A stretch of DNA of 64,000 nt from a virus, in IMG/VR virus record IMGVR_UViG_3300044609_000721, one strand, 5' to 3'. The position numbers and the translations under genes are program-made. Position 1 is the stretch's first letter, and every line of letters begins with the position of its first letter. Shown here piece after piece: positions 1-64,000 of the stretch. The notes under the pieces were generated by a model. The model had not been told where the DNA came from. It did no database searches and saw only the letters and a list, made by a program, of their open reading frames with translations.

Positions 1-3000
1 TTGAACATAATCAGTTTAGCAGCATTTCTATATGCAATATTTGAAGCACTGTCAGTTGTTCTAGTAATACCAGTTAGGTTTCCATTCTGTACTGCTTGTG
101 ATAGGATTGCGAATAGAGTAGTAATAGCGGAAGCAACATTAGCACATTTTGGTGTGCTTGTGTCTACAGTTACATCGAGGTCTTTGACTTGAGTTTTGGT
201 TGTATATCCACCTAAAGTAATGGTCTCATTACGCATGGCCTGAATTGCCATGTCCCTTGCCTGATTAAATGCATATACTGCTTGTACTTCCTCTCCAGCA
301 AGATATCCATTAGTAATGTACAACTGAGCAGCATCATACATCTTATGGTTTCCACCATAACGAATATTGAAAGACAACTCACCAAGAATCGCAATGATAT
401 CATCAATACAATTCTGATTGCCATTTGGAATAGTGAACGTTGGATACTGATTCAACATTCTTCCTACTGCAACTTCTGCAATTAGTTGCTTGTTTGCTTC
501 AATTAGATTTGCTGCATCAAAGTTTCTATTCTGGTATTGATCTCTCTCTGGTAGAAGAATAGAGATTGCCTTTGTGAATAGAGTATCAATTGCGGATTTA
601 ATATTTGCACATTGACCACCATAGGTACCATCATCTAGAGTAATTGTATTGTCAGTGTACTTAGGTGTAGACGACCATTGTGCAGAGTATATTGTATTTG
701 TTCCAGTAATTCTCCAATTATCTACAGCATATTGGCAAAGTCTATTTGTTTGCTCAAGAGCATAGATTGTTGGTAGAAGTTCATCCTTCACATATAGGAT
801 ATCATTCACAGCATTGATATAATATGTCATAGCATCAATAGTATTAGCATCACCACCAGAAATCAAGTCTGCGATGATTGATGGGATGATATAATCTTTA
901 ATGTCTCTAATGCAAGTATTTTTACCTTCTAGTCCGTTTGGATAAACAAACGCATTATATGGAACTCCATTCAAGTAGTATGTGAAATAATTAGTAGTTA
1001 ATCCTACAGATTCCTCTGCAATAAATTTCCTGTTGAACCAGAGAGCATTTGACGCATCCTTATATACATCACCAGTTGTGCATAGTACTTCATTGATCAA
1101 TGACCACAAAGTATCAATTTTGGATCTAACGTCAGCGCAATCTCCAGGATCTGTGGTAATGTCAAGAGGCTTAATAGGACTTTGATTTGTGTATTGTGGT
1201 GTTTGTGATAGATCTCCAATAACAGCTTGCTGACATAGAAGATTCATTTGCTCATGAGCATATAGACTTTGCAGAACCTGCTTAGTAATATATCTCAAAC
1301 CGCCATTTTCATCAATATAGAATCTTGCTCCAGTTAAGGTATTATAATTTCCACCCTTTTCAATATCATCAGCAACTGCTTGTAGTAGAAGATTTAGGTC
1401 AAGTTTGCATCTGCTAGTTCCATCACCTGTTCCATCCTCATCTCCTGGAATAATCAAATCAGAATATAGATTCTTCATTCTTCCAGCAGCTTCTTCGATG
1501 ATATAAGTTGCATTCAATCTAATTAAATTAGCTGCATCTCTAAATCTGTGATGTGTATCATCATAGAATTGATATGTGATAATTTTATCAGTTGCAGAAT
1601 ATACTTGCTCCACATCAAATGGGATATCCAAGTATGTGGAAATTATCGCAGTAACTGTTCCAATATTAGTTCTTGTTATAGAAGAAATTGATCCAGTGCT
1701 AATACCTTGGGTTACTATCGCAAATAATGTGGTGATAGAAGATGCAACGTCAGCACAATCTCCAGGGATATAAACTCCTGGTTCTCCAGATTGATCTCCC
1801 TCTACAGTCAGATCCTTCACTTGAGTTCTGGTTGTATAACCACCTAAAGTGATGGTCTCATTACGCATGGCCTGAATTGCAAGATCTCTTGCCTGATTAA
1901 TTGCATAAACAGACTGAGTTTCTTCACCTGCCAAATATCCATTAGTGATGTATAATTGTGCTACATCATACGCTCTATGGTTTCCACCATATTTTACGTT
2001 AAAGCACAATTCATCCAAGATAGAAATGATATCATCAATGCAGTTTTGATTTCCATTTGGTACAGTAAATCCAGGGAAGTTTGCTAGCATTCTTCCTACT
2101 GCAACATCCGCAATTAGAAGTTTGTTAGCAAGAATTAAATCAGAAGCATCTGCGTATCTTCCTGATACAATGTCATCATTTGAAACAAATGACTTATCAG
2201 TTGAAATTGTATCTCCAATAGAGAATGAACCAGACTTCTCACCAAGGAAAACATATTTTAATGCATAGTTAACTCCAATAACCTCTGCTGTGAATCCGCC
2301 ATTAGTTACAATTTGATCTCCTGCCTGGAAGTTTCCTCCCAATAGAGATTTGTATGCCAATTTCTGAACCATTGCAGTTTCATTAGCAGTAAAATCACCA
2401 GTTGAATTGATATATTCAATTTCTAGATTTTGGATAAATTCTCCATTTTGGAAAGTTGTGGAATCATCATATACATTTTCGAATGTTGTTGATGAAACAA
2501 TTTCAAATTCTGGGAATTTACCTTCGACCTTTAAAGTGGAATCATCTAAATCTACAACTTCAATACTAGACTTACTGATATCATCAATGATGACATTGGG
2601 GTATTCTGGTTGTATAATTCTGTTGTATAGCAGAGCAGAGAAAGTACTTGGATCACTAATTGAAATTGATGAAAGTGGTTCACCAGTTGTTGGATCAATG
2701 TATGGACTGATACTTGTTACTCTAGCAAGAATTCCTGTTTTAGCAGAGATGATGTAATCATTAAACTTAATATCCAATAGTCCAGAAGGACTTTCATAGG
2801 TACCAGAAGTTTTACTAACGATAATTTCATTAGTTACTATACTTGTAGTAGAATCTAGGTTGATTTCTTCAACAACAGCAGTTTTTCCGCTGGTGTTTGT
2901 GATAGATTCTTGGAATTGGAAGGTATTTGTATTTTCTAGTTCTGTTACAGAAACTAAATTAGCACTCAATCCTGTTGCAGATGCAAGAATGATTTCACCT

Positions 3001-6000
3001 TCTTGGAAAGTTCCATTGATATTGAATACTCTAATGGTGGAAGTTGTTGACGAAATTACAGTCGCTGTAGCAAGGCTCAAAATACCTCTAATTGTCTGAC
3101 CAAGTTCTGGTAGAATACCACTAGAATCTTCAATTGCAATCTCATATGATGGTAGGAATTGCAATGTTAACATTGCATAACTTACCTTTGTTGGTGCAGG
3201 AGGTGGCTCTTTAAATACGATGCTTCCTTGAATGATCTCATATGATTCTACTGGTGATTGTGCAATACCATTCAGAATTACTTGTACTTGACTGGTATTG
3301 GCAATAATTGTAGAACCATCAATAGTTAGTGGGAAAGAAGTTCTTTCACCATCAAATAGATTTGAAATATCATCAATTTTCTGTACATATGAAGTGAGAA
3401 TTTCTTCCGATGAAGTTAGTCTCTTAGTTCTGAATAAAACTTGAGTATTATCAAACTCTTTGTATACAGGTTCAACGAGACCAAAGTTGTCAATATTTGC
3501 AACTACTGAACTCTCAATCAAATTAACACTCTTTGTCAATTGGAAATCTGTTTTATCAGTCAGTCCTTTTTCTTCATTGTAAACTCCAATTTCACCAAAT
3601 AATTTAAATCCAGTTGGGTGAGTGTTGTCTAGTACAATAGTCTTCCATTGGTCGATTGAAACTGGGCTCTTAATGTTATATGAGAAGGCCTGATATAGAT
3701 AAGAGTCCTGTACCTTCTGTACAATCTCGTTGGTTTTACCAACGTCATCGAGGAACTTACCAGCAGTTTTTGTGATTGAATCGACCTGAATAACTCCTTT
3801 CGCAGCATTGATATTATTGATTGTTCCACTAGATTTAGAAATTGTTCCAGTCACAATCTGACCTTCTGCGAAGGTACCTTCGGTATCGATTAGTTTTAGT
3901 AGTCTAGGACCAATTTGCCATCCATCATTTCCAGAAACATATCCTTTTGCAGAAGAGTTTTCCAGAGAATCTCCCTGATAAACCAATTCACCAGAAAGGA
4001 ATCTACCAGTTTCTACAACTGCTTCTGCAGATCCACCAAATGAATTGGTTAGTAGAATCTGTCTACCACTACCAGTATTCACGAATGAAATATAGTTACC
4101 AGATTCTGCATCTCCTGGTGTCAGAGCAATTCTCAACTGATCATTTTCAAGACCAGCAGTAGTTCCAGAAATAGCATAGTAAATTTGACCAGGAACAATG
4201 TATCCAAATGAAGTGATTGGGAATGCTGCACCCTCACCCAAATCTTGAATGTCAAATGTTATTTCAGACCCATTTCCAATACCATGTGGGAATGGTAGTT
4301 GGAATAGACCAAGATCTAGGTTGATTACGTAGGTAAATGTAGATTTTAGTTCAATTGTTGGTTCGGTACTATATCCAAATCCAGGATTTTTGATTAGAAT
4401 ACCGCTAATTCTACCGTTTCTAATTTCTGCCTCAGCAGTAGCGCCAGATCCACCGCCACCAGTGATTACAACTTCAGGGATAGAAGTATAACCGCTTCCT
4501 GGATCAATTACTTTAATATTGCTCAGTACACTAGTATTGATTAATTGTAAGTTTACTGGGAAAGTGATTTCTGGTCTAAGTGTATAGTCATGGGTATAAT
4601 CGAAACCAAAGTTATTGTTTCTTAATTTTTTGATTTTACCTACGTTCTCACCCTTAACGAAAATAGAAGCTCCAGTTCCTTTTGGTGGAATGATTACCTC
4701 AAGAACGGCACCAGAACCAGCTAGATTTGGACCAAGAATACCATCAATAGCATCAACATCAACAAATGCCTCAGTGTATCCCTTTCCAGGATCCGTAACA
4801 ACAACCTCAATGATTTGGCCAACTGGATCACTATTTCCATCTACTCTAATTCTAACCTTACCTCCGTTACCATCTCCAAGAATTGGTACACCAAAGTACT
4901 CACCTGGTTCATATTCAGTTCCAGGAGTTCTAATTTCAACTCTCTCAATCTTTCTAGATGATTGGATGTCAGTAATGATTGGTAGTTTTTTGTAGAATCC
5001 ACCACCACTGATCAGACGAATCGATGAAATCGATCCAGCAACTTTTGTTGACTCTGTTGAGTATGATGATGTGAATGACTGTGCATTCTTTTCTGGGTCG
5101 ATATCCAATTTAAACTTAAACTTATTAGCACCCGTAGTGACAGTAGCTCCTTCCAAAGAACTAATTTCAAATCTTCCAATGTATGGACTTCTAACTACGT
5201 CAATGTAGGAAGATTTTGCTACTGGACTGAATTCATTAATTCTGGATGGGTCTGCATAGTAACTGATATTAGAAACATCATCCGTAACCTTAAACGAAAT
5301 GAATGGAGATACCCCAGGAGCATCTAATCCAGGAGTTCCTCTTCTTACAATATTTTTGAATGTGTATTCAATCTTGTTGAGATTATCTCTATAGAATGAT
5401 AGGTAATATCCTTGGTTTGATGGATCTGATACATCAAACGTATACTGTTGCCCATAAATGAATTTAAATACTGGATGCTTGACGTAAATTAAGATTTGCG
5501 TACCAGATCCAATAAACGATCCTGGAACTTCCCTTATTTGGAAAATAAATTCTCTCTGAGAAAGAACCTGATCTACGTAGAAAGATCCATCTGCATAGGT
5601 ATATTGTGGACTTGTTGATCCAAAAATATTATCTCCAGCATTTAAGTAATGTGAAGTTGCACTTCTAATGTAAATTCTGTTTGTATTTGAAATTTCATCA
5701 ATTTGAAGAGTCTTCTTGAGATTTGTGATTAGAGTAATCTTAGTTACAGAGGAAAGACCTGCAATAGTGACACTATTTCTTGCAGTATTGAAACTAAAAT
5801 ATGAACTTCCTAGAACAACTACAGAACCTTTAGCATACGGAGATCCTGCAATAATTTCATCAATTCTTACTGCATAGTCATCATCACTATATGGTTTAAA
5901 TGTTGCCTCTACTTCTACTGGGATATTAATTGCAAAAGTTCCTGGAGAAGTATTTACTACGCCCTCAAATCCATAATTTACAATTTCATTGATGGATTCA

Positions 6001-9000
6001 TCCGAACTTCCTAAAGTGCCAGAATCAACTACAAAAGAACCAGTAGTATCAGCAACATAGATGTAATTATTGGAATAATCGATATCTACAATTTTTGCAG
6101 ATGCAATGATAGCATTCAGACTATTTCTTTGAAGAAGATTTGTACCAACATTGAATCTAAAATCTTGATTGATGTGTAATTGTCTAATGTTATCTAACTT
6201 CGATACATTGAAGTAATTGAAGAAGAATTTGCCAAATGCTTTAGATGAAAATACTGCCTTTCTTCCACCTGGAGAAGGAACTGTAGCAGTTCTTGTACTC
6301 CAAGAATCATATACTGTGGTAGGAATATGATAATCTTGTGTCAATCCTGATGTAGCAGCATTGAAATCTAATATTTGAAGTCCATCTGGACCAAGTGCAT
6401 ATGGGATATTGATGAGTTCTAAATTATTAACTACAGGAATAGTAATATTGGATCTGGTAATATCAAAACTATTATTTGTCAAATTGATAGTACCCATTCT
6501 CTCTGAGTCTGCATTCTTATCAAACTTCATTATGAAACCACTAGGATTCGCATAGTCAAAACCACTAAATTCTGCAGTAGGAGCACTGGTGTATGCTATA
6601 GCGTAATTACTATATCTGAACTCATCCAACTTGACTGGCCAAGAATTATATGATGTAGTTGATCCAATTTCTACTGTTGATGGATTTAGATTGAAACCAG
6701 TGGTAATCTGTGCAACAGATGAACCATTAAAATATAAAGTATAAGTTGCAATCGAAGAAGATGTGTTATAAGATTTGCTTACTGAAATGTGTCTATATCC
6801 ACTACTCAACAGAGTCACTGCGTTAGTGATAGTAGTAAACTGTGAAATGGTAGCCCCACCATTGGAGATTCTTAATTTTCCAAAAGTTGATGGTGAAGAA
6901 CTATCAGCAAATACCGAAACTTTAATTGAATTTGTTCCATCGGTTATGGTCAATAAATCTGGAACTTTTGCAGATGCTGCAGTATCCCACTTAAACCATC
7001 CTTCAATGGTCCAAACGTTTGACTGTGTTGTTAGTGCTGTTGCAGATAATTTTGCATTTTGTGAAATAGTGTAGGCATTGGTGCCGAACTTGGGATCAGT
7101 GTTTACACTAACTGTTCCTGTGGATGTTAGGTTTGCATATCTACCTACAGTATCTGAATATGAAGATCCCTTATATAAGAACTGTGTTCTATTTTCAATG
7201 ATATTACCAACTAAAGTAGGATCTCCAGAAACATCAGATGAACACTTGGAAATTTCTACTCCTTCTAGAGAGGTCATCTCATAAGAATTCAAGATATCAC
7301 CATTAAACTTACACTTAATGATACCAGAATGCAATTGCGATGTGATATCCACTGCAGTATATCCGATTGCAATTTCACCAAATATATCGATGGATGATTT
7401 TGCTGCGGATAGTGAAGTGATACTTGGGATTGAATATTCTTTATTGAAGATTAAATCTCCATCTGCATCAACTTTAATTAGTGCTAGTTTTGTTTTTGTT
7501 GATGTGGATGAGTTCTCTAATGCAGATGTGATGTATAACTCATCATACTCATCGATAAGCAGGCTCAGATCTTCGAACTTGGTATTTGAATATGATATTT
7601 CCTTTTGCCAAATCGTGTTGATCTTAGATCCATCAATCTTACACTTCACTAGAAGAATATTATCTGCTGCGGTTGACTGACCCAAAATATAAATGTTATT
7701 GTCACTATCAACTTGAATTGACTGTAGTTTTTCTGATGAAGATGTTGAAGTAATTTTTCTCTTGATTAGGACATCACCACCATTAGAAATATAGAATACA
7801 ATTCCGTCGTTTACTCCATTGCTATTTGTTGTGGTATATCCACACGCAACTACATTCTCTCCATATGCTGCAATATCTGTGATGTAATCATTTCTGTTTA
7901 CTCCACTAATACCAGCAAGTTCTCTTTGCCAAGATAGAGATACTTCAGTGCCACTAGAATTTTCAGTATATTTTGCAATGAAAATATCTGGGTTGAATGC
8001 AGATGCTGAAAGTGGATTTGGGTAAGTTTGTCCAATTACATAAACATCTAGTCCATTTTTAGTTACGGATAATAATTGACAACGCTTCGCCTGTGCCGAA
8101 GGTTGAATAGATGTTAGTGATTTTGACCATAGTGTAGTACCCTCAGCATTTAACTTACTGATGTAACCATGGATATCACCATTTGTTGAAGTCACTGATC
8201 CAACATAGTATAGATTTTTGTTCTGATCTACAAATGAATTGTTAATGTTTACTCCAGATTGATACTTTTTGTTTACTGAATAGTATACTGATCTCTTTTG
8301 GATTTGTGGGTGAGATATTCTAATTTTTGGATTGTCAACATATCCTCTACCAGAATTTGTGATATTGATTTTATCGAGGATACCTGTTTTTCCTACTACT
8401 GCCTTGACCTCGGCTTCTTGACCACTAATACTATCGATAAATGCTTCAACTTCGATATTTGGATCATATCCAATACCACTTACTTCTACACTTACTTCCT
8501 CTAAACCTTTTACGGTAATGACCTTGAGTGTTTTACTTGTAGGTTCCATGATTGGAGTTGTATCAACACTCACAAAGTCACCGATTTCCATATTGTGTGG
8601 TACAGCGGTCTGTACTACACCAAAATATTCATCCTGTGCGGTATTGTATTCGTATGTGTATGAAGTGATCTGTTCTCCTTGAATGGATTTAATTGATGCA
8701 GATGCACCATATCCTTCTGTACCTTCATCATCAAAAATCAGTCTATCATTGACTTGATAGTTAATACCTGGGTTTTCGATCAAGAAGTCTGAAATTTTTG
8801 CTTCTTCAAACTTTGTTGTAGTTTCAACTTCAATATCAACCTTTGATGAAATATCAATCTTGGGGAAATAATCGAAGAGTTCTAACTTAGATTCTTCGAA
8901 AATTTGATCAGGATCACTCGCCTCAGATGAATCGATGAAACCATCTCTATTTTCATCCTCAATTTCAAACGTTAGGACATCACCATTCTCTAGAGTTAGA

Positions 9001-12000
9001 GCATTTGTACTTTCATTTGGATCTCTTTCTACATCAATATCAACATTTTCAAATGGTGCTCTGTATCTAACAATACCAGTAGGGATGTTAGACTGGATTG
9101 CAAACTGCGTTAGATTCCAACTATCTGGAATTGAGTAGAAGTTTGGTCCAATGATATATGGGAAAGCAGCACTTCCATCTGCATTTAAAGTTACGAAATA
9201 AGCATACGTACCTTCTGGGAATTCAGGAGTTTTGGTGAATCTGCCATTATATTGATCGAGATAAAATGCCTCACTTCTGAATACATACTCATAATCTTGA
9301 ATGAAAGTTCCTGCAGGGAAGTCTTGTAAAGATGGACCTGCAATTCTATATGGTTCTGGGTTAGTTACACTATTGAATACCAGATTCGTCTTAAGGCTGT
9401 AACTACTTTGGATTGGTACAATGTTGCTACTTAGATTTGTTGGGTCAGACAGTCCATATGGACCATAAATGGGATTGCCATCAAATGCCCATCCAATGAT
9501 TGGAGAGTGAACAATACCAGACTGCTTCTCTACAATAACTCCATTTTCTACAGTTAAGTTATCGCCAAGTACATATCTTAGTTGCTTTGGATTTGATACG
9601 TGCCCATATTCTCCACCAAATTGCTTGTTAAATCCTTCGAAGATAGAACCGTTTGCATAATCAAAGTTTGTGTTGCTGTTTAAGTTATAAGTCCACTCAA
9701 AAATTTCAGTTTGGAAATCTGCTCCTTCTCCAATAGATTCTAGTCTAATTTGAGTAGTACCTGGTTTATACCCAATACCTCTATTCAGAATAGTGATGGA
9801 AATCACTCTTCCTGCTTCTAGTCCTTCGGATTGAATATTTGCTCTTGCTACAGCACCATAACCATCACCAGTAATAATGACCTTAGGAGCGGTAGTATAA
9901 CCGTTACCAGAGGCGATAACTGCAATTGATACAATCCTGCCATTATTTACATACGCCTGTGCTGCAGCGCCTTCTCCGCTGCTTAGAACGACTTTAGGCT
10001 CTGATGTGTAATCTTGACCAGATGATACTACAAGTACTTCTTTGATTGGTCCTCTAACAAACGCCTCAGCAGCTGCTCCAGACCCTCCTCCACCAGTAAT
10101 TGTAATGGTTGGTTTTGATGTATATCCTGAACCTGGGGTATTTACTAAAATTCTAGATACAACTCCTTTTGTGACGATAGCAGTTGCTGATGCACCCTCT
10201 CCGTCGCCACCACCAGAAATTGAAACTAGAGGAGATGATGTGTATCCAGAACCACTATTTGTTACAACAATCTCAGAAAGAGATCCATTTACGACAACAC
10301 TACCAGATGCACCAGTACCATTTCCACCAACAAAATCAAGTACTGGTGGATTTGCTGCGTCATAATTCTTTCCATAATTTAGTATATTTACTTTAGTTAC
10401 TCCACCATATTTGTAGGTGGAATCTGATTTGTAGTTCCATACAGAAATACCATTCACAAATGAACCAACAGGACCATATTGTGTTTCTGGTTTTAGTGAG
10501 ATTGTTGATGGTACTTTGGGGAATCTATATAATTTTCTTTGGTTGCCTGGAAGTAATGAAGTACCTACAAAGGGACCAATCTTATAGTTTGGAATACCTG
10601 ATGTAGCTACATAGACATACTTGCCATTAAAGAAAGTATTCTGAATATTGGTAGCAAACTTATTAATTGAGTTGTTGATTGATGGAACATCACTCTTTCC
10701 TTTGTTCAAGTCAATCGAGATTAGGATATTGCCTTGAGGATTTAGAGTTGCTGGTTGAGGAAGTTCGTATTTGAATACAGTTGCGCTTTCTCTTGAAGTT
10801 ACTAGGAACGTTCCATTGTATACAATTGGGTTTGCACCATATACAGTAACTTGATCTCCAACTAGAAGACCGTGAGCAGATGTGCAATTGACAGTCGCAG
10901 TTTGATCATTGATACCACCATATGTGATACTATCGATCTGCAGTAGTTTTTTGACGTTATACAACCAAGATCTGATTAGATTGTTATCTTCAATAGATCC
11001 TAATTTAGATACTGAAAGTTTATCTCCAGGTAGATAGTAACTACTTTCATCAGTTAGTTGGGTATTACCAGACTCAACGATACCAAGAACTGATAGAACT
11101 ACTTCTTCGGTAGTTCCCTGATTCGAATAGATGTAGAAGTTTGATGTACAAATAGTTCCAGAATCCCAAGACGCTGGTTCCTGATTAATGCCTCTAGTAC
11201 ATTCAATAAATTGAGTTAGTGATTTCTCCTTATAGCGAATTATCTCAGTACCAATAATAACTTCTCCGTTCTTTTCTGGCCATCCAATTGTGGAGTCTAC
11301 AGTAATAATAGAATCTTGATCTGATAGTGGTTCTGCAAGTCTAGTCTTATATGGAATGACGAATTTACCATTAATGGATTCTTCAGAAAGAATCAATTCA
11401 TATACGTCAAAGTTTGCAGTCTGAATTGCAGTGAAGTTCTCTACTGTTGCAGATGCATACAGAACATTAGTATCCACTACATCCGCATTTTGCTCTAGAA
11501 GAGAGTCTTTTAGATTTTGGGGATTTCCAGAGATTAGTTTAGCACGAAGGATGGTATCAATAGACCAAGTTGCTGCAGATGGTTTAATGATCTGGTCTTT
11601 TGGATAGGTGATATCAATTTCAACACCGTATAGAATTTTAAATAGGTATGCAATTGAATTCTTAGTACCCTTAGATGCATAGAAATCTTTTATAGTTCTA
11701 AGAACATTTGAGATGTCAATAGAATCAATATCCAGTTGAGGCATTCCTGGAAGATACTGAGATGTAATCTTCTCCATGATTTTTCTGAGGAATACCGCAT
11801 CAAGTCCTTTAACATCGCTACCACTGATGTGAGATGCTTTGATGGATTCTGATTCTGATTTAAATACAGCATTATCCTCAGAATCATATTCTACGATTCC
11901 ACTAACTCCTCTGCTACACTGAGCAAATTCTGACTTTGTATAGTTTTTACCTGGGTTAATTACACGAAATCCAGTAATTTCACCAATTCCAATTTGAGCA

Positions 12001-13805
12001 GAAGCTTTTGCTCCAACTGGAGAAGAGATGAATACCTTTGGTGGAAACTCAATCGAATAATTTTCTCCAAATTCAGTAATATTGATATCGATAATCTGCC
12101 CGTTGAAAACTGTCGCTACAGCCTTTGCGCCAGTTCCTCCAATTGGGTTACCTAAGTTATCTACTCTATCATCAACGATGTATACGCTAGGAACGTCATC
12201 ATATCCAAAACCTCCAGATAGAAGTTCAATACCAATAACTCTTCCAAAACTATCAACTTCAACATCCAAAATTTGAGCACCAGTTGGTTCAATTACCGAA
12301 ACTCTTGGAAGTTCTGTTTGACTGTATCCAACTCCACCAGAGATGACAGTGATTGAAATGAGTTCACCAGAGGCGTTTATATTGCCCTGTAGGAGTGCTG
12401 TAATTCCATTTGCGGCGTCTGGGGCATCAATGTAGATTTGAGGCGCTGTAGAGTATCCAGAACCACCTTCTAAGACTTGTACAGATAGAACTACACCATT
12501 CTGATTAACGACAACATTTCCTACTTTTGCTCCAGATGGATTAACAAACTGAATTCTTGGTACGAAATCATATCCACTTCCACTATCGATAATATGGATT
12601 TCGTCAATACCACCATTATCGTTTACTGTAACGAGTCCTTTCGCAACAGATCCTTCACCATTAGTGGGAGCTTGGATAGAAACTAGTGGAGGATTTTCCT
12701 TGGAGTATCCTTTTCCAGAGTCAATCAGTGTGACTGTTTTGACTCCACTTACTAGAGCTTCTGCAGTTGCATTAGTACCAGTACTCTTAACGAGAGAGAC
12801 TTTTGGTGTATTTTCTACTTTATATCCAGATCCACCATTTTTAACTAGGATAGATTCTAGTTGACCAGAATCATTTACTACAGAAACTGCAGAAGCATCG
12901 CTACCAACATTAAGTAGAGGTGCATTGATGTATGCTACAAAAACCGATTCTGTTGGATACTGTTTAAAGATGATAGTGTCAGAATACAGACTAAAATCTT
13001 TAATTGGTGTTAGTAAATTTCCATCTACAATTGCAATAACTAAACTTGTAGATGAAGGAGAAGATGCAACTCCATTCACCTTAAGTTTGAAGTCATATCT
13101 AACTTCTTCTACGTTAGTATTGAGAATTGGTAATTGGTCAAATACCGCAATTTCAGATTCTTGGAAACCCTTTAGATAGATAATTTTAATATCTTCACTA
13201 GTATCTCCAAGATTTATTGGATCATATTGTCTTGGTGGATTAGTGAATCTAATTTTGTCACTTAAGATTTGATAATCAACGCCAGGAATTAAGTATTCAT
13301 TGTATAATTTTACAATGACATGCTCATTTGATGGTGGATAAACTGGTTCGTTATTTACCGTTAAATCGAACTCGAAGTTTATACCATCAAATTCTCTATA
13401 TGGATTGAATAGAGGAACTAGTTTTTTATTGAATTCTGCATATGAAATATCAGGAGTTAGGATGACATTTGGAGACTTCCTGACAAATTCATAATAAATT
13501 ACTTCATCATCAATCAGTAGAGTTCCATTTTCTTCTGGAAATCCATCTGTTGTTTCTACTTCAATATTTCTGATATCTGCAGAGATGTCAGAAATCAACT
13601 TCGTATTGCTTCTTAACTGAGATACTTCATACTTAGAAAGATTGAAGTAGTCTGGTAGATTATTTAAAATGCCAACAGGCCCGCCACCTCTCTCCTGAGA
13701 ACTATAATATGCTCTCAGAAATTTCTCGAAGAGTGGATTTTCCTCTTTAATGAAATCTGGTACTTGATTTAGTACAGAAAGGGATGCTGATGCTAAGTTA
13801 TGCAT
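1..13805 (-). CDS. gp7: Giant baseplate wedge initiator / virion structural protein (cyanophage gp7-like), 3' end outside window, >4600 aa
   Basis: Hand translation from ATG at 13805 (MHNLASASLSVLNQVPDFIKEENPLFEKFLRAYY) found no stop, and the frame is consistent at checkpoints (11757 and position 3). It has the gp7-like segment IKDFYASKGTKNSIAYLFKILYG, many GSGY beta repeats, a YHYH-like domain, propeller-like and LamG-like segments, and lies directly downstream of gp6. Confidence 0.88.
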   Translation of the reverse strand, partial: MHNLASASLSVLNQVPDFIKEENPLFEKFLRAYYSSQERGGGPVGILNNLPDYFNLSKYEVSQLRSNTKLISDISADIRNIEVETTDGFPEENGTLLIDDEVIYYEFVRKSPNVILTPDISYAEFNKKLVPLFNPYREFDGINFEFDLTVNNEPVYPPSNEHVIVKLYNEYLIPGVDYQILSDKIRFTNPPRQYDPINLGDTSEDIKIIYLKGFQESEIAVFDQLPILNTNVEEVRYDFKLKVNGVASSPSSTSLVIAIVDGNLLTPIKDFSLYSDTIIFKQYPTESVFVAYINAPLLNVGSDASAVSVVNDSGQLESILVKNGGSGYKVENTPKVSLVKSTGTNATAEALVSGVKTVTLIDSGKGYSKENPPLVSIQAPTNGEGSVAKGLVTVNDNGGIDEIHIIDSGSGYDFVPRIQFVNPSGAKVGNVVVNQNGVVLSVQVLEGGSGYSTAPQIYIDAPDAANGITALLQGNINASGELISITVISGGVGYSQTELPRVSVIEPTGAQILDVEVDSFGRVIGIELLSGGFGYDDVPSVYIVDDRVDNLGNPIGGTGAKAVATVFNGQIIDINITEFGENYSIEFPPKVFISSPVGAKASAQIGIGEITGFRVINPGKNYTKSEFAQCSRGVSGIVEYDSEDNAVFKSESESIKASHISGSDVKGLDAVFLRKIMEKITSQYLPGMPQLDIDSIDISNVLRTIKDFYASKGTKNSIAYLFKILYGVEIDITYPKDQIIKPSAATWSIDTILRAKLISGNPQNLKDSLLEQNADVVDTNVLYASATVENFTAIQTANFDVYELILSEESINGKFVIPYKTRLAEPLSDQDSIITVDSTIGWPEKNGEVIIGTEIIRYKEKSLTQFIECTRGINQEPASWDSGTICTSNFYIYSNQGTTEEVVLSVLGIVESGNTQLTDESSYYLPGDKLSVSKLGSIEDNNLIRSWLYNVKKLLQIDSITYGGINDQTATVNCTSAHGLLVGDQVTVYGANPIVYNGTFLVTSRESATVFKYELPQPATLNPQGNILISIDLNKGKSDVPSINNSINKFATNIQNTFFNGKYVYVATSGIPNYKIGPFVGTSLLPGNQRKLYRFPKVPSTISLKPETQYGPVGSFVNGISVWNYKSDSTYKYGGVTKVNILNYGKNYDAANPPVLDFVGGNGTGASGSVVVNGSLSEIVVTNSGSGYTSSPLVSISGGGDGEGASATAIVTKGVVSRILVNTPGSGYTSKPTITITGGGGSGAAAEAFVRGPIKEVLVVSSGQDYTSEPKVVLSSGEGAAAQAYVNNGRIVSIAVIASGNGYTTAPKVIITGDGYGAVARANIQSEGLEAGRVISITILNRGIGYKPGTTQIRLESIGEGADFQTEIFEWTYNLNSNTNFDYANGSIFEGFNKQFGGEYGHVSNPKQLRYVLGDNLTVENGVIVEKQSGIVHSPIIGWAFDGNPIYGPYGLSDPTNLSSNIVPIQSSYSLKTNLVFNSVTNPEPYRIAGPSLQDFPAGTFIQDYEYVFRSEAFYLDQYNGRFTKTPEFPEGTYAYFVTLNADGSAAFPYIIGPNFYSIPDSWNLTQFAIQSNIPTGIVRYRAPFENVDIDVERDPNESTNALTLENGDVLTFEIEDENRDGFIDSSEASDPDQIFEESKLELFDYFPKIDISSKVDIEVETTTKFEEAKISDFLIENPGINYQVNDRLIFDDEGTEGYGASASIKSIQGEQITSYTYEYNTAQDEYFGVVQTAVPHNMEIGDFVSVDTTPIMEPTSKTLKVITVKGLEEVSVEVSGIGYDPNIEVEAFIDSISGQEAEVKAVVGKTGILDKINITNSGRGYVDNPKIRISHPQIQKRSVYYSVNKKYQSGVNINNSFVDQNKNLYYVGSVTSTNGDIHGYISKLNAEGTTLWSKSLTSIQPSAQAKRCQLLSVTKNGLDVYVIGQTYPNPLSASAFNPDIFIAKYTENSSGTEVSLSWQRELAGISGVNRNDYITDIAAYGENVVACGYTTTNSNGVNDGIVFYISNGGDVLIKRKITSTSSSEKLQSIQVDSDNNIYILGQSTAADNILLVKCKIDGSKINTIWQKEISYSNTKFEDLSLLIDEYDELYITSALENSSTSTKTKLALIKVDADGDLIFNKEYSIPSITSLSAAKSSIDIFGEIAIGYTAVDITSQLHSGIIKCKFNGDILNSYEMTSLEGVEISKCSSDVSGDPTLVGNIIENRTQFLYKGSSYSDTVGRYANLTSTGTVSVNTDPKFGTNAYTISQNAKLSATALTTQSNVWTIEGWFKWDTAASAKVPDLLTITDGTNSIKVSVFADSSSPSTFGKLRISNGGATISQFTTITNAVTLLSSGYRHISVSKSYNTSSSIATYTLYFNGSSVAQITTGFNLNPSTVEIGSTTSYNSWPVKLDEFRYSNYAIAYTSAPTAEFSGFDYANPSGFIMKFDKNADSERMGTINLTNNSFDITRSNITIPVVNNLELINIPYALGPDGLQILDFNAATSGLTQDYHIPTTVYDSWSTRTATVPSPGGRKAVFSSKAFGKFFFNYFNVSKLDNIRQLHINQDFRFNVGTNLLQRNSLNAIIASAKIVDIDYSNNYIYVADTTGSFVVDSGTLGSSDESINEIVNYGFEGVVNTSPGTFAINIPVEVEATFKPYSDDDYAVRIDEIIAGSPYAKGSVVVLGSSYFSFNTARNSVTIAGLSSVTKITLITNLKKTLQIDEISNTNRIYIRSATSHYLNAGDNIFGSTSPQYTYADGSFYVDQVLSQREFIFQIREVPGSFIGSGTQILIYVKHPVFKFIYGQQYTFDVSDPSNQGYYLSFYRDNLNKIEYTFKNIVRRGTPGLDAPGVSPFISFKVTDDVSNISYYADPSRINEFSPVAKSSYIDVVRSPYIGRFEISSLEGATVTTGANKFKFKLDIDPEKNAQSFTSSYSTESTKVAGSISSIRLISGGGFYKKLPIITDIQSSRKIERVEIRTPGTEYEPGEYFGVPILGDGNGGKVRIRVDGNSDPVGQIIEVVVTDPGKGYTEAFVDVDAIDGILGPNLAGSGAVLEVIIPPKGTGASIFVKGENVGKIKKLRNNNFGFDYTHDYTLRPEITFPVNLQLINTSVLSNIKVIDPGSGYTSIPEVVITGGGGSGATAEAEIRNGRISGILIKNPGFGYSTEPTIELKSTFTYVINLDLGLFQLPFPHGIGNGSEITFDIQDLGEGAAFPITSFGYIVPGQIYYAISGTTAGLENDQLRIALTPGDAESGNYISFVNTGSGRQILLTNSFGGSAEAVVETGRFLSGELVYQGDSLENSSAKGYVSGNDGWQIGPRLLKLIDTEGTFAEGQIVTGTISKSSGTINNINAAKGVIQVDSITKTAGKFLDDVGKTNEIVQKVQDSYLYQAFSYNIKSPVSIDQWKTIVLDNTHPTGFKLFGEIGVYNEEKGLTDKTDFQLTKSVNLIESSVVANIDNFGLVEPVYKEFDNTQVLFRTKRLTSSEEILTSYVQKIDDISNLFDGERTSFPLTIDGSTIIANTSQVQVILNGIAQSPVESYEIIQGSIVFKEPPPAPTKVSYAMLTLQFLPSYEIAIEDSSGILPELGQTIRGILSLATATVISSTTSTIRVFNINGTFQEGEIILASATGLSANLVSVTELENTNTFQFQESITNTSGKTAVVEEINLDSTTSIVTNEIIVSKTSGTYESPSGLLDIKFNDYIISAKTGILARVTSISPYIDPTTGEPLSSISISDPSTFSALLYNRIIQPEYPNVIIDDISKSSIEVVDLDDSTLKVEGKFPEFEIVSSTTFENVYDDSTTFQNGEFIQNLEIEYINSTGDFTANETAMVQKLAYKSLLGGNFQAGDQIVTNGGFTAEVIGVNYALKYVFLGEKSGSFSIGDTISTDKSFVSNDDIVSGRYADASDLILANKLLIADVAVGRMLANFPGFTVPNGNQNCIDDIISILDELCFNVKYGGNHRAYDVAQLYITNGYLAGEETQSVYAINQARDLAIQAMRNETITLGGYTTRTQVKDLTVEGDQSGEPGVYIPGDCADVASSITTLFAIVTQGISTGSISSITRTNIGTVTAIISTYLDIPFDVEQVYSATDKIITYQFYDDTHHRFRDAANLIRLNATYIIEEAAGRMKNLYSDLIIPGDEDGTGDGTSRCKLDLNLLLQAVADDIEKGGNYNTLTGARFYIDENGGLRYITKQVLQSLYAHEQMNLLCQQAVIGDLSQTPQYTNQSPIKPLDITTDPGDCADVRSKIDTLWSLINEVLCTTGDVYKDASNALWFNRKFIAEESVGLTTNYFTYYLNGVPYNAFVYPNGLEGKNTCIRDIKDYIIPSIIADLISGGDANTIDAMTYYINAVNDILYVKDELLPTIYALEQTNRLCQYAVDNWRITGTNTIYSAQWSSTPKYTDNTITLDDGTYGGQCANIKSAIDTLFTKAISILLPERDQYQNRNFDAANLIEANKQLIAEVAVGRMLNQYPTFTIPNGNQNCIDDIIAILGELSFNIRYGGNHKMYDAAQLYITNGYLAGEEVQAVYAFNQARDMAIQAMRNETITLGGYTTKTQVKDLDVTVDTSTPKCANVASAITTLFAILSQAVQNGNLTGITRTTDSASNIAYRNAAKLIMF

Positions 13806-13829
13806 TTTGTATTACTATCTCCTATACTT

Positions 13830-13837
13830 ATATTTAA
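13830..13837 (-). promoter_or_regulatory. T4-type late promoter variant (TTAAATAT)
   Basis: TAAATA core about 25 nt upstream of the gp7 ATG. Confidence 0.55.
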
Positions 13838-13842
13838 CAGAG

Positions 13843-16251
13843 TTATGCGAAGCAGGTATCAGATGTTGTTGAATCTGCCTGTGTTAGGGATGGGTATGAT
13901 ACGACTGTTGGAGTTGATGTTATTGCCGTTGCTGGTGCAGATGCAAGACTTCCTGGAGCAAATGCTGCCACTGTAGCACTTCCTGGGGCCACTACAGTAA
14001 TTGATGGTGGTGTAAGCGAAATCAACGTTCCTGGCGATCCAGCAGCGCCTGGAGTTGCTATAGCAGCAGTTGCAGTTACGGTAGTACCATTAGAAGTTGC
14101 CGCCGCTGCTGTAGATGAAGTACTGGCAGTTGTTGATGATGTCAACGATGCAGTTGTGGATGTTGTGGATGAAGTTAGTGAAGTAGTTCCACCAGATGTT
14201 GTTACACCACCAATAGTTAAAGAACCTCCAGAGATACCTGTTCCTGCCGCTCCACCAGAAACAATTTGACCATCAATTGTAATGAGACCAGAACCCTGAC
14301 TTGATGTAGTTGTCTGACCCCCACCAGTTGCTGATGTACCAGAGACCAATGCGCCAGAAGTTGATAGAACTTGCGTTGTATTTGGATCTGCAGAAATTGA
14401 CTTTCCTGGTGTTAGTAGGCTCTTTGCAATTAACTTCCCACTAACTTCTCCAGGAGCAATGTTTGCTGGGTTCTTAGGTTTAATTGATAATTGGAGATAA
14501 TTGACATCTCCTACAGGTGATATTGGACCAACTCTAACAATACCAGTAGAGCAATCATACAATCCAGCATTGTTGTTTGTGTACACCTTTTTATTATTTG
14601 AGATGTAATATTGTCTTAAATTGCCAATACCATCATCTTCTAGATATTGTAAAGTGCTAGGGCGGTCTGCAGTGTAGAATCCACTGGATTTAATTACATC
14701 GCCAGGAGAAGATGAGCATGAGCAATCTAACTCAATACCATAGTTCACATCCCAAGTAGTTGGAAATCCTTTTTGTTCCTCTGATGGGTATCCAAGTAAT
14801 TTAAATACAGAAACCTGAAGCATCACATCAACAATACTCTTGTCTGCTTGTAAGATTTCTTTTTGTATTTTTGATGTTGATAGTGTTTTATTGAAATTAC
14901 CAAGGTCTTCTAAAGCACCAAATCTCTTGATAGCATTCAATGCTTTCTCTTTAATGATATCTGCAGTTCCTTCAGGTAACGCTTGAGATGTAGATGAACC
15001 AGATGTAAGAGCACTTTTAAAAGTATCTGCGACGACTAGGATATTTAAATCCACAAAAATGTCTTCTGGGTCCTGAACCACAACCTCAATAGATGCCATT
15101 GAGTATGGTCTTAGGTCTTCGATTATTTGCTTTTTCGATAAGTTGTTTAATCTGGTGTTGTTTTTTGTTTTTACTGAGATATAAATTTTGCCGTATACTG
15201 GAGGACTTAGTGTTTCTCCTCCAGTTGCTAGTACATATCTAGCGTTTGGGTAGATTGATTTTACAATATTTTCGTAGTCTTTTGTAGTTACTGCTCTATT
15301 CTGAGAAGCATAATATCTTGGAGCATTGAATTTGATGGACTTTAGAGTTTCTGGTTTATCTCCAAGTTGAGTTTTTTGATTCAATTCAAGTCTAACTCTA
15401 GATGGAGAGATTACTCTATCATCGGAATCAATGATCGACCCATTGAATGCCATAGTGGAAATATTGTTTCCATCAGGCCCATTTGTTCTGATATACTCAA
15501 AGATTACAATATTACCATCTTCTAATGCTTTACCTACAACGCCATCACCAAAAGTAATTTCATATCTTCTGTCCTCAAACTCACTAAGGAAGTATGCTCT
15601 TGATGTACTATCAATGTTGGTGATATTTTTTACTAGATTGTATCTATCTACAGTTGTAGACTGGGCATTTTGCTTTACATACACTTGCAAAGTATCAATA
15701 TCTACCCAATCGTTAGGAACGATGAATTTTTGATTTGTTGTCGTATCAACTGTATATGTGTAACTTAATAGATCACCTTCATAAACTTTAAATGGTCCTA
15801 TGGTAGCAATACCAGTTGTCTTATCTACTTCTGCTGTTTTATCTTGTGTGATGGAAAAGGTGAAATTCTGTCTACCATTATTTCCACCAGCAACCGTACC
15901 CTTTTTAATCGTGACAGTTCCAGGGTATGATTGGGTCTGATTGAATTCTGTCTGCACCTGAAGAGTCACACACCCCCAAGCAGCCTTTGCTGATCTAGGT
16001 ACGTAATTTAGCATTCTTGCTAGACTCGCAACATTGTCTCTAATGGTTGCGGTATCCAAAAATAGTTCATTCAATGCCATATTCGCATTAAATGAAGTGT
16101 AATACGTATTATAAGCTAGAACATCGAGCAAATACGATAGAGTTGAACCATTGAAGTCATAATCAGAGAACTCTGGTCTGGTTCTCATGTATGATTTAAT
16201 GGATTCCCTTATCTCATTAAAATCTAGAGTAGTTAAATTTGATGGTTTCAT
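13843..16251 (-). CDS. gp6: Baseplate wedge subunit gp6 with Ser/Thr/Ala/Gly-rich C-terminal extension
   Basis: LDFNEIRESIKSYM...DYDFNGSTLSYLLDVLAYNTYY...NELFLDTATIRDNV and APRYYASQNRAVTTKDYE are typical gp6 motifs; located between gp25 and gp7. Confidence 0.93.
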   Translation of the reverse strand: MKPSNLTTLDFNEIRESIKSYMRTRPEFSDYDFNGSTLSYLLDVLAYNTYYTSFNANMALNELFLDTATIRDNVASLARMLNYVPRSAKAAWGCVTLQVQTEFNQTQSYPGTVTIKKGTVAGGNNGRQNFTFSITQDKTAEVDKTTGIATIGPFKVYEGDLLSYTYTVDTTTNQKFIVPNDWVDIDTLQVYVKQNAQSTTVDRYNLVKNITNIDSTSRAYFLSEFEDRRYEITFGDGVVGKALEDGNIVIFEYIRTNGPDGNNISTMAFNGSIIDSDDRVISPSRVRLELNQKTQLGDKPETLKSIKFNAPRYYASQNRAVTTKDYENIVKSIYPNARYVLATGGETLSPPVYGKIYISVKTKNNTRLNNLSKKQIIEDLRPYSMASIEVVVQDPEDIFVDLNILVVADTFKSALTSGSSTSQALPEGTADIIKEKALNAIKRFGALEDLGNFNKTLSTSKIQKEILQADKSIVDVMLQVSVFKLLGYPSEEQKGFPTTWDVNYGIELDCSCSSSPGDVIKSSGFYTADRPSTLQYLEDDGIGNLRQYYISNNKKVYTNNNAGLYDCSTGIVRVGPISPVGDVNYLQLSIKPKNPANIAPGEVSGKLIAKSLLTPGKSISADPNTTQVLSTSGALVSGTSATGGGQTTTSSQGSGLITIDGQIVSGGAAGTGISGGSLTIGGVTTSGGTTSLTSSTTSTTASLTSSTTASTSSTAAAATSNGTTVTATAAIATPGAAGSPGTLISLTPPSITVVAPGSATVAAFAPGSLASAPATAITSTPTVVSYPSLTQADSTTSDTCFA

Positions 16252-16670
16252 TAATTTACTGGTCTCTCTAATAGGAATTTGTTATTAATGATTTGAGGTT
16301 CTCCAATAATTCTATATGTCAGAGTAACTACTATTGCACTATCATCATCTTCTATAGCAGTCACAAGAACATCTAAAACATCAACTCTAGGTTCAAAATT
16401 TCTAATAGTATTTAGTATCCTATCCTTCAAATCTATAGCAGAAAATGCATCAAGAGGTTCGAATAGCATATTATATACATCAGAACCAATTGATGGATCC
16501 ATTAATTTTTCACCAAACTTGGTCATAATCAAGTTTTTAATAGATTGTGTAACGGCAGATTCGTCTCTGAGAGAGATTACGTCGTTAGTTAGGGGATTTT
16601 TGCTGAAATTTGTGCCTACATCTCTAAAAGATCTAGGCGTAGCCCTAAAAATACTATCGGAATCTGCCAT
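16251..16670 (-). CDS. gp25: Baseplate wedge subunit gp25
   Basis: SIKNLIMTKFGEKLMDPSIGSDVYNMLFEP...IRNFEPRV is the gp25/GPW signature. Confidence 0.93.
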   Translation of the reverse strand: MADSDSIFRATPRSFRDVGTNFSKNPLTNDVISLRDESAVTQSIKNLIMTKFGEKLMDPSIGSDVYNMLFEPLDAFSAIDLKDRILNTIRNFEPRVDVLDVLVTAIEDDDSAIVVTLTYRIIGEPQIINNKFLLERPVN

Positions 16671-16698
16671 TATATGACACTATACTTCTATTTTGTAT

Positions 16699-16706
16699 TA
16701 TTTATA
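16699..16706 (-). promoter_or_regulatory. T4 late promoter TATAAATA
   Basis: Perfect consensus about 30 nt upstream of gp25. Confidence 0.8.
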
Positions 16707-16715
16707 TGGGATATC

Positions 16716-16895
16716 TTAGTGCCATCGCTCCACATAATCATCAAAACCACCCTTACCTCCACATGGTCGTGAGTACCTATCGATGGGTGGGTCATTTTTT
16801 CGCATTTCGGGAACGTAATCGGTAACTAATCTAGTAGTACCCCACATTTCCTTCATGTATTTGGTGTCTCTGTCAGGATTTGAGTTCATTGCCAT
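16716..16895 (-). CDS. Small hypothetical protein (59 aa, MAMNSNPDRDTKYMKEMWG...DDYVERWH)
   Basis: Below track cutoff; AGGAG RBS upstream of the ATG; fills the gap. Confidence 0.7.
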   Translation of the reverse strand: MAMNSNPDRDTKYMKEMWGTTRLVTDYVPEMRKNDPPIDRYSRPCGGKGGFDDYVERWH

Positions 16896-16950
16896 CTGTT
16901 TTCTCCTAAGAATAGATTAAAACAGAACTTTTTACGGGGTTGCTATCCCG

Positions 16951-16990
16951 AAAATAAAAGGGTACTACACTCAAATGAGCGTAATACCCT
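16951..16990 (-). terminator. Intrinsic terminator
   Basis: 14-bp stem AGGGTATTACGCTC-ATTT-GAGTGTAGTACCCT (2 G-U pairs) followed by TTTATTTT. Confidence 0.7.
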
Positions 16991-17021
16991 GCATGTTAGC
17001 AAAAATTAGTGTAAAAGTTGA

Positions 17022-17162
17022 TCATCCCTGACCCCTGTAACGCTTTCGAGCCTTATTTCGACTGGTAGAAGCATATTTAGTGTGCTTGCCAAGACCTTGA
17101 CGAGACTTTTTGGGTTTGGATTCGATGATATCTTTGTTTGTCAGTGAAGGACGCTTTGCCAT
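17022..17162 (-). CDS. Small highly basic protein (46 aa, MAKRPSLTNK...KARKRYRGQG)
   Basis: Hand-translated; fills the gap between PAAR and the terminator. Confidence 0.7.
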   Translation of the reverse strand: MAKRPSLTNKDIIESKPKKSRQGLGKHTKYASTSRNKARKRYRGQG

Positions 17163-17207
17163 ATTCGGATATCGGTTAAAGACTTGAGTAGTATACCATA
17201 TTTTGGG

Positions 17208-17729
17208 TCATTTGCCAACCATTACATTGATTGAACCGCTAGCAATTACTGATCTACAAGGCGGTCCTAGTGGATCTCCTACCGTTGCAAGTGGTCTACC
17301 ATTGACTAGAACCGATTTTCCGCTCGCATAGACCTTCCTATCATGCCCCCTGCCATTATAAATCATGTCTTCAGTTGATAATTTGCCACATGGAATCGAT
17401 TTTTGGTCCAATCTTGCACAACTATCACCCGAAGGGACCAATCTTGTAACTAAATTTGTACATGATGAGGGATGAATGGTCAATAAATCACCATGAAGGA
17501 GCGGAACTTGACCATTAATCAGTACATTTCTGGCAATAGGTACCTTTAAACGAGTATTTAAGGGAGGCCAATTACAAGTTGCGTCTTTAGTTGAGACTGG
17601 TTTTGGTATAATTGGGAATGGTGAAGTATATGGAGGGGAGCAAGCACCTAAAAATTGGTGAATGTGCTCTGGAATGCACACTCCATGACCACTACAAGTG
17701 CCCGCTACAGTTGCTGCTAGTCCTGGCAT
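17208..17729 (-). CDS. PAAR-like baseplate spike tip protein (gp5.4-like)
   Basis: TCSGHG, NVLINGQVPLLHGD, VLVNGRPLATVGD and IASGSINV are PAAR-like repeats; baseplate context. Confidence 0.85.
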   Translation of the reverse strand: MPGLAATVAGTCSGHGVCIPEHIHQFLGACSPPYTSPFPIIPKPVSTKDATCNWPPLNTRLKVPIARNVLINGQVPLLHGDLLTIHPSSCTNLVTRLVPSGDSCARLDQKSIPCGKLSTEDMIYNGRGHDRKVYASGKSVLVNGRPLATVGDPLGPPCRSVIASGSINVMVGK

Positions 17730-17730
17730 A

Positions 17731-20700
17731 TCAATAACCCTCTGGTACAGTCTCGCTTAATTGTGTTGGTGCTTCAGAATCATCATTATTCTGAGCGTCT
17801 TCTGTAATATATAGGTCTTCCTCACCCAAATCACCATATTGCCTGTTGCAAACAAAGTCATATGGATTTCCATATTTGTCAACAGACTCCGCAAATATTT
17901 TAGTCTCTTGAGTCAAGTCATGATAGATTTGCAATCTGCCATGAACTTCATAACTACGGCATCCATCCGAAACCATACGGTCACCAACTCTATATCCAGA
18001 AAGTTCCATTAGACTATTAATGTTGTTATACCAAACACCCCCAATGTATCCTCCTTTATCTGAGAATGGTACTGCATATGTAGTGGCGTTTTGCGTCACA
18101 CCAAGACCCATTCCACCATACCAACCTAGAGTTGGTAATCCATATTCACTGACACAAAAAGCATCTTCAATATCAAGAGTAGAATCTTCGAATGTATTTC
18201 TGATTTGCTGCAGAACTGTCTGTAGGGCTGGTTGATCTTCCAAACATTTTGTGCATACAGTTAAGTCGGGATTATTTGGATCTGGTGGATTTTTGATTAC
18301 ACCCAATCTTATTGTGATATGTGTCCAAGGCCTTGGATCTGGACAAAATCTTCTCATCAGATATAAATTCTCATCATCACGGCATGGTAATGCAAAGAAC
18401 GATTTCTCTGTGACCATCATGGACGTATTATTCCAAGTACCATACCTATAGTCTTCAAGATCTCTTTCCCACATTTCATCTAATGATTCTGTGAGTTGAT
18501 TTTCCTGAACTTGGATAGAGTTTGGTACAGAGTTCACATAGTCCTTTCCATATCGTACATTTGGATTTCCCTTTCCTAATTTTCTGGTGAAATCTTTGAA
18601 CTCTTTAGTGTAACTAACATTTCCTTCACTTGTTGATGGAACTTTACTCTTCACCAATGATGGATTTGATTTTGCTGAAATATCATTCACTACATCTTCA
18701 GTACCTTCTGGAGCAGCAGATGTATTGATTACTGTTCCAGTAGGACTCGATAGACTTATTGTGGATACTGAAGAATATGTACTGAAAGCACTTCTTTGAC
18801 TTGCAGAAAGTTTGTTGGTGATGTAAGTATTCACAGCACGAGTTTGTTCCTCGGTCCATTTACCAGTAGTGATATTCTGAGTGGTTGTATTTGCAATAGT
18901 AATATTTTCAGAATTGAATTTGGTCACTGATGGAATATTACTATACTCATCTCTTCTCTCTTTTAGTTTTTTGATTTGCTGCTGCTGGTCTGCAGTTAAA
19001 TCATTTTCACTGAATGCCCTAATGAAGTTTTTCTTGACACCACGATCTTCATATCTAAAAGATCTTTTGGTATTACTTTGACGCATGGAATCGACATCTG
19101 GTTTTAATCTAGATGTAATAACTTCATTATGAACATCGGACTGTTTCTTAGAATAACTCTGCCAGTCTAATCCAGTTTTGCTATATGATTGGAAAATTGG
19201 AGATTCTTTAAATACTCTATAATTATCTGCCTCAGCAATGTTTATATCTTTTGCTTCTCTGGCAACTGTATCTATCTTCCTCGCAATGTAAGGAACAAAT
19301 ACGTCAGGTGGATTTGTAGATGAGTATCCAGATCCACCATTCAATACTCTTACATCAACCAAACGGCCGCGAGAAATGATTGGTTCTAGTTGAGCAATGA
19401 CACCAGTACCCTTACATCTTCTTTTTGCTTTTGCTACAGACACTCCTTGATTGATTAGAGTGTTGTACAAATCGTGATTAAAGTAGGTTGGTGGAGGCGA
19501 TACTGAAAGTTTAATATTTTCGATGTTTTTATTTGTAAGACCCCTGCCCTTACTTATGATCTTTATTCTAGAAACACGACCATTTTCGATTTTTGCAACA
19601 CACTTTGGTTTGATGATTTTTGGTGCAAACGGAATCCCCTCATTTGGAATTGCTGTACCATATTCTATTTCTTTTTTCTTAAATTCGTACTTGCCAATTA
19701 ATATTGCTCTATCCTTAATGCCCCATCCAGCAACAACTTTGATATTCTGACCATTGCTTGCAGTATATACTGCATCCTTCGTAAAGTCTGCAGTTCCGTT
19801 AGAGAGTTCTGCCAAGTGCATATTGAACTCATTATCACTATGCTTTACATTTTTAATGGCCCATCCATTGACAGTCATATTGGTTGATAGGTAATCAACA
19901 TCGTCAACCACTTCTTGAGTATCCTGAGTTTCTGAGATAACCAGAGTGACTGATATTCTATCCTCAGCATCTTTATCTGGGAAGTACAATACAAACTTAT
20001 TTTGATCAACAAAGTCCACACCATTCCCAGGAGAATACCCATACCCACGATTGAGTATGCGATCTATCTTCCAAATTGTGTTATATTGATTTGTGTTACT
20101 ATCCCACTCAGAATTGATTTTCATTCTTATGCGAAGACCACCATTCATTGTGTAGTCTTTGAAGACGGTTGTATTATTTGATACCCAACAATCACCAGAA
20201 GTTGATTTAAATGCAACTCCTTCAGATCCATTCCATGAGTCTACAAACCCTGCCTGCTTGAGAGTCATACCTCTGAAGCAGTCTCCACCATTGATACCAT
20301 TCACAGCGTTCCTAGAGGTCCATACGATGGATCCAGCGAGGTTCTTGAGAACGATTGCATATCCAGCAGGATTGGCAGTCCAACTTGTATTAGTGCCACC
20401 ATTCCTCACCTTGATACGGAAATTGATATACCCTGCTTTCTGAACAGTAAAGGTACCAGTGATGGGAGATCCATTATATCCACCCGATACTGTAAACTGT
20501 TTATTCTCATCAGATGAGACTAGGATATAATCATCACCTTCATTGGTAACACCGTAGGAATCTACTGCAATCGTACCTTCATCATCGATTGCCATTTCTA
20601 GGGAATATGCTCCTGCAGAAACAGGAATCTTCTTATTGATGATATTGACTTCTCTACCAACAAGATTATTCTGCATGTTGTTGGTCCATACCATGTAGTT

Positions 20701-21939
20701 GTTGGCAAAAGTATTCCAACCAGAATTGCCACTCACAGCAAACAATCCACCAACAAACTTAGATTCCTTCAGCATGAAATCTACAGGTACACCACCAATC
20801 TTTCCACTTGGATTATCTTTATCTCCTACAGGAACAATAATGATGTCCCCCATAATCTCTTGAGTGATAATTGAGTTAGTGACCAAACTGGTTGGTTTCA
20901 CTGCAACTCTTGTTCTACTTGATGGCCATCCACCAGAAGGTAGTGATACAACTCCGTTGACCTTAACTTCAGTATTAGCGTGGTTTCTATCTGTTCTATG
21001 TGATCTGAATGTCATATCCAAGATCATACCATTTGAGAATGATACGTTCTGGCGAGATTCATATCCATTGGGATATTGAGTTCCATAGTCCTCTTTACTT
21101 CCCCACATCTTAATACCCCAGCGAGTATAGATGTAGTTCCCCAAGGATGCATTGTGTCTATAGACTAAATGACTTTCACTGCCTTCATTTGGTCTATAGC
21201 GAAGCATTACTGCTGAACTCTTTGTTGTGTAGCGAAATGCTACTGCTTGACGTTTTGTACCAACTGCCCAGAACAATGGATATGCATCTTCATCGTATGC
21301 AGGGTTGGTTATTCCATCTTCTAAGTTATATCTGATGTAGGTTTCGTCTGGATGGCAAGGACATTCAAACGGGGTTTTTCTCATCTGATAAGTCCAGCGT
21401 GGAGCCGTAGCACCATCACCAGATCCACCTCCAGCAAAATAAGTCACTGTGAAACACCAAGAGTGGCAAGGTGTTCCAGTGACTCCGTTGTAGGTATCAA
21501 ACATGTAATAGAACCAACTATCCGAGAAGTTTGGTTCAAAACTAATCTCTGATGGATAGTGATCCCAGTAACGAGTTTTTACAGGATTTACAATTGCACC
21601 AGGAACAAGAGCATTGGTACATGCAAATCCATTAGCCTCCCACCACTTCGTTGTGACGATGGGAGCATTTAATTTTCCTGCGTTATCTCCAATATCATTC
21701 TTATTGCCGAAGAGATAATCAGGTGTAGTTGTTGGACTTGTAGAATATGTGCTGTAACGATTGGGCGCAACAGACTGACACACATCATCAAAGTCATACA
21801 TCACACGATCACGTTCCCAAGTAGGAGCATTGATGTGATTCGTATTTCTCTTTGGATAGTTCTCTTTAGACATGAGGACCCCAATATTGGGATCATTCAG
21901 TGGACTAAAATCTGGACATGATTTACTGTTGCAAGGCAT
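17731..21939 (-). CDS. Large virion structural protein (1402 aa), probably baseplate or hub associated
   Basis: Long ORF with Cys-rich termini, GSGY repeats and a lectin-like TSWTANPAGYAIVL segment; abuts the PAAR gene. Confidence 0.7.
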   Translation of the reverse strand: MPCNSKSCPDFSPLNDPNIGVLMSKENYPKRNTNHINAPTWERDRVMYDFDDVCQSVAPNRYSTYSTSPTTTPDYLFGNKNDIGDNAGKLNAPIVTTKWWEANGFACTNALVPGAIVNPVKTRYWDHYPSEISFEPNFSDSWFYYMFDTYNGVTGTPCHSWCFTVTYFAGGGSGDGATAPRWTYQMRKTPFECPCHPDETYIRYNLEDGITNPAYDEDAYPLFWAVGTKRQAVAFRYTTKSSAVMLRYRPNEGSESHLVYRHNASLGNYIYTRWGIKMWGSKEDYGTQYPNGYESRQNVSFSNGMILDMTFRSHRTDRNHANTEVKVNGVVSLPSGGWPSSRTRVAVKPTSLVTNSIITQEIMGDIIIVPVGDKDNPSGKIGGVPVDFMLKESKFVGGLFAVSGNSGWNTFANNYMVWTNNMQNNLVGREVNIINKKIPVSAGAYSLEMAIDDEGTIAVDSYGVTNEGDDYILVSSDENKQFTVSGGYNGSPITGTFTVQKAGYINFRIKVRNGGTNTSWTANPAGYAIVLKNLAGSIVWTSRNAVNGINGGDCFRGMTLKQAGFVDSWNGSEGVAFKSTSGDCWVSNNTTVFKDYTMNGGLRIRMKINSEWDSNTNQYNTIWKIDRILNRGYGYSPGNGVDFVDQNKFVLYFPDKDAEDRISVTLVISETQDTQEVVDDVDYLSTNMTVNGWAIKNVKHSDNEFNMHLAELSNGTADFTKDAVYTASNGQNIKVVAGWGIKDRAILIGKYEFKKKEIEYGTAIPNEGIPFAPKIIKPKCVAKIENGRVSRIKIISKGRGLTNKNIENIKLSVSPPPTYFNHDLYNTLINQGVSVAKAKRRCKGTGVIAQLEPIISRGRLVDVRVLNGGSGYSSTNPPDVFVPYIARKIDTVAREAKDINIAEADNYRVFKESPIFQSYSKTGLDWQSYSKKQSDVHNEVITSRLKPDVDSMRQSNTKRSFRYEDRGVKKNFIRAFSENDLTADQQQQIKKLKERRDEYSNIPSVTKFNSENITIANTTTQNITTGKWTEEQTRAVNTYITNKLSASQRSAFSTYSSVSTISLSSPTGTVINTSAAPEGTEDVVNDISAKSNPSLVKSKVPSTSEGNVSYTKEFKDFTRKLGKGNPNVRYGKDYVNSVPNSIQVQENQLTESLDEMWERDLEDYRYGTWNNTSMMVTEKSFFALPCRDDENLYLMRRFCPDPRPWTHITIRLGVIKNPPDPNNPDLTVCTKCLEDQPALQTVLQQIRNTFEDSTLDIEDAFCVSEYGLPTLGWYGGMGLGVTQNATTYAVPFSDKGGYIGGVWYNNINSLMELSGYRVGDRMVSDGCRSYEVHGRLQIYHDLTQETKIFAESVDKYGNPYDFVCNRQYGDLGEEDLYITEDAQNNDDSEAPTQLSETVPEGY

Positions 21940-21942
21940 TAC

Positions 21943-22290
21943 TTACTTACCCTGGTCAAATAGTTGGTTCTCAATTTTATTTAGACGTTCGTAAATAAGA
22001 TCGAGATTACCACCAAGACCAACGTAATCATCATTCCCAGGAGGTTTGTACTGTAGACTCGATTTACCAAGAAGTTCTGTAGTAACAAACTTCTCAATGT
22101 TATCCAATCGAGTCTCTACACTTTCTTTGATATACTTTTCAATATCACTGGTGCGTTCAATGAGTTTTGTAATGATATCATTAATGATCTCATGTGCTTT
22201 CTCATTATCTTTAAATTTAAAGTCCATGTATCCACGATCTTGTTGAAGTAATAGTTCCTTCAGTTTCGTGTTGGGATTTTCTTCAGTCAT
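21943..22290 (-). CDS. Hypothetical protein (coiled-coil)
   Basis: ORF track; tiles with the neighbouring genes. Confidence 0.7.
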   Translation of the reverse strand: MTEENPNTKLKELLLQQDRGYMDFKFKDNEKAHEIINDIITKLIERTSDIEKYIKESVETRLDNIEKFVTTELLGKSSLQYKPPGNDDYVGLGGNLDLIYERLNKIENQLFDQGK

Positions 22291-22345
22291 GCTATAATAT
22301 ACCTCTAAGTTTTACGCGGTAAACGGGCTACGCGGTTTTTTTTTC

Positions 22346-22510
22346 TCAAATGTCCTTAAACATTCTCACACCAGTTCCGTCGTCATCAATTTCGTACCTT
22401 AATACGTCTCCTTCCATTAATCCGAGTTCATCAATAATCTCTTGAGGAAACTCTAAAATTAAATCCCCTTCTGGGGTCTCTTCTAACTCTATGATAAACT
22501 TTCTTGACAT
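22346..22510 (-). CDS. AbrB/MazE/SpoVT-like small DNA-binding protein (54 aa)
   Basis: MSRKFIIELEETPEGDLILEFPQEIIDELGLMEGDVLRYEIDDDG matches the AbrB pattern (LxFPxxIxxxLGLxEGDxL). Confidence 0.65.
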   Translation of the reverse strand: MSRKFIIELEETPEGDLILEFPQEIIDELGLMEGDVLRYEIDDDGTGVRMFKDI

Positions 22511-22511
22511 G

Positions 22512-22745
22512 TCATACCTCTTCAAGTACTTCTGTGATATATCTATACTCGGAGAGTTTTCTAGCTACGCGGTGTGCTTCCTTCTCATCAAATAACAGGT
22601 ACTGACCTTTCGTATCACAACACTCCAAGTGTCCCTCCTCTTCGAGAAATTTGGATAAATTGTGAAAGATTGGTCCTGCCTGTTTTGTTTGATCGTAGGG
22701 TATCGCAACCCTCACATAATGCTTAGTAGTCATCATACCCACCAC
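22512..22745 (-). CDS. Hypothetical protein
   Basis: ORF track; tiled. Confidence 0.65.
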   Translation of the reverse strand: MVGMMTTKHYVRVAIPYDQTKQAGPIFHNLSKFLEEEGHLECCDTKGQYLLFDEKEAHRVARKLSEYRYITEVLEEV

Positions 22746-23022
22746 TAGCGAGGCTTGCCTGAAACTCAGGACTCTCGTAGATTCTTTTGATACTTCTCTG
22801 AAAAGGTGTTAATTCCTCCTCTGTAATTTCATCGCGGTTCAATCCGTAGGCTTCACGAATATCTTTGAATTCCTCTAACGTGAGAACTTTGATAGAATCT
22901 TCAACGGCTTCCTTGACGAACCACTTGAAGGAATCCACTGCGCGTTCCTCAGATTCTCCTAGAATCCCTACGAACTTCGTCTCGTTCTTTGTGTCAGTAT
23001 AGCGAATTACCCAATAGTCCAT
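22723..23022 (-). CDS. Hypothetical protein
   Basis: ORF track; GAGGA RBS upstream. Confidence 0.7.
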   Translation of the reverse strand: MDYWVIRYTDTKNETKFVGILGESEERAVDSFKWFVKEAVEDSIKVLTLEEFKDIREAYGLNRDEITEEELTPFQRSIKRIYESPEFQASLASGGYDDY

Positions 23023-23137
23023 TTTATTCCTCAGAAAAATTTTTTATATTATAGAGACCCTAAAAGGGGACCCACTCTTATATATTCGGCGGCCGTTTTT
23101 ATTTTCTTGGAGTCCCTTGGAAAAATAAACAGAGATA

Positions 23138-23144
23138 TATTTAG
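23138..23144 (-). promoter_or_regulatory. Late promoter variant CTAAATA
   Basis: TAAATA core in the spacer upstream of the 23022-to-PAAR gene run. Confidence 0.5.
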
Positions 23145-23258
23145 ATGCCTTTCGTAACACTTTATAGATTACAAGGGACCCTTTTATTAATATAAGGGCG
23201 CCCCGATATCACGATAACGTTATATCATACTGCCTGTCCGCCCTAAGTTATATCGAGA

Positions 23259-23280
23259 GAGGGGCAATTGACTGCCCCTC
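23259..23280 (-). terminator. Stem-loop GAGGGGCA-N6-TGCCCCTC, probable terminator at the early/late boundary
   Basis: Perfect 8-bp stem 13 nt after a double TGA stop; U-tract is weak. Confidence 0.5.
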
Positions 23281-23295
23281 AGTATATCTAACTCA

Positions 23296-23451
23296 TCAGA
23301 AGTCGATCATCTCCATAGTGGGAACATTGTCGCTCTGAGTGTCATCATTGCCCTCGCTAATCGTGCCGCTGGTGATGGTATCGAGGATCGACAGAATCTC
23401 GTTGCCAGTGTTACCTTGACGGAGCATGGAGATGAGAACTTGCTTAGACAT
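23296..23451 (-). CDS. Small acidic hypothetical protein (51 aa, MSKQVLISMLRQGNTGNEILSILD)
   Basis: Hand-translated; ends in TGA TGA. Confidence 0.7.
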   Translation of the reverse strand: MSKQVLISMLRQGNTGNEILSILDTITSGTISEGNDDTQSDNVPTMEMIDF

Positions 23452-23525
23452 AGTAGGTCGGTTCGTTGTTAGTTAGGGGTTAAACAGTGAGTGTCTTTAT
23501 AGGGCGCATCTCATTCCCTTGGGTA

Positions 23526-23786
23526 TTATGGCAGATCTACACCTGTCATCTCAAAATCAAAAACAAGACGCTTTGCAAAGTCTTCTGCTTCTTGCTTTGT
23601 TGCGTATTTGGTGACAGTTCCATCAGCATATTTGACCAGTTTGAATACATGTCCAATCATGCAATCTTTCAAGACTTTTTTATGTGACCAGATGGCAGCA
23701 CGATAACCCGATCCGTCTTTAATTTTCTTTGCCATATAAGGACGGGGCAAAGATCCAGGGGCCACGCGAATAGTGAAGATGGACAT
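23526..23786 (-). CDS. Hypothetical protein (likely start MSIFTIRVAP)
   Basis: The track start at 23870 runs through the DnaA-box element, so the ATG at 23786 is preferred. Confidence 0.65.
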   Translation of the reverse strand: MSIFTIRVAPGSLPRPYMAKKIKDGSGYRAAIWSHKKVLKDCMIGHVFKLVKYADGTVTKYATKQEAEDFAKRLVFDFEMTGVDLP

Positions 23787-23829
23787 GTTTGTTGTTTCGA
23801 GGGGGGAGAATTGATGATTTTGAGAATAG

Positions 23830-23862
23830 TTTTCCACAGATTTGAGTATAACCTGTGGAAAA
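23830..23862. promoter_or_regulatory. Inverted pair of cyanobacterial-type DnaA boxes (TTTTCCACA-N15-TGTGGAAAA)
   Basis: Perfect boxes at 23830-23838 and 23854-23862; spacer contains TGAGTATA. Confidence 0.6.
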
Positions 23863-23866
23863 CTTA

Positions 23867-24184
23867 TCAAGCGAGACGCATACCAGAGAAGAAAGGAATC
23901 GTCCCGTAGTCGTTAGAACTGAAGAACCATTGTCCCTTCTTCTGGAATACACGTTCATCGCCAATTCCATGCTCGGAGAGAATAGCATTCAGGCGAGACT
24001 TTGTGGTGTTTGACTGATACCCACCATCGAAAAGTTCGATCCAAGTCTCACCAATACGAGCGATCAGATTGCCATGGAGAAAGACATCAGTAACGAAGGA
24101 ACATGCAACGACTTCAGTGTTATCGAGTTTGAAGTCTTTGCCTGCAGTGATAGCAGCATTCATCAGACGTTCGATCTTACGCAT
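23867..24184 (-). CDS. Early hypothetical protein (MRKIERLMNAAI)
   Basis: ORF track; first gene after the class II promoter at about 24255. Confidence 0.8.
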   Translation of the reverse strand: MRKIERLMNAAITAGKDFKLDNTEVVACSFVTDVFLHGNLIARIGETWIELFDGGYQSNTTKSRLNAILSEHGIGDERVFQKKGQWFFSSNDYGTIPFFSGMRLA

Positions 24185-24252
24185 GAGAGGCGATTGAAGG
24201 GGGTTTAGAGAGGTCGGAGGTAGTGGGAGATCCCCTCCCCTCCGATGAACCT

Positions 24253-24317
24253 AATATAGGGCATTCTGGGGGGTCTGGGAGATGGGGTGTGCCACTAAGA
24301 TTTCTGGTCGGTGACAC
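24253..24317 (-). promoter_or_regulatory. Class II early promoter (TATATT -10, no -35, degenerate GTGNCAC upstream element)
   Basis: CAC of the upstream element lies 37 nt from the -10 edge, as in the 27489 and 31160 copies; shares the downstream GTTCATC with other promoters. Confidence 0.6.
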
Positions 24318-24346
24318 TTGACAAATGCTCTGAGTCGTGGTAGAAC
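24318..24346 (+). promoter_or_regulatory. Divergent sigma70-type promoter TTGACA-17-TAGAAC, no plus-strand gene downstream
   Basis: Perfect -35, 17-nt spacer, extended TG; the -10 lacks the final T. Confidence 0.45.
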
Positions 24347-24369
24347 GGGCTTAACTTGCATCTCTAGAG

Positions 24370-24476
24370 TACATTTATCTCTCAATACATTTCACGCACA
24401 TGTATTTTTTTGTACATTTTTAATTAACACTTTTTCCACAGGTTTTTCCACAATGAGTATATCTAACTGTGGAAAA
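24370..24476. other. AT-rich element with 3x TACATTT followed by three DnaA-type boxes (24432-24440, 24444-24452, inverted 24468-24476); candidate origin
   Basis: Seen directly in sequence; the function is inferred. Confidence 0.5.
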
Positions 24477-24487
24477 CTACGCGGAAC

Positions 24488-24622
24488 TCAATCATAGATC
24501 CTTTGAGACCTTTCATACAGACGCCTATCCAAATGATCGAGATATTCATCTGGTTTCATTACATCATCCCAATCAAGATCATCTCGTTCAATGTAATCAG
24601 TGTTGTAGTAATCGTGATTCAT
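24488..24622 (-). CDS. Small acidic hypothetical protein (44 aa)
   Basis: Hand-translated MNHDYYNTDYIERDDLDWDD. Confidence 0.55.
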   Translation of the reverse strand: MNHDYYNTDYIERDDLDWDDVMKPDEYLDHLDRRLYERSQRIYD

Positions 24623-24657
24623 CTTGTTAGTGGTAGTGTTCATGATAGTGTTATTCT

Positions 24658-24912
24658 TCAGATGTAAATATCAGGATCAATGCTATACTCTTCTAGCAAT
24701 TCAGGATAATAGTCGTTTGCTTCTTTTACGAGTTCGTTATCAGTCATCTTCTCCATATTCTCTACTAGCATATCAAATGCGAATCGTACTAGTGTATCCA
24801 TGTCCATGCTATCTACGACTAGTTCAGCATAATCAGAGATGAGAGAATCACGATCGAAGGTGTTAGTCATTTGTTTGTGTTTGATGATTTCAGTGTAAAG
24901 GTCGATGCTCAT
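24658..24912 (-). CDS. Hypothetical protein
   Basis: ORF track; tiled. Confidence 0.65.
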   Translation of the reverse strand: MSIDLYTEIIKHKQMTNTFDRDSLISDYAELVVDSMDMDTLVRFAFDMLVENMEKMTDNELVKEANDYYPELLEEYSIDPDIYI

Positions 24913-25009
24913 TTGTGAGTCTTGTTTGTTGGTTTGTTGTTGAAAAGTATCGGCCTGATGGGTGTACTTTGTGTGCGAACTTGATTCAGTTTGCGTTGCT
25001 CTCGGGACA

Positions 25010-25177
25010 TCAGTTAGCGTGAAGAATGGTGAGCATTTGATCGTAGAACTTATCTGCTTTCATCACTACATTATGCGACTCGGTTGCATCTTCGATGTCG
25101 TATTGTGTCATCTCTAGCGTTTGAATCACCTCAGAGAGTAGACTTTCCAGGTAGATTACTTTATCAGCATCACTCAT
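25010..25177 (-). CDS. Hypothetical protein (likely start MSDADKV)
   Basis: Internal ATG overlaps the upstream stop. Confidence 0.6.
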   Translation of the reverse strand: MSDADKVIYLESLLSEVIQTLEMTQYDIEDATESHNVVMKADKFYDQMLTILHAN

Positions 25178-25328
25178 GAACTTGCCCTTGCAGAGTGTTA
25201 CCGACGAAGACAAATGCAGATCCTATAGTATAACGAACTTGAGGGGAAATGAGGCAGAGAACAATGATCAGAACAGTGAAAAGATTCATTTTGTCAGGTG
25301 ATTTGAAGGTCAGAGATTTGCGAGACAT
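25170..25328 (-). CDS. Small membrane protein
   Basis: Hydrophobic LFTVLIIVLCLIS segment. Confidence 0.5.
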   Translation of the reverse strand: MSRKSLTFKSPDKMNLFTVLIIVLCLISPQVRYTIGSAFVFVGNTLQGQVHE

Positions 25329-25332
25329 TGAA

Positions 25333-25584
25333 TCAGAGATCTTGCAGCATTTCGTTGATCTCAATATGATTAACTTTCTTGCTATTCCACTTCACACCAT
25401 CGGGAGTTTCTTTCTGACCACAATCATACAACAGTTCACAGAGTTCAGTATAATCAGCACAAGTCTTTGCCGCATCATACAGACTCTCATCATTCTGAAT
25501 CCAGAGACTAACATTCCAGGTCTCGTAATTCGTCCAACCGTTATAGGTGGTGTCAGTGATGTTGGTTTGGAAAGCGACAGTCAT
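25333..25584 (-). CDS. Early hypothetical protein (TYNGWTNYETWNVSLWIQNDE)
   Basis: First ATG downstream of the promoter at 25632. Confidence 0.75.
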   Translation of the reverse strand: MTVAFQTNITDTTYNGWTNYETWNVSLWIQNDESLYDAAKTCADYTELCELLYDCGQKETPDGVKWNSKKVNHIEINEMLQDL

Positions 25585-25631
25585 TTGTTTGAGGTTTGTG
25601 GTGGGGATCTCTCTCAACCCCCGATGAACAT

Positions 25632-25707
25632 AGTATGGCAGGTCTGGCGGGGAAAGTCAAGCGTTTTTGGATAAGTGTTGCTTATGAGTGTGATAAGCAA
25701 CATTTAT
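25632..25707 (-). promoter_or_regulatory. Class I early promoter TTGACT-17-CATACT with two ATAAG-N5-CTTAT sites (25671-25685, 25693-25707)
   Basis: -10 at 25632-25637, -35 at 25655-25660. Confidence 0.85.
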
Positions 25708-25725
25708 GAGTTTTTACTTGACAAT

Positions 25726-25959
25726 TCACTCGTTTTCTTCATAATCGTATGGAGTCAAATCATCAGGCACATATAAACAATCATCGATCACATACTCATC
25801 CATAATATAATCTACTGTCACACCCATTTGTTCAGCGTACCACGAAACTTTGTGATAGAGGTCTAGATCAATCTCGTAGTATTCTGTTTCGATCATTACC
25901 ATTTCCATGTCAATTCTTCTCGGTTTGAGTATAGACTGCGCGGAACAGTTCCGCATCAC
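25726..25959 (-). CDS. Acidic hypothetical protein (true start probably internal, MEMVMIE)
   Basis: ORF track. Confidence 0.55.
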   Translation of the reverse strand: MMRNCSAQSILKPRRIDMEMVMIETEYYEIDLDLYHKVSWYAEQMGVTVDYIMDEYVIDDCLYVPDDLTPYDYEENE

Positions 25960-26034
25960 GTTGAATCAGAAATGCGTTCCATCCGATCATAATGGACAGA
26001 GTGATGATGCCTACACCAAAATACTTAATTCGCA

Positions 26035-26295
26035 TCACCATGTACCTCGTTGAACGTGAATGTTACGGATCTGAGTGTAAATGAAATTCTTGAGTTTTGG
26101 ATCTTCAGTGTTATCAAATGCAACATATAGACGATTCAGGTATTCGTCTTGTGTCATACATTTGATAGTCTTTGCCTTGCTAACTCCGATCTCGTTAAGT
26201 GTAGATCCTGCCTGCACTTTGTTCTTGCCGAAGTTACCTGAGACACGACCAGTTGTTCTCAGCTTGGGTTTAATCTTTGAGAGATTAGAGTTCAT
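26035..26295 (-). CDS. Hypothetical protein (MNSNLSKIKPKLRT)
   Basis: ORF track; start overlaps the upstream stop. Confidence 0.75.
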   Translation of the reverse strand: MNSNLSKIKPKLRTTGRVSGNFGKNKVQAGSTLNEIGVSKAKTIKCMTQDEYLNRLYVAFDNTEDPKLKNFIYTQIRNIHVQRGTW

Positions 26296-26561
26296 CAGAC
26301 GAGTGCAAGTTTACGGGCAGGTTGAACATGAAACTGGTCATTCTCAAACCAAACTGATGTGTTTGGGGGCATCATCTCATCTACAACAACCCAGGAAGTT
26401 TCACCAAACTCCTTTACAACAACGTAACCGAAAGTGCCTGCGATTGGAAGACAACTAAGACCAGCACGTTCAGCACTACGCTGCGTGTCATGTTTGGTCC
26501 GAGAGTTCCACCAACTCGTTGCGAGTTGTTTATCAGAACCGAATGTGATGAGAGTGTACAT
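26295..26561 (-). CDS. Hypothetical protein
   Basis: ORF track; tiled. Confidence 0.7.
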   Translation of the reverse strand: MYTLITFGSDKQLATSWWNSRTKHDTQRSAERAGLSCLPIAGTFGYVVVKEFGETSWVVVDEMMPPNTSVWFENDQFHVQPARKLALV

Positions 26562-26591
26562 TTGTTTGGCAGAGTAAGAGTGAATCAGGAA

Positions 26592-26822
26592 TCAGAAGTG
26601 TGCTTCAGACCAGTCAAGTTGTGCAGAGTATTCTGCAATTTTATCGAAACACTTTTTACGGGTTTGTTCATCAGCACCAACAATAAACTCGAAGCAATAC
26701 TTCATCCGTTGCTCGGGATGTGCATTGATTCGATCAATCTCAGCACGTTGCTTTTCACGGTAGGAATTATAAGCAAACATCTCACGATCTTCGATGCTCA
26801 TGTTGTGAAACTGTCGGGTCAT
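26592..26822 (-). CDS. Hypothetical protein (likely start MTRQFHNM)
   Basis: First ATG downstream of the promoter at 26847. Confidence 0.7.
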   Translation of the reverse strand: MTRQFHNMSIEDREMFAYNSYREKQRAEIDRINAHPEQRMKYCFEFIVGADEQTRKKCFDKIAEYSAQLDWSEAHF

Positions 26823-26846
26823 GTGTTCCCTTTGGTTGATGAACTT

Positions 26847-26900
26847 AGTATGGCAGGGATCAGGGGGAAAGTCAAGCGTTTTCTGATCAGTGTTGCTTAT
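26847..26900 (-). promoter_or_regulatory. Class I early promoter TTGACT-17-CATACT with operator 26886-26900
   Basis: Near-copy of the 25632 promoter. Confidence 0.85.
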
Positions 26901-26904
26901 GAGT

Positions 26905-27090
26905 CTAACTCTCACCCATAACTTCTCTGCATACCTTAAATTGCTCCCATTCGCTATCATCAAAGTTGTCAGATGCGTATGGGATGCCAACTAGCATGGC
27001 ACAATACCGATCCACATATTCAGGATTTGGGATCATATTTGCCTGCTTGGCTGATAGGATGGCAGCAAGTAAAAACTCTAAAGTCATCAA
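26905..27090 (-). CDS. Hypothetical protein
   Basis: ORF track. Confidence 0.6.
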   Translation of the reverse strand: MMTLEFLLAAILSAKQANMIPNPEYVDRYCAMLVGIPYASDNFDDSEWEQFKVCREVMGES

Positions 27091-27305
27091 CCACCACCGT
27101 ACACATAGTCTACAATACCAGCAGGATGATTCACACCTTCGATAACAGTGAACTTGCCATACTTATCGAACTCATCAGCATGATATTCACTGAACTTTTC
27201 AATAAAGAACTCACGGGCAGATTCTTTAGACTCAGCAGCAATAACTACCATGCCAGAGGTATAATCAGACAGAACTTCGTTGATGATATACAGATTCATG
27301 ATCAA
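27087..27305 (-). CDS. Hypothetical protein
   Basis: ORF track; ATGA overlap. Confidence 0.7.
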   Translation of the reverse strand: MIMNLYIINEVLSDYTSGMVVIAAESKESAREFFIEKFSEYHADEFDKYGKFTVIEGVNHPAGIVDYVYGGG

Positions 27306-27463
27306 GCGTACACAGTGGTGAAAATGATGCCAGTCTCGTTATAACGAAGATCTACGCCACACTGATACTCTTCAGAGAGATCATAGGCGAGATCATATGC
27401 ACGATCCTCGTCTGTGGTAGTGTTCTCCCACGGTGCTGAAGGACAGATGACATCGACTCGCAT
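27302..27463 (-). CDS. Small hypothetical protein (53 aa, MRVDVICPSAPWEN)
   Basis: Hand-translated; first gene after the class II promoter. Confidence 0.65.
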   Translation of the reverse strand: MRVDVICPSAPWENTTTDEDRAYDLAYDLSEEYQCGVDLRYNETGIIFTTVYA

Positions 27464-27488
27464 TTGTTTGATTTCCGATTACTTTGTA

Positions 27489-27547
27489 ATCATAAGGGCC
27501 AGCGGTGCCCTGTGGGGAGAATGGTGGACACTTTGGGCAACTGTCAC
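27489..27547 (-). promoter_or_regulatory. Class II early promoter: TATGAT -10, no -35, 24-bp inverted repeat GTGGACAC-N7-AACTGTCAC (27524-27547)
   Basis: Same geometry as the 31160 copy. Confidence 0.7.
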
Positions 27548-27718
27548 AGTGGGGAATGATGCTAGGGTCTGGGGTCGCTGCTGATCTCGATTGCGTCTCG
27601 CCTGAGAACCCTTGCCACCACTGGGGTCAAAACCTCAAAAATCTGCAATTCTACAGAGAAGGGGCATCAGGTCATCCCCGACACCCCCGAAACCGAAAAA
27701 ATGAAAAGTGTAAAGAAC

Positions 27719-28951
27719 TCAACGAGTCATGGTAGAGATAGCAGGGAGACCTTGCACAAAGATGCAATCAACAACACCCTGCAATCGTTTGGCAATAGCA
27801 CTACCGTAATTGGTGAACACTGGCACAACTACACTACCAAACTGCTTGCGATAGAGGTGACAAGAACCAGCAGGAATCTTGCCAGAAGCAATATCCTTGG
27901 CATCATCTTTGTCCATACGGATAACACGGCCTACAGTCTGTGCCATCTCGATGATAGGCATCTGACGCAACATGATGCAGGTAGTCAGACCAGGAACGTT
28001 GATACCTTCAGACAGAATGCTATAGTGAAGAAGCACAAATTTCTTGCTAGGATCTTTGCCCCACTCGGTCAGAGTGTCAAAGAACACCTCACGATTCACC
28101 TTGGTACGATTAACATAAGCACCGTGCTTAGATGTAATGTGAAGGATGTTAAATCCACGATCCTCCAACTCTTTCAGGATGTCAGAGTTAGAGAGCATAT
28201 TCCACATCACTTTGGTGCTGGGAGCAGCAACGAGCACCTTAGGATTGTCCTGCTCCAGACTATCGAGAATGTCCACAATCATGTTGCGGTCTGCCTCTGC
28301 AGCAGTGCGTTTGTCACGGGTGATGTCTACTTTGTAGGTCGAGACTTGCGGAGGAATGATGCAACCACCGTCGATCAGTTCCTTAGCACGAACGGACTCA
28401 ATGATCTTGCCGTAGATACCAACGTTGTTCATGCCGTTAGCATTAGGATTGCTGTGATGCTTGGGAGTAGCAGTAAAGAAATACTTGCTATCTGCGGACA
28501 TCGAAGTAGCAGCAACCGCAATGAAGTGATTCTTTTGAGTAGAATTGTGTGCTTCATCGAAGTATGCCACATCGACATTCACACCAGCATCAACAACACG
28601 ACCCAGAGAATTGTAGGTCGTGAAGATGATACGATTAGTGTCCGCATGTTGAGTAACCCAATCCGCAATCTTCTCGGACTTGGTGGAAGAATAGTGATGA
28701 GTTTCACCACTATGAACGTGCAACACATTGGCACTGGTGATAAACTCTAGAAACTCTGCGGAGAGTTGCTCTGCCAGCAGGATTCGGGGTGCTACAACAA
28801 CAGCAACCTGACCAGGATTCTGCACAAAACGTTGCAGCAGATTCATGATCATGATAAGAGTCTTACCACCACCAGTAGGCACAATGATCTGACCGATCTT
28901 GTGCTGATTCATTGCATCGAGAGCACGGGATTGATGGGGACGGAGTTGCAT
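27719..28951 (-). CDS. Superfamily 2 (DEAH / type III Res-like) helicase
   Basis: Q-motif LRPHQ, Walker A PTGGGKT, DEAH, TATP, EGINVP, QTVGRVIR; the track start at 28978 overlaps the -10 box, so ATG 28951 is preferred. Confidence 0.9.
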   Translation of the reverse strand: MQLRPHQSRALDAMNQHKIGQIIVPTGGGKTLIMIMNLLQRFVQNPGQVAVVVAPRILLAEQLSAEFLEFITSANVLHVHSGETHHYSSTKSEKIADWVTQHADTNRIIFTTYNSLGRVVDAGVNVDVAYFDEAHNSTQKNHFIAVAATSMSADSKYFFTATPKHHSNPNANGMNNVGIYGKIIESVRAKELIDGGCIIPPQVSTYKVDITRDKRTAAEADRNMIVDILDSLEQDNPKVLVAAPSTKVMWNMLSNSDILKELEDRGFNILHITSKHGAYVNRTKVNREVFFDTLTEWGKDPSKKFVLLHYSILSEGINVPGLTTCIMLRQMPIIEMAQTVGRVIRMDKDDAKDIASGKIPAGSCHLYRKQFGSVVVPVFTNYGSAIAKRLQGVVDCIFVQGLPAISTMTR

Positions 28952-28974
28952 AACGAATTGATTGGTATGTGAAT

Positions 28975-29029
28975 ACAATAAAGGATCAAGGGGCAGAAGT
29001 CAACCCCTTGATCCATCAGCGTTGCTTAT
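28975..29029 (-). promoter_or_regulatory. Class I promoter TTGACT-17-TATTGT with operator 29015-29029; -35 lies in the loop of an 11-bp hairpin
   Basis: GGATCAAGGGG-TTGACTTCTG-CCCCTTGATCC-TTT. Confidence 0.8.
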
Positions 29030-29304
29030 CAGACTGATTCAGTCAACTTATCTTTTAACTTTTGCATCGCACTGTAGGCAGTAGTTTTATTCAGATCAAC
29101 TACACTTCCCACTGTCTTACTATTAACTGGTGCGTGGAATTGTTTGGTCTTGGTGTTGTAGAATCCCCAGATCGACTTAATACCAGAGCACCCACAATAG
29201 TTAAAGTGATTGTCATTAACAATCCAAATTGCACTAATATTAGTCTTAAAATCGGTGCGTTCATAGTGATAACCTTCGGGGGCCTTGTGAAATAACAACT
29301 TCAT
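29029..29304 (-). CDS. Hypothetical protein
   Basis: ORF track. Confidence 0.75.
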   Translation of the reverse strand: MKLLFHKAPEGYHYERTDFKTNISAIWIVNDNHFNYCGCSGIKSIWGFYNTKTKQFHAPVNSKTVGSVVDLNKTTAYSAMQKLKDKLTESV

Positions 29305-29507
29305 GAGATTGCCTTAGGAAGACCTACAACAATGAAGAATGCTAGAAGTGCAACAATGTCCCAACACTTATTCTGAACCATGTAGGGGAGCGCCAGGATG
29401 TTGCCTGCAAGGTATAAACGAGCACCAATCACCTCATCAACATATAAGGTGATTACATATGCGAAACACAGTACAAAACTGGAGATGATTCGTGCTTTGT
29501 CAGTCAT
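29301..29507 (-). CDS. Small multi-TM membrane protein (paralog of 44187..44438)
   Basis: Shared GNxLxxPY...KxWDxV...FF pattern. Confidence 0.7.
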   Translation of the reverse strand: MTDKARIISSFVLCFAYVITLYVDEVIGARLYLAGNILALPYMVQNKCWDIVALLAFFIVVGLPKAIS

Positions 29508-29986
29508 CGAGTTTGATTGCGATACTTTCGTTTGGTATATTTGCTCACAATGCTATCAATAACAGGATACCATGGTTCTTTCTTGCTAGGGTATCCAAGT
29601 TGCCGTGCTTCAGTGAGCAGCAGCATGATACAATTCTCTTCATCTTGAGTGAGATTGATCTGGTTGATGATAGTCATTTGATGTTGAGATAGGGTTTGTT
29701 GTTAATCATGTGATCGAGAATCTCACCAATAAATTGTCGGTAAGTCTCGTCATAATTCTTGGAACACTGTTCATACGCATCGTAGAGTTTGGTATAAAGA
29801 GTGTCCCAATGTTGCTGATTGATAACAGTCATTTGTTCTCAGTTGGATTGATCATCGAAACCGAAGAGATCCCATCCAGACTCTTCATTTTCTGCCTCAA
29901 TCTCCTTCCATTCAGTAATGTCGAAGATTTCACCAGGCATGTCAGCAATTTCGTCCCACATGTGTGTTCCTTTGTTTGACTCTTAT

Positions 29987-30041
29987 AGTATGGCAGAGGA
30001 AAGGGCAGAAGTCAACCCCCTGCCCCATCATCTTATTTTAT
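29987..30041 (-). promoter_or_regulatory. Class I promoter TTGACT-17-CATACT with degenerate operator and hairpin
   Basis: -10 at 29987-29992, -35 at 30010-30015. Confidence 0.8.
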
Positions 30042-30065
30042 GAGTTTAATTGTAAATCATAAAGT

Positions 30066-30473
30066 TCACTTATTCATCTGAAGTGTTGGTACAGGCATTC
30101 CACCTTCAGTGGGAACATAGATGGTCACGTTACCTTTGTTCGATCCTTCTTCCAGACCAGTGATATAAAGGTACTGAAGATATTCACGATTATCTTTCAG
30201 TGAGTTGCCGATGATTTGGTTTGCTTTAGCAACACCAGAAGCACGAATCACCTCAGCATCAGCAAGTTGTTGAGCACTATCTTTCTTTGCTTGTGCTTCC
30301 AACACTGCTACCTGACGAGTATATTCTGCTTTCTGAAGTTCTGCTTTACCTTGTAGAGATTGTGCCCACACATTATAGAGAGGACCAACTACAGCATTGA
30401 TGATAAACAGAGAGAGAACAAACGAAACACCAATGATACTAGCATTACGGACAGTGTTATCTTGTTGCATCAT
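30066..30473 (-). CDS. Membrane-anchored SPFH/band-7-like C-terminal coiled-coil protein
   Basis: N-terminal TM helix, AEYTRQVAVLEAQAK, AEVIRASGVAKANQIIG, YLQYLYI, IYVPTEGGMP. Confidence 0.65.
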   Translation of the reverse strand: MMQQDNTVRNASIIGVSFVLSLFIINAVVGPLYNVWAQSLQGKAELQKAEYTRQVAVLEAQAKKDSAQQLADAEVIRASGVAKANQIIGNSLKDNREYLQYLYITGLEEGSNKGNVTIYVPTEGGMPVPTLQMNK

Positions 30474-30899
30474 AATCAGTTTGCGGGGAATTGAATGGGT
30501 TGATAGTCATAACCAAATCCTCGGGCAGATTTGGCATTGTTCTTTACAGCCTGACGCAGTTTCTTGCGTTTGTAAAGTTCTTTCTTGATGTGAGCATATT
30601 GCTCATTGGTCATCGGCATGTCTTCAATGTTCATAATTAATTCTCAACGACGATAAGGAGAGTTCCAGTACCTACGATAGGCAGTAACCATAATAATAGC
30701 AGTCGAAACCACACCAATAAGACCAAGGAAGGTGGTAGCATCACCAGCGAAAGTGTAAGTGTCAGGGTTCATTTTTCAGTCTCCTCAAAGTCTTTAATAA
30801 TTTCATCAATTCGTTTGTTTGCCTGATATGTTTGGAAAATATCAGTCACACAATAACCAAATGCGAACCATGCCGCACCAATAGTAAGAAACGTGAACA

Positions 30900-31136
30900 T
30901 TAGAGTCCTCCTGCTTGATTAACAAAAGATTTAGCATCGCAAACTGTATCGAAGTATGCGATAGTTTCGAGATCAGTAGTAACACCACTGTCTTCAATGG
31001 CAATTCCATTCACTTTACGGAGTTCAAATCCTTCAAGAACACCACCGTAGATCTCACCAATATATTGACCATCTTTGAAGATGTATTCCTGATACTTAGG
31101 ATCAGAATAATTCATCTCGTATTTGATGTCGGGCAT
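30900..31136 (-). CDS. Hypothetical protein (likely start MPDIKYEM)
   Basis: The track extension overlaps the class II promoter. Confidence 0.7.
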   Translation of the reverse strand: MPDIKYEMNYSDPKYQEYIFKDGQYIGEIYGGVLEGFELRKVNGIAIEDSGVTTDLETIAYFDTVCDAKSFVNQAGGL

Positions 31137-31159
31137 TGCCTTCTCTTGACTACCTTTAT

Positions 31160-31218
31160 AGTATTGCATGGGATCGGGGCGTTTGGGGGGAATGGTGGAC
31201 AGTTTGACCAACTGGCAC
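31160..31218 (-). promoter_or_regulatory. Class II early promoter: TGC-AATACT -10, no -35, inverted repeat GTGGACAGTT-N4-AACTGGCAC (31195-31218)
   Basis: Repeat begins 29 nt from the -10, identical to the 27489 copy. Confidence 0.7.
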
Positions 31219-31222
31219 AGTG

Positions 31223-32128
31223 TCACCAGTTCTTAGGGAGAGTGAAATTGTAGAACGAGAACTTTTGCCTCTTGACTAACTTAAATGCACCGTACTGGTT
31301 AGACATAACGAAACCCTCATGGCCAGGTATAACTTCGATGCCAGTATAGACGATCTCAGCAGTAACCTGCTCAACAGATTCCAAACCTTCCATGATCATT
31401 TCCTTTGCTTTGGTGATGAGATTGAACAGCAGCAACAAATTGCCAGAGATACAATCAACAGGACGATTATCACGGATGCACTTATTAATCAGAATCTGCA
31501 GTTTTGCTACTTCTTTTGCATCAGGGTACTTAACAAAATTACTAACCACACTTGCAAGAGCAAGTAGATAGTCAACTCTACGACGACGGGTGCTAACTGT
31601 TGCATCAGTATTTACAAAATAAGTGGACATGAAGTTATGTTTGAGATAGAACGGAACTCCGAAACTTGCTTCCAAAGTCTTCATCGTGTCACCATCATAA
31701 GAAGTATGACAAGCAAACACAATAGAAGCAGAATTGGGAATGGAATCGAAAGTATAAGTGATAGTGTTGGGAGTAAAAGTATTCGTACCACCAAAACCAA
31801 TAAAATCACCTTGATAAACGCCTTCGATCCTCGGGAAAGTTTCGAGACAAGTGTGGAGAATCCCAGCAACTTTAGGGTTCGTGCCGTGATTCTTTTCGAT
31901 GTCGGCATGAGTATAATTGATCTTGACTTTCACCTTGTTGAATACACTTTTAGTACCAACAAAGAACTTACCATTCTCAGGATTCGTGCCCCACACAATA
32001 GCAGGAGCACCGTCCCATTTCACAGTGACAGTAGAATTACGCTCACGCAGAAACTTGATAACATTCTGCACAGATTGCTTGCCCAGCAGTACAGAATCTT
32101 CGGGATGTTCGAGGTGTGTGTTTTTCAT
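31223..32128 (-). CDS. Ligase-like covalent nucleotidyltransferase fold protein (DUF6267-like)
   Basis: Motif I KWDG, motif III-like YQGDF, motif IV EGFVM, motif V KLVK; start MKNTHLEHPED. Confidence 0.6.
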   Translation of the reverse strand: MKNTHLEHPEDSVLLGKQSVQNVIKFLRERNSTVTVKWDGAPAIVWGTNPENGKFFVGTKSVFNKVKVKINYTHADIEKNHGTNPKVAGILHTCLETFPRIEGVYQGDFIGFGGTNTFTPNTITYTFDSIPNSASIVFACHTSYDGDTMKTLEASFGVPFYLKHNFMSTYFVNTDATVSTRRRRVDYLLALASVVSNFVKYPDAKEVAKLQILINKCIRDNRPVDCISGNLLLLFNLITKAKEMIMEGLESVEQVTAEIVYTGIEVIPGHEGFVMSNQYGAFKLVKRQKFSFYNFTLPKNW

Positions 32129-32134
32129 GTCTTT

Positions 32135-32188
32135 AGTATGGCACAAAAAAAGGGGGGCGTCAACCCCCCAATGATCAGCGTTACTTAT
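32135..32188 (-). promoter_or_regulatory. Class I promoter TTGACG-17-CATACT fused to a terminator-like hairpin; operator 32174-32188
   Basis: GGGGGG-TTGACG-CCCCCC-TTTTTTT. Confidence 0.85.
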
Positions 32189-32192
32189 CGGT

Positions 32193-33332
32193 TCAGTGAG
32201 TAACCATAACTCCAGCAGTTACCTTGTCAACAATTGCAGTAAGAACCTGCATCTTGAGTTCATTATTCTTAGCACCAGTACCACCACAAGCCCACTTGTA
32301 GTTATCACCTTCATCGTTCACAATAGAACTGTCTGTATATGCTTCCTCATGAAGAGTAATTGCCTTAACAACTTCTTCATAAGTTTCGATACCGTTGAAC
32401 ATCATCCAGAAAGTGTTCATAACTGTGCTGGGACGAAGAATAGACTTGTTAGAAAGTTCTACATCCTCATCCTTAATCATCGCATTGATGAAGTCAGACA
32501 ACTCAGAAAATGCTTCAAGGTAGGTATCTTCTTCGATGTCATCATAATCAGAAAGATACAGTTTATCCTTCGAAGTTTGGGTAACACCCACGATGTTATC
32601 TGGTGTCACGTTAATAACGAAATTCAAACACTCTGCGATCCATTCATCGGACTTCAGACGGCGCAGATAATCAGTGCCGAACATAGAGATGAGCAAAGAT
32701 GCGTTTTCGTGACGAATCTTACGAACAAATCCAGCCCAAGGTGAATCAAATGCGTTACGCTTTTCTTGATTGTTCAGAGGAACTCCGCTATTCACGTTAG
32801 TGAATACTTCAGAGAGACCCTTATAGTTGATCTGCACATACTCACTGATCACAAGATCACGATCTGCGATGATCTTTTGTACCAGTTTGGGGAGTTTGGA
32901 GTATGTGTTGTTATGAGGGCCAACAACCAGGGTCTGAATGTCATCCTCAACGACATACTTATATGTACCCCTAGGAATTTCCCACTCGTTGTTCGTCAGC
33001 GAAGTGAGAAACTTGAATCGGTTGTTACCATCGAGAATGATATACTCAAGTCCTTCATCAATCAGTCCTTGGAAGAAGTCATATGCACGATCATTTGGTG
33101 CAATTTTCTTCAGTTTTGAGATTGCCAGTTGAAGATCAACAACCACAAAGTTGCCTTCAAGGCGATTCATCAGGAGCGAAGAGAAATAATCTTTCTTATC
33201 TTTCTTTCCCCAGGCTTCAGGGCGCTGAAACTCTTCTGGGGCAAAAGAGTGCCTGTAGTTAGTTACAGTATCAATCAAGGATCGCACTTTAGGGCAATGC
33301 TTGATAGGATACAATTCTTTGTTATTAGTCAT
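32193..33332 (-). CDS. DUF262 / GmrSD N-terminal (ParB/Srx-like) domain protein
   Basis: FQRPEAW (QR..W), ILDGNNR (DGQQR variant), VFTNVNSGVPLNNQEKRNA (F..lN..G..L...E); no C-terminal nuclease seen. Confidence 0.75.
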   Translation of the reverse strand: MTNNKELYPIKHCPKVRSLIDTVTNYRHSFAPEEFQRPEAWGKKDKKDYFSSLLMNRLEGNFVVVDLQLAISKLKKIAPNDRAYDFFQGLIDEGLEYIILDGNNRFKFLTSLTNNEWEIPRGTYKYVVEDDIQTLVVGPHNNTYSKLPKLVQKIIADRDLVISEYVQINYKGLSEVFTNVNSGVPLNNQEKRNAFDSPWAGFVRKIRHENASLLISMFGTDYLRRLKSDEWIAECLNFVINVTPDNIVGVTQTSKDKLYLSDYDDIEEDTYLEAFSELSDFINAMIKDEDVELSNKSILRPSTVMNTFWMMFNGIETYEEVVKAITLHEEAYTDSSIVNDEGDNYKWACGGTGAKNNELKMQVLTAIVDKVTAGVMVTH

Positions 33333-33395
33333 TAGGAGTTCTCCGTAAGGGGTTTGTTTGTGTCCCAGAATCACAGTCGATTGCAGGACGGATGT

Positions 33396-33428
33396 AGTTT
33401 AACAGATTTGGGTGGGGATGTCAAGCCC
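33396..33428 (-). promoter_or_regulatory. sigma70 promoter TTGACA-17-TAAACT, -35 within a GGGG/CCCC hairpin
   Basis: -10 at 33396-33401, -35 at 33419-33424. Confidence 0.75.
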
Positions 33429-33966
33429 CGATCAGGAACCGCTGCTCGTATTGTAACAGTTCTTTAGGTGCATCAATTACGTTGGAGTTCATCATAACAG
33501 AATCCTTCCATCGTTTCTTACCTTCTTCACGCTTGAGAAGGTTGATGCCAATATGGTTATATTTGAGGTGGGTAGGTATAGCAACCCTGTAACCACTCTC
33601 ATCGTTTGTTGTTAGCGAAGAGAGTTCTTCATTCTCTTGCTGTGTGACAACAATAGTTTGACAGGACAACCAGAACATCCGTTCAAACTCTTCATAGTTT
33701 ACCAGATAAGTGTCTGGGTTGTCAAGTATCATCCTACAAATGAATTGTGGTGATAGACAGTGATCAAGTACGGTCTTTTTACCGCTCAATTTGTTATGCA
33801 GTGCATTCTCACTGATTAATCCTGTAGGGTTGGGATTACCAGAATCAAATACACCAAAGTAATAGATTCTTGTGATGGGTCGTGTGTACTTAGGATTTCC
33901 CCAGTTGTGTACATTAGACCGCAATCCGTTGAATGCAGTCTCACAATAGACTCGCCAATCTTTCAT
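33421..33966 (-). CDS. Hypothetical protein, possible His-Me finger (DUF1524-like) nuclease
   Basis: LDHCLSPQ ... TIVVTQQENEELS resembles the (D/E)HxxP ... N ... N pattern. Confidence 0.45.
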   Translation of the reverse strand: MKDWRVYCETAFNGLRSNVHNWGNPKYTRPITRIYYFGVFDSGNPNPTGLISENALHNKLSGKKTVLDHCLSPQFICRMILDNPDTYLVNYEEFERMFWLSCQTIVVTQQENEELSSLTTNDESGYRVAIPTHLKYNHIGINLLKREEGKKRWKDSVMMNSNVIDAPKELLQYEQRFLIGA

Positions 33967-34337
33967 CAGTCCTCAGAGCACAACCACAGGAGAAAGATAA
34001 CAATGAAACCACCAACAAACCATGGCCAATGTGCCATTACGAAAGAAAGTACCATTCCGCCAAATACAAGGATAGAACCAAGAAGTAGCAGAGCAAGGGA
34101 AGAACTACCATCAAGAGAGGAACCTCCAGAACTAGAATGACTTTGGTGGTCACAGTTACTACTGTCACCAAATTGAACATTTGTTTTAGGACGCCAGGTT
34201 GCTCTTAGCGCCTCCATTCCATACATTGATTCTGCAGTGTGCATTGCTTCACGCTCACTCATACAGTCATCAATGATGACAGTTTTATTCAATCCACCTT
34301 CACGGCGGAGGAGAACTTCATACCTAGACATGATCAA
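33966..34337 (-). CDS. Hypothetical protein with C-terminal TM helices
   Basis: ORF track; Ser-rich linker followed by a hydrophobic tail. Confidence 0.7.
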   Translation of the reverse strand: MIMSRYEVLLRREGGLNKTVIIDDCMSEREAMHTAESMYGMEALRATWRPKTNVQFGDSSNCDHQSHSSSGGSSLDGSSSLALLLLGSILVFGGMVLSFVMAHWPWFVGGFIVIFLLWLCSED

Positions 34338-34561
34338 TACTCAGCAATACGTTCCATGAATAGGAAACCATAATTGTCTCCTTCTTCTGTAATTGCCCAC
34401 TCCATATATTCCATGGCAAGTGCTCTAGCATCACCCATACGATTCTCTGCCTCTAGGATCTCAAACCGTTTGTCACAACGATCTAGTTGATCCTCGATGA
34501 TTTCAGAAGCGTTCTTTACTGGTTCCCGAAATAGTTTTGCGAGTTTGCGTTGACTAATCAT
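34334..34561 (-). CDS. Hypothetical protein (likely start MISQRKL)
   Basis: The track start overlaps the promoter. Confidence 0.6.
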   Translation of the reverse strand: MISQRKLAKLFREPVKNASEIIEDQLDRCDKRFEILEAENRMGDARALAMEYMEWAITEEGDNYGFLFMERIAEY

Positions 34562-34703
34562 TGTGTTGAAGTCTCCCAAGAAACTGTTTTTTCGCTTTTT
34601 TGAGTTGACGAGTCCTAGCGGATCGCTTAGGACTCTTAGTGTTCCTACCACGATTGCGTGGAGATTCATGTGATTTAAGTCGCATTTTCCTGACCTCTTG
34701 CTT

Positions 34704-34757
34704 AGAATAGGGCATGGCCCCACCAAAGTCAAGGGGTCATGGATTAGTGTTGCTTAT
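34704..34757 (-). promoter_or_regulatory. Class I promoter TTGACT-17-TATTCT with operator 34743-34757
   Basis: ATTAG-TGTTG-CTTAT 10 nt upstream of the -35. Confidence 0.8.
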
Positions 34758-34766
34758 GGATGCTGA

Positions 34767-35000
34767 TCAAAGTTCAAACTCTCCTAATGCGTTGTTTGTT
34801 TGTGATAATCTTTGTGCCCAGGTTGCACCGCCTTCTCTACCTAAACAGGGATTTGCACAGTTCTGGCGTTTATCATCAGGTAAATTGTTGCAGACGAGAC
34901 CAGCAAGATCTAGTTCATTCCCTTTTTTACCTGTACCAGACCAATAATGCTGCCCGTCGATCCACTTTGCTCCACAAACAGAGCATTGTTTATTATTCAT
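34767..35000 (-). CDS. Small Cys-rich protein (CxxC, HYW, CN, CxNPC)
   Basis: ORF track; preceded by CTAAATA and TGCTATAAT at about 35025-35042. Confidence 0.75.
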   Translation of the reverse strand: MNNKQCSVCGAKWIDGQHYWSGTGKKGNELDLAGLVCNNLPDDKRQNCANPCLGREGGATWAQRLSQTNNALGEFEL

Positions 35001-35062
35001 AGATCGACTCCCAATTAAGTTATTATTTAGAGATTATAGCATCTCAAGTTAAGACTGCTGTA

Positions 35063-35551
35063 TCAAAAACTACAAAAAGTATCTCTTTTTGTGAGAGACT
35101 TCACAACAGTATGATAATTATCTTGACACTGATCATATTTGACTTTGAGTTCATCATGCTCAGAATCTACCTTATAGAATAGATCTTGCAGTTGTTCATA
35201 ATCCAATAGCAGTCGATCATACTCAGTCACAAGATCTTCATGCTTCATATGCAAACCATTGTATTCATCAATAGCAGCACGATAGTTCTTTTTAGTTTGC
35301 TCTAGTTCTGCAGCATCACACATCGCATCAAGTTCATCATCAGTGTATTTTGTTTGTGGTTTTTTGACCACTTCGTTCCATGCTTTAATGAATGCTTCAT
35401 CCTGCACTTCAATATAATGATCGAGTAGAGTCAATGCAGCTTCAACCATCTTGGGACTATCACTATAATCCCTTAGAATATCACGAACAGTGAGGAAACT
35501 TGTGATAGTTTCACTCACATCATTCATCACTTTCCAGTAAGGACTCGTCAT
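35063..35551 (-). CDS. Coiled-coil hypothetical protein
   Basis: ORF track. Confidence 0.7.
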   Translation of the reverse strand: MTSPYWKVMNDVSETITSFLTVRDILRDYSDSPKMVEAALTLLDHYIEVQDEAFIKAWNEVVKKPQTKYTDDELDAMCDAAELEQTKKNYRAAIDEYNGLHMKHEDLVTEYDRLLLDYEQLQDLFYKVDSEHDELKVKYDQCQDNYHTVVKSLTKRDTFCSF

Positions 35552-35723
35552 TAGAATACTCCGTCAGTAGTTTTTCAAGCATAGCAGTGATTTGTGCTTC
35601 TGTCAAGTCATTGAGAAAAGCATAGTTAGGATCTTCTGGATCCCATTCAATACTCAAAGTGCCATCAGCATTTTCAGATACTTTGAGTGTATCATTTTCA
35701 AACTCTTGCAGTTCTTCACTCAT
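35520..35723 (-). CDS. Acidic hypothetical protein
   Basis: ORF track. Confidence 0.7.
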   Translation of the reverse strand: MSEELQEFENDTLKVSENADGTLSIEWDPEDPNYAFLNDLTEAQITAMLEKLLTEYSNDESLLESDE

Positions 35724-35724
35724 A

Positions 35725-35910
35725 TTATTCTCCTAAATTAAAATCAAATAAGTGTTTCCATTTGGGTTCTTTTAGTATATCAACGTGATTCTGCAATTCG
35801 TACAATTCATTCGTCAAACCAACATTCTCATCCTCTAGATACTTAACTCGTTCCTCTAATTCAACAAGTTTTTCATGTAAAGTTTTGATTGCAAGTTCAG
35901 TGAATTTCAT
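35725..35910 (-). CDS. Coiled-coil hypothetical protein
   Basis: ORF track. Confidence 0.65.
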   Translation of the reverse strand: MKFTELAIKTLHEKLVELEERVKYLEDENVGLTNELYELQNHVDILKEPKWKHLFDFNLGE

Positions 35911-35911
35911 A

Positions 35912-36097
35912 TCAGTAATTTGTTGGAGTTGTACGAGTTACAAAATTACCTTTACCTTCTAAACTCTGAACCATGAGTTCAGTAAATCGTTCCATCTTTG
36001 CAGGATGAACAGAAGCAGGGTCGTAAGTAATGGCATCTTTCAGTGCCTTCAGCTCGATCCATTCGTCTTGTGTCATGTTGGTTCTTTCGATTACCAT
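35912..36097 (-). CDS. Hypothetical protein
   Basis: ORF track. Confidence 0.65.
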   Translation of the reverse strand: MVIERTNMTQDEWIELKALKDAITYDPASVHPAKMERFTELMVQSLEGKGNFVTRTTPTNY

Positions 36098-36152
36098 ACT
36101 ATTTTATCTTGAAATGCTGATAAAGTACCATTTCTTAACGATTGCTCCTGAT

Positions 36153-36485
36153 TCAATTAATAAAACTACACTCTAGAGTGTATTCTTTCTTCTGTAGTTT
36201 GTGTCGCTCGATGTATTTAGTTGCATGTGATTCATGCTGAAACCAGCAGATCTTTTTACCAGTTCCCTCTTTATGTTCAAGACGATAGGGGAATGTCTCA
36301 TAGGGGAACTTAGTATCACTATGCTCTGCTGCAACAATATTCACAGCAGGTTCTACAACCTTCTTTGCCCTAGGTTTAGTGGCAGGTTTCTTTGCTGGTG
36401 CCTTAGGTTTGGTTGTAGTCTTCTTCTTAGCAGCAGGTTTCTTTGCTACTGGTTTGGTCTCTTCAGTCTTCTTTGCTCGGGGCAT
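36153..36485 (-). CDS. Protein with histone-H1-like K/A/P-rich N-terminus
   Basis: AKKPAAKKKTTTKPKAPAKKPATKPRAKK followed by a globular FPYETFPYRLEH domain. Confidence 0.7.
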   Translation of the reverse strand: MPRAKKTEETKPVAKKPAAKKKTTTKPKAPAKKPATKPRAKKVVEPAVNIVAAEHSDTKFPYETFPYRLEHKEGTGKKICWFQHESHATKYIERHKLQKKEYTLECSFIN

Positions 36486-36889
36486 CAGCGTCCTGTTACA
36501 TCTGTGAAGTCCTGTATCTTACCATATCTGAAGTGGATTCGCAACCTAGGACAATCTTCCCATGATTCTTGCCCAGCAGCAGGATACACTTCGATATACT
36601 TTGTGATATAACATGGTTGATACTTACCATGCACACCAGTAGGTATCCATTCCCAGTTCATCCATGATCGTTCAGGATTATAATTAGGATGCCCTTCTTC
36701 ATAGATTTCCATTCTACTACATCCAATATAACTTGGATACCATAAAAGACCACTGGGATCTAACCAGTAGTCTGTCATTGTGCCACCAATACCATCCTCG
36801 ATGTCTTTAGTTTGGCACACTACATTTGTGAATTTCTCACCCAAATCGTAGGATGAACGAAAGTAATCAAACATTCCCAAGGCTATCAC
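36485..36889 (-). CDS. Phage hypothetical protein (MFDYFRSSYDLG)
   Basis: ORF track. Confidence 0.7.
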   Translation of the reverse strand: MIALGMFDYFRSSYDLGEKFTNVVCQTKDIEDGIGGTMTDYWLDPSGLLWYPSYIGCSRMEIYEEGHPNYNPERSWMNWEWIPTGVHGKYQPCYITKYIEVYPAAGQESWEDCPRLRIHFRYGKIQDFTDVTGR

Positions 36890-39800
36890 CTCTCTTCTTT
36901 TTGTCGTAGATAATTTCGATTTTCTTGTGCTCTGAATGAAGGTCAGAACAGTGGTAGTATTTTACCTCACCATCGAGTAATTTGCAAATGTTTTCGATTT
37001 GTATTCCAGCAAGGATAGATTTAGTTTGTTCAGTCATTTCAAATACCTGCGTCAGCATCAATCGTGAATTCTGCTTTGTCTGTGATAACCTCTACACTCA
37101 TTTGACCCATAATGTTGGCAATCGCATTCCTTACATCCTCCCTTGACTTGTGAGTATAAACACCACTCCAGTTTGATACCATTAGAGAGTGGTTGATTGT
37201 ATCAATAATAACTGCGAGTTGGTGTGCTGTGAGTTTCATTTTAGTCATTTACAATCCTCATTAGGGTCAAAGTCAAGGTATTCTACCACAGGTTCTCTAC
37301 AATACTCACAAAGTTGTTCCTGTGCTTCTTCTAGAGTATCATATCCACCATCAAAATAAACCTCATAGGCAAAGATATTATACCAAGAATACAAAAATTT
37401 CTGTTGTGGATAATACTTTGTAGTATCACCATAAGTTTCTTTTTTGATACGATACTTTTTCATCGGATTCCAACAGCAAAGAGTTTTTTGAGTTCGTGAT
37501 AGACAAGCACCAAATCTCGGTCAGTAGATAGATGACCACAATCCTTTGCCCCTCTCAAAAATTCATAGAGTTCTTTTGCTTGTTGCTCTGTGAGTGCAAG
37601 ATGGTAAGTTTTACTGATTTTAATCATTGTGGGTCTCCTACAAGTCCAGAATATTTTTCTCTATCCCAACCATCATTATAACCTCGCTCATAAGCAATTT
37701 CAGCAACTTTCATAGCAAAATCCATACGAGAAGGTTCCCAAGGAAGTTTTCGTGCTACTTTTCGTTCTTCCATCATATCCAGAAAGATTTGGTAGATTTC
37801 GTCCTCAGTCATTTCACAAAATCTCCAATCACAGGAACAGTTCCACAAATATCAGTAATTCGTCCTACTGTTTGGTCTTTGAGTGCTTGACGACACTCCA
37901 AGTTCTTATTGTATGTTTGTTGAAAGAGTGCTCGTTGTTGTTGGTCCTCGTAAGTGATAGCACCAGCAGCAACGATTATAACAAAAAAGAAAGCAAAAAT
38001 TGCCAAAGTAACTTCATCAAAGTTTTTCATAGTGCCTTCAGTTCCTCACACAATTTTAACACATCAGCACACATAATCACACCAGGGCTTTGTTGGAGTT
38101 GATTGATAGTTTCACGGAGAGTAGCAACCATAATAGGAACCTCACATTCTTGGTCGTTAGGAGTTCTGTAAAGTGCTTGTCGTGCTTCTTCTCTTACTCT
38201 TTGTGCTCGTTCAGTCATTTCAGTTCCTCTTCAATCCTTTCAATCTCAAAGATTTCATTTAGAAACTCCAATCCATACTTACCCACAACCCAAGCATCTT
38301 TATCCTCAAAGAACCGATCACCTATGGTTCTCATATCATAACACTCTTTACCTTTATCAAAGAAAGCAATGACATAACAAAGTTCTTTTTGGTTGCAATC
38401 TTTATACCAACTGACGAGTTCATACTTTTTATTGAACTCACTCCAACGAAACTCTATATTACGGAACCTCATTTGCCCTCCAGAATGTCAAGTTTTTCGT
38501 GAATAAAATCAGTCACATCAATAGTATTCGCATCCACACCTTCTTCTTGACAGTCAAGAATAAACTCCATAAATGCACTAAGAATCAAACAGGTGCGGCG
38601 ATGATCGTGCTCTGTGATGGTAGTATGTGGATCGGCAACATAATGAACAATATGCTCGTAGAGTTGGTCGTAAGTCATTATTCTTGGGGAGTTTGATTAG
38701 GAACTGGGGGTGGTGGAACCACTGGAGGTAGTGTAGCAGGTTTCGGTGCCACTTGAGGGGTAGGGGTCTGTTGTGGAAGTGGCACAGGAGCAGGGGGAGT
38801 TGCTGTTTGCTTCTCTAAATCAGCAATCTTTTGTTGCAGTTCAGTGATATGTTGCTCGTAGGTAGTATTAACTTCTTCTGCTGGTTTTGTTTGGTTTTCA
38901 TTTGCCAGTTTCCATCCAGCAGCACCAGCACCAAAGATACTGGCAAGGGCAGCAACAACAGAAATGGTTTTAGAAAAACTCATCAATAATCTTCCTCGTC
39001 AAAGATAAAGTATTCGTAGATTGCAGACATCACGGCATCTTCAATCCTCTCGATAATAGCACCTTCAGAAGGATTCTCAACGTGTTTGTGTGCTAACGCA
39101 TACCCACGACGCACACCTTCTTCGATTGCCATTTCTAAGATGACACGGGTTTTAGGTTTCATTTCTTCACCTCACAAGCAGGAGTCATATCAACTAAGAT
39201 TGCAGCAAGTTTCAATCCACCAAGCACCGCAGTTGGAGCAATAAAAATTAACAACAGAATGCCAAGTGGAATGGCAACATATTCCTCAAAAAAGCTTTTC
39301 ATTCTTCATCCTCCACAGGGAACATAGCAGCATACTCTTCATCAGTGACAGTGAGAATCTCTAAGGTGCCATTCTCAGTTGCCTCTGTGATTTCCTCATC
39401 ATACATCACAAAGTAGCGAGCAAACTCGTGTAGACTGGTGCTGCCAAACTCAACAACACCATCAATCAGGCAGAGATAGTTCATCGCATTTCAGTCAGGA
39501 CTTCAATAAAATCAATAATACAATCTTTGGGAATGTAGAATGGTTCTGCAGTTTTCCGTTCTTCAATTCCGTGAGTTGCGTAAGGAGTAATCTCTACAGA
39601 ACCTTCACCATCATCAGTGAATTGGTAGAACCAACCATCTTCGTGGTGAATACGAATTTGTTTTGTGATTTGGTAAGTCATAAGATTACATCCTTGATTT
39701 CAGAAATGATTTCCCAGTGTGCATCTGCTTTGTCACCGAAACGATTACTTCCAGTGCGAGTGCTGACCCACATAAAGTATTTGCGATTCTCTGATGCTAA

Positions 39801-39914
39801 GAATAACTCACCACCAGTATCCTGCTCTACAATACAAACAGGATTGTTATCCATGATGTTAGCAAAACGATTCTTTGCCTTGCTAGATTTAGGTTTTACA
39901 ATAACCTTTCTCAT
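36867..39914 (-). CDS. Run of tightly overlapping small hypothetical ORFs (36867-37061, 37039-37248, 37245-37463, 37624-37848, 37809-38030, 38027-38218, 38215-38472, 38469-38678, 38678-38986 Pro-rich membrane protein, 39299-39484, 39481-39681, 39678-39914 and smaller ones)
   Basis: ORF track; repeated ATGA start/stop overlaps indicate real coupled genes. Confidence 0.65.
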
Positions 39915-40108
39915 TTATCAGCAATGATAGCAACAATCAAGATGGTAGCAATGGCACAAAGAACAATCAGAGCACTAATCCACAGAGGAGAAAGAACCCA
40001 GACCCAAGGCCAAGTAATATGACCAGTGAGTTTCAGACCAATAAACAGAACAGTCAGCAGACCAGGGAATCCGATACCACTGGAGGAAGAAGAAGAATTG
40101 CTAGACAT
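39911..40108 (-). CDS. Small membrane protein (SSSSSSGIGFPGLLTVLFIGLKLTG)
   Basis: Two TM helices; the track start overlaps the promoter. Confidence 0.7.
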   Translation of the reverse strand: MSSNSSSSSSGIGFPGLLTVLFIGLKLTGHITWPWVWVLSPLWISALIVLCAIATILIVAIIADK

Positions 40109-40133
40109 TTGCTTTGTTTCGTTCAACATTGAT

Positions 40134-40187
40134 AATATAACACCCCTCAACCGTGAAGTCAAGGGGTCATTGATAAGTGTTACGGAT
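40134..40187 (-). promoter_or_regulatory. Class I promoter TTGACT-17-TATATT with half-degenerate operator 40173-40187
   Basis: ATAAG-TGTTA-CGGAT 10 nt upstream of the -35. Confidence 0.75.
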
Positions 40188-42864
40188 ATTTGCCGACGAT
40201 ACCAATAGTATATCTTATCTGTCCACCAAATCCCGTGAATGATGGATCTATGTCTGCTCTAATATCTGATACTACAGCTTTTCCATTTGCAACTTCTTCC
40301 AATACCTTGAGAAAATGTTTTTCCATTTCTGTTGTTGGTTTAGGAAAAGCAAAACATGTTGATACTGAAGTTCTAGTAACAGGTGATGTGGTTTTGCCAT
40401 TACTAATCAATGCGTCTGCTTTAATATAATCACCATTCATATTCATTCTACCATTCGATATAGTAGCAGTAGGAATGACTTGATCAGTTAAACCATTATA
40501 TACTGAAAGTTCGTTAGTAGCAGCATTAAAGGATAGTTGACCATGCACAGGAGCATTAGTAATTGCAGTAGTAAATGCACCACTGTGAAGTGCATCCAGC
40601 TTCTTCCTCAATTCTTCCCTAAGTTTCTCCTCTCTATCTTCTACAACTTCCTCTACGACTTCTTCTTTCTTCTCACCATACATTTCGTCGAATGTATCGA
40701 GCAATGGATTAGTCATAATTTCTCCGATAATACTCTAAGTTGCGGGGGGCAGTTGTAAGAAAATCACAGCGAATCTCAAACCATTTCCAGCGGAATGTGA
40801 ATCCTGTTACAGATCGACTGCCGAAACTAATCAGCAGCATTGGGAATATCTCAGTGGCAGGATAATCATCCCACTGAATACAAACATCTAGCAGTGAGAA
40901 TAGAGGATACCATGGGAACAGTTGGAAATACCATTCATGCCCATAGTCTTCGTAGTGTGCTGCGTCAAATAGTTTCACAGGTTCTCCACTTCTTTGGATA
41001 GGGTCATCATATCACCCTTATCAAGTACAGTCAAGTTATTGAGTTTCTGTGCTGTCATGCTCTTCACATGTTCCATGGTTTTGCGAATGATAGCAGCAAC
41101 AAGTTTCTGTTCTGTATCTGCCCATGTGTTTCTCTCATGCCATATATCATCCATGAGTTTTTGTGCTCTAGTTGTCATTTTCCTAACCTCAATACACGCT
41201 CATCAGACAGCTGGGGGTGAAACAAATCATCATATGGGTAGATGTATTCATCATACCACCCAGAACAAATGGCTTCCCAGAACTCACCATATCCCCACTT
41301 ATCACCGTCATTATAGCAGTCTAGAGCATACCAGAAGTCGTGGAATCCGTCAAGGAAATCTTGCCACTTTGATTGTGTCTCAAATCTCATGATGTTTCAT
41401 CACTCCAATAGTATTTTAGTTGATCTCCAGTAATATTCAAGTGATAGATTTTGCCATCCTGACCATAAACACCGATCCACAGTGCTCTTTCATTCATACT
41501 TTCCAGATGAAACATCTTCACATCTTCCAGTACAATTTCATCTGGATTTTCAGTAAATCTACTCATGAGTAATTAAAGTGTAAATGTGTTTCCCAAGTAA
41601 AAGCAGGTTGGTCTCTCCATTGCATCATTTCTGCGACGAAATATGGAATAAACCTTGTATATTTGTCTAGAAACTCCCTCTCAGTAAGTTCCTCAAAACC
41701 TTGCATATAATAATCACAATCAACAAACTTTACGAACTTTTCATACTCTCGGTCTCTATCATCAATTTTCTGATAGTTACGGCAGATCTTCAACCAAAAT
41801 GATCTACCCTCACCAGTCGCACAATAATCAATCGCAAAGAAACGATAAAAAGGTTTGTCATCCATTGTTTTGTCTCACTCTTTTAAGAAATGCAGTTGCT
41901 TGCTCATCCAATCGTTCAATCAAATCTTCAATATCAGTAATTGCAATATGAGTGTATTCTTGATTGAGGTGTTCACAGCGAAGCGCATCAATCATTGATT
42001 GAAATGCAATCATTTGCTGATGTTCTGGTGTGATAGGTGTTCCGTGAGGAAGTCCAGCACATTCCATATTGTAGTAATCATTATATCGTTGAAGAACACG
42101 ATTACTTCTCTCGCGGCGTTCTGCTTCTTCAAGCATTTCTTCGTGTGTCATAGTGTTTTTCCTCGCTGCCCAACCTAGATTAGGCCAAGTGTCATGATAG
42201 ATTTGATTGAGTTTCTCGTTATCGTAGTATGTCAAATCGGATACCTTTCGAAACATGCAGAATTGTACATTCCAGGATGCCCAACAATCTTAATCTTAGT
42301 GTGCTGTGTATGGACCTCTACACGCTCCACACCATAAACGTACCCCTGAGTCAAGACTTTGTTCGGATCATCGTTAGAACCCCACGCAATCTGCTCTGGT
42401 GAGCATCCAAGAAAGTAAACAGTGTCTCCAGGATTAAACATTACAGAATACCTACCGATTTAAGATAACGACGATATGCCATATAACGTCCTAGGTGTGG
42501 TTGCCCAGGAACATTTAGTTGATGGCAGATTTCACTATAGCATAAAAATTCGTACCATGGAGTCGTTGGATCGAGAACATGATACGGATATTCACGATTA
42601 GAGTTTTCCACCTACCACACCCTCATACGAAGACCCAACATTGTCACTCCATCCTTCTTGTACTCCCTTAAGATAAAACCTGGTGGCAGAAATACATAAT
42701 TCTTTCGTGAGGGACGTGATAAGTGGTTTCCCATCTTTGTCAAAAGAGTGCCACAATTTGTACGGAGTTTCTTCAACATAAAAGGCATCATCATAGAAAG
42801 TTCGTTCGTTGTTCTGGTTGCTCATCAGGTACTCCTTCAATAATAATCTTGGCTGGTTCATCAT
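40180..42864 (-). CDS. Run of small hypothetical ORFs (40180-40716, 40709-40978, 40975-41178, 41175-41390, 41563-41865, 41858-42256, 42232-42441, 42598-42864 and smaller ones)
   Basis: ORF track; overlapping starts and stops. Confidence 0.65.
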
Positions 42865-43021
42865 TCCAGTGTCGAATCACACCAGCAACAATGAACATGT
42901 TTGTAATTAAATACGTTGCAAATATAATCGTCCTGACAATCGCAACTTTATCAGCAACACAATCTTTCTTGTGTGCCTTTTCTCCTAGTGCCTTCGCCCA
43001 AAGTCTCCACATCACACCCAT
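42791..43021 (-). CDS. Small membrane protein (WRLWAKALGEKA)
   Basis: ORF track. Confidence 0.65.
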   Translation of the reverse strand: MGVMWRLWAKALGEKAHKKDCVADKVAIVRTIIFATYLITNMFIVAGVIRHWNDEPAKIIIEGVPDEQPEQRTNFL

Positions 43022-43536
43022 TCTGGTTTTCTATCTGGTTTACGAAGGTAATTATCCTTTACCCAAGGTTTAGATGCAACATACATTTTATATGCTGTAA
43101 CATCATCTATGTTACTATCTAGTTTGTATTCGTTGGGCATGGCACGGGCAAACTTTTCCACGTTGGTATATTCGTAGATAGAAGTTCCTTTAGAGTGCAT
43201 CATTGCCATTGCCTCTTCAATAGTAGACTGACAAGAATGACGTTTACCATACCTGTGAGTATACTCGAAGCAAAGACCCAATCCATGAGCAATCAACCAT
43301 GCTAAGTTAGCATGACTTTGTGCTGCCCATTGAGTACAGGGATGATTGCGAAATGCACCTTTAGTAGTTGCATAAGCATCACCATCTTGCTTGTGAATAG
43401 GACCCCAACTATGATACCAGTCAGAATAAACAATAGAGAGCATTTGACATGTCTCTAGAGCCATTTTGACTACATGTTTGTCGGGTAGCAATGTTGCAGC
43501 AACAACAGGATCTTTATCGACTACGAATATATTCAT
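43012..43536 (-). CDS. Pyrimidine dimer DNA glycosylase / endonuclease V-like protein
   Basis: MNIF..D.DP...A..L.DKHVVKM.LE.CQMLS, HPCT.W, EYTHRYGKRH, YVASKPW are the Pyr_excise-like pattern. Confidence 0.7.
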   Translation of the reverse strand: MNIFVVDKDPVVAATLLPDKHVVKMALETCQMLSIVYSDWYHSWGPIHKQDGDAYATTKGAFRNHPCTQWAAQSHANLAWLIAHGLGLCFEYTHRYGKRHSCQSTIEEAMAMMHSKGTSIYEYTNVEKFARAMPNEYKLDSNIDDVTAYKMYVASKPWVKDNYLRKPDRKPEWV

Positions 43537-43813
43537 GATAAAGTTTGATGTACTTCTGGTAGAGTAGTTCTAGTGTAGCAGCATCTTCGGATTCGTCAAG
43601 TTCCAGCAAAGTATCTCTACAATCCTGCAACTTGTCACACAATTTCATAATATCTAGATGACTCATGTTACTTGTTCCCTAACTTGTGTGTAGACAACAT
43701 CAAACATTTCATCAAGAATATCAGAACAACGCCAATACTCATTGCTGTCAAGAATAGTTTTATCCAGTTGATAGCGACGGACTGCATCATAGATGAGTCG
43801 GAGTTCTGCGTGA

Positions 43814-43987
43814 TTAAACTTCGGAAGTGTAGTCTGCGTCATGATACTTTAGATACTCACGGAAGGTCATTTTCATTTCTTTCTGCGTCATACCACAATG
43901 GGCAGCAGCAGCGGGGAGGTTCATCGTAGCACGAAAGAGTGCTTGATTTGCCTCCTTAACGTTTTCTGGTGTGGTTTTTACTCCCAC
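43814..43987 (-). CDS. Small putative helix-turn-helix protein (57 aa, GTG start)
   Basis: MGVKTTPENVKEANQALFRATMNLPAAAAHCGMTQKEMKMTFREYLKYH; below track cutoff. Confidence 0.55.
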   Translation of the reverse strand: MGVKTTPENVKEANQALFRATMNLPAAAAHCGMTQKEMKMTFREYLKYHDADYTSEV

Positions 43988-44184
43988 TTAAAATCTCCTG
44001 TATGTAGATTATCGAGTTTGTCAAACAGTTTGTCAACCGATTTCAGTTTCTCAATGTTACACATGAGATCTGCAATTGCTTGATTGATCATTGGTCGTTC
44101 GTTTCGTGCTGCAAAAGCAAGTGCATTACGCAACGATGCTTGTGCTTCATCCAGCGATTCTTCTACTTGTTGCGATAATGCCAT
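43978..44184 (-). CDS. Hypothetical protein (MALSQQVEESLDEA)
   Basis: ORF track. Confidence 0.7.
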   Translation of the reverse strand: MALSQQVEESLDEAQASLRNALAFAARNERPMINQAIADLMCNIEKLKSVDKLFDKLDNLHTGDFKWE

Positions 44185-44186
44185 AA

Positions 44187-44438
44187 TTAAGTCATTGCGA
44201 GTTGAATAAGTTTTGCCACCTCAATGATAGCAAAGAAGGAACGGACGACAATCATATCCCACATTTTAACCTTATAGAAATAAGGCCATGAGAGAAGATT
44301 ACCAACCAGTCTAACATAGACTCCGAGTTCTACGCTATTGAACAATACGACTGCATACCCGACGATAAACAGAAGATTCCCAATAATTCTGCAAATGTTT
44401 AACATTGGGAATCTATGGATCAATCGGATGCTCGCCAT
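44187..44438 (-). CDS. Small multi-TM membrane protein (paralog of 29301..29507)
   Basis: Shared motif pattern. Confidence 0.65.
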   Translation of the reverse strand: MASIRLIHRFPMLNICRIIGNLLFIVGYAVVLFNSVELGVYVRLVGNLLSWPYFYKVKMWDMIVVRSFFAIIEVAKLIQLAMT

Positions 44439-44605
44439 TGTGTAAGTTTAGCACGTTTTTGCTGAAATTCTTCAACAGCATCAAGAATGATTTTAGCAGA
44501 TTCTTGAGCATCTGCTTCATCCCAACCATCATTCTGCTGCCCACTGATATAGTAGGAGTACAGTTGATCTTTGATTGCATCCATTAGTTTATCGTAGTGT
44601 GTCAT
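44420..44605 (-). CDS. Hypothetical protein
   Basis: ORF track. Confidence 0.65.
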   Translation of the reverse strand: MTHYDKLMDAIKDQLYSYYISGQQNDGWDEADAQESAKIILDAVEEFQQKRAKLTQWRASD

Positions 44606-44752
44606 CCTACCAGTTGTCGAATAAGTTCTTCTTCATCACCGAGGACTGCATCAGTCCAGTTGTCATCTTCATCAAACTCATTGATACGATCGTATTGATC
44701 AATCAGAGAGAAATCGAAGTTGTCCATGAGGTCGTCTGTCATTAACAAGATT

Positions 44753-44807
44753 AGTATAGGGTAAAGAAAAGGGGGTGTCAAGCCCCCTATTGATCAGTTC
44801 TTCTTAT
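44753..44807 (-). promoter_or_regulatory. Class I promoter TTGACA-17-TATACT fused to a terminator-like hairpin; operator 44793-44807
   Basis: AGGGGG-CTTGACA-CCCCCT-TTTCTTT; ATCAG-N5-CTTAT. Confidence 0.85.
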
Positions 44808-45234
44808 GGTTCCATGGGATCGGGGGAAGTCCTAACTCTTTGTTGAACTTATTTAGATCCCTAAGAAGTTTCCACTTGAAGTATATTCGCATTACTTCTG
44901 TTTGTGCGTGTCTGATCTTAATATTCATAAAAACTAAAATCTGATTCATTCCCTCTGGATATTCCCAGAATAAGTACACAAGTACAAGAAGAAATAGAAT
45001 AAAAAACTGATAATTCATTTAGTTTTAGAAAACAAATTTATATTGACTCTCAGATCCATAGGCATACCCTCTAGGAGGAGCAGGAGTAGCAGCAGGGTAT
45101 GGTTGTCCAAAAACAACAGGTGCTGCATATAATTTTCTGATTAAATAACCTTCTGGAGTCTGAAGAGTTTCCCCATATCGTATCTGTGGGGCTACATTTT
45201 GAGGTACCGTAATAATTGTTGGAGCATCAATCAT
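44794..45234 (-). CDS. Two small hypothetical ORFs (44794-45018 membrane; 45025-45234 Pro-rich)
   Basis: ORF track. Confidence 0.55.
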
Positions 45235-45519
45235 TTCTGTAAGTAGGGGTCAAATACTGTAAGCAGATGTTCCCACATCTGTTTCTCTTGCTTAGAAGTC
45301 TGCTTTGTAGTTTGTTCCCAGTCAAGTAGTACATTGACCAAAAATTTACATTCTGAAGTAGACAACTCAATGGTCTTTAGATTGTTCAACATCATGATTA
45401 GTTTTTAGAAAGAGTAATCGTAAGAATATTCGATATCCAGTTCTGGATAATCGTCGTATTGGACATCATCTTCTTGAGATGAATTTTCGTAGAATGATAC
45501 TTCTTCAGGAAGATCCATT

Positions 45520-45702
45520 TCAGCACCAGTCTTCTTCAGTGAATTCATTGTAGTTAGCATTGAATTTTTTATTGCCTTTGTTTTTACGACCTTGCTGATA
45601 ATCATCTTCGGAACGATAACGTTCTGAATTTGCACGATAACGCTTATCCTTGGAAACTTTCCCCCAGGAGTGATAATCATCACGTCGATATGTACGACCC
45701 AT
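45520..45702 (-). CDS. Basic hypothetical protein (MGRTYRRDD)
   Basis: First gene after the 45737 promoter. Confidence 0.7.
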   Translation of the reverse strand: MGRTYRRDDYHSWGKVSKDKRYRANSERYRSEDDYQQGRKNKGNKKFNANYNEFTEEDWC

Positions 45703-45736
45703 TAGTTTTTGTGTCTTTCGAATGAACTACTTCTAT

Positions 45737-45765
45737 ATAGTACCTCATGAGGCGAGACCTGTCAA
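45737..45765 (-). promoter_or_regulatory. sigma70 promoter TTGACA-17-TACTAT at the start of the early block
   Basis: -10 at 45737-45742, -35 at 45760-45765. Confidence 0.75.
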
Positions 45766-46289
45766 GCCCCCTGACCGAGCATTTTTCTTTTATCATATTT
45801 CCACTCAGAATGTGGACCATTTGCATCAACATACTGAAGGAATGCTTGAACATGTCTATTACCTGTGAAAGGTTCTCTCCAATGTGGATATTCAATACCT
45901 TTATAGATGCATACATCACCTACATTTAGTTCATAAGATCTGATTTCACCATCAACTTCAAAAAATATAGGCCAATCAGTTTCCTTTTCGAGGCAACAGG
46001 TAACTCCATACTCAGAACTAGGACGGTCTGTATGACGTTCTAGGACACTTTGGTTTCCATATATCCTTCCATATGAATATGTTGGATACAGAGTCATCTG
46101 GAGTTCTCTCTCCACCTTTGGGTGCATCCACAACAAAAGAGATTCTAGAAATATAGGACTGTAATATCCAAATGCATTTGCAATAGTTGGATCTGGTGGA
46201 TTATTCAATAGTAATCTCAGCATTTCCATGTTGGTAGAAATATACTTGCACATCTCTACTGGAATTGCATTTCTAATAACTTTAATCAT
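45762..46289 (-). CDS. Fe(II)/2OG-dependent oxygenase
   Basis: HTD...H triad (LERHTDRPS, YPHWREP). Confidence 0.85.
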   Translation of the reverse strand: MIKVIRNAIPVEMCKYISTNMEMLRLLLNNPPDPTIANAFGYYSPIFLESLLLWMHPKVERELQMTLYPTYSYGRIYGNQSVLERHTDRPSSEYGVTCCLEKETDWPIFFEVDGEIRSYELNVGDVCIYKGIEYPHWREPFTGNRHVQAFLQYVDANGPHSEWKYDKRKMLGQGA

Positions 46290-46879
46290 AGACTTGATAA
46301 ATTCATGTTAATGACACAGCGATACGGTTGTGTTTTCGTATAAGAACTCGAATGGTAATAATTTCCTGGGAAAAGAAGAAGTCTACCTTTTTTTGGTGCA
46401 ACTCTCTGCTTAATTGTCCACTCATTTCGTTTTAAGTAATATTCATCCCTCTCAATCGTAGGAATATCCAACTTCTGATCGAAAATTACAGTATCACCAT
46501 CACAGTCATTCACATAATATAGTGCAACATAATGTTTACTGTAATTATCAACATGAGGCATATGATAATCCATTGTTGAATCTGGATTGCCAAGTACAAA
46601 ATTGAACCTCATTCTATCCAGGAAGTTGAAAGAAACTCCAGTCTTCTCAGTGATAGACAATACTAGAGGATAGATTGTGTTGAAGAAGTTAGAAATTGGT
46701 TTCTGCTCTTCATACAATTCATGAGTAAATCCATGAATATTCAGAGGTTGTTTCCCATATTCATAAGCAACAATATTTTTCCTAAAGTACCAGGGAAAAG
46801 TAGCACTATTAACAATGCTCAAAATGTGATTCTGATAATCTCTACTGATGAAATCATCTATAACGATAATATCTTTCAT
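46286..46879 (-). CDS. Fe(II)/2OG-dependent oxygenase
   Basis: PHVD, YYVNDCDGDT, YHSS, distal R. Confidence 0.85.
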   Translation of the reverse strand: MKDIIVIDDFISRDYQNHILSIVNSATFPWYFRKNIVAYEYGKQPLNIHGFTHELYEEQKPISNFFNTIYPLVLSITEKTGVSFNFLDRMRFNFVLGNPDSTMDYHMPHVDNYSKHYVALYYVNDCDGDTVIFDQKLDIPTIERDEYYLKRNEWTIKQRVAPKKGRLLLFPGNYYHSSSYTKTQPYRCVINMNLSSL

Positions 46880-47493
46880 ATAGCATGTCCAAAAAACACT
46901 AGGGTTAATCTTGCAGTATCAATATCTTTACCAAAGAAATTATCTGCACTGTGCCAAACTCTAGGATCGAAGATATTGCATCGATTGAATCTATTCTGAA
47001 CTGTAATACTTGGAATCCATTGAGATCTATGATCTTTTCTGTATTGATCATACTTCCTTCGGCCTTCAATGTCATCAGAGTTCACTTCTTCCATGAACAT
47101 CTTAGAGTAATCATCACCATTAACATCCATTCTATCATTATAGAATGTAGTACCAGAATTAATTGGAGTTGGATCTGGATTTAAATAAACCATTCCAGCA
47201 ACATTATACTTATCATCGTCAGTGTGAATCCACCCACTCCCATAAGTGTCATCAATAATTTGAAAAGAAGTCTGAAGAATAGAAAATGAATTCTTATCTG
47301 GGATATGATGAACTAACTTAGATGCAAAAGTATGAAAGAGAGTAATATCTACTTCATCTAGAAAATTACTTCTCAATCCAGGCCAATTTCCACGATCACC
47401 TTTAAAATATTCCTGCTGTAAAGCAAAATTCCTAACAAGAGATGGAGTTTCAAAGAAATTGTCAATTGTAATTAGTGGTAATCTATTTTTCAT
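46876..47493 (-). CDS. Fe(II)/2OG-dependent oxygenase (DUF6445-like)
   Basis: WIHTD, AGMVYL, WHSA, RLTLVFF. Confidence 0.85.
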   Translation of the reverse strand: MKNRLPLITIDNFFETPSLVRNFALQQEYFKGDRGNWPGLRSNFLDEVDITLFHTFASKLVHHIPDKNSFSILQTSFQIIDDTYGSGWIHTDDDKYNVAGMVYLNPDPTPINSGTTFYNDRMDVNGDDYSKMFMEEVNSDDIEGRRKYDQYRKDHRSQWIPSITVQNRFNRCNIFDPRVWHSADNFFGKDIDTARLTLVFFGHAI

Positions 47494-48056
47494 TCTGTTA
47501 CAAAATTAAAAGTAAGTACAAGTCTTCGAGAACACATTTTAGGGCAACCACTTGCATGATAGTGCTTACCATCAAAACAAACAAATTTACCTTGTTCTGG
47601 TTTTATTCTTTGTTTGATAGTATATTTTTCATTTTGTTCAGTCTCATTGAAGATATAGGTATCTCCATCACAGTCATTGAGATAATAGAGTCCAACTTTA
47701 TGCTGATACTGATAATCTACATGTGGATTATTGTAAGAATATGGTAAGTGTGGCATACTGTATACAGTATTCAGAAGAAATCCAAGTCTAACTCTCAGCA
47801 AATCTTTGAGAACCATATTCTCTCTATGTAAGAATTCAAGAAGAATTGGATAATAAGAATTCAAATACTGATTAGATTGTCCTTCATTATACATCAAATT
47901 ACAAAATCCCTGAGTATTCTTCTTACCCTCGGTGGTTCTTTCGTTTGTAACTTCAGGAAGATAATGCCAATCAAATTCTCTAGACGTTGCTAGATCAAGT
48001 AAAAACTTCTGTTGAGATTTGGGAATAATGTCTTGAATTGTAATGATGTCATTCAT
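47490..48056 (-). CDS. Fe(II)/2OG-dependent oxygenase (paralog of 46286)
   Basis: PHVD, YYLNDCDGDT, YHAS, RLVLTFN. Confidence 0.85.
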   Translation of the reverse strand: MNDIITIQDIIPKSQQKFLLDLATSREFDWHYLPEVTNERTTEGKKNTQGFCNLMYNEGQSNQYLNSYYPILLEFLHRENMVLKDLLRVRLGFLLNTVYSMPHLPYSYNNPHVDYQYQHKVGLYYLNDCDGDTYIFNETEQNEKYTIKQRIKPEQGKFVCFDGKHYHASGCPKMCSRRLVLTFNFVTE

Positions 48057-48819
48057 AGTTTATCTTGTAATAATTACGATCTACAGACTGATTTGAAGTC
48101 GGTAACTTTTGCCAACATGGTATACTCATAGACAAACGTTTTCCTAAAGGAACTGCCCAATGATAAGCCCTAGAAGGAATATACAATCCATCCCCAGGTT
48201 TAAGAACAACTTCGGTTTCAACCTGTAGTTGATCTTCACTCAATGTGTGCTGTTGAGTTCCTGTCTTATATAGTGACGATATGCGATTCTTAAAGATCTT
48301 CCAATGAGTTTCACCTTCTACCTGAATTATGAAGTTGGAAGGATAATCATCATGAATTTTAAATGACTTTGAATCCTCCAGACCACAATACACATGAATT
48401 GCAGTATCTATATCAAAGATTCGTTCAAAGACATTCAATAGATCATTCGTCTTCTGACTATAGAATCCATAGTTCATGATGATGAGAGTATTACCTGCAT
48501 TGATTCCATCAGCAAGAAATCTTTTGTCCTGTACAAGTTTGTTACTAATCCAGGCCTTCTGCTGTGCAGGAATATTGATCTTGTTTGAGAACTTATCAAT
48601 CATCTCAAAGTCAAACAGATGAGGATTGTTCACACAGGTCTCAACATCTTGCCAAGAAAGATAGTCTTCTGGATTGTCTAGAAGGTTTTCAAAGTAATGA
48701 GATCTATCATTCACAATCAGATTAGTCTCATTTAAAATTCTTTGTCCGATGTTATACATTGTACTTGATTGCAATGTTGAATGAAATCGAGATTCTCTCT
48801 TCTTCCGTTTCGTTTTCAT
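48049..48819 (-). CDS. JmjC / cupin-4 (YcfD/ROXA-like) oxygenase
   Basis: HVYCG, FKIHDD, FIIQVEGETHW, VLKPGDGLYIP..YH. Confidence 0.8.
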   Translation of the reverse strand: MKTKRKKRESRFHSTLQSSTMYNIGQRILNETNLIVNDRSHYFENLLDNPEDYLSWQDVETCVNNPHLFDFEMIDKFSNKINIPAQQKAWISNKLVQDKRFLADGINAGNTLIIMNYGFYSQKTNDLLNVFERIFDIDTAIHVYCGLEDSKSFKIHDDYPSNFIIQVEGETHWKIFKNRISSLYKTGTQQHTLSEDQLQVETEVVLKPGDGLYIPSRAYHWAVPLGKRLSMSIPCWQKLPTSNQSVDRNYYKINYE

Positions 48820-49336
48820 CTACGGAGTGTGGAACATAAGATGGAAATAGAATCAATCTACCAACCTTTGGAGGATACTTACATACGCTTCCACTGATAG
48901 GTGTATAGTTAGCAACTCTAGATGCTGAAGTTACAATGAAATCTTCCTGAAAGTTCTTGTAGAACACAATCTGAGGACTATCATCATTGCACTTCACATA
49001 ATAGACACCAGATACAAATGACCCATGGTGAATGTGAGTCTTGTTTGAATTGTTCTTTTGATTGATATTCACCCACATATTACCCATCTCTAGGGTTGTG
49101 CTTGCATCATATCCATAATCATGTAAGCACTGGTTTGCATTTACCATGATGTAGTTATACAGTTCTGGTAGATCTTTAGGATTAATATCGTTAGATTGCC
49201 AACCCCCAAGATTACTAATGCTTCTACCAGCAGGATCTTTCTCTCTAGCAGTATAACAATACTGTAATATGGTTTTGTTATCAATTCCAGTGTCAGTCCA
49301 CCACACTGGAGTAGGGAAGTAGTAATCTAGATTCAT
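48752..49336 (-). CDS. TIGR02466-like Fe(II)/2OG oxygenase
   Basis: MWVNIN, HIH, SGVYYV, FPSYVPHSV, RISISFN. Confidence 0.85.
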   Translation of the reverse strand: MNLDYYFPTPVWWTDTGIDNKTILQYCYTAREKDPAGRSISNLGGWQSNDINPKDLPELYNYIMVNANQCLHDYGYDASTTLEMGNMWVNINQKNNSNKTHIHHGSFVSGVYYVKCNDDSPQIVFYKNFQEDFIVTSASRVANYTPISGSVCKYPPKVGRLILFPSYVPHSVDENETEEERISISFNIAIKYNV

Positions 49337-49869
49337 AAGACTATGGGGATAAAACTAAAGTTTTCACTAATCATGTTAGAAGTTTGGAGATCAAATCCTA
49401 GGGTAATTCTTTCGTCATCAAAGTCTTCATCTACTCTAACGTGATGATATCTGAATCCAGGCCCAATATAAATCTGACCTGGTTGATTCTGTATCTCATA
49501 CATTATATTACCATTATGCGAATCTGTAAAGACCGTGGTTGTTTTGTGATCAGTGATACTTATATATCCATGAATTGGAAAGTCATGACTATGTGATTGC
49601 AATACTTGATCCTTAGTGTGTAGGTTAATCCAACTCTGCAACCACAACTGATCATGAGTAGTTGTATAATCTCGAATACATCTCAATAACTCTGTATAAA
49701 GTTTGTACACATGTTGATTACATGATGCAATACTAAAGAAATTGTACATGTAGTAATAATCTGTAGAGTTATTCCTACCAAAGATATGATGAAATTTGTT
49801 GTTGGATAACTTGATGTAGTCTGTGAGTTCTTTTACTTCGATATCAATTTTATACGTTTTGTAGTCATT
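49333..49869 (-). CDS. TIGR02466-like Fe(II)/2OG oxygenase
   Basis: SWINLH, HSH, YHHV, RITLGFD. Confidence 0.8.
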   Translation of the reverse strand, partial: NDYKTYKIDIEVKELTDYIKLSNNKFHHIFGRNNSTDYYYMYNFFSIASCNQHVYKLYTELLRCIRDYTTTHDQLWLQSWINLHTKDQVLQSHSHDFPIHGYISITDHKTTTVFTDSHNGNIMYEIQNQPGQIYIGPGFRYHHVRVDEDFDDERITLGFDLQTSNMISENFSFIPIVL

Positions 49870-50651
49870 CATATCATAGGAGTGTAAGAGATAGCATATG
49901 TGTGAGACCACCTGAAGTCCACAGAAGAATCAATGTATGGTGAATGAGGAGTATGAGAATTGTATAGAGTCATCTTAGATTGAATACTAGGTGCAATTCC
50001 AACAGGTTCAAATCCCCAATATTCATACTCATCTTGACTCATATTCTTCCACTCAGAAAGTCTCTTCCTATCAAGAAAAAGTTCCTTACATTCATTGAAT
50101 CTTGGATGAGATTCGTGTACCTGAAAGTCAAAGTACATTTTATTATCATCACCTCTATAAGTTTTGCCCTTATATTCATATAGAGATGTTCCAGAAGTAC
50201 CTTCTTTATGATCAGAAAACCAAAAATTTGCAACTACACCACAAGGAAAATCCATATGAGGTAATCTAAAGTATTCGAGTGGTTTTGATTTCTCCCTAAA
50301 GTATACATTTCCCCACTCACTAAATCTCATATCAAAGTGAGGAGGAAACTGAGGTTTGAAATAGGTTTTGATTAATATTAATATTCCCCTACACATCCAT
50401 TCGGGTAAATGAATAGCCTCAAATGGGTTTGCTTCTTTACACTGTTGGTTGTTGTGCGTTTTGATAATAGGGAAGCAAGATGCCAATTCTTTATACATTT
50501 CAAATCCATTATCCAAGAATGGATTATCTGCTATCCAATATCCTACAGTGTCAGTTAATTTAATGTATTGGATATTCCATTCATCATACTTTTTGACTTT
50601 AATTACGTCGTCAAATTCATTTGCATCTGGATAACAATATCTAAAATTCAT
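49869..50651 (-). CDS. Fe(II)/2OG-dependent oxygenase (DUF6445-like)
   Basis: LPHMD, GTSLY, TPHSP, distal R. Confidence 0.75.
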   Translation of the reverse strand: MNFRYCYPDANEFDDVIKVKKYDEWNIQYIKLTDTVGYWIADNPFLDNGFEMYKELASCFPIIKTHNNQQCKEANPFEAIHLPEWMCRGILILIKTYFKPQFPPHFDMRFSEWGNVYFREKSKPLEYFRLPHMDFPCGVVANFWFSDHKEGTSGTSLYEYKGKTYRGDDNKMYFDFQVHESHPRFNECKELFLDRKRLSEWKNMSQDEYEYWGFEPVGIAPSIQSKMTLYNSHTPHSPYIDSSVDFRWSHTYAISYTPMI

Positions 50652-50652
50652 T

Positions 50653-51252
50653 TCATGTTCCCTTTATGTTATAAGTAAGAACTATTCTTTCTTCATCAGT
50701 AGAATTCTCTTGTGTCCTATGATTAATCCATGGAGGAAAGATAAGAACGTCATTTGTAGTAACTTCCAATTCTCTCCACAATTGCTTCTCTGGATTGAAT
50801 GGTAGTCCAAGTTTATGGTACTCTAAAGGATCTCTAAACTCAATATTACCAGATCCTTCTGGACACTTCAGGTAAGCAGAAACAACCATGTCAGACATAT
50901 TATGAACATGTTCGACGGTTTTTCCTGTTCTTCTGTGAACATTAATCCATGACTTGGTGATGATACTATTGGAAGATAAAAGTTGATTCATCTCCCAAAT
51001 ATATGCAATTCTAGATACCAACCATTTGTGATAATCATTTAAGAGTGGAGAGTTATGAGGTTCTAACTCGTTATCATAAACTCCAACTCTTGCTGTGGAT
51101 ATTGCATCACCAGTTTCTAATAGACTAGACTCTGGTGATACAGACCAATGAGTTCGCAGAGACTCAATCAGAGGATTAAGTTTATCTAAATCAAACTCGT
51201 ATTTAAATTTCCAAATCAAAGGTGGCCATAAATGTATTGGTGTTCCATCCAT
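50653..51252 (-). CDS. TIGR02466-like Fe(II)/2OG oxygenase
   Basis: SWINVH, HVH, FPPWINHRT, RIVLTYN. Confidence 0.85.
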   Translation of the reverse strand: MDGTPIHLWPPLIWKFKYEFDLDKLNPLIESLRTHWSVSPESSLLETGDAISTARVGVYDNELEPHNSPLLNDYHKWLVSRIAYIWEMNQLLSSNSIITKSWINVHRRTGKTVEHVHNMSDMVVSAYLKCPEGSGNIEFRDPLEYHKLGLPFNPEKQLWRELEVTTNDVLIFPPWINHRTQENSTDEERIVLTYNIKGT

Positions 51253-51255
51253 AAA

Positions 51256-51477
51256 TCAAGAAATTCCACACTCCTCTTTTGCTAATTCCAGACCTTCAAT
51301 AGCACCTTGAAGTTTAATGATTAGTTCATACATCTCTTGACGCTTTTGAAAGTCAATTGTAGTAATACCATAAGGATTTAGTTTGGTATCAGCAAATTCT
51401 ACCTCAAGTTTTTCTTTATCTTCAATTGCCATTTGAATTTGACCTTTAAAATTATCAATCAGTTCATCAATAGTCAT
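51256..51477 (-). CDS. Small coiled-coil hypothetical protein
   Basis: ORF track. Confidence 0.7.
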   Translation of the reverse strand: MTIDELIDNFKGQIQMAIEDKEKLEVEFADTKLNPYGITTIDFQKRQEMYELIIKLQGAIEGLELAKEECGIS

Positions 51478-52247
51478 AATTTCCGATCTCCTGTTCTATA
51501 GCGTTTAAAAATTTCTGTCACTCTATTTATTCTAGATTGAACCGAATCATATCTCATTGTATTGCATCTATTTGCATAGACAAATGATTCCTCCATATCA
51601 TACTCCACTTGTCCAGCACTGTCAATAATGGTCTCAAAGTTATTGAGGTTCAAATACTTCCTATTTACAGGTACGTACTGAACTAAAGGTGTTCCAGCCT
51701 TTACAAATGTTTCACCTTCAAGTACATGCCAAAAAAGTTGAACATTCATAACATGTGCATATCTGGGGTCTAGAATTCCATATGCTGGAGTAAATCTAGA
51801 TTCATTGTTATATGCAACTGGCATTTGTATGAATACAATATCATCAGATGCTTTCACTCTCCATGGAGTCTCAACTTTAACAATTTGCTTAAGAGTATTA
51901 TCTGGATTATCTAATAGTGGTTCAACTTGCTTTTCATCATGCTTATCAATATACCCATACATACCACGTTTGAATAGGTATGGTGTTTCCCAAGTAAAAC
52001 TAGATCCATCACCATTGGTAGTGATAGTAAAGTCTGCAGGAGCAACTAATACGTAACCAGCATGAGCAAGATTAGTGATTCCTGGGCAATTTGAAGATGA
52101 CATGAAACCAGAGAAAGGACATTTCTTTTTCCTTACTTCTGGTTCCATCCATTTCCTTCTAATTGAATGTGATGTAATGATTGGGTATAAGTCAGTCACT
52201 CCAGGTTCTAGTGAATAGAACCTGATCCAACTCTTTTTTCTAAACAT
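51474..52247 (-). CDS. Hypothetical protein, possible dUTPase-like beta fold
   Basis: CPGI...AGY...PADF, TPWRV, GILD, KAGTPLVQYVP. Confidence 0.5.
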   Translation of the reverse strand: MFRKKSWIRFYSLEPGVTDLYPIITSHSIRRKWMEPEVRKKKCPFSGFMSSSNCPGITNLAHAGYVLVAPADFTITTNGDGSSFTWETPYLFKRGMYGYIDKHDEKQVEPLLDNPDNTLKQIVKVETPWRVKASDDIVFIQMPVAYNNESRFTPAYGILDPRYAHVMNVQLFWHVLEGETFVKAGTPLVQYVPVNRKYLNLNNFETIIDSAGQVEYDMEESFVYANRCNTMRYDSVQSRINRVTEIFKRYRTGDRKL

Positions 52248-52274
52248 AATTTATCTACCTTTATTCAGATTATA

Positions 52275-53879
52275 TCATGCATCAACGTGTTCGTCAACCC
52301 CATCGTAAATATTATCTCGGAGAAACTCATAGTGAGAAGGTAATGTTTGAACATACTCAACAATATGATCTCTATATTGTTCATATTTTCGCTTGGAGTC
52401 TTCAATCCTATCTAAAGGCCATCCATTACTTTCATAGATTTGCTCAACTTGCCTCTTATACGAAAGTGGTTTCATTCCCATTCCAGCAGCAATATAATTT
52501 GTACCACTGGTTCTAGTCTCCCAGTAATTATTCTGAAGTGATCCTGCAAGGAAACTTTGATATGATGCTTGATGATTCACAAATACGTTCATCATATCTG
52601 GATTGTATTCATTAATGTTTGTTGCCCATCTCCAGTATGGAGTATCATCTCTCATAGAGAACGCATAGTGCATAGAAACAAAATCCACAAATCCAGTCAA
52701 TTCATGATCAACAGCAAAGTTGTATCCATCAATTTCAGATCTGGTTACTCTACCCTCTCTACGATTGATAAGATCTACCAGTTTAATCACATTTTCATGA
52801 GTTGTGAGCAGTCCTGTAGATTCTAAAGGTTCTACGAATCCATAGGACAATCCAATTCCAACAACGTTTCTAACCCATGCACGTTCTCTCTTTCCATGAC
52901 GAATATTAATATGGAACATTTCTGCTTCTTCTGCTCTCTTTGGATCAGTTTTTGCTAAATGCTCTCTGAATTCTTTTTGTGCATCCTCTTTAGATGTAAA
53001 GCGAGATGAGTAAACATATCCCGTTCCAATACGATTCCAGAGAGGAATATTCCAAACCCATCCATTGTCTAGTGCATGACAATCGGTAACATTGTGCATT
53101 TCATTTTCCCTATCAATATAGGGGATTCTGCAAGCCCATGCACTATCGTTTGCAAGTTTCTTACTGAAAGGTCTGAAAATAGAACCCATATACCCCTCAA
53201 GGAGCATGGATTTAAATCCAGTACAATCAATATAAAGATCTGCACAAATTGCAGTCTCTTCATCAAGAACTAGATATTTGATTGATTGATCTTTGTTTGG
53301 TTCATATCCAGTAATGTTACCAACAATATGTTGAACTCCATTAGGAATACAAATATTTTCCTTTAACCACTTACCAAATAGTTCCGCATCCATGTGGTAT
53401 GCAGTATCATATTTAAAACTAAAGTTTCTAATTTTATTGTCTTTATTTCTGGTCTGTTTGTTGTACTTGGCCAAGAAGGTATTGGCATTATAGAACTCAG
53501 CAAAAGTATCTGGAGTATAACTCTCATCAAAGAGAGCAATTTCTGCCCAAGTATTCAGACCATTATGCTTATCGGTGAAATCAAACTCTGCACCAAAAGG
53601 ATATTCAAAATGACTTCCATCATTTTCACGGAAGTTAGTAAATCGAATAGAATTTTTGTAAGTTGCATTACATGCCTTCATCCAATCTTCATCCTTAATA
53701 TCCAAAAGATCTAAGAATCGATTGATATGACCAAGAGTAGATTCTCCCACGCCAACTGTTTTGACATTGGGAGATTCAACTAAAGCAATTTCCAAAAATG
53801 GGCACAGTTTACTAAGTGCTGCAGCAGTCATCCATCCAGAAGAACCACCACCAACAATTACGACGCTTTCAATTTTCAT
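52275..53879 (-). CDS. prnA: Flavin-dependent halogenase (tryptophan halogenase family)
   Basis: GGGSSG FAD motif, VGVGEST, ATYK (catalytic Lys position), DCTGF, WVWNIP (WxWxIP), FVEPLESTG. Confidence 0.92.
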   Translation of the reverse strand: MKIESVVIVGGGSSGWMTAAALSKLCPFLEIALVESPNVKTVGVGESTLGHINRFLDLLDIKDEDWMKACNATYKNSIRFTNFRENDGSHFEYPFGAEFDFTDKHNGLNTWAEIALFDESYTPDTFAEFYNANTFLAKYNKQTRNKDNKIRNFSFKYDTAYHMDAELFGKWLKENICIPNGVQHIVGNITGYEPNKDQSIKYLVLDEETAICADLYIDCTGFKSMLLEGYMGSIFRPFSKKLANDSAWACRIPYIDRENEMHNVTDCHALDNGWVWNIPLWNRIGTGYVYSSRFTSKEDAQKEFREHLAKTDPKRAEEAEMFHINIRHGKRERAWVRNVVGIGLSYGFVEPLESTGLLTTHENVIKLVDLINRREGRVTRSEIDGYNFAVDHELTGFVDFVSMHYAFSMRDDTPYWRWATNINEYNPDMMNVFVNHQASYQSFLAGSLQNNYWETRTSGTNYIAAGMGMKPLSYKRQVEQIYESNGWPLDRIEDSKRKYEQYRDHIVEYVQTLPSHYEFLRDNIYDGVDEHVDA

Positions 53880-53918
53880 AAGTTTTTCAGATAAATGATC
53901 AAGAAATAAATTTAAATA

Positions 53919-54410
53919 TCAATCTTCCTTTTTATAACCTTTCCATCCAGGATATCTTACCCAGGCAGGTTTTTCCATTGTAGAAATACCACATGGTTTA
54001 TCTGCACCTGGTTCTTCGTTCTCTGCAAACTCTAGAAGTTCTTCGAGAACCATTAAATTCTCTTGAGACTGTTGTTTTGGTTTGGGTAAAGTCTCTTTTA
54101 CATTTTTAATATGATCAACCCAAGTATTTGTTCCACTGACCATATCCTTATATAGCATATCAAGTTGCTCTCCAACATCACCATAAGCAACTTTTCTTGC
54201 CATACCTGGATCAGTATATGGTTGATCCCTCTTCACCCAAACCATATGTCCTTTTTTGGGTGAATATTCTAGAGTCCATTCTAGAGCAACTTCATCTGGA
54301 GCATCAACCCAAAGCATTGCTGCTCCAGGTCCTTCATAAATTTCATACTCTTCTCCAGGATCTTTAATTTCGTGAATGTATCCTTGAAATCCTACTAATA
54401 CCTTTTTCAT
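53919..54410 (-). CDS. Tail-fibre assembly / chaperone-like protein
   Basis: RKVAYGDVGEQLDMLYKD...W..HI..VK...PKP pattern typical of fibre-adjacent small proteins. Confidence 0.55.
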   Translation of the reverse strand: MKKVLVGFQGYIHEIKDPGEEYEIYEGPGAAMLWVDAPDEVALEWTLEYSPKKGHMVWVKRDQPYTDPGMARKVAYGDVGEQLDMLYKDMVSGTNTWVDHIKNVKETLPKPKQQSQENLMVLEELLEFAENEEPGADKPCGISTMEKPAWVRYPGWKGYKKED

Positions 54411-54434
54411 GTTTAAATTACTCCTTTCCTATGG

Positions 54435-54442
54435 TATTTATA
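54435..54442 (-). promoter_or_regulatory. T4 late promoter TATAAATA
   Basis: Perfect consensus overlapping the upstream stop codon. Confidence 0.75.
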
Positions 54443-55241
54443 TGTAATGTGTTACAACCACAAGTCCAGGTCTTCCATTAGATCCTCTGTGGCCATGATA
54501 GTGTGCCCCTGATCCACCAGATCCTGGTGCAGAGTGAGACTGGTGGTTATGACTAAAGTTACCACCTTGAGGGTGTCCAGCAGCAACGGCGCCGCCGTGA
54601 TGAGAAGTCCCACCAAGATTAGCACCTCTACCATGATGTGAGTCTCCGCCTCCACCATAAATGTTTAGATCTCCACCAGATCCAACTCCAGCAAGACCAC
54701 CAGAGTGTTGGTTATTACGATTGGCACCGAAACCACCAGAAGCAGAGCAATAAGATCCAAATGATGAAGCACCACCATTATCTCCTGCGTTTGCATAGTA
54801 GGTACCATTCACTTCTCCAGAAACAGTTACTGGAACCGAAGAAATGGATTGCACATTAATAATTCTTTCAGAATATCCTCCAGCACCTCCACATTCACCA
54901 TGGCCAGATCCTCCTCCTCCACCACCTTGAACCTTTACGTGAATAAAACGAATATTTCCAGGTTTTGTCCAAGTACCAGACGAAGTGAATACCTGAGTGC
55001 TTAGAATATTACCAGTAGATCCCAATGGTTGCCAAGATGCTGTAGATCCACTGGTCTCTAACCATTTTCCAGAATTACCAGATTGGGATGGTAATGTAGA
55101 ATTAGTAGTACCGCTAATTGTACCGTTAATAACCAAGTTACTAACTTGAAGTCTTCCTACAACAGACAAAGAACCAGAAACTAGATCAAATCCACTAGTT
55201 CCACTAAAATCTCTAATATTTGTAACTTTAATAGTACTCAT
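54438..55241 (-). CDS. Glycine-rich short fibre / virion protein, paralog A
   Basis: MSTIKV N-terminus, LPSQSGNSGKWL.T.G, VFTSSGTWTKP, GGGGG repeats, His-rich C-terminus. Confidence 0.75.
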   Translation of the reverse strand: MSTIKVTNIRDFSGTSGFDLVSGSLSVVGRLQVSNLVINGTISGTTNSTLPSQSGNSGKWLETSGSTASWQPLGSTGNILSTQVFTSSGTWTKPGNIRFIHVKVQGGGGGGSGHGECGGAGGYSERIINVQSISSVPVTVSGEVNGTYYANAGDNGGASSFGSYCSASGGFGANRNNQHSGGLAGVGSGGDLNIYGGGGDSHHGRGANLGGTSHHGGAVAAGHPQGGNFSHNHQSHSAPGSGGSGAHYHGHRGSNGRPGLVVVTHYI

Positions 55242-55248
55242 TTGTTTA

Positions 55249-56049
55249 TCACTTGAAATGTGTTACGACAACTAATCCAGGTCTTCCATTAGATCCTCTA
55301 TGACCAGAGAAATATCCACCAGATCCACCAGATCCTGGTGCAGAGTGAGACTGGTGGTTATGACTAAAGTTACCACCTTGAGGGTGTCCAGCAGCAACAG
55401 CACCACCAAAGTGTGATGCACCACCAACAGAAGAATAGTTGTGGTGTGATTGTCCACCACCACCATAAATGTTTAGATCTCCACCAGATCCAACTCCAGC
55501 AAGACCACCAGAGTGTTGGTTAGTTCTATTAGCACCAAGACCACCAGATGCTGAACAGTAAGCTCCAAACGAGGAAGCGCCACCATTATCACCAGGACCA
55601 GAATAATAAGTACCATTGACTTCTCCAGCAACAGTTACTGCAACTGTGGAAACCGATTGTACGTCAATAACTCTCTCTGAGTAACCACCGGCTCCTCCAC
55701 CTTCACCATGTCCAGATCCACCGCCGCCACCGCCTTGTACTTGAACTTTGATGAATCTTACACCAGTTGGTTTTGTCCAAGTACCAGATGAGGTGAATAC
55801 CTGCATACTGGTAATATTGTCAGATGTTGGTTTTGTGATCCACTGTGGATTTGTGCCATCAGTAGAAAGAATTCTACCAGCATTACCTGACTGTGAAGGG
55901 AGATACTGTTTATTGTTTCCACTAATAGTACCATTAATAACAAGGTTCGAAACTGTCAGAGTTCCGTTAGCAGTAACTGCACCAGAAGATAAACTAAATC
56001 CACCTGTATTACTTAGATCTTTAATTGCTGCAACTTTTAGGGTACTCAT
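55249..56049 (-). CDS. Glycine-rich short fibre / virion protein, paralog B
   Basis: Same architecture with identical DNA blocks. Confidence 0.75.
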   Translation of the reverse strand: MSTLKVAAIKDLSNTGGFSLSSGAVTANGTLTVSNLVINGTISGNNKQYLPSQSGNAGRILSTDGTNPQWITKPTSDNITSMQVFTSSGTWTKPTGVRFIKVQVQGGGGGGSGHGEGGGAGGYSERVIDVQSVSTVAVTVAGEVNGTYYSGPGDNGGASSFGAYCSASGGLGANRTNQHSGGLAGVGSGGDLNIYGGGGQSHHNYSSVGGASHFGGAVAAGHPQGGNFSHNHQSHSAPGSGGSGGYFSGHRGSNGRPGLVVVTHFK

Positions 56050-56071
56050 ACCTTAATCCTCTCTACATGTT

Positions 56072-56079
56072 TATTTATA
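56072..56079 (-). promoter_or_regulatory. T4 late promoter TATAAATA
   Basis: Perfect consensus about 25 nt upstream of the 56049 ATG. Confidence 0.8.
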
Positions 56080-56109
56080 AAATTGTTTGATCATAATGAG
56101 TCTGTACGT

Positions 56110-57048
56110 TTATGCTCTAGTGATGTAAATATATCCGCTGCCGTCACCAGAGGTATTGCCGCCAGTAGTATTTTGTGGATTAGATCCAGAATTAAATGAT
56201 CCACCTCCAGCAGCATCATAACTCCAAGGTGAGGCACCGCCTCCAGAATATCCACCGCCAGCGCCAGCACCGTTGGTTCCACCACCACCGCCACCGCCAC
56301 CGAATCCTCCGCGAGCATTAGCACCACCTACAGAACCATTAGTAAAAGATTGACCAAACCACGATCCACTACCATTACCAGTTAATCCACCACCGCCGCC
56401 AGCATTACCATATCCGCTGCCGCCAGATCCTCCTGAACCACCTCCAGCCCAAGAAGTACTAAAACCATTCTGACCAGAGTTTCCTGCAGGACTACCACTT
56501 CCACTAAATCCAGAAGCAGATCCTCCTCCTCCACCACCAGCAATAATTAATGGTGAATTATCAGTATAGCAGACATAAGTGCCTCCTCCACCACCAGCAT
56601 CATAGTAATTATTTTCTCCGTTTTGCCCAACAACCATTTTCAATTGCGTTCCAGAAGATAGTGAAAATGTTCCAACCATCAATGCTCCCCATCCACCCCA
56701 TCTACCCCAACCATTGCTATATCCACCCCTAGCTCCACCTACAGTAATTCTGTAAGATCCACTTGAAGGGACTATCCAATATTGATATCCAGAAATAACG
56801 TTATAGAATGAGATATTATTTTTCCAAGCATCAACACCTATTCCAGTAAGTCCATTTATACCTTGCGATAAACTTGGTCCAGTATTATATGCTTGTCCAC
56901 CTGGAGTAAATCTAGCCTCGGTAAAAGCATAGCGAGATCCACCAGAACCTGATGACGGACCAACTGGAATAAGATTTGATTTAAAACCAGTAATAAATGG
57001 TGCCATAGTAATTACGCAAACTCTGACATCTGTAGTAATGGAATCCAA
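56110..57048 (-). CDS. Glycine-rich (ALK/LTK-GRD-like) virion protein
   Basis: YQYWIVP.SG.Y.I...GA.GG, LKMVVGQ.G, GGGGGT, LIIAGGGGG; the true start is probably MAPFITG. Confidence 0.7.
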   Translation of the reverse strand: MDSITTDVRVCVITMAPFITGFKSNLIPVGPSSGSGGSRYAFTEARFTPGGQAYNTGPSLSQGINGLTGIGVDAWKNNISFYNVISGYQYWIVPSSGSYRITVGGARGGYSNGWGRWGGWGALMVGTFSLSSGTQLKMVVGQNGENNYYDAGGGGGTYVCYTDNSPLIIAGGGGGGSASGFSGSGSPAGNSGQNGFSTSWAGGGSGGSGGSGYGNAGGGGGLTGNGSGSWFGQSFTNGSVGGANARGGFGGGGGGGGTNGAGAGGGYSGGGASPWSYDAAGGGSFNSGSNPQNTTGGNTSGDGSGYIYITRA

Positions 57049-57947
57049 CTGTTAGAAGTTCCACCACTTGAATCTGTATATTGAGTAACTCTCATCATAG
57101 AAACTCCAACCACAACTGTTCTATTTGCAGTTGCAGCAGGTGCTGATCCACCACTCCATCTTGCAGTTCCAATGCTTGTACCATCTAACATAATTGTACC
57201 AGAAGGTCTATATGCAGTTGAACCATTCTGATATATAATCGTGAAACCAAATGCTCTGTTGGAGTCTACTCCACCAGTTCCAATACTTGTTTGAGGGAGA
57301 CCTCTCAGGTTTATCATAAAATTGTTCTGTAGATTAGTGATATAAACGATTCCACCGTCAAGATAGTCAATATTAACAACTGGAGAAGTATCAAAATCAG
57401 GTAATCTGTAAGATACCATCTTTTCTCTAATGGCACCAACATCAAATCGTGCTCCTACAGTATTTAAAATGTCATAAACATCTAAATCTTCGTAAGCAGC
57501 AACGTTCGAATCTTCACCAATAACATAGAAATTTGCACCATTTTCAATTGTTAGGGTATATCCACTAGCAATTTCTACTGGACCTGCACTATAAGCATTA
57601 GTAAACTGAGCACCACCGTTAGCAACTGGACCAATAGTAATGTTTTCATCGATACTATTAGAGTTTGTTCTAATGTAAGAAGTATCTTTATTACCTACGT
57701 GAGGACCACCAGCACCAACAAGAGTCCATCCATCTAGACCCTGGCCGTTTGAGTTGCTGACATAAACCTCTACCTTATCTTCAGTTGTATTGAATCTAAG
57801 TGTACCGTAAGCAACACCAGTAGGACGTTGAGCAGTAGTACCAGTCGGTAACTGCAAAACACTATTAGTGTTTAAGAACTGTAGTGAGGAAATCAGAGCT
57901 TGAGTACTAGTACTAATCTGATTACCATTGATTTGCTGTAATGCCAT
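57012..57947 (-). CDS. Tail fibre-related protein
   Basis: LQLPTGTTAQRP..G.LRFNTT..VEVY motif common in cyanophage fibre proteins. Confidence 0.7.
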   Translation of the reverse strand: MALQQINGNQISTSTQALISSLQFLNTNSVLQLPTGTTAQRPTGVAYGTLRFNTTEDKVEVYVSNSNGQGLDGWTLVGAGGPHVGNKDTSYIRTNSNSIDENITIGPVANGGAQFTNAYSAGPVEIASGYTLTIENGANFYVIGEDSNVAAYEDLDVYDILNTVGARFDVGAIREKMVSYRLPDFDTSPVVNIDYLDGGIVYITNLQNNFMINLRGLPQTSIGTGGVDSNRAFGFTIIYQNGSTAYRPSGTIMLDGTSIGTARWSGGSAPAATANRTVVVGVSMMRVTQYTDSSGGTSNSWIPLLQMSEFA

Positions 57948-57972
57948 TTGTTACGCAGTCCTTTCCTATTTG

Positions 57973-57980
57973 TATTTATT
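57973..57980 (-). promoter_or_regulatory. Late promoter variant AATAAATA
   Basis: About 25 nt upstream of the 57947 ATG. Confidence 0.65.
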
Positions 57981-60900
57981 AGATTGGGAACTCTCTAATC
58001 TGAATATTGTCTCCATTTCTAGGAGCATCACCAGATCCAAATACAACGTTAGTACCAGAAACTGTATAATTTGTATCAGGTACTTGGCAAACACCATTGA
58101 TGAATACCATTACACTTCTGGAATTATGACCAGAGGTAATAGTATATTGTTGGGTTGTACCATCACCAGTGTACGATCTCAAAATATACTTAGATGGAGA
58201 AACACCTCCCTTACCATCAACAACAAGATCACCACTAATATGCTGACTACCAGTAACATCTAATCTATAGGTGGTGTTTGCAGTACCACCAAGAGCCATA
58301 TTTGTATTGGATCCAAATGTAGCAATATCAATGAATCCTGTGTTTGTAAGTCCAAACTTATACCATGTATTGGAATAATAAATCCAACCTAGGTTCTTTC
58401 CAGGAGTCCATGATGTATTGTATACAATATCACCGTCAATAGGTGTTGTATAATATGTTAGAGCAGATAGATTTGGTTGTCCAGATCCATTGTCTGGTGC
58501 CATTAGTGTGGACTTTAGAATTGTACCATCTGGATTCGCATATGTCAACTTCTTGACTTGAATATTGCTGTCCGAAGTAAGTTTTCCTTGGAATGTTACA
58601 GGACCAGCAAATAGTGATTCTAACTGGTTAGATGCACCACCAAGAACCGTCAACTTATCAGTAAGAACAAGTTCAGAGAATGTCTGAATTGTAGTGTTCT
58701 CTTCACCAACAACATTCAACTGAGCAATATCGTCAGAAGTGATCTGTCCAGTAACAGGGTTGATAACCTGGTTACCGATGAATAGATCACCGTTCGAGTT
58801 TAGACCAGAGTAGAATGAAACACCAGCAGCTTCCTTAAGTGACTGAGATAGTTTTACCTGATCTGCAGTTAGAACTTCAACCTGAGTCTGTGGGAATGCA
58901 GTTGAGTAGTTACCAGGACCGAAACCAGTATATTCAAATGTATGGTTACCAGATCTTTGAATAGAGTGACGACGAAGTTCAATGGGGATGGGTACCAATT
59001 CTCCCTCAGTATCAACCTTGAGTGGAATCATTCTAGTTTCAGCATCACCTAGTCTAGCAGTCAATCCAAATGAACCGATTGTTCCAGCACTAGCATTCCA
59101 TGCAAGGTTATTTTGAGATTCTGCAAGGAAGAATTGTGCTGCTTCCTTTGTGATACTTCTCTTAGTATCCTTATTTGGAGTTGGAGTAGCACCATCGGTT
59201 CCATATACCAGACCAATAGTAATATTATCCGCAACAGAAATAGATGCCAATGGATCAGCATTTGGATTATCTCTGTCAAATGCAGGATATACTTCGTTCA
59301 CATTCTGAGAGAATCTAAAGTCATTAAAGTTTGAAGTGGATGGTGTAATAGATGCACACAATACACTCAAGTAGTAAATACCATCGGCAACACCTCTTTC
59401 AAATTGCTGATGAGTTTCAATCTCATACACATAATAAACTTTATTGTATGATGGAGAACTAGACTCACTGGATCTTGGTTGCAACACATAACCAGTAATA
59501 GGTGCTCTAGGAACAGGGAATGAATCTTTTGGCATTACATAGCGTAATCTATAGATTCTATCTTTCAGAACACGAGCATCAGGTACTCTCTTGATGAATG
59601 TAGTTGGAGTAAATGCTAGAGTATTGTAAATGGCATTGGTAGTTAGAGTAGTAAAGATTTCATTACTTGTAGATGAAACTTGAATATACCAACCACCAAC
59701 AACACTTTGACCACCAACACTGTATGTGTTTGAGTCAAACTTCAATGGGCTATCTGCAGTATTTGCAGTTGCAGTAGTTACAGATGGTCCGTATGGATTA
59801 ATTCTTGCAGATTTAACTGTTGCTGTTGTAGATCCAGAAGAAATTAGCAGACAGTATAACTTATCTGGTACAGCAGATCCACCAGTACCATCTTGTCTAG
59901 CACCAACAGTATAACCTTGAACTTTCTTTGGAGGTGCAGCATCTGGATTAGTGTATCCATATAGATACAATCTCTGTGAATTTGCAACTACTTTGGTTCT
60001 CTGAATATCAACGTTAACCCAGTTTACAGATACTTCAGGAACATCAGAAAGAGACTTAGGTGGAATGATGTGAGTTAGAGTTCCGAACTTATCCTTAGTA
60101 AATGCTGCTGCTTTGAATCCCTTACAGCGGAGAGCAGTGTTACCAAAGTTAGAGTTGGAGTTAGTGATGGACATGTCAGCACCACTATCAGCAAAGAAGT
60201 GATCACCATATCCCACCGCGAACACCGAAACGACCTGAATGAATGCGTCGTTGGATGCCTTAATGTGAACGTGTCTCCATCCCTTCTTATATCTACATGC
60301 ACCATCTAGGTGAGCACCTTGGCCACCCTCATCGTAGGATCCAGTAGAAGTGTTATAGCGTACAAATGCACGATCGTCTTTCTGTAGAGATAGACCAGTG
60401 AACTGTGCAACAACCATGGATTTGAAACCAGTGGTTTTTCCACCATCAGCGTGCATACCATTCATACCCCACACAGAACGTAGGGATAGGTTGAACACAT
60501 ATGGAGATGATGAGTCAACAGTATCAATCTCAACCTTAACTAGAATGTTAGATCCAACAGCATTACCAGTTGGTTCATCAGACATCTGATAGGTAAATAC
60601 GTTTCCTTGTGCAGATGTTACTTGGAAGGATCCATTGTAGAGAGAGGCATCCAGTTCAGACTGAGTACCAGTCGATCCAGTAACACCTGAAATATTAACA
60701 GAAACCCCAACGGAGAATCCGTGATTCTTAGGATTACCTAGTTCATCAACAGTGATTGCAGTAGCAGTCTGACCGTTTCTAGTAATCTGAAGAACCTGGA
60801 ATTCGTCAGAGATAGGTCCAACGATTCTATTTTCTTCGATTCTTGGTTGTAGTTGGTCTTGTGATGGAGTACCAGAGGTATCAGGAATAGAAGTGAATGC

Positions 60901-61668
60901 TCTCGAAATCTTCTGATAGTAGATCTCAAGGTCAGTTCTGGACTGAAGATCAGGAATGATCGAAGAGTTAATATCAAAGTTTGGTTTTACATTTCCATCA
61001 GCAATTAACTGTCTGAGTTCGTTTCTACCATCAGCAAACTCAAATGCAGTTAGTTTGTGGTGTGAATAGTTTGGTTGGATTGTAGTAGCATCATTCTCTT
61101 TGTAGTAAACACCAGTAGAGTCACCATCAAAGAAGGAGAACTGCCAGAAGTAGCAACCACCAGTTACACGGAAGATTGCAGCCTTTGATGGTTCGTTAAC
61201 TGTGGTGATGCCTAGAGATGGTCTCGTTGTAGGATAAGGAATGTACTTAGGAATAATCTTAGTTCTTCTAAGGTCAGATCCTACGATAGAACAACCTCTA
61301 GGAACAATAACACCACCTTCAACAGAGTTAAATTTATAAAGAATATTGTTAGGACTTGTCACATCAAAGTTTGAGTTTTCATCCAGAGGTGGAATTTCTG
61401 TGTATAGAATTTCTCCTGGACGATTATCAATAATATATTCAGAGGGGTATAGGTAGATGCTGAATGCATCATACTCGTCATTAGAAAGACCAACACGATA
61501 CGAGAATCGTGATACTTCAAGAAGTGCTCTCTGTAAAGTCTTGAAAGGTCTAAGAGCAGAGTTACCTCTATTGTCAATCGAGTCCGAAGCGTCGAAATCA
61601 TCGGGATTGACGTAGATGATACGTCCCGTTCTGGACGTAATAATATTCTTGAGTCTTGTTAATGACAT
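57979..61668 (-). CDS. Tail fibre / virion structural protein (1229 aa)
   Basis: MSLTRLKNII...RIIYVNPDDFDASDSIDNRGNS..RPFKTLQRAL N-terminus, beta-helix-like centre, C-terminal GDGTTQQYTI...VMVFINGVCQ repeat. Confidence 0.8.
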   Translation of the reverse strand: MSLTRLKNIITSRTGRIIYVNPDDFDASDSIDNRGNSALRPFKTLQRALLEVSRFSYRVGLSNDEYDAFSIYLYPSEYIIDNRPGEILYTEIPPLDENSNFDVTSPNNILYKFNSVEGGVIVPRGCSIVGSDLRRTKIIPKYIPYPTTRPSLGITTVNEPSKAAIFRVTGGCYFWQFSFFDGDSTGVYYKENDATTIQPNYSHHKLTAFEFADGRNELRQLIADGNVKPNFDINSSIIPDLQSRTDLEIYYQKISRAFTSIPDTSGTPSQDQLQPRIEENRIVGPISDEFQVLQITRNGQTATAITVDELGNPKNHGFSVGVSVNISGVTGSTGTQSELDASLYNGSFQVTSAQGNVFTYQMSDEPTGNAVGSNILVKVEIDTVDSSSPYVFNLSLRSVWGMNGMHADGGKTTGFKSMVVAQFTGLSLQKDDRAFVRYNTSTGSYDEGGQGAHLDGACRYKKGWRHVHIKASNDAFIQVVSVFAVGYGDHFFADSGADMSITNSNSNFGNTALRCKGFKAAAFTKDKFGTLTHIIPPKSLSDVPEVSVNWVNVDIQRTKVVANSQRLYLYGYTNPDAAPPKKVQGYTVGARQDGTGGSAVPDKLYCLLISSGSTTATVKSARINPYGPSVTTATANTADSPLKFDSNTYSVGGQSVVGGWYIQVSSTSNEIFTTLTTNAIYNTLAFTPTTFIKRVPDARVLKDRIYRLRYVMPKDSFPVPRAPITGYVLQPRSSESSSPSYNKVYYVYEIETHQQFERGVADGIYYLSVLCASITPSTSNFNDFRFSQNVNEVYPAFDRDNPNADPLASISVADNITIGLVYGTDGATPTPNKDTKRSITKEAAQFFLAESQNNLAWNASAGTIGSFGLTARLGDAETRMIPLKVDTEGELVPIPIELRRHSIQRSGNHTFEYTGFGPGNYSTAFPQTQVEVLTADQVKLSQSLKEAAGVSFYSGLNSNGDLFIGNQVINPVTGQITSDDIAQLNVVGEENTTIQTFSELVLTDKLTVLGGASNQLESLFAGPVTFQGKLTSDSNIQVKKLTYANPDGTILKSTLMAPDNGSGQPNLSALTYYTTPIDGDIVYNTSWTPGKNLGWIYYSNTWYKFGLTNTGFIDIATFGSNTNMALGGTANTTYRLDVTGSQHISGDLVVDGKGGVSPSKYILRSYTGDGTTQQYTITSGHNSRSVMVFINGVCQVPDTNYTVSGTNVVFGSGDAPRNGDNIQIREFPI

Positions 61669-61693
61669 AGTTTTATTGTCCTATATTACTTAA

Positions 61694-63709
61694 TTAGATA
61701 GTAACTCTGTTATAAAGTAGAACTTCAAAGTCCGATGTAGTGTCTTCGAATCCATTTAGAACATAACTAAGGTCAGCAACACTAGAATTTACAACAATTG
61801 ATTGACCTGGACCAACTACAATACTTGTATTTTTGTCAGTTACCTTTGTTGCTAATGACTTATCAAACAGAATATAATCTTCTGCATTTACAGAAGTTGC
61901 AGAAGTAAGAGATGATACAGTAGCAAAGGATCTCACAACACCAACTTCTCTAGGAGAATCATATAACATATGTTCAAATGTTCCAGTTCCAGAAACTGCA
62001 CCAGTGTTTGCAATTGATAGTGTGACGGTTGTTCCACTAATTGCGGTGATTCTAGCACCAGATGCAATTCCAGTTCCAGAAACTGACATACCTTTAACAA
62101 GTCCAGTGGCAGAGCCAACCGTAATTGTCTTAGTACCATTAGATCCAGTAATGGAAGTGGTTATTTCAGCAAAAGCGACGGAATTAAGTCCAAGAGAAAC
62201 TTTGAGTGCAGTTCCAGAGTAACTGTGTACATAACCATATGGTCCAATATGAACAGCGCCTACATCGTTACTACCAGAACCAGTATCAAAAGAATCAGTT
62301 ACTGAGATCGTACCATCAATATCATAAACGTAAATACTATTATAAAGTGGAGTATTATCAATTGTAACACCTCCACCCAATCCATCTTCGTCTAAATCAA
62401 CAATATTTAAATTGACAGAAGTAGTTGAAGTGATATCAATTTGAGTGTATGCTCCAGCAGATCCAGCAATACCAACAATAGAAACTCCAGTTGCATATTC
62501 TGCTGTTTCTCCAGTTAATCGGAATCTAAGTGAATGGTTCGTGTTTGATGAATCATTCTGAAGGAATCTATATGTCCTATTCAAGATGGCAGAGAAGTTG
62601 GTAATATTCTGATAAATGCCAACACTGCCAATATCATAAACAAATTTCTTCGTTGGTGAGAATGGGTTGTTAGTTAAAGTACTATAATTTACTTCGGATG
62701 CTACAGGTCCAACAGTCACTACTTCATCTTGATCAAAGAAGTTGAGGATAACTCTATCATCATATGTAAAGTATGAAACGGTGGCGGCAGCAAGATGAGC
62801 AGCGGCAGTTGTACCAAATCTTCCTCTAGAAACATCAATAGTTGTACCATTGATACCAAGAATTTCCATCAATTCATTATCAATTTTAATATAATTACCG
62901 ATGGTTAATCCAGTAGCACTTGCAACATCTAGACTAGTTACAACACCATCAATACCGCTAGAGAGAGTTGTAGTTGTTGCAGTAGTACCAAGTACAGAAC
63001 AAGTTGAACCACTCTTGTGAGCAGATGCAGTAGTTCCGAACTGTGCTCTAGTTACAGCAGAAATGAATCCAGTAAAAGTACCAAGCAATACAATTTCAAA
63101 ATCATTTGAACCTGGTGTTGTACTAACTCCTGGAATGGCAACATACTTACCAGAAGCAACATTAGTGAGATTTGCAAATCTTAAATTGGTTGCAGCACTA
63201 GTAACGTCAGGAATACCAGCAGAAATTGCGTTGGTAGTAGATTGATAAGAATAGACTAGAGCAGTAAGTCCATTTGCTCCAGTTAAAGTATCTCCAGCCG
63301 CAATTGTTCCTCCAGTAGGAGCAACACCCAAGTTAAAATTACCAACGTCATCCACTTTAGTTGGAACTTCAATGATGCTATCATCTGTTACAACATCAAG
63401 ATATCTGAAGGTTGCATTTTGACTATCTGTTGTGATCAAACTTCCAGGTACAAGAGCATTTGCCTGAACACCAGGAATTAGATCTAACTGGTAAGTACTT
63501 ACTACGTTACCTTTTCTGTATTCATAGTTACTAGCATCTACAGTTAAAATTTGGTCATAGTCTCTTAGACCGACTTTATAAGTCGAAGCAGAGGATCCCT
63601 GATTGGTTACGTTAAGAACTGCACTAGCAGAACTTCCAATTGGAGATCTGTATAAAAGGGTATCTGTAGTTGCTGAAGGTTTTGCCGAAGCTAGTTTTCC
63701 TGCGGTCAT
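61694..63709 (-). CDS. Virion structural protein (671 aa, Thr/Gly-rich)
   Basis: MTAGKLASAKP...LLY N-terminus, IDNELMEI...V.RG.FGTTAAAH repeats. Confidence 0.75.
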   Translation of the reverse strand: MTAGKLASAKPSATTDTLLYRSPIGSSASAVLNVTNQGSSASTYKVGLRDYDQILTVDASNYEYRKGNVVSTYQLDLIPGVQANALVPGSLITTDSQNATFRYLDVVTDDSIIEVPTKVDDVGNFNLGVAPTGGTIAAGDTLTGANGLTALVYSYQSTTNAISAGIPDVTSAATNLRFANLTNVASGKYVAIPGVSTTPGSNDFEIVLLGTFTGFISAVTRAQFGTTASAHKSGSTCSVLGTTATTTTLSSGIDGVVTSLDVASATGLTIGNYIKIDNELMEILGINGTTIDVSRGRFGTTAAAHLAAATVSYFTYDDRVILNFFDQDEVVTVGPVASEVNYSTLTNNPFSPTKKFVYDIGSVGIYQNITNFSAILNRTYRFLQNDSSNTNHSLRFRLTGETAEYATGVSIVGIAGSAGAYTQIDITSTTSVNLNIVDLDEDGLGGGVTIDNTPLYNSIYVYDIDGTISVTDSFDTGSGSNDVGAVHIGPYGYVHSYSGTALKVSLGLNSVAFAEITTSITGSNGTKTITVGSATGLVKGMSVSGTGIASGARITAISGTTVTLSIANTGAVSGTGTFEHMLYDSPREVGVVRSFATVSSLTSATSVNAEDYILFDKSLATKVTDKNTSIVVGPGQSIVVNSSVADLSYVLNGFEDTTSDFEVLLYNRVTI

Positions 63710-63716
63710 TTGTTAT

Positions 63717-64000
63717 CTACCATCCTGATTGAAAATGTGCCTGTAGTTTGAGTCTTCCTCCAAGATTTTTTGCTGTAATTGCTCCACCAAAATCAATATT
63801 CTCTAGTGATCCAGCATTGTTGGTGGATAGTAATGTAGCATCGCCATCTGGAAATTGTATAGTTCTCGTTTCACTAATATTAGTTAGGTCAAAAACAACT
63901 CGTCTCAATGATGATCTAACGTCAGAAAATACTGGTTGATCGTATAATTTATTTTTGATTGTTTGAGATGCTAACTCAGAAACAAGAATGCTTGTTGCTG
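63717..64000 (-). CDS. 3' end of a tail-fibre-like gene (5' part outside window)
   Basis: Open frame to the window edge; FDLTNISETRTIQFPDGDATLLSTNN. Confidence 0.65.
   Translation of the reverse strand, partial: ATSILVSELASQTIKNKLYDQPVFSDVRSSLRRVVFDLTNISETRTIQFPDGDATLLSTNNAGSLENIDFGGAITAKNLGGRLKLQAHFQSGW

Follow-up and report, generated by a model that had tools for sequence, protein, structure and literature searches.

T4-type phages are the textbook case of independence from the host replication initiator, and five perfect copies of a cyanobacterial DnaA box, clustered at a single locus of such a phage, raise the question of which protein reads these sites and what they do there. The locus lies in a stretch of 64,000 nucleotides from IMG/VR record IMGVR_UViG_3300044609_000721 (hereafter the window), whose source is a Kyanoviridae (T4-like) cyanophage with Synechococcus phage S-CREM1 as closest isolate (~82% nucleotide identity; host Synechococcus CB0101). 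A first-pass annotation, which was made from the sequence alone, had already identified the phage as T4-like, and this was borne out. It had further proposed that the phage recruits or titrates host DnaA, with the boxes serving as a datA-like sink, as a DnaA-assisted origin, or in the control of flanking early promoters. Cyanomyoviruses account for the death of a large share of the picocyanobacteria in oceans and lakes, and to our knowledge neither their origins of replication nor the logic of their early regulation has been mapped. Literature searches retrieved no relevant data on cyanomyovirus transcription start site maps, R-loops, or marker frequency, and no relevant paper on DnaA boxes in cyanophages.

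The nonamer TTTTCCACA is the published "species-specific" consensus of the cyanobacterial DnaA box (PMC4674748, PMC2275245), as had been stated in the first-pass annotation, and the window contains five perfect copies of it, at 23830 (+), 23854 (-), 24432 (+), 24444 (+), and 24468 (-), all inside 23830-24476. A sixth perfect copy was not found in either orientation elsewhere in the 64-kb window, and the exact recount confirms the earlier count. The mean number of copies expected per window is 1.15 in dinucleotide shuffles and 1.29 under a first-order Markov model, none of 300 simulated windows contained at least three copies inside 650 bp, and the probability of at least five copies in any 650 bp is ~6e-10 after correction. 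One-mismatch variants of TTTTCCACA are not enriched in the window (24 seen vs. 29 expected). The two inverted pairs had also been described correctly, with N15 spacing, a C after each, and TGAGTATA in both spacers. Beyond that description, the boxes at 24432 and 24444 are only 3 bp apart and thereby make up a tandem double box, and the element as a whole is bounded by perfect inverted repeats of 13 nt (23827-23839 and 24467-24479). The boxes are grouped in two cassettes, and the locus comprises the following features (window coordinates):

23827..23864, no strand: cassette B with two perfect boxes, 23830-23838 (+) and 23854-23862 (-), facing each other across 15 nt
23867..24184, minus strand: Kyano_Gp96 (PF23790) gene, 105 aa, between the two cassettes (Pfam E 2e-37; phrog_554)
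24190..24252, minus strand: 5' leader of the Gp96 mRNA, including a G/C-rich inverted repeat, kept in the close clade (direct reading, alignment)
24253..24281, minus strand: position of the sense early promoter, -10 TATATT at 24258-24253, -35 position at 24281-24276 degenerate (CTCCCA)
24318..24346, plus strand: antisense promoter-like site, TTGACA at 24318-24323, 17-nt spacer, TAGAAC at 24341-24346
24362..24431, no strand: A/T-rich block with TACATTT repeats, adjoining the double box, conserved as AAAT..TAAAAAAAYATA
24431..24479, no strand: cassette A with three perfect boxes, 24432-24440 (+), 24444-24452 (+), and 24468-24476 (-)
24488..24643, minus strand: small early gene upstream (51 aa, phrog_18655), whose 3' end abuts cassette A

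All genes at the box locus are encoded on the minus strand. Cassette B is a palindrome with arms of 15 nt, starts 4 nt past the Gp96 stop codon, would form a 15-bp stem as RNA (-20 kcal/mol), and is also present in S-CREM1 and the loci L008, L009, L017, and L047. Cassette A starts 11 nt past the stop codon of the upstream 51-aa gene; its double box is faced by the third box at a distance of 15 nt, which gives the layout box-> N15 <-box N3 <-box on the minus strand. Within the A/T-rich block, the 40-mer 24397-24436 is among the least stable 0.9% of all 40-mers in the window and a 22-nt imperfect direct repeat occurs at 24371 and 24398; the block is a candidate unwinding element.

Alignment with relatives resolved these features into a unit with the order, along the genes, of cassette A, A-rich block, variable stretch, antisense promoter, sense promoter, and leader. 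The consensus is TTGACA-17-TAnnnT for the antisense promoter and TTGACA-17-TATAYT for the sense promoter, the latter being what the relatives carry at the aligned sense-promoter site. The antisense promoter-like site aims at the A/T-rich block and cassette A; its -35 hexamer is near-invariant across the relatives, and the -10 hexamer reads TAnnnT in L053, L028, L047, L069, L017, and L300. A promoter scan called neither promoter in the window, where both are degenerate and the antisense site is weak, but called the sense promoter in L053 and L107 and the antisense promoter in L053 (TTGACA-17-TATTGT with an extended -10). The sense transcript of L107, a compact relative, would include a second three-box cassette at approximately +25 to +75, whereas in the clade of the window the Gp96 gene intervenes between the sense promoter and the downstream cassette. 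The two cassettes thus appear to cap two back-to-back promoters of the sigma70 type. Neither this larger conserved unit nor the DARS-like layout of the three-box cassette had been noticed in the first-pass annotation.

The proteins encoded nearby were inspected as well. The AlphaFold2 model of Gp96 has a pLDDT of 92, and its best VIA-align Z-score was 4.0; Foldseek found no fold match in the PDB, and there was no PDB sequence match. A confident model that lacks a fold match speaks neither for nor against Gp96 as a putative binder of the boxes. Just downstream of cassette B, an 86-aa ORF (23526-23786, minus strand) had no Pfam or PHROG match and looks like an insertion, the counterpart region in S-CREM1 being non-coding only. 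A 59-aa ORF located 1.3 kb from the boxes (22346-22525, minus strand) shows a weak MazE/AbrB-like similarity (E 0.009, below the cut-off) and possibly encodes a small DNA-binding early protein; its counterpart in S-CREM1 is annotated as an antitoxin. An open frame of >4,500 codons (1-13805, minus strand) runs off the start of the window and has homologues near box clusters in 31 viral loci. No tRNAs were detected in the window, and a search of 23000-25500 against Rfam (E up to 1) returned nothing. GC skew was set aside as evidence for an origin because it tracks gene orientation.

If the boxes are read by a protein, they should outlast the sequence around them, and comparison with related phages indicates that they do. 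The genome of S-CREM1 contains six copies of TTTTCCACA in 178 kb, five of which occupy the syntenic place in the same layout, with spacers that have diverged in sequence and length. In the intergenic alignment, which includes relatives found via Gp96 and not via boxes, the box columns are identical at 27 of 27 positions in S-CREM1, L052, L084, L028, and S-PM2, compared with 38-70% for the other 279 columns of the unit. The boxes are thus invariant while their flanks diverge, and the count in other cyanomyoviruses that had been suggested in the first-pass annotation, genome-wide and at the syntenic position, revealed that they are kept in place in related phages. Among whole records, the cluster is present in S-CREM1, DSL-LC02, S-SZBM1, and S-PM2. 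A blastn search with cassette A yielded further intergenic matches in the Sf-CH phages, S-RIM44, Syn1, S-CAM3, S-H38, S-RIM32, S-CAM1, S-SCSM1, and DSL-LC03; in those with known positions for both, the match is located 1.5-2 kb upstream of the Gp96 homologue.

The boxes are nevertheless optional. No box cluster was found in the whole records of S-B43, P-TIM40, S-8S55, S-SCSM2R, S-CAM9, S-PRM1, and S-T4, and 7 of the 11 isolates ascertained by Gp96 lack it; among the IMG/VR loci retrieved by Gp96 alone, 14 of 80 carry at least two perfect boxes within ~1.3 kb of the gene. The number and orientation of the boxes also vary between relatives, with all-direct arrays in L047, L069, L077, and L087 and a double box that is inverted relative to the window in L047 and L069. 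A profile of the unit that was built without the boxes found the unit in more than 100 loci on IMG/VR contigs; it is apparently single-copy per genome in S-CREM1, and S-B43 has kept it with zero perfect boxes in 214 kb. Any role of DnaA must accordingly be modulatory. The 19 Gp96-ascertained loci in which the unit is present divide into 10 with DnaA boxes only, 4 with only a different palindrome (ATTCTCAATA and TATTGAGAAT separated by a gap of 8-10 nt), 2 with both, and 3 with neither.

This other palindrome occurs in perfect form in boxless relatives (L012:1087-1116, L026:3793-3821, L050:581-609, L312:5588-5615, and ~25 other loci), next to the A-rich block or a short distance upstream of early promoters, and is absent from 23000-25500 of the window. 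Its core is identical to the centre of the FurA consensus of Anabaena (PMC4005646), and by this resemblance the palindromes may be host Fur boxes in cyanomyoviruses, largely as an alternative to the DnaA boxes. The unit of S-PM2 is followed by an AT-rich stretch with long inverted repeats and tandem repeats of a "taagatttc" unit (L311:3700-3880), and the tRNA-Asn and tRNA-Leu genes annotated in RefSeq over its box cassette (NC_006820.1 19177-19333; L311:3440-3596) were rejected, as ARAGORN finds no tRNA there; the annotation probably reflects a coordinate offset in the record. Among IMG/VR viral contigs with perfect box pairs (L088-L308), 114 of 221 share no protein with the window, so that arrays of TTTTCCACA also exist in other viral contigs.

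Several properties of the arrays point to DnaA as the protein concerned. In vivo, the DnaA of E. coli favors double boxes whose members are separated by 2-3 bp, and it is able to block RNA polymerase (PMC11317965); the pair at 24432/24444, with its 3-bp gap, is such a close tandem pair. The gap reads ACC in 21 of 49 tandem pairs of cyanophage-like contigs and in 23 of 45 cyanobacterial pairs, and the double box with the ACC gap recurs as an identical 21-mer next to dnaN or dnaA in numerous large genomes of cyanobacteria. The phage boxes share with cyanobacterial oriCs a preference for G as the following base. Gaps of inverted pairs in cyanophage contigs fall into two classes of 4-5 and 14-16 nt, with peaks at 4 and at 14-15 nt, which are one helical turn apart and are thus a signature of protein phasing and not of loop length, and the variable number and orientation of boxes between relatives likewise argues against a hairpin. 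These regularities of host-like grammar are, like the sites, their selective conservation, and the anatomy of the unit, directly visible in the DNA. The DNA-binding domain IV of DnaA (PF08299) is absent from S-CREM1, S-PM2, S-SZBM1, and DSL-LC02, all of which bear boxes, and this makes host DnaA the obvious binder.

On the host side, the oriC spacers of two Cyanobiaceae-like genomes (identified by thrC-dnaN synteny) contain one-mismatch boxes only, and the preferred site of the host's DnaA is thus taken from the literature on other cyanobacteria. Genomes of the host family carry ~1-33 perfect boxes (41 genomes), which is the control level; together with the imperfect oriC boxes this means that the phage sites are at least as good as any in a host-like genome. 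Several small genomes of the phylum sample (G011, G028, G041, G065, G089) were discarded as hosts because their DnaN is only 31-37% identical to the cyanobacterial query and not of the MKLVCSQ type. Prochlorococcus-like genomes (G432, G407; L453:1014-1067, L455:984-1037, L454:974-1273) contain, in a spacer that is not oriC, two perfect boxes in inverted orientation at a distance of 36 nt and, after a recG-like gene, a second pair of boxes ~290 bp apart; both pairs recur in G430, G417, G409, and G405. Taken together, we consider it likely, on the grounds of site identity, arrangement, and conservation, that the five nonamers are docking sites for host DnaA.

What DnaA would do at these sites is a separate question. 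The first proposal, that the phage recruits or titrates host DnaA, holds in so far as the conservation of the boxes fits a protein site, whereas none of its three suggested roles is settled. Control of the flanking early promoters fits best among the three, but in a modified form, since the boxes lie downstream of the back-to-back promoters and not over them. We infer binding by DnaA and each functional step that follows from the arrangement of the sites. The early control unit of the Kyanoviridae, which is conserved and apparently present in a single copy, would be flanked by two DnaA-docking cassettes, with each of the two back-to-back sigma70-type promoters transcribing toward one cassette. 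DnaA would bind the double box and its facing partner cooperatively, and the bound protein would act at the cassettes as a roadblock or as the anchor of a loop. Such a roadblock would limit the transcripts that leave the unit and couple early transcription to the state of host DnaA; if the unit is an R-loop origin of these phages, the firing of this origin would likewise be tied to the DnaA state. Gating of the two early transcripts by DnaA at both cassettes, and of origin firing if the unit is an origin, is the explanation that we favor, tentatively and at somewhat less than even confidence.

Instead of gating transcription, the cassettes could manipulate the host DnaA pool, by DARS-like stripping of ADP to yield ATP-DnaA or by a datA-like sink that grows as the phage genome multiplies. 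In the DARS core, boxes I and II point in opposite directions across a space of 5 bp and box III shares the direction of box II (PMC6868365), and DARS1 of E. coli, as we read it in the bioD-uvrB spacer, has the layout box-> N5 <-box N3 <-box in agreement with that report. Cassette A shows the same order and orientations on the minus strand, but its first gap is 15 nt and not 5; in S-PM2, this gap is 4 nt. When loci were selected on the double box alone, any third perfect box next to it was on the DARS-type side in 15 vs. 2 cases among cyanophage-like contigs and in 19 vs. 1 among bacterial contigs. We know of no description of DARS activity in cyanobacteria. With five boxes in 650 bp, the locus also has the size of a datA-type cluster (~5 boxes), and replicating phage DNA would outnumber the perfect boxes of host-family genomes. 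However, a sink has no need for a fixed place inside a promoter unit and at transcript ends, cassette B has two boxes only, the boxes are dispensable among close relatives, and nothing was found that speaks specifically for a datA-like sink. Action on the DnaA pool is therefore judged unlikely.

A true DnaA-driven origin, in which DnaA would oligomerise from the double box and melt the A/T-rich block as at a bacterial oriC, is suggested by the very A/T-rich block next to the double box, by the presence of a box cluster at each end of the unit, an arrangement shared with some plasmid origins, and by the apparent single copy of the unit in S-CREM1. The bacterial BUS combines tandem boxes in a fixed orientation with three or more DnaA-trios (NAN), which have to fall within 16 bp and on the strand and side dictated by the box orientation (PMC8287927, PMC6669920), and in B. 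subtilis the orientation of boxes 6/7 is essential (PMC6669920). The tandem boxes are present at the phage locus. However, by the (NAN)x3 rule (PMC8287927) there are no DnaA-trios on the required strand and side, where three consecutive NAN are missing from each of the three frames of the 15 nt, and the A-rich block lies on the other side. In L047 and L069, the double box has the reverse orientation with respect to the A/T block, the gap between box and block varies from 2 to ~11 nt, the boxes are missing from many relatives, and T4-type origins work via R-loops without DnaA (PMC3016281). An oriC-like, DnaA-assisted origin as envisaged in the first-pass annotation is thus a poor fit, and we regard a true DnaA-driven origin as quite improbable. 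A T4-type R-loop origin requires different parts, and one of these, the A+T-rich element, is present in the block 24362-24431 with its stretch among the least stable 0.9%; a promoter reading into it would be the TTGACA-17-TAGAAC site at 24318-24346, which is uncalled in the window and called at the homologous site in L053. A plasmid-type origin would have iterons and a Rep gene; neither was found in the window, where the weak 22-nt repeat in the A/T block is the only repeat of that sort.

The sites could also be operators of another protein that shares the DnaA-box sequence, such as an early DNA-binding protein of the phage or a different host factor. Palindromic sites with helical phasing are typical of dimeric regulators, the weakly AbrB/MazE-like 59-aa ORF (22346-22525; E 0.009, below the cut-off; annotated antitoxin in S-CREM1) lies 1.3 kb away, and boxless relatives have a different palindrome in or near the unit. 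Against such an operator, all nine positions, the following G, the 3-bp tandem gap, and its ACC filler match the host consensus and cyanobacterial oriCs, and the all-direct arrays of L047, L069, L077, and L087 are not palindromic. P-TIM40 has an AbrB-like gene and no box cluster, and Gp96, whose model lacks a DNA-binding fold match, is encoded by many boxless phages. Recognition by a protein other than DnaA hence has a low probability.

Finally, that the cassettes act as nucleic-acid structures, either as 3'-end hairpins that stabilise or terminate early mRNAs or in PeSL-like recombinational shuffling of the gene between them, is very unlikely, since the points in its favor (good RNA hairpins 4-11 nt past stop codons at both cassettes, the -20 kcal/mol fold of cassette B, a terminator-like score of the downstream cassette in L107, the 13-nt perfect inverted repeats that bound the element, local inversion of the double box between relatives, and the PeSL stem-loop/promoter cassettes that flank variable ORFs in other T4-type phages; PMC4122927) are opposed by stems that consist of the same nonamer without compensatory changes in phages with change-saturated flanks, tandem and all-direct arrangements that are unable to pair, the lack of a U-tract after the stems and of any intrinsic terminator (G+C-rich stem plus U-tract) in 23400-24900 and of a terminator call in the window, loop lengths quantised by helical turns, and the confinement of TTTTCCACA to one locus in 64 kb with no promoter call beside either cassette, where PeSLs are stem-loops followed by early promoters and repeated through variable regions. 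A separate hairpin, GTGCCAG - loop - (C/G)TGGCAC, occurs in L012, L016, L033, L068, and other loci ~60-100 nt upstream of the Gp96 start, where it immediately precedes the -35 element of the early promoter; the combination is reminiscent of a PeSL stem-loop followed by its promoter (PMC4122927), and no exact copy of the GTGCCA..TGGCAC hairpin upstream of early promoters was found in the window.

In a more far-reaching reading, T4-like cyanophages, although virulent, would possess an element dedicated to sensing or rewiring the initiator of host replication, whether it operates as a DnaA-gated R-loop origin or resets the nucleotide state of DnaA in the manner of a DARS-type cassette. In sister lineages it would be exchanged for host-Fur-box-like sites, which would make the unit a plug-in sensor of host physiology. 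We hold this extended view doubtful. The conserved array of perfect boxes in a unit of promoters and an A/T-rich block is a concrete, short, and mutable target, which lets one ask where cyanomyoviruses start replication and whether infection is coupled to the replication or growth state of the host. Existing phage-host pairs, S-CREM1 on CB0101 and S-PM2 on WH7803, are suited for such tests.

Host DnaA boxes are known to serve phage replicons in the plasmid origin oriR of P1, where they are located at both ends of the origin core, and in lambda. Both are temperate replicons with their own initiator and iterons, whereas T4-like phages are virulent. The locus described here has in common with P1 oriR and lambda the presence of host DnaA boxes on a phage replicon, and differs in that no Rep gene or iterons were found. 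Among T4 origins, oriF (uvsY) and oriG (gene 34) consist of a promoter and an A+T-rich element that forms an R-loop (PMC3016281). They resemble the unit in the T4-like genome, in a promoter with an A+T-rich element ~50-100 nt downstream, and in being compact and non-coding. However, the T4 promoters are MotA-dependent middle promoters that operate without a host initiator, whereas those of the unit, whose origin activity is a candidate function, are of the sigma70 type, back-to-back, and accompanied by DnaA boxes at both ends. The PeSL cassettes of T4-type phages (PMC2839356, PMC4122927) are likewise short stem-loops that flank a small gene of a variable region, but their stems are phage-specific G/C runs in many copies per genome, while the stems of the present locus are the host DnaA box, occur at one locus, and have counterparts in arrays that are unable to pair.

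Cyanobacterial oriC arrays share with the phage cassettes the identical nonamer, the ACC-gap double box, and the preferred following G (PMC4674748, PMC2275245). They differ in orientation, being divergent (<- ... ->) in L434, L436, L447, and L390 where the phage cassettes are convergent, and the phage locus has neither DnaA-trios nor a dnaA or dnaN neighbour. DnaA of E. coli as transcription factor and roadblock (asnC/mioC termination; double-box regulon, PMC11317965) likewise involves high-affinity double boxes with 2-3 bp spacing in transcribed DNA downstream of promoters; the present locus belongs to a phage, and its cassettes lie on either side of divergent promoters. The closest likeness in layout to cassette A is the core of E. 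coli DARS1/DARS2, which has three boxes in the same order with boxes II and III in tandem at a 3-bp gap. The first gap in the window is one helical turn longer than in DARS1, all three boxes of cassette A are perfect where only box II is perfect in DARS1, and cassette A belongs to a virulent phage, where it is part of a promoter unit and has a second cassette at a distance of 600 bp. This likeness of layout suggests that DARS-type cores may be widespread beyond the enterobacteria.
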